Shown: positions 1 to 22,143 of the stretch, piece after piece
How the letters are laid out: every line of letters begins with the position of its first letter
Position numbering within the stretch: the first letter of the stretch is position 1
Origin: a virus
Taxonomy: Duplodnaviria; Heunggongvirae; Uroviricota; Caudoviricetes
Virus record (IMG/VR): IMGVR_UViG_2703718843_000010
Reading direction: 5' to 3' (one strand)
DNA: 22,143 nucleotides
Notes under the pieces: generated by a model
What the model was told of the DNA's origin: nothing
The model's input: the letters and a program-made list of their open reading frames with translations, nothing else
The model's database searches: none
Made by a program: the position numbers and the translations under genes

Positions 1-981
1 TCACACCGCCAGCCCGCCGCCGAGAGGGTTTAACGTTACTGCGTGTTGCAGATAATCGGGGGCAAGGTGAGCATAAACCATCGTCTGTTGTATGCTGGCG
101 TGCCCCAGAATTTGCTGTAACGCAACAATGTTCCCTCCATTCATCATGAACCAGCTTGCGAAAGTATGCCGAAGCACGTGTGTGGCCTGCCCACGTGGTA
201 AATCGGGCTTAACCTGTTTGAGTCGTTCGCAGAAGTTTTCATAGTCAACTTTGAACAGTGGCCCGGTGTCGCTGGTCTTGATCTCTTTCTCCAGTTCTTC
301 CGATATCGGAACGGTGCGCTTTTTTCCGTTTTTGGTCTTAAGGAACGTCACGCGCCCGTGATTAACCTGCTCACCTCGCAGCGTGCTGCCTTCGCCCCAG
401 CGTGCGCCGGTGCTGAGGCATAGCAGTGCTACACGTCGATCGTCGCCGGTCAGAGTATCCAGCAATCTGCTGATCTCTGATTTTGCTAGATAGGTCATAG
501 CTGGCGGCGCTTCTTTCAGTGGTTCCAGACCCTTGCAGGGGTTTTCCTTCCTGAACTCTTCCAGTTTTATCAACGTGCTGAACATCCCGGATAAGCGGTA
601 AATATCCCGGTTGATCGTTGCTGCGCTGATACCGTCTTCCAGCCGTTGGCCTCGGTGCTGAGCAATCATTCGCTTGTTCAGTCGGTTAACGGCTGGATCG
701 CCCAGTGCCCTGATTGTTTTATTCAGGTGCCGCTTTTCAATCTCGCCATTTTCCTGAGTCTGTCCATACAGCAGCCACCAGGTATCTAACAACTCGCTTA
801 AGGTGCGGCGGTCAACGCTCGCGCCCAGCCATTCTTTTTTGTCGGCGTTGGCTAATACATAACGCTCAAAAAGAACCGCCTCTTGTTTTTTCTCAAATCG
901 CCTGCGGATACGTTTTCCGTTACGTCCGCGCGGCCATACGTCTACTTCATATTGACCACCTTCGAGCTTCTTAATCGACAT
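1..981 (-). CDS. int: Tyrosine site-specific integrase, P2 Int family (complete; its stop codon is the first triplet of the window)
   Basis: 326-aa ORF. N-terminus MSIKKLEGGQYEVDVWPRGRNGKRIRRRF and C-terminal catalytic region HVLRHTFASWFMMNGGNIVALQQILGHASIQQTMVYAHLAP closely match phage P2 integrase as I remember it. Sits at the prophage end next to the repressor gene. Confidence 0.95.
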   Translation of the reverse strand: MSIKKLEGGQYEVDVWPRGRNGKRIRRRFEKKQEAVLFERYVLANADKKEWLGASVDRRTLSELLDTWWLLYGQTQENGEIEKRHLNKTIRALGDPAVNRLNKRMIAQHRGQRLEDGISAATINRDIYRLSGMFSTLIKLEEFRKENPCKGLEPLKEAPPAMTYLAKSEISRLLDTLTGDDRRVALLCLSTGARWGEGSTLRGEQVNHGRVTFLKTKNGKKRTVPISEELEKEIKTSDTGPLFKVDYENFCERLKQVKPDLPRGQATHVLRHTFASWFMMNGGNIVALQQILGHASIQQTMVYAHLAPDYLQHAVTLNPLGGGLAV

Positions 982-1050
982 AAGAAAGCCCTCCGGCGTT
1001 TATTTCCCCATCTTGGTAACAGATAGTGAAAATGTAATGTTTATAGATGG

Positions 1051-1371
1051 TTAACCAGTTTGTGTCTCTGAGCGGTCTGATCCAGTTGACTCTGGCCCAA
1101 TGTGTGCGAGGGCCGGTGCGATTTGACCAGCTTGAGGGGCGGTCTTATCAGTCATTAGCCAGAGCGTATATTTTGCAAAACGGGGGTGTTGTGTGATCTT
1201 CAACAAAATTTCACTACCAACGCCTTCTCTTCTCCCCATCTCGTAATGCTTTTGAGTACCTGCCGGAATACCTGTCAATTCAAAGAATTGAGTTCTGGAT
1301 AGCCCTTCAGCATCCCTAATTGCTCGAATTTTTTCCCCAATCCCGCTTGACTGGGTCTCATTTGATACCAT
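1051..1371 (-). CDS. C: Immunity repressor, P2 C-like
   Basis: 106 aa from ATG at 1369-1371 with SD GGAGAAGGA upstream on the minus strand. C-terminal part FAKYTLWLMTDKTAPQAGQIAPALAHIGPE resembles remembered P2 C (FTKYTLWFMT...GQIAPALAHFG). The track ORF extends upstream only via a TTG at 1428, which I do not accept as the start. Confidence 0.85.
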   Translation of the reverse strand: MVSNETQSSGIGEKIRAIRDAEGLSRTQFFELTGIPAGTQKHYEMGRREGVGSEILLKITQHPRFAKYTLWLMTDKTAPQAGQIAPALAHIGPESTGSDRSETQTG

Positions 1372-1405
1372 ATCCTTCTCCTTAGTGGGTCTCAATTGAT
1401 ACCAT
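1353..1405. repeat. Imperfect 19-bp direct repeat GGGTCTCA(T/A)TTGATACCAT at 1353-1371 and 1387-1405, flanking the repressor RBS
   Basis: Read directly: 18 of 19 positions identical, 34 bp apart. Copy 1 contains the repressor start codon and first six codons; copy 2 lies just upstream. Confidence 0.8.
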
Positions 1406-1587
1406 TGCAACGAAAAGGCAACCGCCAATATAAGCAGTTACAAGCCGAAATAAGCGCCTAGCGCTAATGCGGAGATTAGCACAAATGAGTGGAAGACTTG
1501 AGCAGGGCAACAGAAGTGACGGAATCCATGTTGCTGAATTCCGCCGTAGTTATTTCCCAAATGGACGTTATGCGGGGACGGTTAAAA

Positions 1588-1824
1588 CTAGTGGCTCCGC
1601 TTCGGGGACAGTGAGGCGGCAAGTTCAGCTTTAGCAATGTATTGCTGAAGGAAGGTTACGGTGTCTTTTGCTTGCTCAACGGTTAAACCAGTAAACAGCT
1701 CACCAGCTTCTGGCAGTTTTGTCGGTGTAGCTAAGTGGTAGTGGAAGCGTAAGCAAGCCAGATCATTAGCAACGAGGTACTCAAGTTCAGCAGGAATGTA
1801 GATAGGTACTTCTTTCTGAGACAT
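1588..1824 (-). CDS. Hypothetical protein (78 aa) between repressor C and cox, same strand as C
   Basis: ATG at 1822-1824 preceded on the minus strand by AGGAG at 8-nt spacing; protein MSQKEVPIYIPAELEYLVANDLACLRFHYHLATPTKLPEAGELF... has no motif I recognise. P2 itself has no gene at this position. Confidence 0.5.
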   Translation of the reverse strand: MSQKEVPIYIPAELEYLVANDLACLRFHYHLATPTKLPEAGELFTGLTVEQAKDTVTFLQQYIAKAELAASLSPKRSH

Positions 1825-1862
1825 AAAAATCTCCTTTCTGGTTGTGTGGAAACACCAGAATA

Positions 1863-1879
1863 CCACGCGCCGGGCGTGG
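1863..1879. promoter_or_regulatory. GC-rich palindrome CCACGC-GCCGG-GCGTGG in the divergent region between the 78-aa ORF and cox; candidate operator
   Basis: Perfect 6-bp inverted arms read directly, about 40 bp upstream of both flanking start codons. Confidence 0.3.
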
Positions 1880-1919
1880 CTAAAAATCCCGGCCTATCTT
1901 CAATGAGAGGTGAAACACT

Positions 1920-2201
1920 ATGACAGACAAAGAGTTAGAGGGGTTCATTGAAGTGCGTCACGCTGTTGACGCGGTTCCATACCCAAAATTTGCCGAATTG
2001 ATCGGTAAGAAGCCCGCCACAGTTAAGAGCATGATTGAAGACGGTAAGTTGCCGATCATCCCGTGGAAGAACCCGGAAAGCCTGGGCGCCCGCGCTGAGA
2101 ACTGGATCTATATTCCTGAGTTCAACCGCGCAATGCGAGACGCCTACTACAACCGTCCGAAAGAACAGCGCGATGCTTGGTTGCTGTGGATCGGTCTTTG
2201 A
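1920..2201 (+). CDS. cox: Cox-like excisionase / early-operon regulator
   Basis: 93 aa; PYPKFAELIGKKPATVKSMIEDGKLPII...NWIYIPEFN...RPKEQRDAWLLWIGL resembles remembered P2 Cox (IPYQEFAKLIGKSTGAVRRMIDKGKLPVI...RPKEIRDGWLMWLGL). First rightward gene, facing the repressor side. Confidence 0.85.
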   Translation: MTDKELEGFIEVRHAVDAVPYPKFAELIGKKPATVKSMIEDGKLPIIPWKNPESLGARAENWIYIPEFNRAMRDAYYNRPKEQRDAWLLWIGL

Positions 2202-2211
2202 GGTTAACGCG

Positions 2212-2415
2212 ATGAGCCAGAAAACAGCCAACCACGAAAACCGGGTGCGTGAATGCAACGACATTCTGGACACCCATTTAAAAGATATGCAAACGGGCTT
2301 CATGATTCGCACCAATCGAGGCGAGTTTATGATCAGGGATAAAAAGCTGATTAAGAAAATCACCAAAGACGTGGCCCGCCATGTTGATGGTGAATTACTT
2401 AAATTGGGAATGTGA
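2212..2415 (+). CDS. Hypothetical small protein (67 aa)
   Basis: ATG at 2212 with GAGG at 8-nt spacing, directly after the cox stop. The longer track ORF from 2035 overlaps cox in another frame and is rejected. Confidence 0.5.
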   Translation: MSQKTANHENRVRECNDILDTHLKDMQTGFMIRTNRGEFMIRDKKLIKKITKDVARHVDGELLKLGM

Positions 2416-2425
2416 GGGGGCTTTT

Positions 2426-2632
2426 GTGGCTGTGCAATTAATACAGTTAAGTCGTCACTCGTATTTATATCGTGGCTTCACTATTCAGAAATGCCCGCGT
2501 AATCCTTTTACGTTTAAACACTCTTATCGTATTTCCAGTAATGGCGATTATTACGGGCGTGATTTTGCTTTAGCGGAAGCCATGCACACGGTTGATCAGA
2601 TGTATAAGCAAGGGGGCAGTAATGCACGATGA
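2426..2632 (+). CDS. Hypothetical small protein (68 aa, GTG start)
   Basis: GTG at 2426 preceded by GAGGGGG at 2414-2420. No recognisable motif; start is uncertain. Confidence 0.3.
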   Translation: MAVQLIQLSRHSYLYRGFTIQKCPRNPFTFKHSYRISSNGDYYGRDFALAEAMHTVDQMYKQGGSNAR

Positions 2633-2852
2633 AGGCCCATCACTGGCAAGCCTGCTTAAGCATGGGTGCCAGGTCACACACTTCAAGAACTCACGCGGCT
2701 GGCTGGAAACGCCGGACGGAAGATTTTTTAAGCCCGAACCGGCGAAGGTTCAATTTATCAAAGGTAAAAATAAACCTTTTATTTATACCCAAAGAATAAA
2801 TAAAGGCTTCCTGCTTACTCTGGCTGAGTTATTTAAAAAGCTAATTAAGTAA
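2622..2852 (+). CDS. Hypothetical small protein (76 aa)
   Basis: ATG at 2622 preceded by AGGGGG; the 3' part lies in a visibly AT-rich stretch. Confidence 0.5.
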   Translation: MHDEGPSLASLLKHGCQVTHFKNSRGWLETPDGRFFKPEPAKVQFIKGKNKPFIYTQRINKGFLLTLAELFKKLIK

Positions 2853-2938
2853 TTCGGTTTTAAAAAATCAACTCTGTTTTCTCCGCCCCTTTATTAAGTG
2901 GCGGCGGTTCAACTCATTCTTTTTTGGAGGAAGAGATT

Positions 2939-3151
2939 ATGACCAGACGTGAACAATATAGTTTCATTTTGCATGTTCTTTTACCTGCTATCGAAAATGA
3001 AGGGTTAACCATTAAAACCCGCCGTGATGGTGAGTTAACCCTTTCTGCCAGTGGGTCTGTAGCAACCAATTTTATAAGCAATCTGCGCCAGCACTGCATT
3101 GAAGAATTGCAGCGCCCTTCTATTCCAGCTTCCCATTACGGAGTCCTATAA
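2939..3151 (+). CDS. Hypothetical small protein (70 aa) immediately upstream of dam
   Basis: ATG at 2939 with GGAGG at 8-nt spacing; its stop (3149-3151) is one base before the dam ATG. Confidence 0.5.
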   Translation: MTRREQYSFILHVLLPAIENEGLTIKTRRDGELTLSASGSVATNFISNLRQHCIEELQRPSIPASHYGVL

Positions 3152-3152
3152 A

Positions 3153-4124
3153 ATGATCCGCCCGTTCATCAAATGGGCAGGGGGTAAAACCCGTGTCCTC
3201 CCTGACCTGCTGCCGCATCTTCCTAAAGTCGACTGCCTGATCGAACCATTCGTAGGCGGTGCATCGGTATTTCTGGCGACTGAATACCGCCGCTATGTGC
3301 TGGCTGATATCAACCCAGATCTTATTAACCTGTATCGGGAAGTCACCCGTTACCCGGACTTAGTGATCGATGCGGCCCGCGAACTGTTCAACAGTAAGAA
3401 CAACCCGCAGGGATACAACGAAGTCCGCGCCGCGTTCAATAAGCAGGTGGGTACGGTAAAAAGCGGTGGGTTGCGTTATGGCGCTGAAATGGCGTGCATT
3501 ATGCGCGCTGCTCAATTCCTGTATCTGAATCGCCACGGTTATAACGGCTTATGCCGATACAGCCGGAAGACCGGCTTTAACGTGCCGTTTGGCAAGTATA
3601 AGAGCGTCTACTTTCCTGAAAATGAAATCCGCCTGTTTGCCGAAAAGGCCAACGATACAAAGGCAATATTTCTTTGCGCGCCGTTCCAGCGTTCTCTACA
3701 AGTCGTCACGGGTGGCGATGTTCTTGTTTACTGCGATCCGCCTTACCTGCCTGAAAGCAAAACAGCCGATTTTACCCAATACCACACCGAACCATTCACG
3801 GAAGACAACCACCGCCAGTTAGTCCAGGCACTGCTGGAAGTTAACCGTAAGCATGGCGTGAAGGTCGTCATTTCCAACAGCGACACCGAAGCCACCCGCG
3901 TGATTTATCAGCCCTTCAAGATGCACGAAATCAGCGTGCAACGTTCCGTCAGCACTGACAAAGACAACCGCCAGAAGGCCAAAGAAGTGATCGGCGTGCT
4001 GCCTGTCTGCGACTGCTGCGGGCGTTACGGCGGCGGTTGCCCTGATTGTGGCGCCGTGATGGGTGATGCGACTTACAACGCGATGGTTGCGGCGGGCACG
4101 TTTGACGATCTGGAGGCTTTTTAA
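3153..4124 (+). CDS. dam: DNA adenine methyltransferase, Dam family (D12 class, likely GATC), with a C-terminal cysteine-cluster extension
   Basis: N-terminal FIKWAGGK, SAM-binding EPFVGGASVFL and catalytic DPPY, with overall collinearity to E. coli Dam as remembered. Extra tail VCDCCGRYGGGCPDCG. ATG at 3153 with GGAG upstream. Confidence 0.9.
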   Translation: MIRPFIKWAGGKTRVLPDLLPHLPKVDCLIEPFVGGASVFLATEYRRYVLADINPDLINLYREVTRYPDLVIDAARELFNSKNNPQGYNEVRAAFNKQVGTVKSGGLRYGAEMACIMRAAQFLYLNRHGYNGLCRYSRKTGFNVPFGKYKSVYFPENEIRLFAEKANDTKAIFLCAPFQRSLQVVTGGDVLVYCDPPYLPESKTADFTQYHTEPFTEDNHRQLVQALLEVNRKHGVKVVISNSDTEATRVIYQPFKMHEISVQRSVSTDKDNRQKAKEVIGVLPVCDCCGRYGGGCPDCGAVMGDATYNAMVAAGTFDDLEAF

Positions 4125-4444
4125 TGGCAAAAATCTATATCGCTGGCCCGATGAGCGGTTTGCCTGGATTCAATCGGCAGGCTTTTAACCGTGCAGCCGG
4201 GCACGTAGTGCGACGCGGAAACGTTGCCCTTAATCCGGCGATTTTGCCGGATGGATTAGAGCAGGCGGAATACATGGATATTTGCTTCGCCATGTTGCGT
4301 TGTGCTGACGGGATCTTCTTGCTGGATGGCTGGCAGCAGTCTGCCGGAGCTAAGGCAGAGCACGCGCTTGCTGAAAAGCTGGGTTTAGAAATTCAGTACC
4401 AAGTAATCGATCGGTGTAGCCGAAAGGCGGAGGGGCAGCAGTGA
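4124..4444 (+). CDS. DUF4406-like protein (nucleoside 2-deoxyribosyltransferase-like fold)
   Basis: 106 aa beginning MAKIYIAGPMSG...NPAILP, the hallmark N-terminus of the DUF4406 family. ATG overlaps the dam stop (TAATG). Confidence 0.75.
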   Translation: MAKIYIAGPMSGLPGFNRQAFNRAAGHVVRRGNVALNPAILPDGLEQAEYMDICFAMLRCADGIFLLDGWQQSAGAKAEHALAEKLGLEIQYQVIDRCSRKAEGQQ

Positions 4445-5355
4445 CCGCCTACTACAACGAAATCGACCCCTTCGCCGCGCAATACCTGCGCAACCTCATT
4501 GATGCCGGGCTTATCGCTTCCGGTGTTGTCGATACTCGTTCCGTTGAGGATGTAACCCCAAATGACCTTAAAGGATTCTCACAAGTCCACCTGTTTGCAG
4601 GTTTTGGAGGCTGGCCCCGTGCTTTGCGCGTCGCAGGATGGCCGGACGACCGCCCAGTATGGACAGCAAGTTGCCCATGCCAACCTTTCAGCCAGGCAGG
4701 CGAAGGAAAACAATTTGATGATGAGCGGCACCTATGGCCCGCCGTTCATTGGCTTGCAGGCCAGCAACGCCCTGTCGTTATATTTGGCGAACAGTCTTCA
4801 AGCAAAGATGCAGAAGTCTGGATCGACCTTGTACAAACTGACATGGAAAGTTTGGGCTATGCCTTCGGGGCGTCGGCGTTTCCGTCTGCGGGCGTCGGTG
4901 CGCCGCACATCCGGGAGCGTACTTACTGGCTGGCCGACTCCAACCGCGAGCAATACGAAGAACGCTTATCAGGATGCCGAGAAGGTGATCGCCAGGAAGC
5001 TGGCTGGTCGGCAGTCGAACTTACAGGGCTTTGCTTGTCTTGCGGGTTGGCCCACCCCTGCGGCGAGGGATGGAAAGGGCGGGTATCAGGGAGGAAGGAT
5101 GCGGCACGGGAAGCTGTCAACGGATACGCTGGATGTGACAGCGCAGATAGCAGGCCCGGCCCGGTTAACGGATTCTGGGGATCTGCTGACTGGCTCCTTT
5201 GCAGAGATGGAAAGTGGAGGCCAGTTAAACCCGGCCTTAAGCCTCTGGTTGATGGGGTTCCCTCCAGAGTGGGAAAACTACGCGCCAGCGGAAACGCCGT
5301 AAATATCTATGCAGCCGCAACTTTCTTAAAAGCCTACATGGAGATCGCGCAATGA
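4441..5355 (+). CDS. DNA cytosine-5 methyltransferase (phage-type); a second long overlapping frame is described in findings
   Basis: GTG start overlapping the upstream stop (GTGA). Motif I FAGFGG, motif IV PCQPFSQAG, GEQ-type motif VI region, motif VIII GAPHIRERTYWLA, motif X GNAVN...FLKAY. Stop overlaps the gene A ATG. Confidence 0.8.
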   Translation: MTAYYNEIDPFAAQYLRNLIDAGLIASGVVDTRSVEDVTPNDLKGFSQVHLFAGFGGWPRALRVAGWPDDRPVWTASCPCQPFSQAGEGKQFDDERHLWPAVHWLAGQQRPVVIFGEQSSSKDAEVWIDLVQTDMESLGYAFGASAFPSAGVGAPHIRERTYWLADSNREQYEERLSGCREGDRQEAGWSAVELTGLCLSCGLAHPCGEGWKGRVSGRKDAAREAVNGYAGCDSADSRPGPVNGFWGSADWLLCRDGKWRPVKPGLKPLVDGVPSRVGKLRASGNAVNIYAAATFLKAYMEIAQ

Positions 5356-7757
5356 CCACGGCAACCCGTGGCCGTCGCGCCCCTTCTCCACCTCCACCGT
5401 ATCCGGGTAGCACTGACAATGCTATCCCTTACGCTTATGGCGGGAACAAACCATACCAGCCTATTGGCGTTGATGTAGCGCCGGGGCTGGATGGTTTCGA
5501 CTATCTCACGCCGGACGGCACGCGTAAGCATATTGCGTTCAGTGAACTGGTAGCGGAAGACGAAAAGCCGGAGCGCAGCAAGCTGCTGCGTCGCCGCCTG
5601 GCTTCTCTTCCGCAGTATATCCGCCGCCACTTTGCCGCGAAGCTGGATGCACTGGACGCGAAAGACCGCAAAGCGGCAGATCACTGGCTGGTTAATACAT
5701 TTGAGCGCCACGTATTAACGCGTATTGATAGCGTGAACAGTGTTTACCAGCCTGACACTGTGATGCCCGGCATTCTGCTGCCAATCCGCGATCAGCTTTT
5801 CCGTATGCTCTGGGCAGGGAAGAAAGAGTTAAAAAGACTGGCTTATACGCTTGCCGATATCTTTACGAGCGAGTTTATACGCGAGTCCGATCACCAGTTG
5901 GCACGCACCGGAGATCCTGAGTTCGCGGCGCTTTCTGGCTATGGCCGTATTGCGTCGCTGGCGGTGCATCTGAAAACGCCGATCCCTGGCTGGACGGCGT
6001 ATTGCAATGAAGAACTGGAAGCGGAGGACGCGTTACGCGCGGTTCTTCGCCTTGAGTCACCGCAGTGGTGGTTAAACCGCCTGCGCCGTATCCATGCCCG
6101 GTGGCGTGAGCATTTGATGATCGCAGCGGGATACGTCCAGAAAAAATCTTCCCCATACAGTAGCGCCCCGTGCCTTACGGAGTGGTTGGCCCAGAAAAAG
6201 GCTAACCGTGAATACCTTAAGGCTATGGAACTGGAAGACCAGGACACGGGCGAACGCATTTCACTGATCGATAAAGTCGCCGGTAGTGTTGCCAATCCGG
6301 CCAACCGTCGCCGCGAACTCATGACGAGAATGCGCGGATTTGAAGATCTGGCGAAGCTGGAAGGGCTGGCCGGTGACTTCTACACGCTAACAGCACCTTC
6401 CCGTTACCACTCCATGCAGCATAACGGGCGCCGCAATAATAAATACTGTGGCGCGTCGCCGCGCGAGACGCAGCAATATCTTTGCAAAGTCTGGGCGAGA
6501 ACCCGCGCAGCGTGGAAGAGAAAAGGGATCCGCGTCTTTGGTTTCCGCGTGGTCGAACCGCACCACGATGCAACGCCACACTGGCATTTACTTCTTTTTA
6601 TGCGCCCGGAATGCGTCGAGCAGGCGCGCGAAATCTTCCGTAAATATGCCCTGAAAGAAGACGGCAACGAACCGGGAGCGCAGGAAAACCGCTTTCAGGT
6701 TGTGCCGATCGACGATGCCCACGGCAGCGCAACCGGCTACATAGCGAAATACATTTCGAAGAATATCGACGGCTTCGCGCTGGATGGTGAGAAGGACGAC
6801 GAAACCGGGGAAGACCTGAAAGAAATGTCACTCCGCGTTAGCGCGTGGGCATCGCGCTGGGCTATTCGTCAGTTTCAGCAGATCGGCGGTGCGCCGGTCA
6901 CGGTATATCGCGAACTTCGCCGCCTGGGCGATCGCGAACTGGTGTTACACCCTGAACTGGAAACCGCCCGGCAGGCCGCTAACGGTGGCGAATGGGATAA
7001 CTACGTATTAGCCCAGGGTGGACCGTTGGTTGAGCGCGATAAGCTGCGCATCCGTCTGAATTATGAAACCACTGAAAACGGCAACGCCTACGGCGATAAC
7101 GTCCAGCGAATCACTGGTATTTACTGCCCGATTACGGGCAATGACTCTTTGATCTTCACCCGCACCACTCAATACAAAATCGTGCCGAAGCGCCAGAGCG
7201 CTGACGGTGTGGCCGTTGACGTTGGTTTTTCAGGCGGCAACGCCGCCCCTCGGAGTTCTGTCAATAACTGTACGCGGGATCCCGCGGCAGGTGCTGACGG
7301 TGTAGAACATGCCGCCAGCGAAGCTACAGGGCAGTCAGAAATGACTGAGCCAGCTGAGGGCGTGACGGTGAATTTTGATGCGCTTTCACGGCAGGAAAAG
7401 CGAGAATTGGCGCAGCGGCTCAGTGCCGATGTGCGAAGTAAGCGTAAAAAACGGCCACCGGATAGGGAAGACAGGGCCGGGCTGTCCGTGAAAGAGCAGC
7501 AGATCAGTGAACTGCTGGCGCTGCGTGGGATTGATGCCAGCGCCGGAATGGTCAGATCGATGATGGCCGGTGCGTCAGTGGCGTGCGGCGATCTTGTTAT
7601 GACCGTGCAGGACGGGCGGCTGGTGTCGCGCAATCGCGCCGCGTCGGGGATAGGTAAATTAGCAACTGAAAAAATGGCAGTTAAGAAAAAATCTGATGAA
7701 CTTCTCAATCGCTGGAAAGTGGCTGTAAAAATTAACAGGGGTAAGTTGACAAATTGA
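5352..7757 (+). CDS. A: Replication initiation protein A (rolling-circle HUH endonuclease), P2 gpA-like
   Basis: 801 aa with HUH-type motif EPHHDATPHWHLLLF and active-site tyrosine motif GYIAKYISKNIDG; collinear with remembered P2 A. Confidence 0.95.
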   Translation: MTTATRGRRAPSPPPPYPGSTDNAIPYAYGGNKPYQPIGVDVAPGLDGFDYLTPDGTRKHIAFSELVAEDEKPERSKLLRRRLASLPQYIRRHFAAKLDALDAKDRKAADHWLVNTFERHVLTRIDSVNSVYQPDTVMPGILLPIRDQLFRMLWAGKKELKRLAYTLADIFTSEFIRESDHQLARTGDPEFAALSGYGRIASLAVHLKTPIPGWTAYCNEELEAEDALRAVLRLESPQWWLNRLRRIHARWREHLMIAAGYVQKKSSPYSSAPCLTEWLAQKKANREYLKAMELEDQDTGERISLIDKVAGSVANPANRRRELMTRMRGFEDLAKLEGLAGDFYTLTAPSRYHSMQHNGRRNNKYCGASPRETQQYLCKVWARTRAAWKRKGIRVFGFRVVEPHHDATPHWHLLLFMRPECVEQAREIFRKYALKEDGNEPGAQENRFQVVPIDDAHGSATGYIAKYISKNIDGFALDGEKDDETGEDLKEMSLRVSAWASRWAIRQFQQIGGAPVTVYRELRRLGDRELVLHPELETARQAANGGEWDNYVLAQGGPLVERDKLRIRLNYETTENGNAYGDNVQRITGIYCPITGNDSLIFTRTTQYKIVPKRQSADGVAVDVGFSGGNAAPRSSVNNCTRDPAAGADGVEHAASEATGQSEMTEPAEGVTVNFDALSRQEKRELAQRLSADVRSKRKKRPPDREDRAGLSVKEQQISELLALRGIDASAGMVRSMMAGASVACGDLVMTVQDGRLVSRNRAASGIGKLATEKMAVKKKSDELLNRWKVAVKINRGKLTN
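7233..7287. other. Candidate replication origin (nick-site region) inside gene A
   Basis: Hairpin GGCGG-CAACG-CCGCC, then CCTCGGAGTTCTGTCAATAACTG, then perfect palindrome CGCGGGATCCCGCG. Encodes the AAPRSSVNNC linker that I remember as the ori-containing part of P2 A. Confidence 0.35.
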
Positions 7758-7774
7758 AAAATCTGCACCATCAT
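7746..7774 (+). promoter_or_regulatory. Candidate promoter for the cargo cassette (TTGACA, 17-nt spacer, CATCAT)
   Basis: Perfect -35 hexamer at 7746-7751 and a weak -10 at 7769-7774; a second TTGACA...TGCAC module follows 34 bp downstream. Confidence 0.3.
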
Positions 7775-7820
7775 TCTGGTTGACAAAGTTTGATATTTGC
7801 ACTCATGGAGATTTGGATTG

Positions 7821-8414
7821 ATGTCTAAGCAGCCTTTACCTTGGGACTTTCACCCACAATTAACTGAAGAGCGTTTAACAATTATTGCTAAAGAATTGTT
7901 AAGGGTCTTAAATGACACATATGCTCAACTTTCGACCACCTTGGATAACAACTATACACGTTCTACTTGTACTTTTGGTCGTCAATGGCAGTTACTTATT
8001 GATTTATGTTTGAGTGGACAGTACGACTGGCTTCATCTCACCAACGCTGGTTTAGACATCACTTTTACGATCGATACAATTCCTGTTCGTTTCTTCACTG
8101 ATGATCCGGCCAATCCTAAAAAGGATGGTTTTTATCGTCGAAATCCTGCTGATCAGCTTTTTGCTCCTGAGGTGGACATTCCCGTTTTACATCGCTTTGT
8201 TGTTGAGAAACCCGAATTTGAGGGTGAAGGCGCTAAAGTTCATTTCATTGGTTATAACGCTTTGGACGAAGAAGTATCTAAGTGGACGTACAACGATGAA
8301 CCAACAACAGCATTGTTGCACTCTACGGATGATACACCGCCAGAGTCTGTTAGAATTGAACTTGATGACATTCGCCCTTCTCGTCCCGAAAAGGAAGAAA
8401 AAGAGAGCGATTGA
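7821..8414 (+). CDS. Hypothetical protein (197 aa), first gene of the hotspot cassette; candidate effector or toxin
   Basis: ATG at 7821 with GGAG upstream. No motif I recognise; acidic, low-complexity C-terminal tail (PSRPEKEEKESD). AT-richer than the flanking phage genes. Confidence 0.6.
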   Translation: MSKQPLPWDFHPQLTEERLTIIAKELLRVLNDTYAQLSTTLDNNYTRSTCTFGRQWQLLIDLCLSGQYDWLHLTNAGLDITFTIDTIPVRFFTDDPANPKKDGFYRRNPADQLFAPEVDIPVLHRFVVEKPEFEGEGAKVHFIGYNALDEEVSKWTYNDEPTTALLHSTDDTPPESVRIELDDIRPSRPEKEEKESD

Positions 8415-8437
8415 GATTAATGAGTAGAAGGTGAAAA

Positions 8438-9550
8438 GTGTTTAACGGTTCTAATTTAAGATTGGCTCGTCTGTATCACGAGCTATCACTGGAGCAAGTA
8501 GCTGAGCGGGTCGATAAGACCCGCCAGTATATTCAGCGGCTGGAATCCGGCACGGCTGTTCCAACACCCGAGCTTGCGAATAAATTAGCTGCCGTCTTGC
8601 TGGTGATGCCTCATTTTTTTGAAGAGCAATGGCAGTCTCCTGTAAATGAAGAGATCGTTCACTTCCGCAAGCGTAGTTCTACGAGAGTCGCCACAAAAAT
8701 GGCGACTCTCGCCAAAGCTGAGCTGTATCGACGACTTATTGAAATTTTTGAAGAGTATCTGGAGTTACCGCAAGTAAGATTTCCTGAACTGAAGGTGGAT
8801 ACTCAAGAGGATATCGAAAAAGCAGCGGAGAAGTGCCGGACTGATTGGGGGCTAGGTTTTGGGCCGATCGATAACATGACTCGTCTTGCTGAAAAGCTGG
8901 GAGCGTTTGTCACTTCTTTTGATTCTGTTTCTGACGATGTTGATGCTCTTTCTGTTCCTTTGAGCCGCCCATTTATCGTAAGGAATACAGCTAAAAAGTC
9001 ACCCTGCCGTCAGCGGTTTGATATCGCTCACGAGGTTGCACATTTAATTTTACATGAGGGTGTCTCTACTGGAGACAGGGCTACTGAGTCGCAGGCTAAC
9101 CGCTTCGCGTCTGCATTGCTTTTGCCAAGAACAGCTATGGCGAAATATTTTCCACGTCCGATTGGTGGTCGAATCGACTGGCAAGGTCTTAGCCAGTTTA
9201 AATTAACGTGGAAAGTGAGTAAGGCCGCGATCATTTATAGAGCACATCAACTTGGGCTTTTAACTGACGCTCAATACAAAACCGCCTTTTTTGGTCTCAA
9301 GCGAAAGGGGGAGGCTATTGATGAGAAAGAAGATTATTTGATCCCTTGTGAGAAGCCAGAACTATTCAGTAAAGCAATGAAATGCCTGTTAAATGATTTG
9401 TCCGTGGATATTGAAACATTAGCCCAGCGTTTGAGCATAACCCCTACGATGCTCGCAGAACTTGCTAATGATGACACTTTGGTTTCTGCGTCATGTGTGA
9501 ACTCTGAGAATGTAATTTCAATGTTTGCGTATCGGATGAAAACTGCTTAA
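8438..9550 (+). CDS. XRE-family HTH fused to ImmA/IrrE-type (M78, COG2856) zinc metallopeptidase, with an extra C-terminal region
   Basis: GTG start with AAGGTG at 5-nt spacing. N-terminal HTH LRLARLYHELSLEQVAERVDKTRQYIQRLESG; HExxH motif HEVAH encoded at 9029-9043 within the ImmA-like core; about 150 further residues after the core. Confidence 0.85.
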   Translation: MFNGSNLRLARLYHELSLEQVAERVDKTRQYIQRLESGTAVPTPELANKLAAVLLVMPHFFEEQWQSPVNEEIVHFRKRSSTRVATKMATLAKAELYRRLIEIFEEYLELPQVRFPELKVDTQEDIEKAAEKCRTDWGLGFGPIDNMTRLAEKLGAFVTSFDSVSDDVDALSVPLSRPFIVRNTAKKSPCRQRFDIAHEVAHLILHEGVSTGDRATESQANRFASALLLPRTAMAKYFPRPIGGRIDWQGLSQFKLTWKVSKAAIIYRAHQLGLLTDAQYKTAFFGLKRKGEAIDEKEDYLIPCEKPELFSKAMKCLLNDLSVDIETLAQRLSITPTMLAELANDDTLVSASCVNSENVISMFAYRMKTA

Positions 9551-9564
9551 AAATCGCTGTGATG

Positions 9565-9593
9565 AAAAATCCCGCTTCGGCGGGATTTTTTTT
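9565..9593. terminator. Rho-independent terminator, potentially bidirectional
   Basis: Stem AATCCCGC / GCGGGATT with TTCG loop followed by eight T; a five-A run precedes the stem. Confidence 0.8.
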
Positions 9594-9996
9594 AGAAGAT
9601 GTCTGCACAATAGTGCACAAATTTGCACAATTTTTTTGATGCTGTTTATGCCCTTTCCGCCCTGTGGCGGCGCGGTCTGCCCCCGGATCGGCAAGTGCAC
9701 AAAAAACGAAGCAAATGTCGCGCGCAGGTGACGGGGGAACAGCCCACGCGACAGGGGTCAGGGAGGGGGTGCCATTAAATGCCATTCTTCGGCCTTTTCC
9801 GCCTTCTTAGCGCGCTTTCTCGCTTCTGGATATGTGCGGGGTCGATTGCAGTTTGCACCTGCCAGAATGGTGCTCATTCGCTCTGAGTGAGGGGGGTAAA
9901 TGCTGCGCTGAGTGGTGTTCAGGTGGTGGCCGGTCATGCGGGGATTGAAAATTACTGAAGGAGAGCCGCCGCAGGATGTGCGGCGGGTGGGTCGGG
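9594..9996. other. cos / packaging region (inferred from synteny; exact cohesive-end position not determined)
   Basis: About 400-bp non-coding interval between the cargo terminator and the 3' end of portal gene Q, where P2 has cos. Contains G-rich tracts and the TGCACAA repeats. Confidence 0.4.
9604..9630. repeat. Three TGCACAA direct repeats at exact 10-bp spacing (9604, 9614, 9624); fourth copy at 9696-9702
   Basis: Read directly from the sequence. Confidence 0.8.
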
Positions 9997-11055
9997 TCAC
10001 TCGTCTTTGAGCAGAGCGTACGGATTAAAGCGGATCACTTCCTGGCCGAGCCAGTCATTGACGCCCTTCATGGCTTCCATCACAGGCAACATTTCGTTGA
10101 TAGCGAAGACACGCGCGGCCTTCTCAACATCACCGAGCGAGCCGTTGCCTTCCGGCATTGCGCCCATTAGCTGTGGCGGGATGCGGTGAGCGTCGCGCAG
10201 ATCGTTGCGCGTGGCTGCTTTGATGTTAAGAAACTCATCCTTTGCCGATATCTGGCTGAACGGCAACAGTTGCACGCCGTCTTTGCCGCCGCCCGGCGCG
10301 TGGATCAGCACGTTTTTGAAGGAGCCTTTCCCTCTGGCCTGTGACAGCGTCTTTTGCACCACCTTGATGCTTTCCTGATCCACCTTCTCCGAACCGACAT
10401 AGAGAATACATCCGGCGTGAGAGCCGTTGTCATAGTAGAGTTTGCGGAACCTGTCGGCAGAATGGGACAGGCTGGCGGACAACAGCGCCCCCATGTACTC
10501 CGGCATACCGTAGATTTCCTGATGAATGTCAGGGTTCATGATGTGGCAGACCTCGCCCGCCCTGAACTCGTATTCATCTTTCCACTGCCGGATAAACCAG
10601 TAGGTATCAAGATCGCTTCCCCGTCGCGTGTTCAGCGCCGGAACATGCTTAAGTTTTAGCGGCTCTCCCAGGCGATTAGACCGACGCTCAAGATAGGCAT
10701 TGCCGAAGACAAACCAGTCCAGCGCAAACGCAGAGAACGCCTGCCGCGAGAGTAACGGATGAGGGATATAGCACCCGGTCAGCACATTGCGTTTGAAGTA
10801 AAGCGCCGACTGATGCAGCGGGGACTGTGCGAACGCACGGGTTAACCCCTTCCAGTCTATTGGCGTTTCGTAGTACCGGCCGTTATCGACACAGCACATG
10901 CTGTCCAGCAGATCATAGCCGTCCGTTACCGAATATGGTCCGTCAAACGTGAAGGCGCTAAGCGCCGGATCGCTTCTGAGCGCGTCAGAGATATCAGGCT
11001 GACCGGCACTGCCGCTGCTGGCAGTGTGTTTGTTTTTGTATGTGCGCTTCTTCAT
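9997..11055 (-). CDS. Q: Portal protein, P2 gpQ-like
   Basis: 352-aa ORF adjacent to and co-oriented with the large terminase; start ATG overlaps the P stop (ATGA). Confidence 0.9.
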   Translation of the reverse strand: MKKRTYKNKHTASSGSAGQPDISDALRSDPALSAFTFDGPYSVTDGYDLLDSMCCVDNGRYYETPIDWKGLTRAFAQSPLHQSALYFKRNVLTGCYIPHPLLSRQAFSAFALDWFVFGNAYLERRSNRLGEPLKLKHVPALNTRRGSDLDTYWFIRQWKDEYEFRAGEVCHIMNPDIHQEIYGMPEYMGALLSASLSHSADRFRKLYYDNGSHAGCILYVGSEKVDQESIKVVQKTLSQARGKGSFKNVLIHAPGGGKDGVQLLPFSQISAKDEFLNIKAATRNDLRDAHRIPPQLMGAMPEGNGSLGDVEKAARVFAINEMLPVMEAMKGVNDWLGQEVIRFNPYALLKDE

Positions 11056-12785
11056 CAGAACTCCATAGCAAACCCGCCGCTGCCACTCTCCTGGCCCAGC
11101 GGTTCGTTAATAATGGCGAGCATATTCGCCCAGGCTAAATCCCCGTGGCTGACGCCGCGCGAGCGGTCAGTGTCATAGGTGATGAATCCGCCCGGCGTCT
11201 TTACCTTGCGAACAGAGTTAAAGGCGTTGATCAGGGCGCGCTCGCTGCGGTCATATTCCCATCGCCCGGCGCGGATCAGCTGTAGCATTTTCAGCACCAG
11301 GGCGCGCTTTGACGTCATTGACATGGTGTAGGGCATCGCCATCGGGAAAAACTTCTTCACTATCTGGTAAACGGCTTCACCATTACCGCCCGTCACGTCG
11401 ATGCCGACATGCTGAACGTTGTATTTGAAGGTGAAGTTTTCGATAACTTTCGCCTGCTCTTCAAATTCAAGGCCGCGCACCTGTTCCGTTTCCACCGTGC
11501 GGAATTTACCGCCTGGCACCAGTGGCGGAACCACGACGCAAATCGCGCCGCTGTCGCCGTTGCCGCTGCTGCCGTTGGCGTCATAACCTATCCACACCGG
11601 GCGGTTACCCATCGGCCTGGACGCAAAAGGTTTCCAGTCCGGCCATTCGTCGTAACCATCTGCCCCGCAGCCAATCAGGGCGTTAAGGTTGAAGGCTGAC
11701 TCGCCATCGCGCACGAACTCGCACATGTACAGGTTGCGGAATTCATCCTCACTGTTTTCATCCTGAATTTCTTCAAGGTCGGTATATTCCCAGCCGTGGT
11801 CTATCACGTCCTTCAGAGTGACAATCTGACGCCAGGTTTTATCCGGGCATAGCAGGCCGCTGTTCAGCGTTTTCCAGCCCACATCAAACGCTTTGCGCTG
11901 TGCCTTCGGGCGTTTCTCATTCCAGCGATCGCCTGTCCAGAAAGGGTAAGCCTCATGGGTTTCACCTGACGGCGTGGAAAAGTAGGTACGCGTCAGCCCT
12001 TTCAGCGTTGCCATTGCACCTGCAACCTTTCGCAGGTTGGTGAAGTTGCTGACCCAGAAGAATTCATCGAACTTCAGGTTGCCCGTATATGACTGTGCCG
12101 TCGCTGCGGACGTGCCGAGGAAATGAAGCTCTGCGCCGTTACTCAGTACGATTTTGTCGCCCCCCTTAAGCTCAACATCCACTTCTTCGGCCATCCTCTG
12201 AATGAATCCCCTGAACTGGTGCGCCTGACGGCGGGATGCTGACAGAAATATCTGGTTGCGTTGGTACGGGTATTTCACATCATCGCGCAGCGCATCCAAC
12301 AACGCCTCGCGTGCAAAGTACCAGGTTGCGCCAATCTGGCGGGACTTCAGTATCATGCGGTTTCGGTGGTGGCGTTGCTCATACCAGCCGCGTTGATGCC
12401 ACGAAAGCGAATCAAGTATTTTCTCCCGCAGCGCGACGATCTGTTCTTCGGTGAAGTGGTTTTTCAGCTTGCGCTTGCGTGGCTTTTTGCCCGCCCCAGC
12501 CCCTGCCGGTTGTCCGTCAGACAGTTTTTTCAGTTGCCGGGTCAGCAGATCAATCTCCTTAAAGTCTCCCCCGGTCTTGTCTTTCTTGTCCGTAAGCTGG
12601 ATGAGGCGGGCATCCATAGACTGGCTGACGCGCTGTACGGGCGGCGTTTCATCCCATTCATCGCGTTTCTTCCAGGCATAAATTGTGTTCTGATTAATCC
12701 CCATCAGGCGCGCGATCTCCGCTGGCGGGTAGCCCTGCCAGTAAAGTTGTTTTGCCCTCTGACGTACAAAAGCGTCCTGTATCAT
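11055..12785 (-). CDS. P: Terminase large (ATPase) subunit, P2 gpP-like
   Basis: 576 aa with Walker-A-like SRQIGATW and an N-terminal HTH-like segment; divergent from O as in P2. Confidence 0.9.
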   Translation of the reverse strand: MIQDAFVRQRAKQLYWQGYPPAEIARLMGINQNTIYAWKKRDEWDETPPVQRVSQSMDARLIQLTDKKDKTGGDFKEIDLLTRQLKKLSDGQPAGAGAGKKPRKRKLKNHFTEEQIVALREKILDSLSWHQRGWYEQRHHRNRMILKSRQIGATWYFAREALLDALRDDVKYPYQRNQIFLSASRRQAHQFRGFIQRMAEEVDVELKGGDKIVLSNGAELHFLGTSAATAQSYTGNLKFDEFFWVSNFTNLRKVAGAMATLKGLTRTYFSTPSGETHEAYPFWTGDRWNEKRPKAQRKAFDVGWKTLNSGLLCPDKTWRQIVTLKDVIDHGWEYTDLEEIQDENSEDEFRNLYMCEFVRDGESAFNLNALIGCGADGYDEWPDWKPFASRPMGNRPVWIGYDANGSSGNGDSGAICVVVPPLVPGGKFRTVETEQVRGLEFEEQAKVIENFTFKYNVQHVGIDVTGGNGEAVYQIVKKFFPMAMPYTMSMTSKRALVLKMLQLIRAGRWEYDRSERALINAFNSVRKVKTPGGFITYDTDRSRGVSHGDLAWANMLAIINEPLGQESGSGGFAMEF

Positions 12786-12944
12786 CTGCCCTCCACCGTT
12801 TATGGAGTGAAGATTACCCCGCGCGCGATCCCGCTATCGCCCCCTTTATGGTCTGGCCTTCCTCCGACAACAAAACCTCGTTGAGACAGCAAGTTACGCT
12901 CTGCCATCATGGCCGTACAGAAACCACTCAACAGGATTATCGAC

Positions 12945-13781
12945 ATGGCCAGCGCAGCTAAACCAGCCCGTAAGAAATTCCGCGTTGCTGTCTCCGGTGC
13001 CACCGTTGACGGGCGTGAAATTCGCCCTGAGCACCTTCGTGATGCAGCAGCAAACTACAGCCCGGACGTGTACGGCGCACGCGTCAACGTGGAGCACTAT
13101 ATTTCGCCTTTCCCCGGCAGTGATTTCGGTGCGATGGGGGATGTTACGGCGCTGAGTGCTGAAGATATCAGCGAAGGCCCGCTCGCCGGACGCACCGCGC
13201 TTTACGCTGAGATTGAACCTTCTGAACGCATGAAGAAGCTGACGGATGAAGGTAAGAAAATTTACTCCAGCATTGAGCTGCACCCGCAGTTTGCGCTTAA
13301 CGGCAAGGCGTATGTCATGGGGCTGGCAATGACTGATACCCCGGCGAGCCTCGGCACCGAGCGCCTGAAGTTTGCCGCGCAGCAGCGTCAGCAGGTTATG
13401 TCCTTCAACAATCAACAGGGTGAAGCCCCGCTGTTCACCGATGCCATAGAGGCTGAAATCATCGAACTGGCTGAGCAGCGCAGCGATGAGGGTAAACAGT
13501 GGTTCGCGCGCGTCATGGGGATTATCGGGAAAGGCCGTAAATCTGACGGTGAGCAATTCAGCCAGGTGCGTGACGCCGTGGAGAACGTCGCCCAGTCCCA
13601 TGCCGAACTGCTGGACAGCTTCAACGACCTGAGCCGCGCCCGGGAGCAGGACAGCCAGGCCATTCAAAAGCTGACCTCCGACCTTGCCGCGCTGACCAGC
13701 AAGCTGGGAAGCGCAGACGGCAATTTCAGCCAGCGGGCACCCGCGAGCGGTGGCGCTAACGCGCAACTGGCTGATTACTGA
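12945..13781 (+). CDS. O: Capsid scaffolding protein, P2 gpO-like
   Basis: KFRVAVSGATVDGREI...YGARVNVEHY...YSSIELHPQF...GLAMTDTPASLGTE matches remembered P2 O. ATG at 12945 is preferred over 12909 because an AGGA precedes it. Confidence 0.9.
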   Translation: MASAAKPARKKFRVAVSGATVDGREIRPEHLRDAAANYSPDVYGARVNVEHYISPFPGSDFGAMGDVTALSAEDISEGPLAGRTALYAEIEPSERMKKLTDEGKKIYSSIELHPQFALNGKAYVMGLAMTDTPASLGTERLKFAAQQRQQVMSFNNQQGEAPLFTDAIEAEIIELAEQRSDEGKQWFARVMGIIGKGRKSDGEQFSQVRDAVENVAQSHAELLDSFNDLSRAREQDSQAIQKLTSDLAALTSKLGSADGNFSQRAPASGGANAQLADY

Positions 13782-13804
13782 TATTCACAAAGAGAGCAGA
13801 GAGC

Positions 13805-14854
13805 ATGGATAACAATACCCGCCAGTTATTTGATCAGTACATCGCCCGGCAGGCACAGCTCAACGGCGTATCAACCGCCGCCGTTGCTGCAAAATTTGCC
13901 GTAGATCCGACGCGTCAGCAGCGCCTTGAGCAGGCCGCACAGCAGGATGATTCTTTCCTGAGCAAAATTAACGTGTTTGGCGTCAACCAGCAGATCGGTC
14001 AGAAAGTCCTGATCGGCAGCAAAGGCCCGATGGCTGGAGTAAACAACAGTGTAACCAGTCGTCGCAACCCTGGCTCTAATCATTCCATGGAGCCGTTCGA
14101 TTACATGTGCCGCAAGGTCAACTATGACTACGGCATCAGCTATGAACAGCTTGATGCGTGGGCGCACATGCCGGAGTTCCAGCCGCTGATCAGTAAGGCG
14201 ATGGCCCGCCAGATGTCGCTTGACCGCATCATGATTGGCTTTAACGGCGTGAAGTACAGCGACCCGTCTGACCGTGCCGCTAACCCGCTGTTGCAGGACT
14301 GTGGCATTGGCTGGCTGGAAAAAATCCGCCAGGAAGCGCCGCACCGCGTCATTTCCAATGTGACGATTACCTCGCGCGATGAAGATAACAAGATTGTCGC
14401 AAAAGGCACCTACGGCAACATTGGCGCTGCGGTGTACGACGCCAAAAACAGCCTGATGGATGAATGGCACAAGCGTAACCCGGATAATGTGGTGATTCTG
14501 GCTGGCGACCTGCTGACGAGCAGCAATTTCTCGGCCATCAACGCGTTAAGCCAGACCAACCCGAATACCGAAATGCTGGCCGGTCAGTTGATTGTCGCGC
14601 AGGAGCGCGTAGGCAACATGCCGACCTTTATCGCGCCTTACTTCCCGGTGAATGGCGTGCTGATCACACCATTCAAAAACCTGTCGGTGTACTACCAGCG
14701 CGGCGGTCTGCGCCGGACGATCAAAGAAGAGCCGGAATACAACCGTGTCGCAACATATCAGTCTTCAAACGATGACTTCGTCATTGAAGACTACGGCAAT
14801 GTTGCGTTCATTGACGGCATTCAGTTCGCCCAGGCCGAAGCGGCAGGCGAGTGA
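13805..14854 (+). CDS. N: Major capsid protein, P2 gpN-like
   Basis: 349 aa with GFNGVKYSDPSDRAANPLLQDCGIGWLEKIRQEAP and LSVYYQRGG, matching remembered P2 N. Confidence 0.95.
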   Translation: MDNNTRQLFDQYIARQAQLNGVSTAAVAAKFAVDPTRQQRLEQAAQQDDSFLSKINVFGVNQQIGQKVLIGSKGPMAGVNNSVTSRRNPGSNHSMEPFDYMCRKVNYDYGISYEQLDAWAHMPEFQPLISKAMARQMSLDRIMIGFNGVKYSDPSDRAANPLLQDCGIGWLEKIRQEAPHRVISNVTITSRDEDNKIVAKGTYGNIGAAVYDAKNSLMDEWHKRNPDNVVILAGDLLTSSNFSAINALSQTNPNTEMLAGQLIVAQERVGNMPTFIAPYFPVNGVLITPFKNLSVYYQRGGLRRTIKEEPEYNRVATYQSSNDDFVIEDYGNVAFIDGIQFAQAEAAGE

Positions 14855-14899
14855 CAGAAGCGGTGGGGCATTGCCCCGCCATGACGGGGAGAAGTGACG

Positions 14900-15709
14900 A
14901 TGTTAACACCGGCACAACGACATTTTCAGAAGGTCATGGCAGAACGCCGGGGCCAGGCGGATGAAGAATCCGATATCCAGCGTACCGCGCATGAGCAAAT
15001 TCTGCATCGCCTGCGTATGGACTTGTCCCGCCTCAGCGGCGTGCAGTCCGAAGAAACCAAAGCCGAAATGAAGAAATCCATGCTGCCTGAATACGAGGGA
15101 TGGATTGAAGGCACGCTCGACGGCGACAGCGGGCGGCAGGATGAAGTCATTACCAGGCTGATGGTCTGGGCGATTGACTGTCGTGACTATGCGCTTGCGT
15201 TGAGGCTGGGGCGCTACGTGGTACGCCACGGGCTGACACTGCCGGATAACTTCAACCGCACGGCAGCGACCTTCCTGACTGAAGAAATGAGCAAGCCACT
15301 GTTGACGCTCGCGGCTGCTGATGCCGACGCTGATTTGTCGTCCGGTATCGCAGTGCTTGACGAAGTCGCGGGAATTGTCGCCGACAGTGATATGCCGGAT
15401 GTGGTGCGCGCCAAGTTGTGCAAAGCCCGCGCGCTTGCCCGCCGTGGCGCGACTGATATCACGACCAAAGCTGAGGCGCTGGCGCTGTTCCGTGAGGCGC
15501 TGACGCGAAACCCTAATGCCGGGGTAAAAAAAGAGATCGCAACGCTTGCCCGTGAAGTTAAGAAGCTGTCTGCGGATAGCGGCACGGGTGAAGGTGACTC
15601 GGCCAGCACCGACAAAACTGACGGTACTGCTGATCCCGCCCCTGAAAAAAGCGCCAGCGCGGCAGGCAAAGCTACAAAGCGCAAGCCTGCCAGCCAGAAA
15701 AAGAATTAA
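14900..15709 (+). CDS. M: Terminase small subunit, P2 gpM-like
   Basis: MLTPAQRHFQKV...DMPDVVRAKLCKA...AGVKKEIATLAREVKKL resembles P2 M. ATG at 14900 with GGGGAGAAG upstream; an in-frame GTG at 14894 is also possible. Confidence 0.9.
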   Translation: MLTPAQRHFQKVMAERRGQADEESDIQRTAHEQILHRLRMDLSRLSGVQSEETKAEMKKSMLPEYEGWIEGTLDGDSGRQDEVITRLMVWAIDCRDYALALRLGRYVVRHGLTLPDNFNRTAATFLTEEMSKPLLTLAAADADADLSSGIAVLDEVAGIVADSDMPDVVRAKLCKARALARRGATDITTKAEALALFREALTRNPNAGVKKEIATLAREVKKLSADSGTGEGDSASTDKTDGTADPAPEKSASAAGKATKRKPASQKKN

Positions 15710-15807
15710 CGACTTCGGCCCCGTCCGACAGGCGGCGCGGGTGGATATCTGCCCGTTTACGGTCTTTTAACCACCCGCCCACCGCCTGATTTATGGGAGA
15801 TAAGTGC

Positions 15808-16332
15808 ATGAGCAGCCTTGTGGCTAATAAGCGCGTGTTGCCTGCCGGCAGCGATACCCCCGATGTTGATGATGGTGATACCACCGTCAGTGCCGGGGAC
15901 TTCTGGCCGGTGATTAAACTGGCCGATCTTCGTCTGGCCGCGCGCATCACTGGCGGCATCACCACGTCCAGGCTGATGCACGTCACCACGGAAGCGGTAG
16001 CCCATGTCACTGCGCAGTTGCTGGACTGGCGTGCCGGTCAGGTCAAGGCAGGTTTTCAGACGCTGGAAGATGTGCCTTCAACCCTGCCATCAGGTGAGAT
16101 GGAAAAGCTGGTTATCAACGGTGAAAACGTGAAGGTGTACCGCTTCCGCCGCGCAGTCTATTCGATTGCCAGGGCGCTGGTACTTGAAGGCTATCGCGAC
16201 GTTGATACCACGGCGAAAGGCGATAAAGACGCCGCCGCGCTTGACCTGCAACGGGATGATCTCTGGCGGGATGCCCGCTGGAGTATCGCTGACATTCGCG
16301 ACACCCCGCGCCTCTATGCGGAGCTTTGCTGA
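15808..16332 (+). CDS. L: Capsid completion protein, P2 gpL-like
   Basis: GFQTLEDVP...KVYRFRRAVYSIARALVLEGYRDVDTTAKGDKDAAALD...DDLWRDARWSIADIR matches remembered P2 L. ATG at 15808 with GGGAGA upstream. Confidence 0.9.
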   Translation: MSSLVANKRVLPAGSDTPDVDDGDTTVSAGDFWPVIKLADLRLAARITGGITTSRLMHVTTEAVAHVTAQLLDWRAGQVKAGFQTLEDVPSTLPSGEMEKLVINGENVKVYRFRRAVYSIARALVLEGYRDVDTTAKGDKDAAALDLQRDDLWRDARWSIADIRDTPRLYAELC

Positions 16333-16532
16333 TGAAAGTGAAGGCATTGCAGGGGGATACGGTGGATTTGCTTTGCTGGCGTCACTACGGCACCACGCAG
16401 GGCGTGACCGAAAAAGTGTTATCTGCCAATCCCGGACTGAGCCAGCAGGTTTTTCTTGATGCCGGTCAGGAGATTGAACTGCCGGAAATCGCGCACAAAG
16501 CGACACAGGAGATGGTGCAGCTATGGGATTAA
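16332..16532 (+). CDS. X: Tail protein X, P2 gpX-like
   Basis: MKVKALQGDTVDLLCWRHYGTTQGVTEKVLSANPGL resembles P2 X (ALQGDTLDAICVRYYGRTEGVVETVLAANPGL). ATG overlaps the L stop. Confidence 0.85.
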   Translation: MKVKALQGDTVDLLCWRHYGTTQGVTEKVLSANPGLSQQVFLDAGQEIELPEIAHKATQEMVQLWD

Positions 16533-16825
16533 GTTTCTTTCAGCGCCTGAATGACTGGCTGACATTCACGATGTCAGCGATGGTCACGAGTATCGGCGTT
16601 ATGACACTGAGCGAAAAGATTGCGCTGGCCGGTCTTTTTGTCGGGATGGTTTTTGGTGCCCGTGGATGGCTCTATCGCGCTCGCATCGAACGAGGGCAGA
16701 AGCGTCGAAACGAACTGATTAACCAGATTCTCGAGCAGGCAGAACACAGGCAGATGAGTGAGTCAGAGCGCCGGGCGCTTGACCTTCTGCAACAGAATGA
16801 GCCGGAAGATGAAACAGCTTATTAA
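16523..16825 (+). CDS. Putative holin (two transmembrane segments, charged C-terminus)
   Basis: 100 aa with hydrophobic segments FTMSAMVTSIGVMTL and IALAGLFVGMVFGA followed by a highly charged tail; positioned directly upstream of the endolysin. Confidence 0.6.
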   Translation: MGLSFFQRLNDWLTFTMSAMVTSIGVMTLSEKIALAGLFVGMVFGARGWLYRARIERGQKRRNELINQILEQAEHRQMSESERRALDLLQQNEPEDETAY

Positions 16826-17354
16826 AAAATGCTCCATTGCGGCCATTGTTGCGCTGGGTATCACGCTCAGTCCTGGCGCGTTGCGCACCACGCCTGAAGG
16901 CCAACAAAAGATTGCTGGCTGGGAAGACTGCCGGAATACGCCCTACTACTGCACGGCTGGTGTGCTCACGGTCGGAATTGGTTCGACGGGGCGCGTTGAG
17001 AAGCGGGAGTACAGTGACAGCGAGATCGCCGGTCGATGGATTAACGATATGCGGCACGCTGAAAACTGTATTAACCAGAATTTTGAAGGCGGGCATATGC
17101 CACAGTCCGCCTTTGAGGCCATGACGGATGCCAGTCTTAATGTGGGGTGTACTGGCCTGATGTGGTTCACGGACGGCCAGAAGCGAAAGCAGCGCACGAC
17201 CATCTGGAAGAAGGCGCAGGCGCATGAATGGCAGGCGATGTGTAACCGGCTGACGGACTTTGTGAACAGCGGCGGTAAACGTAGCCAGGGACTGGTTAAC
17301 CGTAGAACTGATTTTAAGGCGTGGTGCCTGCGTGACGTGGAGGCTGGAAAGTGA
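16809..17354 (+). CDS. Endolysin, lysozyme-like, with N-terminal signal-anchor-release-like segment
   Basis: 181 aa; N-terminus MKQLIKKCSIAAIVALGITLSPGAL is weakly hydrophobic, and the remainder has a phage-lysozyme-like fold signature (called by eye). Sits between the holin and the spanins. Confidence 0.8.
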   Translation: MKQLIKKCSIAAIVALGITLSPGALRTTPEGQQKIAGWEDCRNTPYYCTAGVLTVGIGSTGRVEKREYSDSEIAGRWINDMRHAENCINQNFEGGHMPQSAFEAMTDASLNVGCTGLMWFTDGQKRKQRTTIWKKAQAHEWQAMCNRLTDFVNSGGKRSQGLVNRRTDFKAWCLRDVEAGK

Positions 17355-17788
17355 AGATTACAGCCATTTTATGCGCGCTGCTGGCGCTGGCCTCTGGTGG
17401 CTTGCTCTGGCAGACACATCAGCGCGGTAAAGACTCCGTCCGCAATGAAGTGCTTTCCCGCGAGGTGAAGAGTAATGGTGAGGTGGTTGGAGAGTTGCGG
17501 GCAATGACTGCTGACGCCCGCGAAGTCCTTGCACAGTTGCGGGCAACCGAACAGCAAAGAAACGCCCAGGGAGAAAAGCGACGTGAAAACATGCGCGATG
17601 CCATCAAAGACAATACGTGTGCCAACACTGTTGTGCCTGCTTCTGTCAGTAACAGCCTGCAACACCGTACCGCCGCAGCCGCAAATGAAAATCGTGCACG
17701 AGCCGGTGCCGGAAAGCCTGACGGCAGCAACGCCAGCGCCGGAACTGACCGCCCCGGTAACATGGGGGGCGATAGCCATCTGGAGTGA
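17351..17788 (+). CDS. lysB: i-spanin (Rz-like), P2 LysB analogue
   Basis: GTG start overlapping the endolysin stop; N-terminal transmembrane segment ITAILCALLALASGGLLW followed by a charged, coiled-coil-like region. Confidence 0.7.
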   Translation: MKITAILCALLALASGGLLWQTHQRGKDSVRNEVLSREVKSNGEVVGELRAMTADAREVLAQLRATEQQRNAQGEKRRENMRDAIKDNTCANTVVPASVSNSLQHRTAAAANENRARAGAGKPDGSNASAGTDRPGNMGGDSHLE

Positions 17789-17897
17789 TCGCCTGCGCGA
17801 TGCGCTGGATACCTGCAATGCCGATAAGGCGGCGATAGCCGATCTCGATCTGCGCCGCCTGAAAAGACTGACTGACCACGCGAGGGCAAAACCATGA
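17598..17897 (+). CDS. lysC: o-spanin lipoprotein (Rz1-like), P2 LysC analogue, overlapping the i-spanin in the +1 frame
   Basis: MPSKTIRVPTLLCLLLSVTAC has a lipobox (VTAC) and a proline-rich mature N-terminus. It starts inside the i-spanin gene and extends beyond its end. Confidence 0.65.
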   Translation: MPSKTIRVPTLLCLLLSVTACNTVPPQPQMKIVHEPVPESLTAATPAPELTAPVTWGAIAIWSDRLRDALDTCNADKAAIADLDLRRLKRLTDHARAKP

Positions 17898-17986
17898 CTT
17901 TATTCGACTACCTGAGCGCTCACCCTTACTGGACGCTTATTTATCTGCTGATCATTGCGGGCGCGATTGAACGTTTCGGGCGTTAA
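17894..17986 (+). CDS. Small hydrophobic peptide (30 aa, MTLFDYLSAHPYWTLIYLLIIAGAIERFGR); not on the ORF track
   Basis: ATG overlaps the o-spanin stop (ATGA) and is preceded by GAGGG at 7-nt spacing; a single predicted transmembrane helix fills the gap before R. Confidence 0.35.
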   Translation: MTLFDYLSAHPYWTLIYLLIIAGAIERFGR

Positions 17987-17998
17987 GAAGGTATCACC

Positions 17999-18469
17999 AT
18001 GCTGAAAGCTGACTCACTACGCGAGACCCTGACCCGCGCTAACAAATGGTGCAGGGCCAATCCTGAAGCCTTCACCGTATTTGTGGAAGAAGGGAATATC
18101 GAGACGACCGGCGAAACACCATCGTTTATGTACCGCTATACCCTGGTGCTGTTTGTGATGAATTTTGCCGGTGATATTGATGATTTCACGTTGCCGTTAA
18201 TGGCATGGCTCTGGCACAACCAGCCCGATCTGCTGCTGAACCCGGAGAAGAACAGGAACATTAAATTTACGACCCTTATCAACAACGACGATACCGCCGA
18301 CATTCTGTTTGAAATGCCGCTGCGCGAGCGTGTGAGGGTCACTCTGGATGAAAACGGTATTCCCCGGGCGGAGCATTTGCCGGAACCTAAACCACGTATC
18401 CCGTCAGCGGACGGAGACTGGAGCGCCATCTTTGAGGATGTGACGTGGGAGGGTGACGCGCATGAGTAA
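17999..18469 (+). CDS. R: Tail completion protein, P2 gpR-like
   Basis: MLKADSLRETLTRANKW...MYRYTLVLFVMNFAGDIDDFTLPLMAWLWHNQPDLL resembles P2 R; RBS AAGAAGG. Confidence 0.85.
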   Translation: MLKADSLRETLTRANKWCRANPEAFTVFVEEGNIETTGETPSFMYRYTLVLFVMNFAGDIDDFTLPLMAWLWHNQPDLLLNPEKNRNIKFTTLINNDDTADILFEMPLRERVRVTLDENGIPRAEHLPEPKPRIPSADGDWSAIFEDVTWEGDAHE

Positions 18470-19100
18470 CGATCTCTTCCGTGAGCTGGATCAGGTATTC
18501 AGCGACATACTCGCGGGCACCTCGCAGGCCGGACGTGTTCGCACTGCCCGCGCTATTGGCCAGGCACTGCGAAAGAGCCAGCAACAGCGCATCAAAGCAC
18601 AGCAAAACCCTGAAGGCTCGCCATATCCTGCCCGCCGTCGCCGGGTGTTGCGCTCTCAACAAGGTATTGTTTTTGTCTGGCAGGGGGAGATCCGCCGCCT
18701 GAAAAACTGGCACGGTGGCCGGGGAAAATACGGGCGAACCATTACCGGCTTTGACGAAGAGCGCAACGATATTCGCACGTTTTACCGCAGCGATATTGAG
18801 CGTTACATCGAGATCAATACGCGCTCAGTGCGCCGCAGCACTGCGAAGAAAGTGCCGATGTTTCAGCGGTTGCGCAGTTATCGCTTTCTCAAAATGCGCG
18901 CTGATGCTGGCGGTACTTCCGTTGGTTATGACGGCGTGGCGGCACGCATTGCGCGTGTGCACCAGTACGGCCAGCGCGATCAGGTTGGGCCGGGTGCCTT
19001 TGCTAAATATCCGGTGCGTGAGCTACTGGGCTTTACCGCTGGCGATGAGCAGATGATTACGGAACAGGTGATTAATAGCCTGGGGAGAGCCGCACGATGA
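18462..19100 (+). CDS. S: Tail completion / virion morphogenesis protein, P2 gpS-like
   Basis: ATG overlaps the R stop (ATGAGTAA) with GGGAGGG upstream; called from position between R and V and general similarity to virion-morphogenesis family proteins. Confidence 0.75.
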   Translation: MSNDLFRELDQVFSDILAGTSQAGRVRTARAIGQALRKSQQQRIKAQQNPEGSPYPARRRRVLRSQQGIVFVWQGEIRRLKNWHGGRGKYGRTITGFDEERNDIRTFYRSDIERYIEINTRSVRRSTAKKVPMFQRLRSYRFLKMRADAGGTSVGYDGVAARIARVHQYGQRDQVGPGAFAKYPVRELLGFTAGDEQMITEQVINSLGRAAR

Positions 19101-19672
19101 GCGCTGAACTGATCCGCCTGCTGGAAAATATCCTCCGCGTCGGCGTCGTTATTGCCGTTGATGAAGAGAGCTGGCGCGTGCGCGTGCAAAGCGGCGAGCT
19201 TCAGACCGACTGGCTGCGCTGGAACACCACGCGCGCCGGGGCATTCAGTATCTGGGTGCCGCCTTCCGTGGGTGAGCAGGTCTGGCTGGGCTGTATCGGT
19301 GGCAATCCTGAAACGGCGGTCATTATCGGCAGTCTCTACAGCAGTGACAACCCTGCGCCGGGCAGCAGCCTGAAAGAGATTGTGCTTACAGCGCCAGACG
19401 GAGCCTCTTTCCGCTATGACGCAGAAGCCAGCGCGCTGGAAGCGCAGGGCATGAAAACAGCCCACATCAAAGCCTCTGCCAGCGTCACGCTTGAAACACC
19501 GATTGTAGAATGCACCAACCATCTGAAAACGCGGACGTTCGAACTGACGGAAGGCGGCACGATGAAGGGTGATGTGACTCATTCTGGCGGATCGCTTTCG
19601 TCAAACGGCAAAGTCCTGCACACGCACAAACACCCTGGCGACAGCGGCGGCACTACAGGGGAACCGCTATGA
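19097..19672 (+). CDS. V: Baseplate spike / assembly protein, P2 gpV-like
   Basis: ATG overlaps the S stop; the tail HTHKHPGDSGGTTGEPL and overall layout match the gpV family. Confidence 0.9.
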   Translation: MSAELIRLLENILRVGVVIAVDEESWRVRVQSGELQTDWLRWNTTRAGAFSIWVPPSVGEQVWLGCIGGNPETAVIIGSLYSSDNPAPGSSLKEIVLTAPDGASFRYDAEASALEAQGMKTAHIKASASVTLETPIVECTNHLKTRTFELTEGGTMKGDVTHSGGSLSSNGKVLHTHKHPGDSGGTTGEPL

Positions 19673-20037
19673 CTGTTCGTTATACCGGAATGAACCCGGA
19701 CGGCACGGGCCAGCTTACCGATACCGATCAGCTGTGGAATTCAGTACGCGACATACTGACCACACCTCTGGCAAGCCGGGTGATGCGCCGGGATTACGGC
19801 AGCATGATCCCCGATCTGCTGGATGAGCCACAGAACGAAGTGACGCGCCTTCAATGCATGAGTGCGGCAGTGATCGCCCTGACGATGTGGGAGCCGCGTA
19901 TTGCCCTGAACGGCATCAATATCAGTTATTCAAAGGATGGCGCTGTTACCGCTGAACTGGTCGGCATTATCACCGAAACCATGCAGACGGCAGGCACTGC
20001 ACTGACGCTCAGGAGTGGCAGCAATGGCAACAGTTGA
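19669..20037 (+). CDS. W: Baseplate wedge protein, P2 gpW-like (gp25 family)
   Basis: MTVRYTGMNPDG...RVMRRDYGSMIPDLLDEPQN closely resembles P2 W (MTARYLGMN...RVMRRDYGSLL); start overlaps the V stop. Confidence 0.9.
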   Translation: MTVRYTGMNPDGTGQLTDTDQLWNSVRDILTTPLASRVMRRDYGSMIPDLLDEPQNEVTRLQCMSAAVIALTMWEPRIALNGINISYSKDGAVTAELVGIITETMQTAGTALTLRSGSNGNS

Positions 20038-20920
20038 TTTATCGCAGCTACCACAGCCGCAAATTATCGAAGTCCTGGACTTTGAAGTCATTCTCAGCGA
20101 GGTCAAAGCTGTCATGCTGGCGGCATTCCCACAGGAACAGCAGGCATCCGTTGCAGCCGCACTGGAGCTGGAGTCCGAACCGCTGAATGTGATCGCCCAG
20201 GTGGTTGCCTACCGTGAAATGATGCTCAGGCAGCGGATTAATGACGGTGCGGCGGCGTGCATGTTGAGCCATGCCGTATCGTCCGATCTTGATAATCTCG
20301 CGGGCAACCTGAACACCGAACGCCTGATCATCACCCCGGAGACGGCAACTACTGACGCGGTAACGGAAAGCGATACCGCATTGCGTTTACGCTCGCAGGC
20401 TGCGTTTGAAGGGCTAAGCGTGGCGGGGCCAACTGGCGCATATGAATATTTTGCCAAAAGTGCCAGCGGCAAAGTGGCGGACGCCAAAGCGATCAGCCCG
20501 TCGCCTGCCGTTGTGGTGGTCTCTGTGCTGTCCACCGAAGGCGACGGCACTGCCAGTGCGGAATTGCTGGCGACGGTGGATAAAGCGCTGTCTGCTGACG
20601 ATAAGCGCCCGGTTGCCGATCGTCTGACCGTTCAGGCAGCGGAGATAGTGAATTATCAGATCAATGCGTTGCTGTATTTCTATCCCGGCCCGGAGTCTGA
20701 ACCAATCCATACCGCCGCGCAGGACGCGCTTCAGTCCTGGCTGAATCAACAGGGCAAGATTGGGCGTGACGTTGCCCGCTCAGCCATTATGGCTGCGCTG
20801 CATGTTCAGGGCGTGCAGAGGGTGGAACTGCTGGAGCCTGCCAGCGATATTGTGATCGCCGATACGCAGGCGGCACGGTGTGAGTCCTTTACGATCGAGA
20901 CAGGGGGCACCGATGAATAA
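20024..20920 (+). CDS. J: Baseplate assembly protein J, P2 gpJ-like
   Basis: DLSQLPQPQIIEVLDFEVIL...AFEGLSVAGPTGAYEYF...GVQRVELLEPASDIV matches remembered P2 J; ATG at 20024 with AGGAG at 9-nt spacing. Confidence 0.95.
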   Translation: MATVDLSQLPQPQIIEVLDFEVILSEVKAVMLAAFPQEQQASVAAALELESEPLNVIAQVVAYREMMLRQRINDGAAACMLSHAVSSDLDNLAGNLNTERLIITPETATTDAVTESDTALRLRSQAAFEGLSVAGPTGAYEYFAKSASGKVADAKAISPSPAVVVVSVLSTEGDGTASAELLATVDKALSADDKRPVADRLTVQAAEIVNYQINALLYFYPGPESEPIHTAAQDALQSWLNQQGKIGRDVARSAIMAALHVQGVQRVELLEPASDIVIADTQAARCESFTIETGGTDE

Positions 20921-21527
20921 CAACATGCTGCCGCCTTCGGCCAGCGGTTTTATGCGCAGTACTGAGAAGGTGACGGAACGGCTTACCGATATTCCTGTTG
21001 ACCTGCGCAAGCTGTGGAACCCGGACGAATGTCCGGCTGAACTTCTGCCTTATCTCGCCTGGGCGTTGTCAGTTGACCGCTGGGATAAGAACTGGTCAGA
21101 ACAGACCAAACGACAGGTAATTAAAGCTTCCTGGCTGGTTCATCGTCAGAAGGGCACCATTTCCGCTTTGCGTCGCGTCGTTGAACCGTTCGGCTTTCTG
21201 CTGCGCGTAATCGAATGGTGGCAGAGCGGCGAAGAGCCGGGAACTTTCAAGCTTGAAATCGGCATTCAGGAGCAGGGGATTACGGAAGAAACCTATCTTG
21301 AGCTTGAACGCCTTATTGACGATGCCAAGCCGAGAAGCCGCCATCTTACAGGCCTGTCTCTTTCGCTTCAGTCGCAGGGCTATATCGAAGCCGGGGCGGG
21401 ATGTTATATCGGCGATACGCTGACCGTATACCCGTATTTTCCTGAAACCATATCCGTGGGCGGTGGTGACTACACCGGCGCGGCAGTCCATTTAATTGAT
21501 ACTGTGGAGATCGCAAGTGGCGACTAA
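20913..21527 (+). CDS. I: Baseplate protein I, P2 gpI-like
   Basis: RKLWNPDECPAELLPYLAWALSVDRWDKNW...KGTISALRRVVEPFGFLLRVIEWW...DDAKPRSRHL matches remembered P2 I; ATG at 20913 with AGGGGG upstream, overlapping the J stop. Confidence 0.9.
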   Translation: MNNNMLPPSASGFMRSTEKVTERLTDIPVDLRKLWNPDECPAELLPYLAWALSVDRWDKNWSEQTKRQVIKASWLVHRQKGTISALRRVVEPFGFLLRVIEWWQSGEEPGTFKLEIGIQEQGITEETYLELERLIDDAKPRSRHLTGLSLSLQSQGYIEAGAGCYIGDTLTVYPYFPETISVGGGDYTGAAVHLIDTVEIASGD

Positions 21528-22143
21528 ATATTTTGCCCTGTTAACCAATATCGGGGCGGCAAAACTGGCAAACGCCACGGCATTGGGTGCGCAGGTTGAG
21601 ATCACCCAGATGGCCGTAGGCGATGGCAATGGCGCACTGCCGACACCGAACCCGGCACAGACCGCGCTGACGCATGAATTGCGCCGCGCGCAACTGAACA
21701 TGCTGACTATTGACCCGGTAAACACCAACCAGATTATTGCAGAACAGGTTATACCGGAGGATGTGGGCGGATGGTGGATCCGTGAGATCGGCCTGTTTGA
21801 TAAAGACGGCGATATGATTGCGGTTGCCAATTGCGCAGAGACCTATAAACCTCAATTGCAGGAAGGCAGCGGACGCGTGCAGGTTATTCGCGTGATCCTG
21901 ATTGTCAGCAGTACCGAAGCTGTAACGTTAAAAATCGATCCGTCAGTGGTGCTGGCAACCCGTAAATATGTTGATGATGCCGTTATTGAAGTTAAGGCAT
22001 ACGCCGATGATGTGATGAAAAAGCACGTAGCTGCTGCAAATCCGCACAAGCAATACCCACTGATAGCCAATGCATTAAAAGAAATGGTTGATGATGGACT
22101 GGTCAATCAAGTTCTCCAAAACCTTGGTTTGAAAGAAGCGGCT
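21517..22143 (+). CDS. H: Tail fibre protein H, N-terminal part (truncated by the window end)
   Basis: My own translation from GTG 21517 (GGAG 7 nt upstream) gives VATKYFALLTNIGAAKLANATALGAQVEITQMAVGDGNGALPTPNPAQTAL...GGWWIREIGLFDKDGDMIAVAN, matching the remembered P2 H N-terminus. The frame stays open to position 22143. Confidence 0.9.
   Translation, partial: MATKYFALLTNIGAAKLANATALGAQVEITQMAVGDGNGALPTPNPAQTALTHELRRAQLNMLTIDPVNTNQIIAEQVIPEDVGGWWIREIGLFDKDGDMIAVANCAETYKPQLQEGSGRVQVIRVILIVSSTEAVTLKIDPSVVLATRKYVDDAVIEVKAYADDVMKKHVAAANPHKQYPLIANALKEMVDDGLVNQVLQNLGLKEAA

Follow-up and report, generated by a model that had tools for sequence, protein, structure and literature searches.

The question raised by this locus is what a protein that joins a DNA-binding domain to a metallopeptidase is doing in a prophage, and what its long C-terminal region is for. 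The window, by which we mean the whole 22,143-nucleotide stretch of viral DNA that was analysed, contains an open reading frame on the + strand at 8438-9550 that encodes 370 amino acids. It has a GTG start codon with a ribosome-binding site (AGGTG) 6 nt upstream, and the RefSeq annotation uses the same start. The original prediction described the product as a fusion of a helix-turn-helix (HTH) domain with an ImmA/IrrE peptidase, followed by an additional domain that might sense phage or stress.

The RosmerTA cassette and its prophage setting

The PADLOC model for RmrA, PDLC03943, matches the open reading frame over residues 1-369 of 370 (676 bits, E 3e-204), and 13 further PADLOC RmrA models match it with E values of 1e-33 to 1e-72. 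The gene immediately upstream, at 7821-8414, matches the PADLOC model for RmrT, PDLC03929 (304 bits, E 9e-92). It is co-oriented with rmrA and separated from it by 23 nt. The locus has the sequence features of a RosmerTA system, namely an HTH and an M78 domain with HExxH in one chain, a match to an RmrA profile and an adjoining gene that matches an RmrT profile. These homologies make it almost certain that the open reading frame encodes RmrA, the antitoxin of RosmerTA, and they bear out the earlier suggestion of a defence-type cassette. The pairing is conserved: among 80 related loci, nearly all have rmrT as the gene directly before rmrA. The cassette and the repeats beyond it comprise the following features, all on the + strand.

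7745-7774, +: predicted operator copy 1, which shares sequence with the promoter of the cassette (10/12 in the promoter scan; direct repeat D5)
7779-7802, +: predicted operator copy 2, GTTGACAAAGTTTGATATTTGCAC, which lies 34 bp 3' of copy 1 and has TGCAC at 7798-7802
7821-8414, +: rmrT, the toxin gene, 197 amino acids from an ATG (PADLOC PDLC03929)
8438-9550, +: rmrA, the antitoxin gene
9565-9598, +: intrinsic cassette terminator, a hairpin whose 11-bp stem (AAAAATCCCGC/GCGGGATTTTT) is perfect and whose loop is 4 nt, with a T-run after it (inverted repeat I15)
9604-9638, +: three TGCACA repeats at 10-bp spacing (9604, 9614 and 9624) followed by T7, in the P2-like backbone and outside the cassette

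The cassette would thus extend from the promoter/operator region at 7745-7802, through rmrT and rmrA, to the terminator. RefSeq also starts rmrT at the ATG, the program-made list of open reading frames begins it at a TTG at 7797. RmrT has no match in Pfam or in sequence searches of the PDB. An AlphaFold2 (AF2) model of RmrT built from an alignment of database homologues has a pLDDT of 77.7, and a fold search with this model gave no significant match. RmrT also shows a weak nuclease-like hint, for which residues D42, D79, R90, D94/D95 and K101 are the candidates.

The surrounding genes encode an integrase, Cox, a replication endonuclease and portal, terminase, capsid and tail proteins. The cassette lies between the replication endonuclease gene gpA (5352-7757) and cos with the portal gene gpQ (9997-11055, - strand). 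In P2-like phages this site beside cos is a hotspot for phage defence genes (PMC9122126, PMC13586616). The site holds other cargo in phage phiT5282H, in P88_4B11 and in E. coli A0 34/86, as is expected of a hotspot. It is the same genomic position as the old/tin locus of P2 (Rousset et al. 2022), where the cargo is likewise interchangeable. That locus carries old/tin, PARIS or other genes, whereas RosmerTA is found here. Both the RosmerTA system and the P2 hotspot are already catalogued, so this is a known system and the finding itself adds little.

A fused repressor and protease in a prophage could also be an ImmR/ImmA-like (LexA-like) switch that controls induction of the P2-like prophage, with no part in defence or in a toxin-antitoxin (TA) system. 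In ICEBs1 and in some phages, induction is governed by COG2856/Xre pairs, and fusions of Xre with COG2856 have been likened to LexA (PMC2701414, PMC6868357). The position of rmrA argues against this, as it lies in the accessory hotspot beside cos and away from the lysogeny module. That module, with the integrase (1-981) and a C-repressor-like HTH protein (1051-1428), occupies the opposite end of the prophage. The gene is also missing from P2-like prophages that carry different cargo at this site. The cassette recurs in many non-P2 contexts across Proteobacteria, together with RmrT and with a promoter, operator and terminator of its own. A prophage switch is thus highly improbable. The preferred explanation of the locus as a whole, which we hold with good though not full confidence, is a two-gene RosmerTA anti-phage cassette carried as cargo by a P2-like prophage, with a C-terminus in its antitoxin that is constant in the RmrA family.

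Repeats upstream and downstream of the cassette

The original prediction proposed that the HTH binds TGCAC-containing repeats that flank the cassette. Such repeats do exist on both sides. Upstream, TGCAC occurs at 7764-7768 and in copy 2; downstream, in addition to the three regularly spaced repeats, TGCACA is found at 9696.

In the upstream region, copy 1 consists of a 5' box GTTGACAAA, with the -35 hexamer TTGACA at 7746-7751, and a 17-nt spacer that ends in the 3' box TGCAC; a -10-like CATCAT at 7769-7774 is also within this copy. Copy 2 spans approximately +1 to +25 of the transcript and is followed by a Shine-Dalgarno sequence, GGAG, at 7808-7811. The two copies conform to a bipartite consensus, TTGACaAA-N9-ttGCAc, and are 33-34 bp apart. 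Copy 1 is kept in a cassette of 80% identity, in which its flanking bases differ. Of 76 related loci, 69 carry the pair of boxes, against 0.004 per 200 nt in the background. Within a locus the boxes of one copy vary together with those of the other (0 of 2000 permutations reached this), while the spacer does not co-vary. Because of this recurrence and co-variation, the upstream boxes are likely to be the operator of RmrA. Classes of recognition helix follow the box variants, an association that is confounded by clade structure. Copy 2 was also considered as a second promoter. It has no -10 element, and its distance to the start codon (22-83 nt across the related loci, about 23-41 nt in most) is mostly too short for a promoter and a leader, so this was rejected.

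From this comparison of loci it is likely that RmrA autoregulates through the upstream operator. The XRE-type HTH of RmrA would bind the two tandem operators and repress its own operon, an expectation for which the comparative evidence is strong. One bound site would overlap the -35 element and spacer of the promoter, and the other would overlap the start of the transcript.

The downstream repeats have a different history. The stem of the terminator is kept in the diverged cassette, in which its flanks differ. The TGCACA triplet beyond it is unchanged in P88_4B11 and in prophages of E. coli A0 34/86, whose cargo differs, and phage phiT5282H has a near-identical version. In about 150 E. coli genomes, 9589-9798 is the only part of the window that is matched. 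The triplet was therefore ruled out as part of the cassette, being present beside unrelated cargo. Its GTGCA/TGCAC elements at 9604-9638 may form a weak hairpin before the T-run, and the segment gives a terminator-like match. The proposed binding of flanking repeats by the HTH consequently keeps strong comparative support as a prediction for the upstream side and loses the downstream side to the phage backbone. Across the whole window TGCAC is not enriched (46 found, 62.9 expected). The local clusters are nevertheless real, and they are of two different origins.

Domain organisation of RmrA

The antitoxin can be divided into the following regions, all on the + strand.

8438-8623, +: XRE-type HTH DNA-binding domain, residues 1-62, with the recognition helix KTRQY at 27-31
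8660-8671, +: near-invariant linker motif H75-F76-R77(-K78), a candidate latch or autocleavage site
8789-9250, +: M78 (ImmA/IrrE, COG2856) zinc-peptidase domain, residues ~118-271
9251-9361, +: C1, residues 272-308, a conserved helix (277-290) followed by an acidic loop
9362-9472, +: C2, residues 309-345, with helices at 309-320, 325-331 and 336-343
9473-9550, +: variable low-confidence tail, residues 346-370, and the stop codon

The predicted fusion of an HTH with an M78 peptidase that has an intact HExxH motif is confirmed by Pfam. HTH_3 matches residues 7-54 (E 4e-12), in agreement with an HTH in the first 60 or so residues, and Peptidase_M78 matches residues 151-269 (E 3e-18), covering nearly the whole model (1-122 of 123). 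The motif, HEVAH, was correctly placed at nucleotides 9029-9043 and corresponds to residues 198-202 (H198, E199 and H202). An invariant glutamate, E217 (9086-9088), is the candidate third zinc ligand. RmrA thus has the M78 fold, the HExxH motif and the downstream acidic ligand of an M78 protease, and among 72 homologues its active-site residues show at least 97% conservation. The linker is otherwise variable, with a conservation of 0.34 in the adjoining block at residues 61-70, but H75, F76 and R77 reach at least 97% in the 72 sequences. No separately encoded XRE repressor partner is found in the cassette; RmrA carries HTH and protease in one chain.

The peptidase was expected to end near residue 220, with about 150 residues to follow. 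The Pfam model runs on to residue 269, and beyond HExxH the M78 domain still holds E217 and four more helices. The span without any domain model is approximately residues 272-370, roughly 100 amino acids, and only 346-370 is poorly conserved. The peptide YKTAFFGLKRKGEAIDEKEDYLIPCEKPELFSKAMKCLL, which was quoted from the supposed extension, corresponds to residues 280-318.

Residues 272-345 are free of gaps in the 72 homologues, which have 42-92% identity and lengths of 357-390 amino acids. All 14 PADLOC RmrA profiles and the NCBIfam family NF052239 align through approximately residue 345. Among the 1.84 billion representative proteins searched, the C-terminal module occurred only directly after an M78 domain. 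The C-terminus is very likely an integral part of the RmrA family, judging by these alignments. It is a fixed component, shared even by RmrAs with unrelated toxins, and the description of an added domain does not hold. That it is common to RmrAs with unrelated toxins also reduces the number of possible roles for this region.

Within the region, C1 behaves like the core of the protein. It has a column conservation of 0.62 (M78 0.69, HTH 0.58), the lowest pN/pS in RmrA (0.096) and four near-invariant acidic residues in its loop, E292, E296, D299 and E305. C2 is conserved in length and less so in sequence (conservation 0.40, pN/pS 0.41), and the tail is the most variable part (conservation 0.24, 28% gaps, pN/pS 0.60). 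An AF2 model of RmrA has a pLDDT of 84-95 through residue 340 and a pTM of 0.86. The pLDDT is 84-95 in C1, about 90 in C2 and 50-73 in the tail, and these values together with the pTM suggest that the C-terminus packs against the peptidase.

In the model, C2 appears as a second HTH-like unit that is degenerate and has no polar recognition helix. When C2 segments were compared with Pfam, HTH_31 was found in 6 of 33 homologues (best E 1e-5) and HTH_3 in 5. The HigA family TIGR02607 matches residues 317-351 and weak HipB matches occur at 310-357. An internal duplication of the N-terminal HTH was considered as a source of this unit, but when its profile was aligned with that of the C-terminus by hhalign, 15 columns matched at a probability of 67%, which is too weak for such a claim. 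No GAF-like domain of the IrrE/CapP subtype was found in the C-terminus of RmrA, where the model is all-helical and the segments match HTH models only; CapP, like IrrE, carries its GAF-like domain, a putative sensor, at the C-terminus. The original prediction allowed that the C-terminus might prove integral to the M78 fold. This is true of the residues up to 269, which are inside the Pfam model, and residues 272-308 have core-like conservation, but 309-345 seems to be a separate HTH-like unit.

Possible roles of the C-terminus and relation to known systems

The proposed sensor would be a C-terminal region, especially residues 309-370, that responds to a phage protein or a stress signal and in this way activates or silences the M78 protease. 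Related M78 proteases bear C-terminal accessory domains, such as the GAF-like domain of IrrE (PMC6868357). C2 and the tail are also the fastest-evolving parts of RmrA, with pN/pS of 0.41-0.60 compared with about 0.10 in the core, and surfaces that determine specificity in an arms race often evolve fast. Relaxed constraint explains this equally well, however, and pN/pS never exceeds 1, in a comparison where synonymous sites are near saturation and positive selection is poorly assessable. The region was not acquired, having a fixed length and position across RmrA subfamilies with unrelated toxins, and it resembles a degenerate HTH, not GAF or any ligand-binding fold. We consider a sensor unlikely.

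The C-terminus may instead bind and neutralise the toxin, as in many type II antitoxins. This matches the general design of type II TA systems, in which the N-terminus is on the DNA. The strict linkage of rmrT and rmrA is in its favour, and the acidic residues of the C1 loop could make an interaction surface. Against it, the same C-terminal architecture occurs in RmrAs with unrelated toxins, and AlphaFold gave no RmrT-RmrA complex for another Rosmer system (PMC10440598). In a mirror-tree comparison, a weak method for which C2 is near saturation, the partial correlation with RmrT divergence was lowest for the C-terminal regions (0.12-0.16, compared with 0.51 for the HTH). A toxin-binding domain is a possibility that we regard as doubtful.

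The role that we would assign to the C-terminus is itself tentative. The peptidase and the C-terminal body may serve as a platform for oligomerisation and/or partner binding, and the HFR motif in the linker would be the most plausible site for an intramolecular LexA-like cleavage or for a latch; both proposals are speculative. A bolder and rather improbable version is that the acidic loop and C2 form a trigger-responsive lid that gates the M78 site. On sensing a phage component RmrA would cut itself at H75-F76-R77, acting as repressor, protease and antitoxin in the manner of LexA, which would derepress the operon and release RmrT.

Precedents for the cassette come from other Rosmer systems. 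The verified RosmerTA system of E. coli OLC-716 (Millman et al. 2022, 10.1101/2022.05.11.491447) is likewise a two-gene toxin/antitoxin defence cassette. Its RmrA is also a 370-amino acid protein with an XRE-HTH and a Zn-peptidase, which has 31% identity to the RmrA described here over residues 1-302 (E 6e-40). The two proteins share HExxH, the first part of the C-terminal region and the FR of the linker motif, the counterpart of HFR in OLC-716 being SFR. Their toxins are unrelated, with no detectable similarity between the 239-amino acid OLC-716 protein and the 197-amino acid RmrT found here. The OLC-716 RmrA belongs to a different subfamily from ours (PDLC03943), and PADLOC places both systems under RmrA/RmrT. 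In a RosmerTA precedent a delta-rmrA construct could not be transformed, and resistance to phage has been shown for other Rosmer subfamilies; the place of this cassette in the P2 defence hotspot is in keeping with such a function. Another Rosmer system has an ImmA-domain hub antitoxin, and the RmrT of Kita depolarises membranes (PMC10440598).

In Streptococcus pneumoniae RipB neutralises RipA, and RipAB has been placed in the Rosmer family by its authors (PMC12795458). In RipAB (Spr1630/Spr1629) the antitoxin likewise combines HTH and M78, and its architecture extends to the C-terminal region. The NCBIfam family NF052239 (spr1629 repressor/antitoxin) matches residues 1-344 of RmrA (E 5e-49, 167 bits). 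As this is below the 335-bit cut-off of the family, RmrA is a homologue and not an equivalog of RipB. RipA targets the DnaN sliding clamp and RipB is ClpX-dependent; nothing connects the RmrT found here with DnaN.

Other HTH and M78 combinations are more distant. In ImmA/ImmR (ICEBs1) and IrrE(PprI)/DdrO (Deinococcus) the protease and the XRE repressor are separate proteins, which in RmrA are one polypeptide; the C-terminus of IrrE is GAF-like and that of RmrA is modelled as all-helical. CapP and CapH (PDB 7t5t, 7t5u), again two proteins, control the transcription of a CBASS operon, with no toxin partner and a different C-terminal domain. Fold-search matches of RmrA to CapP and PprI cover 148-156 residues only. 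PrpR/RamB (HTH, M78-like domain and DUF2083; PDB 6d2s/6cyj) are metabolic transcription factors of approximately 470 amino acids, also with a different C-terminal domain, and show no sequence match to RmrA past the HTH (NF038139, E 0.16). PDB sequence and profile searches found the same architecture only in 9vzy, a 393-amino acid "HTH cro/C1-type domain-containing protein" whose match to RmrA is weak (E 1e-3, in the M78 region), and a literature search found no paper on it.

By analogy with the verified RosmerTA systems, RmrA would keep RmrT harmless. Phage infection would disturb RmrA, by loss, inhibition or triggered proteolysis through HExxH...E, and RmrT would then act and the infection would be aborted. 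For the RmrT and RmrA of this prophage we infer toxicity, neutralisation, DNA binding and proteolysis alike. On balance the analogy favours applying this TA/abortive-infection logic to the cassette.

Were the self-cleaving lid correct, it would give RosmerTA a defined mechanism of sensing and activation. Of practical value for work on RosmerTA are the domain map of RmrA (HTH, HFR linker, M78, C1, C2 and tail) and a precise, widely conserved candidate operator for the study of DNA binding and regulation.

The RosmerTA gene pair and its relatives

The open reading frame at 8438-9550 on the plus strand is a real gene, as originally predicted; it has a GTG start and a TAA stop and encodes 370 amino acids. 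An AGGTG ribosome-binding site lies 6 nt 5' of the GTG, the start is identical in the RefSeq annotation of a 99.6%-identical E. coli chromosome, and the public protein collection contains an identical 370-residue protein (P0001). The product, the antitoxin RmrA, aligns with profile positions 1-369 of 370 of the PADLOC RmrA model PDLC03943 (676 bits, E 3e-204), and 13 further PADLOC RmrA models also match it. The gene pair and the RmrA domains are as follows.

7821-8414, rmrT (ATG start), putative toxin of 197 aa encoded directly 5' of rmrA, matches PADLOC RmrT PDLC03929 (E 9e-92)
RmrA residues 7-54, XRE-type HTH (Pfam HTH_3, E 4e-12)
RmrA residues 151-269, Peptidase_M78 (ImmA/IrrE), full Pfam model (1-122 of 123, E 3e-18)

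The matches of RmrA and the adjoining RmrT therefore identify a RosmerTA cassette, predicted to be a toxin-antitoxin-type anti-phage system. RosmerTA was described by Millman et al. (10.1101/2022.05.11.491447), in whose work delta-rmrA was not transformable, presumably because of toxicity. RmrA with an ImmA domain is treated as a hub antitoxin that occurs with many different toxins (Ernits et al. 2023, PMC10440598). The NCBIfam 'spr1629 family repressor/antitoxin' (NF052239) aligns with RmrA residues 1-344 (E 5e-49) at 167 bits, under its 335-bit equivalog cut-off. The spr1629 family is RipB of pneumococcal RipAB, which its authors place in the Rosmer family (PMC12795458). The system, the family assignment and the genomic niche seen here are all already catalogued.

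The HEVAH motif had been placed correctly at nt 9029-9043, which encode residues 198-202. The HExxH...E site is intact: conservation of H198, E199, H202, H206 and E217 is 97% or higher in a 72-sequence alignment.

The solved structure PDB 9vzy (393 aa, 'HTH cro/C1-type domain-containing protein') has the same layout of HTH, M78 and C-terminal region and gives a weak alignment (E 1e-3) to RmrA residues 178-283. No paper was found for this structure in the literature searched; it could provide an experimentally determined template for the proteins of this family.

The C-terminal region of RmrA

The original prediction assigned about 220 residues to the HTH and peptidase core and treated about 150 more as an added, possibly sensory, domain. 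The size given to the extension is too large, since Pfam's own M78 model extends to residue 269; the stretch outside every domain model is about residues 272-370, and the peptide quoted for the extension is residues 280-318.

The claim of addition is unsupported: five lines of evidence show that residues ~272-370 are a constant of the family, with no acquisition. Alignments to all 14 PADLOC RmrA profiles and to NF052239 continue to about residue 335-360, almost all of the best 120 database homologues have lengths of about 360-390 aa, and in tblastn searches of 80 genomes most matches run to residue 342 or further, at identities down to 42%. The RmrA from E. coli OLC-716, which has been verified experimentally, is likewise 370 aa long and aligns over residues 1-302 (31% identity, E 6e-40), whereas its toxin has no similarity to RmrT here; this shared architecture despite dissimilar toxins was counted toward family constancy. 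When 1.84 billion representative proteins were searched by phmmer for residues 272-345 by themselves, only 29 hits came back. These are RmrA-like proteins or fragments of such proteins that lack the N-terminus, and in hits with enough sequence the module lies directly after M78, about 25 residues from the C-terminus. A few hits to giant proteins look spurious; a scan of one of these proteins found repeat-type domains that are unrelated. Column conservation also continues past the peptidase (table), and near-invariant residues in C1, the segment following it, are L272, L287, E292, E296, D299 and E305.

Table. Mean column conservation over the 72-sequence RmrA alignment, and crude regional pN/pS from 14 enterobacterial rmrA genes with synonymous sites near saturation.
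HTH (residues 1-62): conservation 0.58; pN/pS 0.22
Linker (63-83): conservation 0.55; pN/pS 0.18 (linker/helix)
Helix (84-117): conservation 0.53; pN/pS as linker
M78 (118-271): conservation 0.69; pN/pS 0.11
C1 (272-308): conservation 0.62, no gaps; pN/pS 0.10
C2 (309-345): conservation 0.40, no gaps; pN/pS 0.41
Tail (346-370): conservation 0.24, 28% gaps; pN/pS 0.60

An AlphaFold2 model built from 58 sequences (mean pLDDT 89.2, pTM 0.86) has pLDDT values of 84-95 through residue 340 and 50-57 over residues 351-370. In this model C1 consists of a helix at residues 277-290 plus an acidic loop that is conserved, and C2 of three short helices (309-320, 325-331 and 336-343). C2 segments of homologues match Pfam HTH_31 in 6 of 33 cases (best 1e-5) and HTH_3 in 5 of 33, and RmrA itself matches the HigA model TIGR02607 at 317-351 and, weakly, HipB at 310-357. 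The description that fits C2 best is hence that of a second, degenerate HTH-like unit. The helix that would serve for recognition is hydrophobic (TPTMLAEL), so DNA binding by C2 would not be expected. The alternative that the whole region is integral to a canonical M78 fold holds in part: the Pfam model reaches residue 269 and residues 272-308 show core-like conservation and constraint, but residues 309-345 form a separate small unit.

C2 and the tail are the fastest-evolving regions, with pN/pS always at or below 1 in these 14 genes, whose synonymous sites are nearly saturated; relaxed constraint would account for these rates as well as a surface that determines specificity would. Partial mirror-tree correlation with RmrT divergence is lowest in C1 (0.16) and C2 (0.12) compared with 0.51 for the HTH, so toxin-specific contacts there are unsupported. 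The peptidase and C1/C2 body may, tentatively, be an oligomerisation or partner-docking platform. A sensor is not supported as an added domain, and a sensor role is a candidate. In the same 14 genes, pS is 0.48 in codons 1-62 (window 8438-8623) and 0.71-0.76 in the rest of the gene, which could reflect recombination or mRNA constraint, for example translational coupling.

The upstream and downstream TGCAC repeats

The HTH had also been suggested to bind TGCAC repeats flanking the cassette. These are two different things: the upstream repeat has the signature of a repeated protein-binding site, but the downstream one is phage backbone.

7745-7768 and 7779-7802, direct repeat GTTGACAAA-N10/11-TGCAC, copies 34 bp apart, 5' of rmrT
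9565-9590, stem of the cassette terminator (inverted repeat I15)
9604-9629, three copies of TGCACA followed by T7, 3' of the cassette terminator
9604-9638, TGCACAATAGTGCACAAATTTGCACAATTTTTTTG, also at 3002-3028 and 3503-3540 of compared loci L004 and L085 and at 3518-3552 of the compared locus of Enterobacter phage phiT5282H, directly 3' of whatever cargo the hotspot holds

The tandem bipartite operator-like repeat has the consensus TTGACaAA-N9-ttGCAc, twice. Copy 1 is a good sigma-70 promoter (10/12: TTGACA, a 17-nt spacer with TGCAC at its end, and CATCAT). Copy 2 spans about +1 to +25, on the transcript start, and is directly followed by the Shine-Dalgarno sequence and the rmrT ATG; no -10 element was found after it. 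An 80%-identical cassette keeps both boxes with different spacers. Of 76 related loci, which come from many Proteobacteria and from one Dehalococcoidia and one Verrucomicrobia MAG, 69 have the pair, against a background of 0.004 pairs per 200 nt, and its spacing is 31-34 bp, mostly 33 or 34, except for one locus with 37.

Box variants are common to both copies within a locus (TGCAC/TGCAC, TGCAA/TGCAA, TGCCA/TGCCA, AGCAA/AGCAA, AGTCC/AGTCC, GGAAC/AGAAC). Identity of the 3' box is 0.77 within loci versus 0.59 between loci, a difference reached in none of 2000 permutations, and the spacers of the same loci showed no co-variation (0.37 versus 0.35). Recognition helices (residues 27-34) of the form KTRQY(I/L)(Q/H) occur with TTGACA as the 5' box and SKQFLSR with TTGACG; a GGAACA 3' box accompanies the WGKTL...TRQYVSQ class, and AGCAAT the Acinetobacter class. 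These pairings are consistent with HTH-operator co-evolution, and clade structure confounds them. The obvious candidate for the binder is RmrA's own HTH, which would autorepress the operon as in classical type II toxin-antitoxin systems.

The downstream TGCACA element is 100% conserved between the window and a diverged cassette locus with different flanks. It lies, identical or nearly so, right behind unrelated cargo in P88_4B11, E. coli A0 34/86 and phiT5282H, and about 150 E. coli genomes match window 9589-9798 only, without the cassette. It thus belongs to the P2-like backbone beside cos, and its assignment to the cassette was rejected. The element may act as a weak terminator that forms a hairpin, or as a packaging-related or cos-proximal binding site. 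The sequence GGTGACGGGGGAACAGCCC at 9728-9746 lies in a block fully conserved with a diverged P2-like prophage; it resembles the P2 19-nt cohesive end, and so is probably cos.

The P2 hotspot and a proposed Rosmer mechanism

The window is a P2-like prophage, with the following genes around the cassette.

1-981, minus strand, integrase, followed by early genes
3099-4124, D12-class Dam-like adenine methyltransferase, early region 5' of gpA
4124-4444, DUF4406 protein, early region 5' of gpA
4441-5355, protein with a partial C-5 cytosine methyltransferase match, early region 5' of gpA
5352-7757, replication endonuclease gpA, followed by the cassette
9997-11055, minus strand, portal
11055-12785, minus strand, terminase, then capsid, lysis and tail genes

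The published P2 defence hotspot is the interval from gpA to cos/gpQ (PMC9122126, PMC13586616). In E. coli CFIAFB20190157 (2660-5805 of that locus) this hotspot holds ParM/partition genes and then the 80%-identical cassette; homology to the window begins exactly at the operator (7745), which delimits the mobile unit. P88_4B11 and E. coli A0 34/86 carry ParM and other cargo at the same site. In phiT5282H (181-3464 of its locus) the hotspot encodes a 360-aa ATPase labelled 'FtsH-like' and a protein of 734 aa that has no annotation, a pair that may be another two-gene defence candidate. The genes at 3099-5355 are likely anti-restriction or epigenetic cargo. In E. coli XYEH3783, which hosts a 99%-identical cassette, the Dam gene is disrupted at the equivalent position.

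Sequence and comparison show rmrT-rmrA to be a bicistronic operon that has a promoter, a tandem operator and a terminator of its own and is carried as mobile cargo. RmrA would bind the operators, repressing the operon, and would neutralise RmrT; infection would inactivate RmrA or switch on the proteolytic activity of RmrA, and the freed RmrT would abort infection. The linker between HTH and peptidase is variable except for a near-invariant H75-F76-R77(-K78) motif (window 8660-8671), for which the OLC-716 protein has 'SFR'. This motif is, speculatively, a candidate LexA-like autocleavage or latch site. The XRE partners of ImmA and IrrE are cut C-terminal to the HTH domain (PMC6868357), and a LexA analogy for Xre-COG2856 fusions was proposed by Makarova et al. 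(PMC2701414). Incremental leads for the Rosmer mechanism, unsurprising to a specialist yet useful, are the map of RmrA domains, the second HTH with its degenerate sequence, the acidic loop in C1, the HFR motif of the linker and the co-varying operator, which is widely conserved.

Follow-up and report, generated by a model that had tools for sequence, protein, structure and literature searches.

We analyzed a 22,143-nucleotide stretch of viral DNA, referred to here as the window, which is a P2-like (Peduoviridae) prophage. Its genes and features run in the order A, cargo, terminator, repeats, Q, gpP, scaffold O, capsid N, gpM, and head completion L. The gene for the nicking/replication protein A (5352-7757) is followed by a RosmerTA defence pair as cargo, RmrT (7797-8414; E = 9e-92) and RmrA (8438-9550; E = 3e-204). 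The latter is the protein that the preliminary description had called HTH-ImmA. Further to the right lie the portal gene Q (9997-11055, minus strand; phrog_68, E = 2e-144), the large terminase gene gpP (11055-12785, minus strand; Pfam PF06056, PF13384, Terminase_6N, and Terminase_6C), and the small terminase gene gpM (14894-15709, plus strand; PF05944 and phrog_74). The products of the two terminase genes are 46% (gpP) and 37% (gpM) identical to those of P2. Among deposited phages, Enterobacter phage phiT5282H is closest, with a gpM that is 90% identical. The interval between A and Q is a known cos-adjacent hotspot for defence genes in P2-like phages (PMC9122126). In the window, the cargo ends on the right at the Rho-independent terminator of rmrA (9564-9591, plus strand), a hairpin with a 12-bp stem and a predicted energy of -17.1 kcal/mol (z = -4.33 relative to shuffled sequences).

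The word TGCACAA occurs on the plus strand at 9604-9610 (repeat a), 9614-9620 (repeat b), and 9624-9630 (repeat c), with starts exactly 10 bp apart, and again at 9696-9702 (repeat d). All four copies reported in the preliminary description were found, and its placement of the array right behind the cargo terminator is correct, given the strong hairpin at 9564-9591. Directly 3′ of repeat c is a run of seven T residues (9631-9637, plus strand). Repeat d overlaps a run of six A residues (9701-9706), so that repeat and tract together occupy 9696-9706 on the plus strand. The GC-rich stretch noted earlier between the copies was located at 9651-9686, within a block that we delimit at 9650-9690. The repeats thus lie between the A-side hotspot and the 3′ end of Q, near the terminase genes P and M, in the same order as in P2.

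The only further TGCACAA in the 22-kb window is on the minus strand at 15416. The total of five copies is ordinary (4.49 expected); the arrangement is not. Tandem Repeats Finder reported a period of 10 with 2.8 copies. In 300 shuffles of the window that preserved dinucleotides, no 7-mer appeared in triplicate with a constant spacing of 9 to 12 bp, and in 200,000 random placements, four of the five TGCACAA copies never fell within 93 bp. A connection to the shorter word TGCAC in the modules upstream of the cargo, as proposed earlier, did not hold up: TGCAC is a different word and is not enriched in the window (46 found versus 62.9 expected), and its occurrences at 7764 and 7798 sit in promoter-like modules that lack the TGCACAA 7-mer. 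These modules, TTGACAA-N11-TGCACC and TTGACAA-N10-TTGCACT, lie just 5′ of rmrT (7746-7805). They are probably promoters of the cargo, unrelated to the cos repeats.

We searched IMG/VR with the pattern TGCACRA-N3-TGCACAA-N3-TGCACAA, which matched more than 119 contigs. A stricter pattern identified 26 DNA stretches in reference genomes sampled at one per species. These were mostly from Enterobacterales, including Kluyvera, Erwinia, Pantoea, Mixta, Enterobacter, Citrobacter, Trabulsiella, Izhakiella, Salmonella, and Escherichia, among others. About five chance or unrelated-repeat matches (L021, L024, L029, L060, and L077) were set aside; all other classifiable loci were P2-like phages or satellite-like elements. 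In the phage loci, Q lies approximately 400 to 470 bp to the right of the array. The alignment of 99 unique cos regions revealed an abrupt boundary: each position before 9604 carried 0.1 to 0.4 bits of information, compared with 2.0 bits once repeat a begins at 9604, and the left flanks fell into 32 unrelated families. Several conserved features lie outside the search pattern, including repeat d, found at +92 from repeat a in 98 of the 99 relatives, the T tract behind repeat c (1.8 to 2.0 bits), and the block GCGCGCAGGTGACGGGGGAACAGCCC. Judged from this alignment, the array marks the exact left edge of the conserved cos unit and, at the same point, the edge of the defence-gene hotspot.

This distribution bears on the suggestion that the array is an operator through which RmrA or a phage regulator controls either the cargo genes or the operon of Q and P. 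Short direct repeats in phase are a common feature of operators, and an HTH protein is encoded directly upstream. However, RmrA is cargo, and the array is present whatever the cargo: it accompanies 32 unrelated left flanks, only 5 of the 99 unique cos regions share the flank of the window, and satellite-like elements without these genes carry the array as well. Moreover, no promoter-like site was seen in 9300-10200, and the cargo gene is closed by a strong terminator before the array begins. We consider regulation by way of these repeats, which the preliminary description had offered as an alternative, highly improbable.

To control for circularity, a second set of loci was gathered by portal homology and not by the repeats. 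In the portal-selected loci of the TGCACAA lineage, the 10-bp register was kept without insertions or deletions, while the 3-nt spacers varied freely (TAG, ACC, CAG, AAA, and ATC). The 7-mers themselves differed by single substitutions alone (CGCACAA, TGCGCAA, TGCAAGA, and TGCACGA). Phage phiT5282H (Novemvirus) is 87% identical to the window over 9589-10000 and has the same four repeats, with TGCACGA as copy a. The P88-like phages (Xuanwuvirus) have the array, repeat d, and the predicted cosN described below in common with the window and differ from it in the GC-rich block. In the two records inspected, those of phiT5282H and P88_4B11, the repeats are not annotated.

A comparison with P2 and 186 had been proposed with the original observation. 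We compared the window with the mapped cos sites of both phages and of the satellite P4. This analysis revealed the same geometry with a different word, TGCAT, in all three. The repeats start 123, 111, 101, and 29 bp before the mapped 19-nt end in P2, 124, 111, 101, and 29 bp before it in P4, and 123, 110, 100, and 29 bp before it in 186. The corresponding distances in the window, counted from the predicted end, are 123, 113, 103, and 31 bp. The likeness extends to the position in the genome, from the A-side hotspot to the portal gene Q, and to the order of elements: three distal repeats, a proximal repeat with an A tract, and a GC-rich 19-nt end (predicted in the window), at distances that agree within 2 bp. 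The differences are the word itself and the spacing between repeats a and b, which is 10 bp in the window and 12 to 13 bp in P2, P4, and 186. Strict phasing at one helical turn is therefore not universal. Terminase-recognition repeats at cos are a known kind of element, and the region studied here is an architectural homologue of the P2, 186, and P4 cos regions.

By this register, the cohesive end of the prophage is predicted to be the 19-nt sequence GGTGACGGGGGAACAGCCC (9727-9745, plus strand), which stands in the same relation to the four repeats and to Q as its counterpart in P2. It is identical to the P2 end, GGCGAGGCGGGGAAAGCAC, at 13 of 19 positions and differs at the remaining 6. Among the 99 unique relatives, 9727-9745 is one of the most conserved stretches of the region, mostly at 2.0 bits per position. 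The mapped cohesive end of phiRSA1 starts with GGTGA (PMC5694545), and GGTGACGGGGGAACAGCCC also opens with GGTGA. An inverted repeat (TGTCGCG at 9716-9722 and CGCGACA at 9747-9753) brackets the predicted end.

Two papers (PMC9594776 and PMC5694545) refer to a 55-bp core of the P2 and P4 cos sites and credit it to Ziermann and Calendar (1990). Our BLAST comparison of P2 with P4 gave a homology of 55 bp that begins exactly at the proximal TGCATTAAAA, and the distal array lies outside it. Repeat d with its A tract is the counterpart of the TGCATTAAAA that opens this core. The distal array is unannotated in the P2, P4, and 186 records.

A consensus scan flagged GTGCACAAATTTGCAC, followed by the T run behind repeat c, as terminator-like, which would make the array a site that ends transcription or insulates cos from read-through. 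The stem at this site is only 5 bp, though, and folds no better than shuffled sequences (z = 0.04 on the plus strand and -0.73 on the minus strand). Furthermore, the repeats of P2, P4, and 186 are not followed by a T run. We give this reading almost no credence.

The GC-rich block (9650-9690) contains a dyad, CCGCC (9657-9661) and GGCGG (9666-9670), and the motif GGCGCGGTCTG at 9669-9679. In P4, GGCGCGGTCTG lies 56 bp before the mapped cos, compared with 58 bp before the predicted end in the window, while 186 has just GGCGCGG at -56. The block is absent from P2 and from L230, a locus whose gpP is 91% identical to that of the window; the array, repeat d, and the predicted cosN are kept in both. 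Dyads recur between repeats c and d with varying arms (CCGCC/GGCGG, CCGCGCC/GGCGCGG, CAGGCC/GGCCTG, ACGCCGCG/CGCGGCGT, and TCCAGCC/GGCTGGA). The position of the dyad and a GGCGCGG-like motif at about -56 are shared by the window (9650-9690), P4 (L125, 955-985), and 186 (L209, 1555-1585). On these comparisons, the block appears to be an optional, sequence-variable element of cos.

We considered whether this block could itself be the cohesive end. Two observations had suggested it: a match to the reverse complement of the P2 cos at 10 of 19 positions, and the start of the GenBank record LR595891 (P88_4B11). We rejected this candidate, as the block is far less conserved than 9727-9745. In addition, P4 and 186 have a related block besides their mapped cos, and P2 and L230 have no block at all, which argues against its being the cohesive end. 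The start of LR595891 is a contrary datum. It lies at the GC-rich block (position 3046 of L001 and position 1 of L002), at a point equivalent to the 9649/9650 boundary of the window, between the T tract and the block. The sister record NC_049389 starts exactly at a P2-type cohesive end. If the start of LR595891 reflects measured termini, the predicted cosN would be wrong, and the repeats would still flank cos.

We then asked how the repeats behave where the surrounding DNA varies. For P2-type phages, we assembled 62 unique left flanks from loci with a portal at least 99% identical. Between -140 and -35, these flanks are unalignable, mostly at 0.0 to 0.5 bits, and reach 0.8 to 0.9 bits solely at the repeat offsets. 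Exact TGCAT was present at -103 to -99 in 76% of the flanks, at -114 to -108 in 69%, at -127 to -120 in 47%, and at -31 to -27 in 92%. With a background of 0.0016 per position, TGCAT is 50- to 100-fold above background at the repeat offsets, and a relaxed motif was found at sites b and c in 98 to 100% of the flanks. Similarly, in P4-like satellites picked by Psu (62 to 64% identical to that of P4), the array (0.86 to 0.98), repeat d (1.00), and cosN (0.90) all match P4 closely, whereas the DNA that separates the array from repeat d matches at just 0.24 to 0.6. Past cosN, these satellites remain conserved for approximately 7 to 10 bp, up to the start of the satellite hotspot. All cis elements consequently lie on one side of cosN. 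Together, these patterns point to selection on the distal array in P2 and P4 as well.

The same data speak to the idea that the array serves cargo exchange and not packaging, as a site or boundary of recombination. The variable cargo abuts repeat a exactly, and cos ends may promote exchange, as Rousset et al. speculate (PMC9122126). Yet P4-like satellites have their hotspot across cosN and carry the array at the same offsets. In P2-type phages, the variable DNA spans the array region, and the words persist at fixed offsets within it, which fits functional selection rather than a mere crossover point. We regard a role as recombination boundary alone as very unlikely. We also rejected a role as iterons of a replication origin. 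The same array stands beside unrelated replication modules (an A protein in phages and primases in satellites), the P2 origin is inside gene A, and the P4 ori and crr are at 4291-4590 and 9086-9809, not at cos.

The satellite-like elements that carry TGCACAA arrays form a family of approximately 10 to 12 kb (L291, positions 1-11700; L292 to L294; L124; L343; L344; L349; L353; L357; L360; and L364). L291 to L294 and L124 encode a primase (phrog_1139), two P4-like integrases, a MazF-like toxin, and a homologue of the P2-family capsid protein with an N-terminal extension of approximately 140 amino acids. Portal and terminase genes are absent from elements of this type, and they are not P4/Psu-type satellites. 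Essentially all that they have in common with TGCACAA-type phages is a cos unit of roughly 165 bp. Seven loci in reference genomes resemble them. By blastn, L291 shares with the window only 9601-9757 (74% identical) and a weak match in an integrase gene. Against five P88-type phages, four had just 6409-6577 of L291 in common with it, and the fifth added a match of 34 bp; the L291 cos segment is 80 to 82% identical to these phages. Because L291 shares only this cos segment, the portable unit runs from repeat a to approximately 12 bp past the predicted cohesive end. As P2 and P4 share their 55-bp core, the window and L291 share 9601-9757, the whole cos unit, which includes the equivalent of that core.

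In the Izhakiella australiensis genome D4N98, one contig carries a phage (L362) with a portal 99% identical to that of the window, and another carries a satellite-like element (L360) with the same cos type. The two are a candidate helper-satellite pair. In a 12.7-kb contig of a metagenome-assembled genome (QAKE01000006.1; L353, positions 1-30, and L357), two cos units are 12.2 kb apart, which is the length of a satellite unit. A search for contig ends at the predicted cohesive end returned this contig as its single, ambiguous case: its first 9 nt match the Nextera mosaic end and are followed by CTGTCCCCCCGTCACC, inside the predicted cosN. The Bacillota label of the contig is probably due to contamination.

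Loci with more distant portals (47 to 52% identity) have the same layout with other words. One set has three distal copies of TGCATGA and a proximal GGTGCATGAAAAC, another has distal TGCATAA or TGCATCA and a proximal GGTGCATAAAAAG, and a third has distal words of the YGCAAGA type and a proximal GGTGCATGAAAA. The proximal word equals the distal word in four of five lineages; the exception is lineage D, with distal YGCAAGA and proximal TGCATGA. In the TGCATGA and YGCAAGA lineages (L252, L258, L276, L284, and L251 to L263), repeat c is continued by GATC-N7-8-GGATC, so that two conserved Dam sites lie right behind the array, at approximately -95 to -80 from cosN. That lineages differ in their word suggests a role for it in determining the DNA, and with it the satellite, that a given terminase can package.

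The four TGCACAA copies likely serve this prophage as the recognition module of its cos site and are likely bound by its terminase. The cosB-like, terminase-type array of the preliminary description is well backed by comparative evidence, namely, the 32 unrelated flanks, the boundary shared with L291, and the P2, 186, and P4 geometry; its regulator alternative and its link to the upstream TGCAC are not upheld. The candidate readers of the repeats are gpM and the N-terminal HTH of gpP. Residues 6 to 63 of gpP (nucleotides 12597-12770, minus strand) match Terminase_5 and a homeodomain-like HTH (PF06056 and PF13384). This HTH is of a kind usual in small terminases (Terminase_5/HTH_23, with a weak match to TerS_not_xtmA). 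It is conserved across Peduoviridae lineages, and the residues of its helix are lineage specific: the helix GINQNT[IV]Y[AS]WKKRDEWD hardly varies within the TGCACAA lineage, even at 71% overall gpP identity, and the region differs in lineages with other words. The N terminus of gpM is also lineage specific, so that a comparison of gpM and gpP alignments has no power to tell the two apart. Pfam recognized no DNA-binding domain in gpM. We modeled gpM from its single sequence with AlphaFold, but the confidence of the model (pLDDT, 63) was too low for a fold search; the homologues found were all at least 90% identical and gave no useful alignment, and no solved structure in the PDB matched gpM or gpP.

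In lambda, cosB consists of R sites bound by gpNu1 and a site, I1, for IHF. The region studied here resembles cosB in having several short recognition words on one side of cosN within approximately 150 bp and, we propose, in anchoring the terminase for nicking and the start of packaging. It differs from cosB in its direct repeats of 7 bp and in the HTH that gpP itself carries, and neither the sequences nor the proteins are homologous. gpM matched PF05944 only and not the Nu1 family; the array would therefore work like cosB without being a member of the lambda-type family. The small terminases of SPP1, SF6, and PaP3 are ring-shaped or oligomeric proteins that engage phased, repeated, or bent DNA near the cut (PMC9611059), although these terminase families are unrelated to those of the window.

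A rival arrangement is one in which the terminase contacts only the core near cosN and the repeats are read by a host architectural protein or act through intrinsic curvature. The T and A tracts behind repeats c and d would fit such a role, as would the use of IHF at lambda cosB and the lack of a recognizable DNA-binding domain in gpM, for which we have Pfam and a low-confidence model. On the other hand, lineages that share one host range, E. coli and its relatives, use different words (TGCACAA and TGCAT), and the proximal word mostly follows the distal one; a shared host factor would not predict this. No conserved IHF consensus (WATCAANNNNTTR) was seen by eye in 9631-9695 or in its homologues. 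We judge this arrangement unlikely.

According to our model of terminase recognition, the repeats at 9604, 9614, and 9624 would lie on one face of the helix and, with the T tract, form a distal array. An oligomeric terminase, gpM together with gpP, may bind this array cooperatively. The approximately 65 bp that follow contain the optional GC-rich dyad. Bending of this DNA, over the T tract, the dyad, and the A tract, would let the terminase hold the proximal copy too. Repeat d, 31 bp before the cut site, would then position the gpP nuclease on the predicted cosN (9727-9745), where staggered nicks would generate 19-nt cohesive ends. Since the cis elements are all on one side of cosN, and by analogy with lambda cosB, the terminase should remain on the repeat-bearing end, which would be the first to be packaged.

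A broader proposal, which we put forward only tentatively and think may well prove wrong, is that YGCAnnA in three copies (at approximately -123, -112, and -102) with a matching copy at approximately -30 determines packaging specificity throughout the Peduoviridae, as an unrecognized module beyond the 55-bp core. The word of each lineage would then sort helpers and satellites into classes of packaging compatibility, with TGCAT for P2, 186, and P4-like satellites and TGCACAA for phages of the Novemvirus and Xuanwuvirus type and the satellite-like elements with a capsid homologue. The word would perhaps be read by the gpP HTH and not by the small subunit. In the literature that we covered, which did not extend to Ziermann and Calendar (1990), we found no description of the distal array outside the 55-bp core, its family-wide conservation, the lineage-specific word, or its sharing with a second family of satellite-like elements.

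The repeats are real and, judged from sequence comparison, a functional but unsurprising element, as terminase-binding repeats at cos are expected biology. For DNA delivery, use is made of P2/P4 cosmids and transducing particles, whose transduction efficiency is reported to depend, in ways left unexplained, on flanking regions (PMC9594776). A unit of approximately 157 bp with a distal three-site array offers concrete elements to keep, mutate, or swap. As the exact edge of the hotspot, the array helps to delimit cargo in the annotation of prophages. Finally, the lineage-specific word suggests a simple code that matches a terminase to the DNA it packages and, hence, satellites to their helpers.

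Follow-up and report, generated by a model that had tools for sequence, protein, structure and literature searches.

A conserved GC-rich hairpin between the capsid and terminase genes in one branch of the P2-like phages

Introduction

Stable stem-loops that lack a U-tract and lie between the cistrons of an operon can stabilize the upstream cistron, as do the REP element between malE and malF of Escherichia coli and the puf hairpins of Rhodobacter capsulatus, at junctions where the upstream product is needed in large excess. A conserved RNA structure located downstream of the major head gene of Mu-like phages, the Mu-gpT-DE motif, was reportedly described by Weinberg et al. in 2017. In phage T7, the only terminator for the T7 RNA polymerase, Tphi, directly follows capsid gene 10, and sequencing reads fall after Tphi (10.1101/647024). 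Phage operons have also been found to be tuned by weak terminators (PMC9163698).

Here, a GC-rich hairpin is analyzed that separates the major capsid gene N from the small terminase subunit gene M in a P2-like prophage; the stretch of tailed-phage DNA that contains it, 22,143 nucleotides in length, is referred to below as the window. As in the malE-malF and puf operons, the element is a stable stem-loop without a U-tract between two cistrons, with the upstream product needed in large excess. REP elements, however, are multi-copy repeats of the host, whereas the N-M hairpin is a single-copy, phage-lineage-specific structure of unrelated sequence, to which a stabilizing role would be assigned by analogy. 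It shares with Tphi the position right behind the major capsid gene, but Tphi is a true terminator of the T7 RNA polymerase with a U-run, whereas in this P2 clade the U-tract is not conserved and the host RNA polymerase transcribes the hairpin. The Mu-gpT-DE motif likewise lies just 3' of a phage major capsid gene, but it belongs to another phage family and has another architecture, and the N-M region gave no match in Rfam. Within the P2 family itself, P2, 186, phiCTX, RSA1, and the Fels-2-like phages have the same gene order and operon at this junction, but their N-M gap is only -4 to +5 nt, and M has its Shine-Dalgarno sequence inside N. A literature search yielded no description of either the N-M hairpin or the structured element of the following M-L spacer (see below) in P2-like phages, although the original paper on the P2 head-gene sequence (Linderoth et al. 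1991) may mention one.

Results

The N-M hairpin in the window

Pfam matches and gene order identify the region around the hairpin as the head genes of a P2-like prophage (Peduoviridae). The open reading frames (ORFs) at 12909-13781, 13805-14854, 14900-15709, and 15793-16332 match Phage_GPO, Phage_cap_P2, Phage_term_smal, and Phage_GPL, respectively, and correspond, in this order, to genes O, N, M, and L of P2. Among deposited phages, the nearest is Enterobacter phage phiT5282H (genus Novemvirus; 95 to 98% nucleotide identity). Gene N (13805..14854, plus strand; PF05125, 5.9e-125) encodes a major capsid protein of 349 amino acids that is 98% identical to that of phiT5282H, and ends with a TGA stop codon at 14852-14854. 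Gene M (14900..15709, plus strand; PF05944, 6e-40) encodes a small terminase subunit of 269 amino acids; its start was assigned to the ATG at 14900 rather than to the GTG at 14894 of the ORF list, all homologs beginning with MLTPAQ at the former position. The resulting N-M spacer is 45 nt long. N and M are both plus-strand late genes of a single operon, in agreement with the O operon transcript annotated in the P2 record.

The hairpin occupies positions 14862..14880 and reads GGTGGGGCATTGCCCCGCC on the plus strand. The preliminary description had paired GGTGGGG with CCCCGCC, and this pairing is indeed found in the sequence. An eighth pair, C14869-G14873, lies beyond those arms and shortens the loop to three nucleotides, such that the 5' arm GGTGGGGC (14862-14869) and the 3' arm GCCCCGCC (14873-14880) enclose an ATT loop (14870-14872). 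One of the eight pairs, T14864-G14878, is a G-U wobble, and the remaining seven are G-C. The stem begins 7 nt past the N stop codon, after the linker CAGAAGC (14855..14861), and its 3' end lies 19 nt upstream of the M ATG and 5 nt ahead of the M Shine-Dalgarno sequence GGGGAG (14886-14891, 8 nt 5' of the ATG), so that its placement between the N stop and the M ribosome-binding site, as well as the absence of a T-tract, are as originally reported: the tail that follows the stem, ATGACGGG, contains a single T in 8 nt.

The isolated hairpin has a predicted folding energy of -16.6 kcal/mol (z = -3.1; 2 of 200 shuffles were equally good), and none of 1,000 dinucleotide shuffles of the 45-nt spacer produced an equally good hairpin. 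When folded in an 81-nt context, the total energy was no better than that of shuffled sequences (z = -0.02). Across the entire 22-kb window, there are about 6 distinct perfect hairpins of -12 kcal/mol or lower per strand, approximately the number found in random sequence of the same composition; for hairpins of -16 kcal/mol or lower, the random expectation is 0.6. Considered on its own, then, the window sequence gives the hairpin a modest, only suggestive significance, and the hairpin is judged to be real because it is conserved, with covariation, in the relatives.

Conservation and covariation across the P2 family

Loci encoding relatives of N were gathered from IMG/VR, GTDB genomes, and GenBank phages (n = 358), and both the N stop and the M start could be located in 349 of these, which constitute the junction set. 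A spacer of 42 to 66 nt was found in 281 junctions, and 276 of these, which represent 82 of the 86 unique sequences, have a perfect GC-rich hairpin; the other five contain one with a single mismatch or bulge. The energies of these hairpins range from -11.6 to -23.0 kcal/mol (median, -15.6), the stems are 7 to 11 bp long, and the loops span 3 to 11 nt and are often UUCG-type tetraloops. The linker from the N stop measures 4 to 15 nt (29 nt in one case; median, 9), and the 3' end of the hairpin lies 11 to 19 nt from the M ATG, with a G-rich Shine-Dalgarno sequence at the same position in every relative.

The stems do not share a single sequence. At least 16 different inner-stem sequences are present among the relatives, every one of them still paired; examples include GGCGGGGC, GGCGGGGG, TGGTGGGGG/CCCCCACCA, GGGCGGGC, GGCGGGCA, and GGCCAGC, as well as GCAGGCCAGC, CCGCCGGG, GTGCCGGA, CCGGTGCCGGA, GCAGGCCG, and GCCGGGGGA. 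The loop and linker sequences drift, and the capsid proteins of the hairpin-bearing phages diverge to about 50% identity. When 19 lineage representatives were each compared with their own shuffles, 18 showed equally good hairpins in no more than 19 of 1,000 shuffles and the nineteenth in 54; a combined p-value from this test treats the lineages as independent and thus overstates the significance. In structure-anchored, ungapped alignments, changes on both sides of the stem were found at 6 of the 7 positions. Covariation scores were 0.64 and 0.61, compared with 0.17 and 0.11 for shuffles, and controls in which the partner arm was slid paired at 36 to 56%; these alignments include perfect hairpins only and are anchored on the loop, so that 100% pairing is produced by construction and the information lies in how diverse the pair types are. 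When 43 spacers were aligned with MAFFT without such anchoring, RNAalifold predicted no structure because the arms of the unrelated stems fall out of register. Together, the comparisons strongly support selection for pairing, and a function for the conserved hairpin is probable, most likely of an ordinary kind.

In a neighbor-joining tree of N, all 86 hairpin-bearing junction types fall inside a single clade of 95, which comprises Novemvirus, the Klebsiella 3LV2017-like phages, Reipivirus, Senquatrovirus, Xuanwuvirus, and uncultured relatives, whereas all 23 outgroup types lack the hairpin. The N-M gap is 3 nt in P2, 4 in 186, 5 in phiCTX, and 3 in the Fels-2-like phage RE2010, and the two genes overlap by 4 nt in RSA1; gaps of 3, 2, 13, and 18 nt were found in Vimunumvirus, a Shewanella phage, HP1, and a Mannheimia phage, respectively. 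At none of these nine junctions is the hairpin present, nor is there room for one. The long spacer with its hairpin is thus a derived trait that arose within a single branch of the P2 family and has at times been lost there. Nine types inside the clade lack the hairpin, among them locus L026, and the hairpin is therefore dispensable at least sometimes. It carries no annotation in the deposited relatives inspected.

Several junctions show additional features. In L026 (IMGVR_UViG_2541047105_000007; junction at 2412-2436), a clean 21-nt deletion has removed the hairpin, leaving a natural knockout; the deletion runs between two CGGGG repeats, one in the 5' arm and the other in the Shine-Dalgarno sequence, and both N (97%) and M (99%) are intact. 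Comparison of the flanking coding sequences with those of the window shows 92% identity over the last 120 amino acids of N and 71% over the first 120 of M in the L035 group, and 93% at the N end and 98% at the M start in L041. Such sharp changes in identity at the junction, for example, in L035, L041, and L034, suggest either unequal rates of evolution of the two genes or recombination breakpoints in the spacer. Finally, an RSA1-like contig, L190 (IMGVR_UViG_3300007042_000056), contains a 495-nt insertion between N and M that includes two similar stretches, each with a terminal ATCCGCTGGTGGTA(A/G) motif; the insertion resembles a moron that has entered at this junction.

Comparison with known classes of elements

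Intrinsic termination of the E. coli type requires a U-tract in addition to a GC-rich stem-loop. The hairpin has such a stem-loop (about 5 to 12 bp with a short loop), but the U-tract is missing in the window and is not conserved in the relatives: the 8 nt past the stem contain no or one T in 43 of 82 unique junctions, three or four in 28, and never more than four, and in Reipivirus, the stem runs directly into CAGGAG. A scan with the terminator consensus did not call the hairpin, and the total number of promoter and terminator consensus sites was no greater than in shuffled sequences. A canonical intrinsic terminator was accordingly rejected.

A search of positions 14700-15050 on both strands with Rfam cmscan, up to E = 10, matched no family; the best E value was 4.8, and the only matches, CRISPR-DR10 (13.2 bits; threshold, 39) and sR41 (10.2 bits; threshold, 54), were unrelated and below threshold. 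A REP or BIME repeat was rejected as well, the hairpin being present in a single copy in the 22-kb window and its stems differing by lineage with no consensus. An RNase III site comprises duplex RNA of about two helical turns (some 20 bp), and the stem of 8 bp (7 to 11 bp in the relatives) is too short for this. Read-through of the N stop codon could in the window, where the TGA is followed by a C, add a 9-codon extension, QKRWGIAPP; most lineages, however, use TAA, the downstream sequences are unrelated, and the extension is not conserved. A short ORF starting from the ATG at 14881 has no Shine-Dalgarno sequence, and this ATG is lost in L024 and L032 (ATAAC). What the element does have are the properties of an intercistronic hairpin: it is stable, conserved, and located in the untranslated 45-nt spacer of the polycistronic O operon.

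The stability of the hairpin shows no strand bias of the kind that G-U pairs would produce: 30 unique spacers fold better on the plus strand and 34 on the minus strand (p = 0.64). With stability equal on both strands, the strand of action cannot be assigned from the sequence; a role in the plus-strand mRNA is assigned because both neighbors are plus-strand late genes of one operon.

The T14864 allele of the window

The window itself carries an unusual variant of the hairpin. The T at position 14864, which replaces the usual C-G pair with U-G, is unique among the 349 junctions, and a search of IMG/VR for exact copies of this allele found none. A C at the equivalent position, and thus a C-G pair, is present in nearly all close relatives, whereas in L034, the T is accompanied by a compensating A on the other arm, giving U-A (TGGTGGGGG/CCCCCACCA); the window therefore represents the G-U intermediate of a compensatory path. 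The T is predicted to weaken the hairpin by about 2 kcal/mol and to favor a competing minimum-energy fold (14861..14911, plus strand) that is specific to this allele. In the latter, 14874-14878 would pair with the G run of the Shine-Dalgarno sequence (14885-14889), 14867-14873 with 14898-14904, which includes the AUG, and 14861-14865 with 14907-14911. In a 69-nt context, the mean pair probability is 0.69 for this alternative fold versus 0.29 for the hairpin, with the energy gap of about 1 kcal/mol being within the error of the energy model; depending on the context, the pair probability of the hairpin is 0.23 to 0.62 with the T and 1.00 with the C allele. During transcription, the local hairpin would form first. 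The predicted shift is best regarded as a curiosity rather than a finding, and T14864 could reflect a sequencing error, a neutral compensatory intermediate, or, if the prophage is silent, a mildly deleterious allele.

Other structured elements in the window

The next spacer of the same operon, between M and L, contains a covarying structure that is found throughout the family (15706-15790, plus strand). The 83-nt spacer (15710-15792) folds with -38.1 kcal/mol (z = -4.9). Its 5' part is a mini-hairpin, GYGC-CCCCG-GCRC, which is followed by a long interrupted stem composed of an outer stem of 6 to 7 bp (CAGGCGG/CCGCCTG), an invariant unpaired C, and a variable inner stem of 5 to 14 bp with its apex; on the 3' side, an invariant (C/T)CA bulge, CCA in the window, precedes the 3' half of the outer stem. 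This architecture is common to P2, 186, phiCTX, RSA1, the Mannheimia phage, a Novosphingobium prophage, and all subclades checked. When 27 diverse sequences were aligned with MAFFT, 93% of the cells were paired and 11 of the 13 pairs had changed on both sides; the covariation score was 0.62 compared with 0.15 for shuffles. A covariance model finds one copy in the window and is strand-specific (66 bits on the plus strand versus 6 bits on the minus strand). An Rfam scan of the M-L region matched no family, and the P2 and 186 records contain no annotation of the element. The run of T that follows it is variable, and the element is not clearly a terminator; its invariant internal loop suggests that a protein or RNA polymerase may bind there. 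The M-L element is both more conserved and more elaborate than the N-M hairpin.

Three further hairpins in the window deserve mention. At 9564-9591, just 3' of the plus-strand ORF 8438-9550, there is a bidirectional terminator-like hairpin, GAAAAATCCCGCTTCGGCGGGATTTTTT, with runs of A and T on both sides. GGCGGG/CCCGCC stems are typical of terminators. This canonical Rho-independent structure has a GC-rich stem and a short loop, as does the N-M hairpin, but it has flanking A5 and T8 runs where the N-M hairpin has the tail ATGACGGG. The hairpin at 9564-9591 may delimit the phage head region near cos or coincide with the prophage boundary. At 9966-9986, 10 nt downstream of the stop of portal gene Q (minus strand, 9997-11055), lies a perfect 8-bp GC hairpin, CCGCCGCAGGATGTGCGGCGG, a second example of one that trails a head gene and has no T-tract; possibly, it is the 3' end of the P-Q operon, or it is cos related. 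The strongest perfect palindrome in the window, with 12 bp and -22 kcal/mol (CGAGAGTCGCC-ACAAAA-ATGGCGACTCTCG; 8682-8711), is located inside ORF 8438-9550.

Discussion

The function that best fits these observations is that of an intercistronic hairpin of the plus-strand mRNA that would block 3' exonucleases, or weakly attenuate transcription, and thereby raise the level of the O-N message over that of M; we hold this reading with a probability of roughly 0.45. In the sequence of events we infer, the polycistronic transcript would be cut or ended downstream of the hairpin, and 3'-to-5' exonucleases would degrade the M segment and stall at the stable stem of 7 to 11 G-C-rich pairs, such that the message for the scaffold and the capsid (O-N) would outlive that for the terminase (M). 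Transcription would drop off little at the hairpin, if at all, and the outcome would be a higher ratio of N to M. Such a ratio would fit the virion because hundreds of capsid subunits, but only catalytic amounts of the terminase, are needed. A barrier to exonucleases is favored over a terminator because the U-tract is not conserved. The malE-malF and puf hairpins follow the same logic, and expression tuned directly behind a capsid gene has a precedent in Tphi of T7 (10.1101/647024). The preliminary description had proposed an attenuator or RNA-stability element; that the hairpin has a function is strongly supported by its conservation and compensatory changes, the absence of a U-tract argues against the attenuator, and the favored effect on stability would be the part of that proposal to keep. 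Several observations run against a stabilizing role: P2, 186, phiCTX, RSA1, and the Fels-2-like phages, that is, most of the family, manage the N:M ratio without the hairpin; the two strands are equally stable; and the hairpin has been lost within the clade.

The main rival of stabilization is an effect on translation, in which the hairpin would isolate M initiation from the heavy ribosome traffic on N, either by blocking the sliding and reinitiation of ribosomes after termination or by shielding the M Shine-Dalgarno sequence from upstream pairing, which would leave independent, low-level initiation as the sole source of M. Without exception, the hairpin starts after the N stop (typically by 4 to 15 nt) and ends ahead of the M Shine-Dalgarno sequence, 11 to 19 nt before the ATG; the gap of -4 to +5 nt in the hairpin-less members is the classic arrangement for translational coupling, so that the gain of the spacer and hairpin coincides with the abandonment of that arrangement. 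In a compact phage genome, however, any intercistronic hairpin would have the same geometry, and the predicted accessibility of the Shine-Dalgarno sequence varies among lineages (0.17 to 0.83 unpaired) with no consistent insulating pattern. We consider this insulation unlikely, even though the sequence data cannot separate it from stabilization. Partial intrinsic termination, as first proposed, whereby some polymerases would stop and fewer transcripts would reach M and the genes downstream, is distinctly unlikely. The very GC-rich stem-loop is of the terminator type, weakly T-rich tails follow it in some relatives (e.g., GTTATTCGG, CCCTTTGG, and GCTTTGG), phage weak terminators balance expression (PMC9163698), and Tphi follows the T7 capsid gene. 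Against this stand the tail of the window, ATGACGGG, with its one T, the 43 of 82 unique junctions with no or one T, and the negative scan. Furthermore, given the footprint of a ribosome, one positioned on the N stop would cover the first pairs of the stem, and a trailing ribosome that stopped 7 nt upstream would be expected to hinder the formation of the hairpin.

Translation of N could also be sensed directly: a ribosome terminating on N would melt the 5' arm, and the freed CCCCG would pair with the CGGGG of the M Shine-Dalgarno sequence, repressing M translation in proportion to N translation. The pairing 14874-14878/14885-14889 is part of the minimum-energy fold of the window, and when the RNA was masked to a point 12 nt beyond the N stop codon, the fraction of the Shine-Dalgarno sequence predicted to be unpaired fell both in the window (0.54 to 0.43) and in L034 (0.62 to 0.17). 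In most other lineages, however, the Shine-Dalgarno sequence becomes equally or more accessible (e.g., from 0.17 to 0.74 in Reipivirus and from 0.68 to 0.96 in L357), composition alone would make a C-rich arm complementary to a G-rich Shine-Dalgarno sequence, and the energy differences do not exceed the model error. Sequestration of the Shine-Dalgarno sequence through a ribosome on the stop codon, which is predicted only in the Novemvirus lineage and fails or reverses elsewhere, was therefore rejected as a general property, and a ribosome-sensing device of this kind seems extremely improbable. As one half of a translation-coupled switch, the hairpin would release its C-rich arm to occlude the M Shine-Dalgarno sequence (and, in the allele of the window, the AUG as well), and M output could be inversely tied to N translation; in a broader version, the hairpin and the family-wide M-L structure would form a two-element system that could set the stoichiometry of the P2 late operon through RNA processing or antitermination. 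This reading fares hardly better and is very improbable. Finally, the hairpin might have no present function in RNA and be either a relic, such as an eroded terminator of an ancestral O-N module or a recombination joint, or an element acting in DNA. Consistent with this, both strands are equally stable, the hairpin has been lost repeatedly inside the clade, and the N-M junction resembles a mosaic boundary (92%/71% in one group versus 93%/98% in L041). A neutral relic, however, would not stay paired through at least 16 different stems and capsids as divergent as about 50% identity, and we know of no DNA-level process that needs an 8-bp palindrome at the N-M junction; this possibility appears quite improbable.

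The hairpin is a conserved, unannotated feature of many prophages of Klebsiella, Enterobacter, Salmonella, and E. coli and is useful for annotation and for the engineering of P2-like vectors. It opens no long-standing question, and the family-wide M-L structure may matter more. If the hairpin does set the capsid-to-terminase ratio, one branch of the P2 family would have swapped the direct coupling of N and M for a solution based on RNA structure, and the family would offer a natural comparison of two ways to fix the stoichiometry of structural versus catalytic proteins in one operon.

Follow-up and report, generated by a model that had tools for sequence, protein, structure and literature searches.

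Organization of the lysis region

The window (the whole 22,143-nt stretch of DNA that was analyzed) covers 22 kb at the left end of a P2-like (Peduoviridae) prophage. Over positions 17300–18500 it shares 96% identity with Enterobacter phage phiT5282H (genus Novemvirus) and 95–96% identity with 4 of 5426 complete E. coli genomes. The genes in this region run in the order L, X, holin, lysozyme, LysB, LysC, a 30-codon ORF, R, S and V, and the following features were located.

15793–16332: L
16326–16532: X
16523–16825, + strand: two-helix holin (phrog_1350)
16809–17354, + strand: lysozyme (PF00959) with an N-terminal, weakly hydrophobic signal-anchor-release (SAR)-like segment
17351–17788, + strand: i-spanin LysB (DUF2570/phrog_214)
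16523–17788, + strand: holin–lysozyme–LysB, the rest of the lysis cassette upstream of lysC
17598–17897, + strand: lysC, o-spanin (PF23793 LysC, 3e-10; phrog_3001; lipobox VTAC)
17882–17886, + strand: Shine-Dalgarno GAGGG of the small gene, within the lysC CDS, with a 7-nt spacer to the ATG
17894–17986, + strand: small gene, 30 codons plus TAA, product MTLFDYLSAHPYWTLIYLLIIAGAIERFGR (from the sequence, selection and homologues)
17987–17998, + strand: 12-nt spacer before R, which holds R's own Shine-Dalgarno GAAGG
17999–18469, + strand: R, tail completion (PF06891 P2_Phage_GpR, 5e-40; 39% identity to P2 R)

That the window lysozyme is of SAR type is read from its N-terminal sequence alone. For lysC, the lipobox-bearing start is the ATG at 17598, with the product MPSKTIRVPTLLCLLLSVTAC..., while PGAP annotates lysC of relatives from the equivalent of 17694, a start without the lipoprotein signal. 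The small gene follows directly: its ATG (17894–17896) shares bases with the lysC stop TGA (17895–17897) in an ATGA overlap, and its own stop, TAA at 17984–17986, lies within or adjoins the Shine-Dalgarno sequence of R, the downstream neighbor in the same late operon, which starts with the ATG at 17999. An earlier sequence-only reading of this DNA had described the ATGA overlap, the GAGGG element at 7-nt spacing and the 12-nt gap to R, and all three are borne out. A consensus scan of 16400–18600 found no sigma-70-like promoter; weak promoters or those of other types may escape such a scan.

Comparison with P2 is loose, the two lysis cassettes being non-orthologous: P2 Y, K, LysA, LysB and LysC show no detectable similarity to the window, and R alone is homologous. 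P2 lysC (8202–8492) overlaps P2 R (8455–), so that no P2 gene occupies the position of the small gene, and the earlier statement to that effect is literally correct. That reading also called the ORF unannotated, which holds in part. PGAP and other gene callers miss it in relatives, including E. coli prophages; in phiT5282H it is annotated as YP_009879872.1 (HYP56_gp32; Peduoviridae, Novemvirus; UniRef A0A386K4W1_9CAUD), an identical 30-aa protein in the same position, with the spanin genes on one side and the tail gene on the other, with no difference in the peptide and 96% identity in the surrounding DNA. The YP_009879872.1 record is a bare "hypothetical protein" to which no family, function or literature is attached. 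At least 1000 contigs encode the identical peptide, which is labeled "hypothetical" or "uncharacterised" in NCBI and UniRef, and a literature search on phiT5282H, small phage genes and the motif strings returned nothing on this peptide.

Comparative evidence for a protein-coding gene at the lysC–R junction

A LysB scan of IMG/VR gave 28 loci, which together with reference loci provided 27 distinct lysB–R sequences. The 30-codon frame is intact, with ATG and stop, in 26 of these 27 close relatives, the exception (L005) having a 17-nt deletion in the frame, and the GAGGG element is invariant across the 27 aligned sequences. Wider relatives were taken via LysB homologues at 63–86% identity. Erwinia, Pantoea and Enterobacter prophages retain the small ORF, as do the Citrobacter clade, Edwardsiella loci other than the frameshifted copy described below, and two IMG/VR loci (L045 and L084), in which it has a GTG start (GTGA overlap) and the product VTLFDFIAEHPFWTLIYLLIIASVIERFAR; the LysB proteins of the Citrobacter and Edwardsiella prophages with the ORF are merely 63% identical to that of the window. 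Conservation of the frame in relatives had been set beforehand as a point on which the sequence-only reading could fail, and in P2-like prophages the frame is upheld.

Among the 26 distinct nucleotide alleles, 34 synonymous and 20 non-synonymous changes fall on 21.3 and 65.7 sites, respectively, giving an omega-like ratio of ~0.19 (p = 2.5e-9, binomial test). Reading these substitutions in the other two frames yields 2.06 and 0.98, and the third-position and synonymous excess is confined to the small-gene frame. Codons 13–22 (WTLIYLLIIA) carry ten synonymous changes and zero replacements. Pairwise dN/dS values (Nei-Gojobori) for the small ORF are 0.18 against Citrobacter and 0.04 against L019, in the range of those for R (0.15 and 0.12) and LysB (0.23 and 0.18), and the ORF therefore evolves as its protein-coding neighbors do. 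Taken together, the substitution patterns show 17894–17986 to be, on comparative grounds, a genuine protein-coding gene under purifying selection. All of the evidence on the small gene is comparative.

A chance open frame, or a non-coding element such as an RNA structure, an attenuator or a promoter between the lysis and tail genes, would agree with the shortness of the ORF and with its omission by gene callers; the P2 record annotates a putative attenuator shortly upstream of R, and the window and the Citrobacter clade share the core TGGACGCTTATTTATCTGCTGATCATTGC without a difference. Each codon of that core, however, varies synonymously somewhere among the alleles, and neither a chance frame nor a non-coding element accounts for a synonymous excess in one frame only or for protein homologues, described below, that are 40–60% identical across contigs of very different GC. 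An Rfam search of the whole window matched zero families, a motif search placed no promoter or terminator inside the small ORF, and the RNA of 17880–18005 folds more weakly than shuffled controls (z = +1.28), results that rule out the structured-RNA, terminator and promoter readings of the ORF. We give a chance or non-coding origin hardly any credence.

Presence, absence and decay among P2-like phages

In P2-like phages the small gene lies invariably at the lysC–R junction, as a compact cassette of ~91–96 nt that brings its own Shine-Dalgarno sequence and abuts its neighbors through overlaps or very short spacers on both sides. Three P2-like clades have it: the Novemvirus-like clade of the window, the Citrobacter/Edwardsiella clade and the Reipivirus-like prophage L053 (peptide MTLIEFAAAHPFWTLIYLMVITSALSGLGRH, with 53% identity to that of the window). 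Between L053 and its close relative Klebsiella phage ST16-OXA48phi5.4, the lysC–R junction differs by a clean 91-nt indel, one of the pair reading CCATGA...CACTAATG and the other CCATAAATG. The lysC stop is naturally TAA in ST16-OXA48phi5.4. Related cassettes without the small ORF, in which lysC abuts or overlaps R, are found in 3LV2017, P88, and Serratia and Symbiopectobacterium prophages. In E. coli prophages where a lambda-family holin, a lysozyme and a DUF2514 protein replace the cassette of the window, 95% identity to the window resumes at 17984, the stop codon of the ORF, which places the small gene on the lysis-module side of a recombination boundary.

Decayed copies are also present. 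A Kosakonia prophage and L005 have the gene broken by a 17-nt deletion, Yersinia retains a 67-nt remnant with no ORF, and one Edwardsiella genome has a +1 T frameshift, which may be a sequencing error since it falls within a homopolymer run. Three independent C-terminal frameshifts keep residues 1–21 or more and add a new basic tail that ends on the R start. It follows from the decayed copies and the C-terminal frameshifts that the gene is dispensable and that the constraint falls on its N-terminal two-thirds. Three P2-like clades have the small gene, sister phages are without it and it has been broken repeatedly; these sequence comparisons show it to behave as an accessory gene.

The architecture of the junction raises the question of whether the open frame acts only as a translational bridge that carries ribosomes from lysC to the R ribosome-binding site, the peptide sequence being irrelevant. 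A bridge would agree with the ATGA overlap with which the ORF begins and with a stop codon placed inside or next to the R Shine-Dalgarno sequence; in L053 the stop of the small ORF overlaps the R start (TAATG), the C-terminal frameshift alleles still end on the R start, and where phages have no such ORF, lysC meets or overlaps R directly. A bridge does not, however, predict purifying selection on amino acids (omega ~0.19, with only synonymous changes in codons 13–22), and conservation of the peptide motif in unrelated phages beside unrelated genes would be unexpected of a pure spacer. A bridge-only function is thus very improbable, and the selection data exclude the pure translational bridge as they do the chance ORF.

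A family of phage micro-proteins with an HPWWT motif

We searched with the 30-aa peptide against 1.84 billion proteins (one representative for each 50%-identity cluster of ~15 billion) using phmmer, which identified 7 further cluster representatives of 31–41 aa at library-wide E-values of 1e-4 to 6e-4, all aligning from residue 1. A profile search of 5.8e9 proteins returned 32 proteins at E-values of 1e-9 to 1e-16, the profile including the members themselves, and scans of IMG/VR and JGI metagenome contigs added further members on contigs with a GC content of 0.54–0.69. E-values are fragile for hydrophobic queries of 30–40 residues; the conserved positions in this case are polar or aromatic and not generically hydrophobic. 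These searches show the product of the small gene to be, by sequence, a member of an unnamed family of 30–45-aa phage proteins, against whose HMM the window ORF scores 66 bits. An HMM search of the window returned the small gene as its sole family member.

The family is recognized by the N-terminal motif MTLFDY(I/V)xAHPWWTL(I/V/L)YL, or more fully, over 18 distinct members, (M/V)-T-L-F-D-Y-(I/V)-x-(A/E)-H-P-W-W-T-L-(I/V/L)-Y-L. H10, P11, W13 and T14 are invariant both in alignment A2 and in all 18 hand-collected distinct members, the window peptide included. Beyond the motif lie a short hydrophobic helix, of which one half is rich in Ala, Gly, Ser and Cys, and a variable tail rich in Lys and Arg. 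Most members share the ATGA or GTGA overlap with the upstream stop and have a GGAG/GAGG element 5–9 nt upstream, and several terminate on the start of the next gene. In the window the conserved segment maps as follows.

17900–17935, + strand: conserved N-terminal motif LFDY-x3-HP-x-WT, codons 3–14 (alignments A2 and A3 and the family alignment)

No family was assigned when the peptide and the seven homologues were scanned against Pfam, PHROGs, NCBIfam and PADLOC. Weak matches to tiny PHROGs of unknown function were the sole output of these scans. The peptide searched as a doubled query recovered two 36-aa frameshift variants and nothing else, and a tblastn search of 50,697 phage records with the peptide gave phiT5282H as the sole genuine match; matches to T1-like phages fell in polynucleotide kinase genes and are due to chance (E 1–5). 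A sequence search of the PDB with the family profile likewise gave chance matches only (E ~1).

A family-consensus query against the phage records returned phiT5282H again, a borderline match in the P1-like phage D6 and nothing else. The D6 sequence is an unannotated 37-aa ORF after tciB (L112, 1498–1611) that resembles the small gene in size and in its ATGA overlap with the upstream gene. It has the pattern YID-x2-P-x-W-S-L-L-F-L-L-V-I followed by an RRRK tail and scores 23.7 bits against the family profile, but lacks the invariant His and the second Trp of the family. Its homology to the family is borderline (tblastn E = 0.5) and is not established.

Outside P2-like phages, family members were found beside the following genes.

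L058: terminase large subunit and Mu-type portal
L080: PDDEXK exonuclease and RecT
L091: AAA_24 recombination ATPase and integrase
L059: ThyX, MazG-like protein and family-2 glycosyltransferase
L054: RusA- and HNH-like proteins (by reading translations only), among other small membrane proteins
L111: primase/helicase-like DUF5906 protein

The non-P2 members thus lie, by the gene calls, in positions outside recognizable lysis cassettes, on uncultured contigs (GC 0.54–0.69) whose genes are mostly unannotatable and where a link to lysis is possible. Among the called genes within 5 kb of the members in L054 and L055, no precomputed Pfam lysozyme or holin match was present, and a constant neighbor gene across the non-P2 members was sought and not found. 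Terminase and RecT similarity of the high-GC contigs pointed to no close cultured relatives. A consistent location in the lysis cassette holds for the family members in P2-like phages only.

Predicted structure and membrane topology

The structure of the peptide was modeled by AlphaFold2 on the family alignment (mean pLDDT 88.9). The model is composed of a helix over residues 3–9, a break at H10–P11 and a second helix over residues 11–29, and the latter was assigned as the membrane segment.

17924–17980, + strand: predicted membrane helix PYWTLIYLLIIAGAIERFG, codons 11–29 (AlphaFold2 and charge distribution)

The single membrane helix anticipated from the sequence is thus also predicted by the model and by a hydrophobic core, P11–I25, flanked by acidic residues toward the N terminus and by basic ones toward the C terminus. 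This charge asymmetry extends through the family. The net charge of the N flank is −1 or −2 in 17 of 18 members and 0 in the remaining one; that of the C flank is +1 to +5 in 16 of the 18 and 0 in two, each of which still has 2–3 Lys/Arg, and all 18 C flanks hold 1–6 Lys/Arg. The positive-inside rule is an established guide to the orientation of membrane proteins. We infer that the terminal residues, ERFGR, form a short basic cytoplasmic tail and that the conserved N-terminal motif faces the periplasm. The small peptide would then be an N-out/C-in, single-pass inner-membrane peptide with a collar at the periplasmic interface, a topology derived from a simple hydrophobicity sum, charge counts and the AlphaFold2 model. 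The hydrophobic core spans ~15 residues, with an apparent insertion energy, by simple summation, of near 0 to +1.3 kcal/mol, and because the core is this short, stable membrane insertion is plausible and not certain.

Comparison with lysis regulators and other micro-proteins

Given its place at the end of the lysis cassette, the small peptide had been proposed in the sequence-only reading to be a lysis regulator or antiholin-like factor. Of that interpretation, the real, translationally coupled gene and the small one-helix membrane peptide are retained, and the lysis role is the part without support, the peptide matching no holin, antiholin or releasin family and having homologues elsewhere outside recognizable lysis cassettes. 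It is the position of the gene, and nothing else, that makes a lysis role for the peptide possible. A fuller version of this idea would be that a dedicated timing factor, lying in the inner membrane next to the two-helix holin, the membrane-tethered SAR lysozyme and the i-spanin LysB, delays or triggers holin action or release of the SAR domain, in the manner of an antiholin or a releasin, and fills the role of P2 LysA.

Several observations favor a dedicated timing factor. The small gene closes the lysis cassette and is coupled to lysC; cassette swaps carry it along with the lysis module, with a breakpoint at 17984; the same SAR-lysozyme cassette accompanies it at all P2-like occurrences; and a lysA homologue is missing from the window. 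The Mu releasin gp25 is reportedly small and membrane-anchored and is said to be encoded just after the spanin genes, in a phage with a SAR endolysin. The window peptide resembles it in being encoded directly after lysC in a cassette with a lysozyme that is of SAR type by its N-terminal sequence. The constant SAR-lysozyme cassette, the co-movement with the module and the position of the Mu releasin gene are the reasons for which the lysis-regulator reading keeps weight.

Releasin is membrane-tethered, much larger than 30 aa, and has a substantial, functional cytoplasmic domain; it promotes release of the SAR endolysin. In contrast, the window peptide has no DUF2730 match in a Pfam scan and no sequence similarity to gp25, only ERFGR follows its helix, an inferred cytoplasmic part of ~5 residues, and its family extends beyond lysis cassettes. 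P2 LysA, lambda S107 and T4 RI are inner-membrane proteins encoded in lysis cassettes that are non-essential and modulate timing, and the P2 record lists LysA as "nonessential; affects timing of lysis". P2 LysA has several predicted membrane helices and ~141 aa, as against 30 aa and one helix in the window peptide, and its best similarity to the window (E = 0.24) falls at an unrelated place. Membership in holin or antiholin families found no Pfam, PHROG or NCBIfam match at E <= 1 to 10, and none to P2 Y or LysA. Nor is the peptide a spanin: the genes upstream of it already make up a full pair (phrog_214, and PF23793 with the lipobox VTAC), and the peptide matches neither.

Distribution also weighs against a dedicated timing factor. 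Relatives of the peptide elsewhere lie in terminase/portal, recombination, integrase and nucleotide-metabolism regions; ST16-OXA48phi5.4, 3LV2017, and the Serratia and Symbiopectobacterium prophages have the same cassette without the gene; and copies are broken in Kosakonia, Yersinia and one Edwardsiella. We regard a dedicated role in lysis timing as possible, with the chances leaning against it.

Outside phages, AcrZ, MgtS, MgrB and CydX offer a second comparison. These proteins of 30–50 aa have one membrane helix, bind a larger membrane protein and are often missed by gene callers, and they are chromosomal host genes with known partners. The HPWWT family differs from them in being phage-borne, in its distinct motif and in having no sequence similarity to them in an NCBIfam scan.

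A proposed role as a portable accessory micro-protein

The reading that we favor, and to which we would assign an even chance of being correct, is that the small gene is a portable accessory micro-protein gene whose product has a general host inner-membrane target. A general host target is judged likelier than a dedicated role in the cassette because the family is portable across functional modules. The gene would be translated late in infection from an O-type late operon, by ribosomes that terminate lysC and reinitiate at the overlapping ATG, or that load at GAGGG. The peptide is predicted to enter the inner membrane N-out/C-in, with the aromatic His-Pro-Trp-Trp-Thr collar positioned at the periplasmic interface, and may bind a membrane partner through the collar and the first (outer) half of the helix, as single-pass micro-proteins do. 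That partner would most likely be a general host inner-membrane component and not a protein of this lysis cassette, and a portable accessory gene would be parked at the lysC–R junction, a site at which it is tolerated and well expressed.

Two further observations concern the location of the gene. All of the P2-like occurrences accompany a phrog_1350-type holin, a SAR lysozyme, a DUF2570 LysB and LysC, and the small gene travels with the lysis module; a lysis-linked role explains this no less well than a parking site does. As to a superinfection-exclusion membrane protein made by the prophage, which would need a promoter of its own to be expressed from the repressed state, the small gene sits inside the late operon, and the consensus scan described above, which may miss weak or other promoters, gave no sigma-70-like promoter.

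A more speculative proposal, which we consider improbable as a whole, would join the two functions. HPWWT micro-proteins would form a widespread, hitherto unrecognized class of phage inner-membrane effectors with one conserved host target, bound via the periplasm-side Phe-Asp-Tyr...His-Pro-Trp-Trp-Thr collar. In P2-like phages a pinholin/SAR-endolysin cassette would have taken up the gene at its end, and the peptide might there set the moment of membrane depolarization or of SAR-domain release, as a minimal, 30-residue functional counterpart of an antiholin or releasin.

Of what is reported here, the sequence was already known as a deposited hypothetical protein of phiT5282H. New are the evidence for purifying selection, the motif-defined family that, by sequence, extends far beyond P2-like phages, and a family context that does not support a lysis-specific role. 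What results is a well-founded correction to the annotation and the definition of a family, and not a mechanistic discovery. Genes of ~30 codons are routinely dropped by annotation pipelines, PGAP omitting this one, and a small frame can be constrained as strongly as the adjoining essential tail gene. Should the peptide prove to act on lysis timing, no smaller factor of that kind would be known; should it target a host membrane protein, it would join the short list of phage micro-proteins with defined targets. His-Pro-x-Trp-Thr is a sharp, mutable motif and makes the peptide a tractable candidate for a new membrane-acting accessory function. Natural pairs with and without the gene exist, and a single change, G17896A, removes the ATG and converts the lysC stop to TAA while leaving R untouched.

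The lysis cassette and its junction with R

The genes upstream of the small ORF (17894-17986) look, from their sequences, like a lysis cassette of the pinholin/SAR-endolysin type and not of the P2 type.

Window 16523-17897: lysis cassette, consisting of a phrog_1350 holin, a SAR-type lysozyme, a DUF2570 LysB and LysC
Window 17598-17897: LysC (o-spanin), with the probable start ATG at 17598, MPSKTIRVPTLLCLLLSVTAC and the lipobox VTAC

The lysozyme contains E-8aa-C-5aa-T, typed as SAR. Nothing in 16523-17897 detectably resembles P2 Y, K, LysA, LysB or LysC, no lysA counterpart is present in the window, and R was the only P2 homologue when the window lysis region was compared with the P2 lysis proteins and R. 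PGAP and other callers place the LysC start of relatives at or near the position matching 17694, which makes the proteins 63-70 aa long. The ATG at 17598 is most likely the true start; initiation at 17694 loses the lipoprotein signal that an o-spanin needs.

Three Escherichia coli prophages carry a swapped lysis module, in which a lambda-family holin, a lysozyme and a DUF2514 protein replace the window cassette. These prophages rejoin the window at 17984, exactly at the small ORF stop codon and just 5′ of the R ribosome-binding site, with 94-95% identity from there onward. The P2 annotation includes a putative attenuator of O-operon transcription inside lysC, just upstream of R. A terminator-like motif was looked for at the matching junction of the window, and none turned up.

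L003 (E. coli CFSAN051542), from 2501: swapped prophage, rejoining at window 17984
L113 (P2) 1900-1918, P2 8399-8417: putative O-operon attenuator, from the P2 annotation

Deletions and frameshifts in the small ORF

Two loci, L005 and L043 (the latter from Kosakonia oryziphila), share an identical 17-nt deletion, equivalent to window positions of about 17918-17934, which has a short repeat, TAC(C/T)TG/TACTGG, on its two sides and cuts the peptide to 19 aa. This suggests a single slipped-strand event inherited within a Kosakonia prophage lineage. Three distinct 1-base deletions, in the variants P0001 and P0002 and in L108 (3001-3111), fall in codons 22-28 and all shift into the +1 frame, yielding 36-aa products that end in SGVKK(V/A)SPC, with a stop codon that overlaps the start of R (ATGCTGA). 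The substituted tail is again basic, so the variants may have kept their function.

Neighborhoods of a distant member and of a family-like ORF

The family member in L054, a high-GC phage contig, lies within a run of further very small predicted membrane proteins, with RusA-like and HNH-like genes upstream.

L054 4592-5004 and 5676-6151: run of small predicted membrane proteins

Among its products are a two-helix protein of 68 aa that matches phrog_1374, one of 69 aa anchored at its C terminus, and others of 74 and 84 aa that have hydrophobic segments. The run could be an unrecognized membrane-acting or lysis gene cluster.

A family-like ORF that lacks RefSeq annotation directly follows tciB, with an ATGA overlap, in Escherichia phage D6.

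L112 1498-1611, NC_050154.1 6172-6282, minus strand: 37-aa ORF, MMDFWTYIDKNPGWSLLFLLVIVYGVEQVAKNLRRRK

Its pattern resembles that of the family, and the family HMM gives it 23.7 bits. The invariant His and the second Trp of the HPWWT family are missing, and the database-wide significance of the ORF is borderline. The adjoining genes encode TerB-like TciA and TciB (linked to resistance to tellurite or colicins, or to cell-division inhibition).
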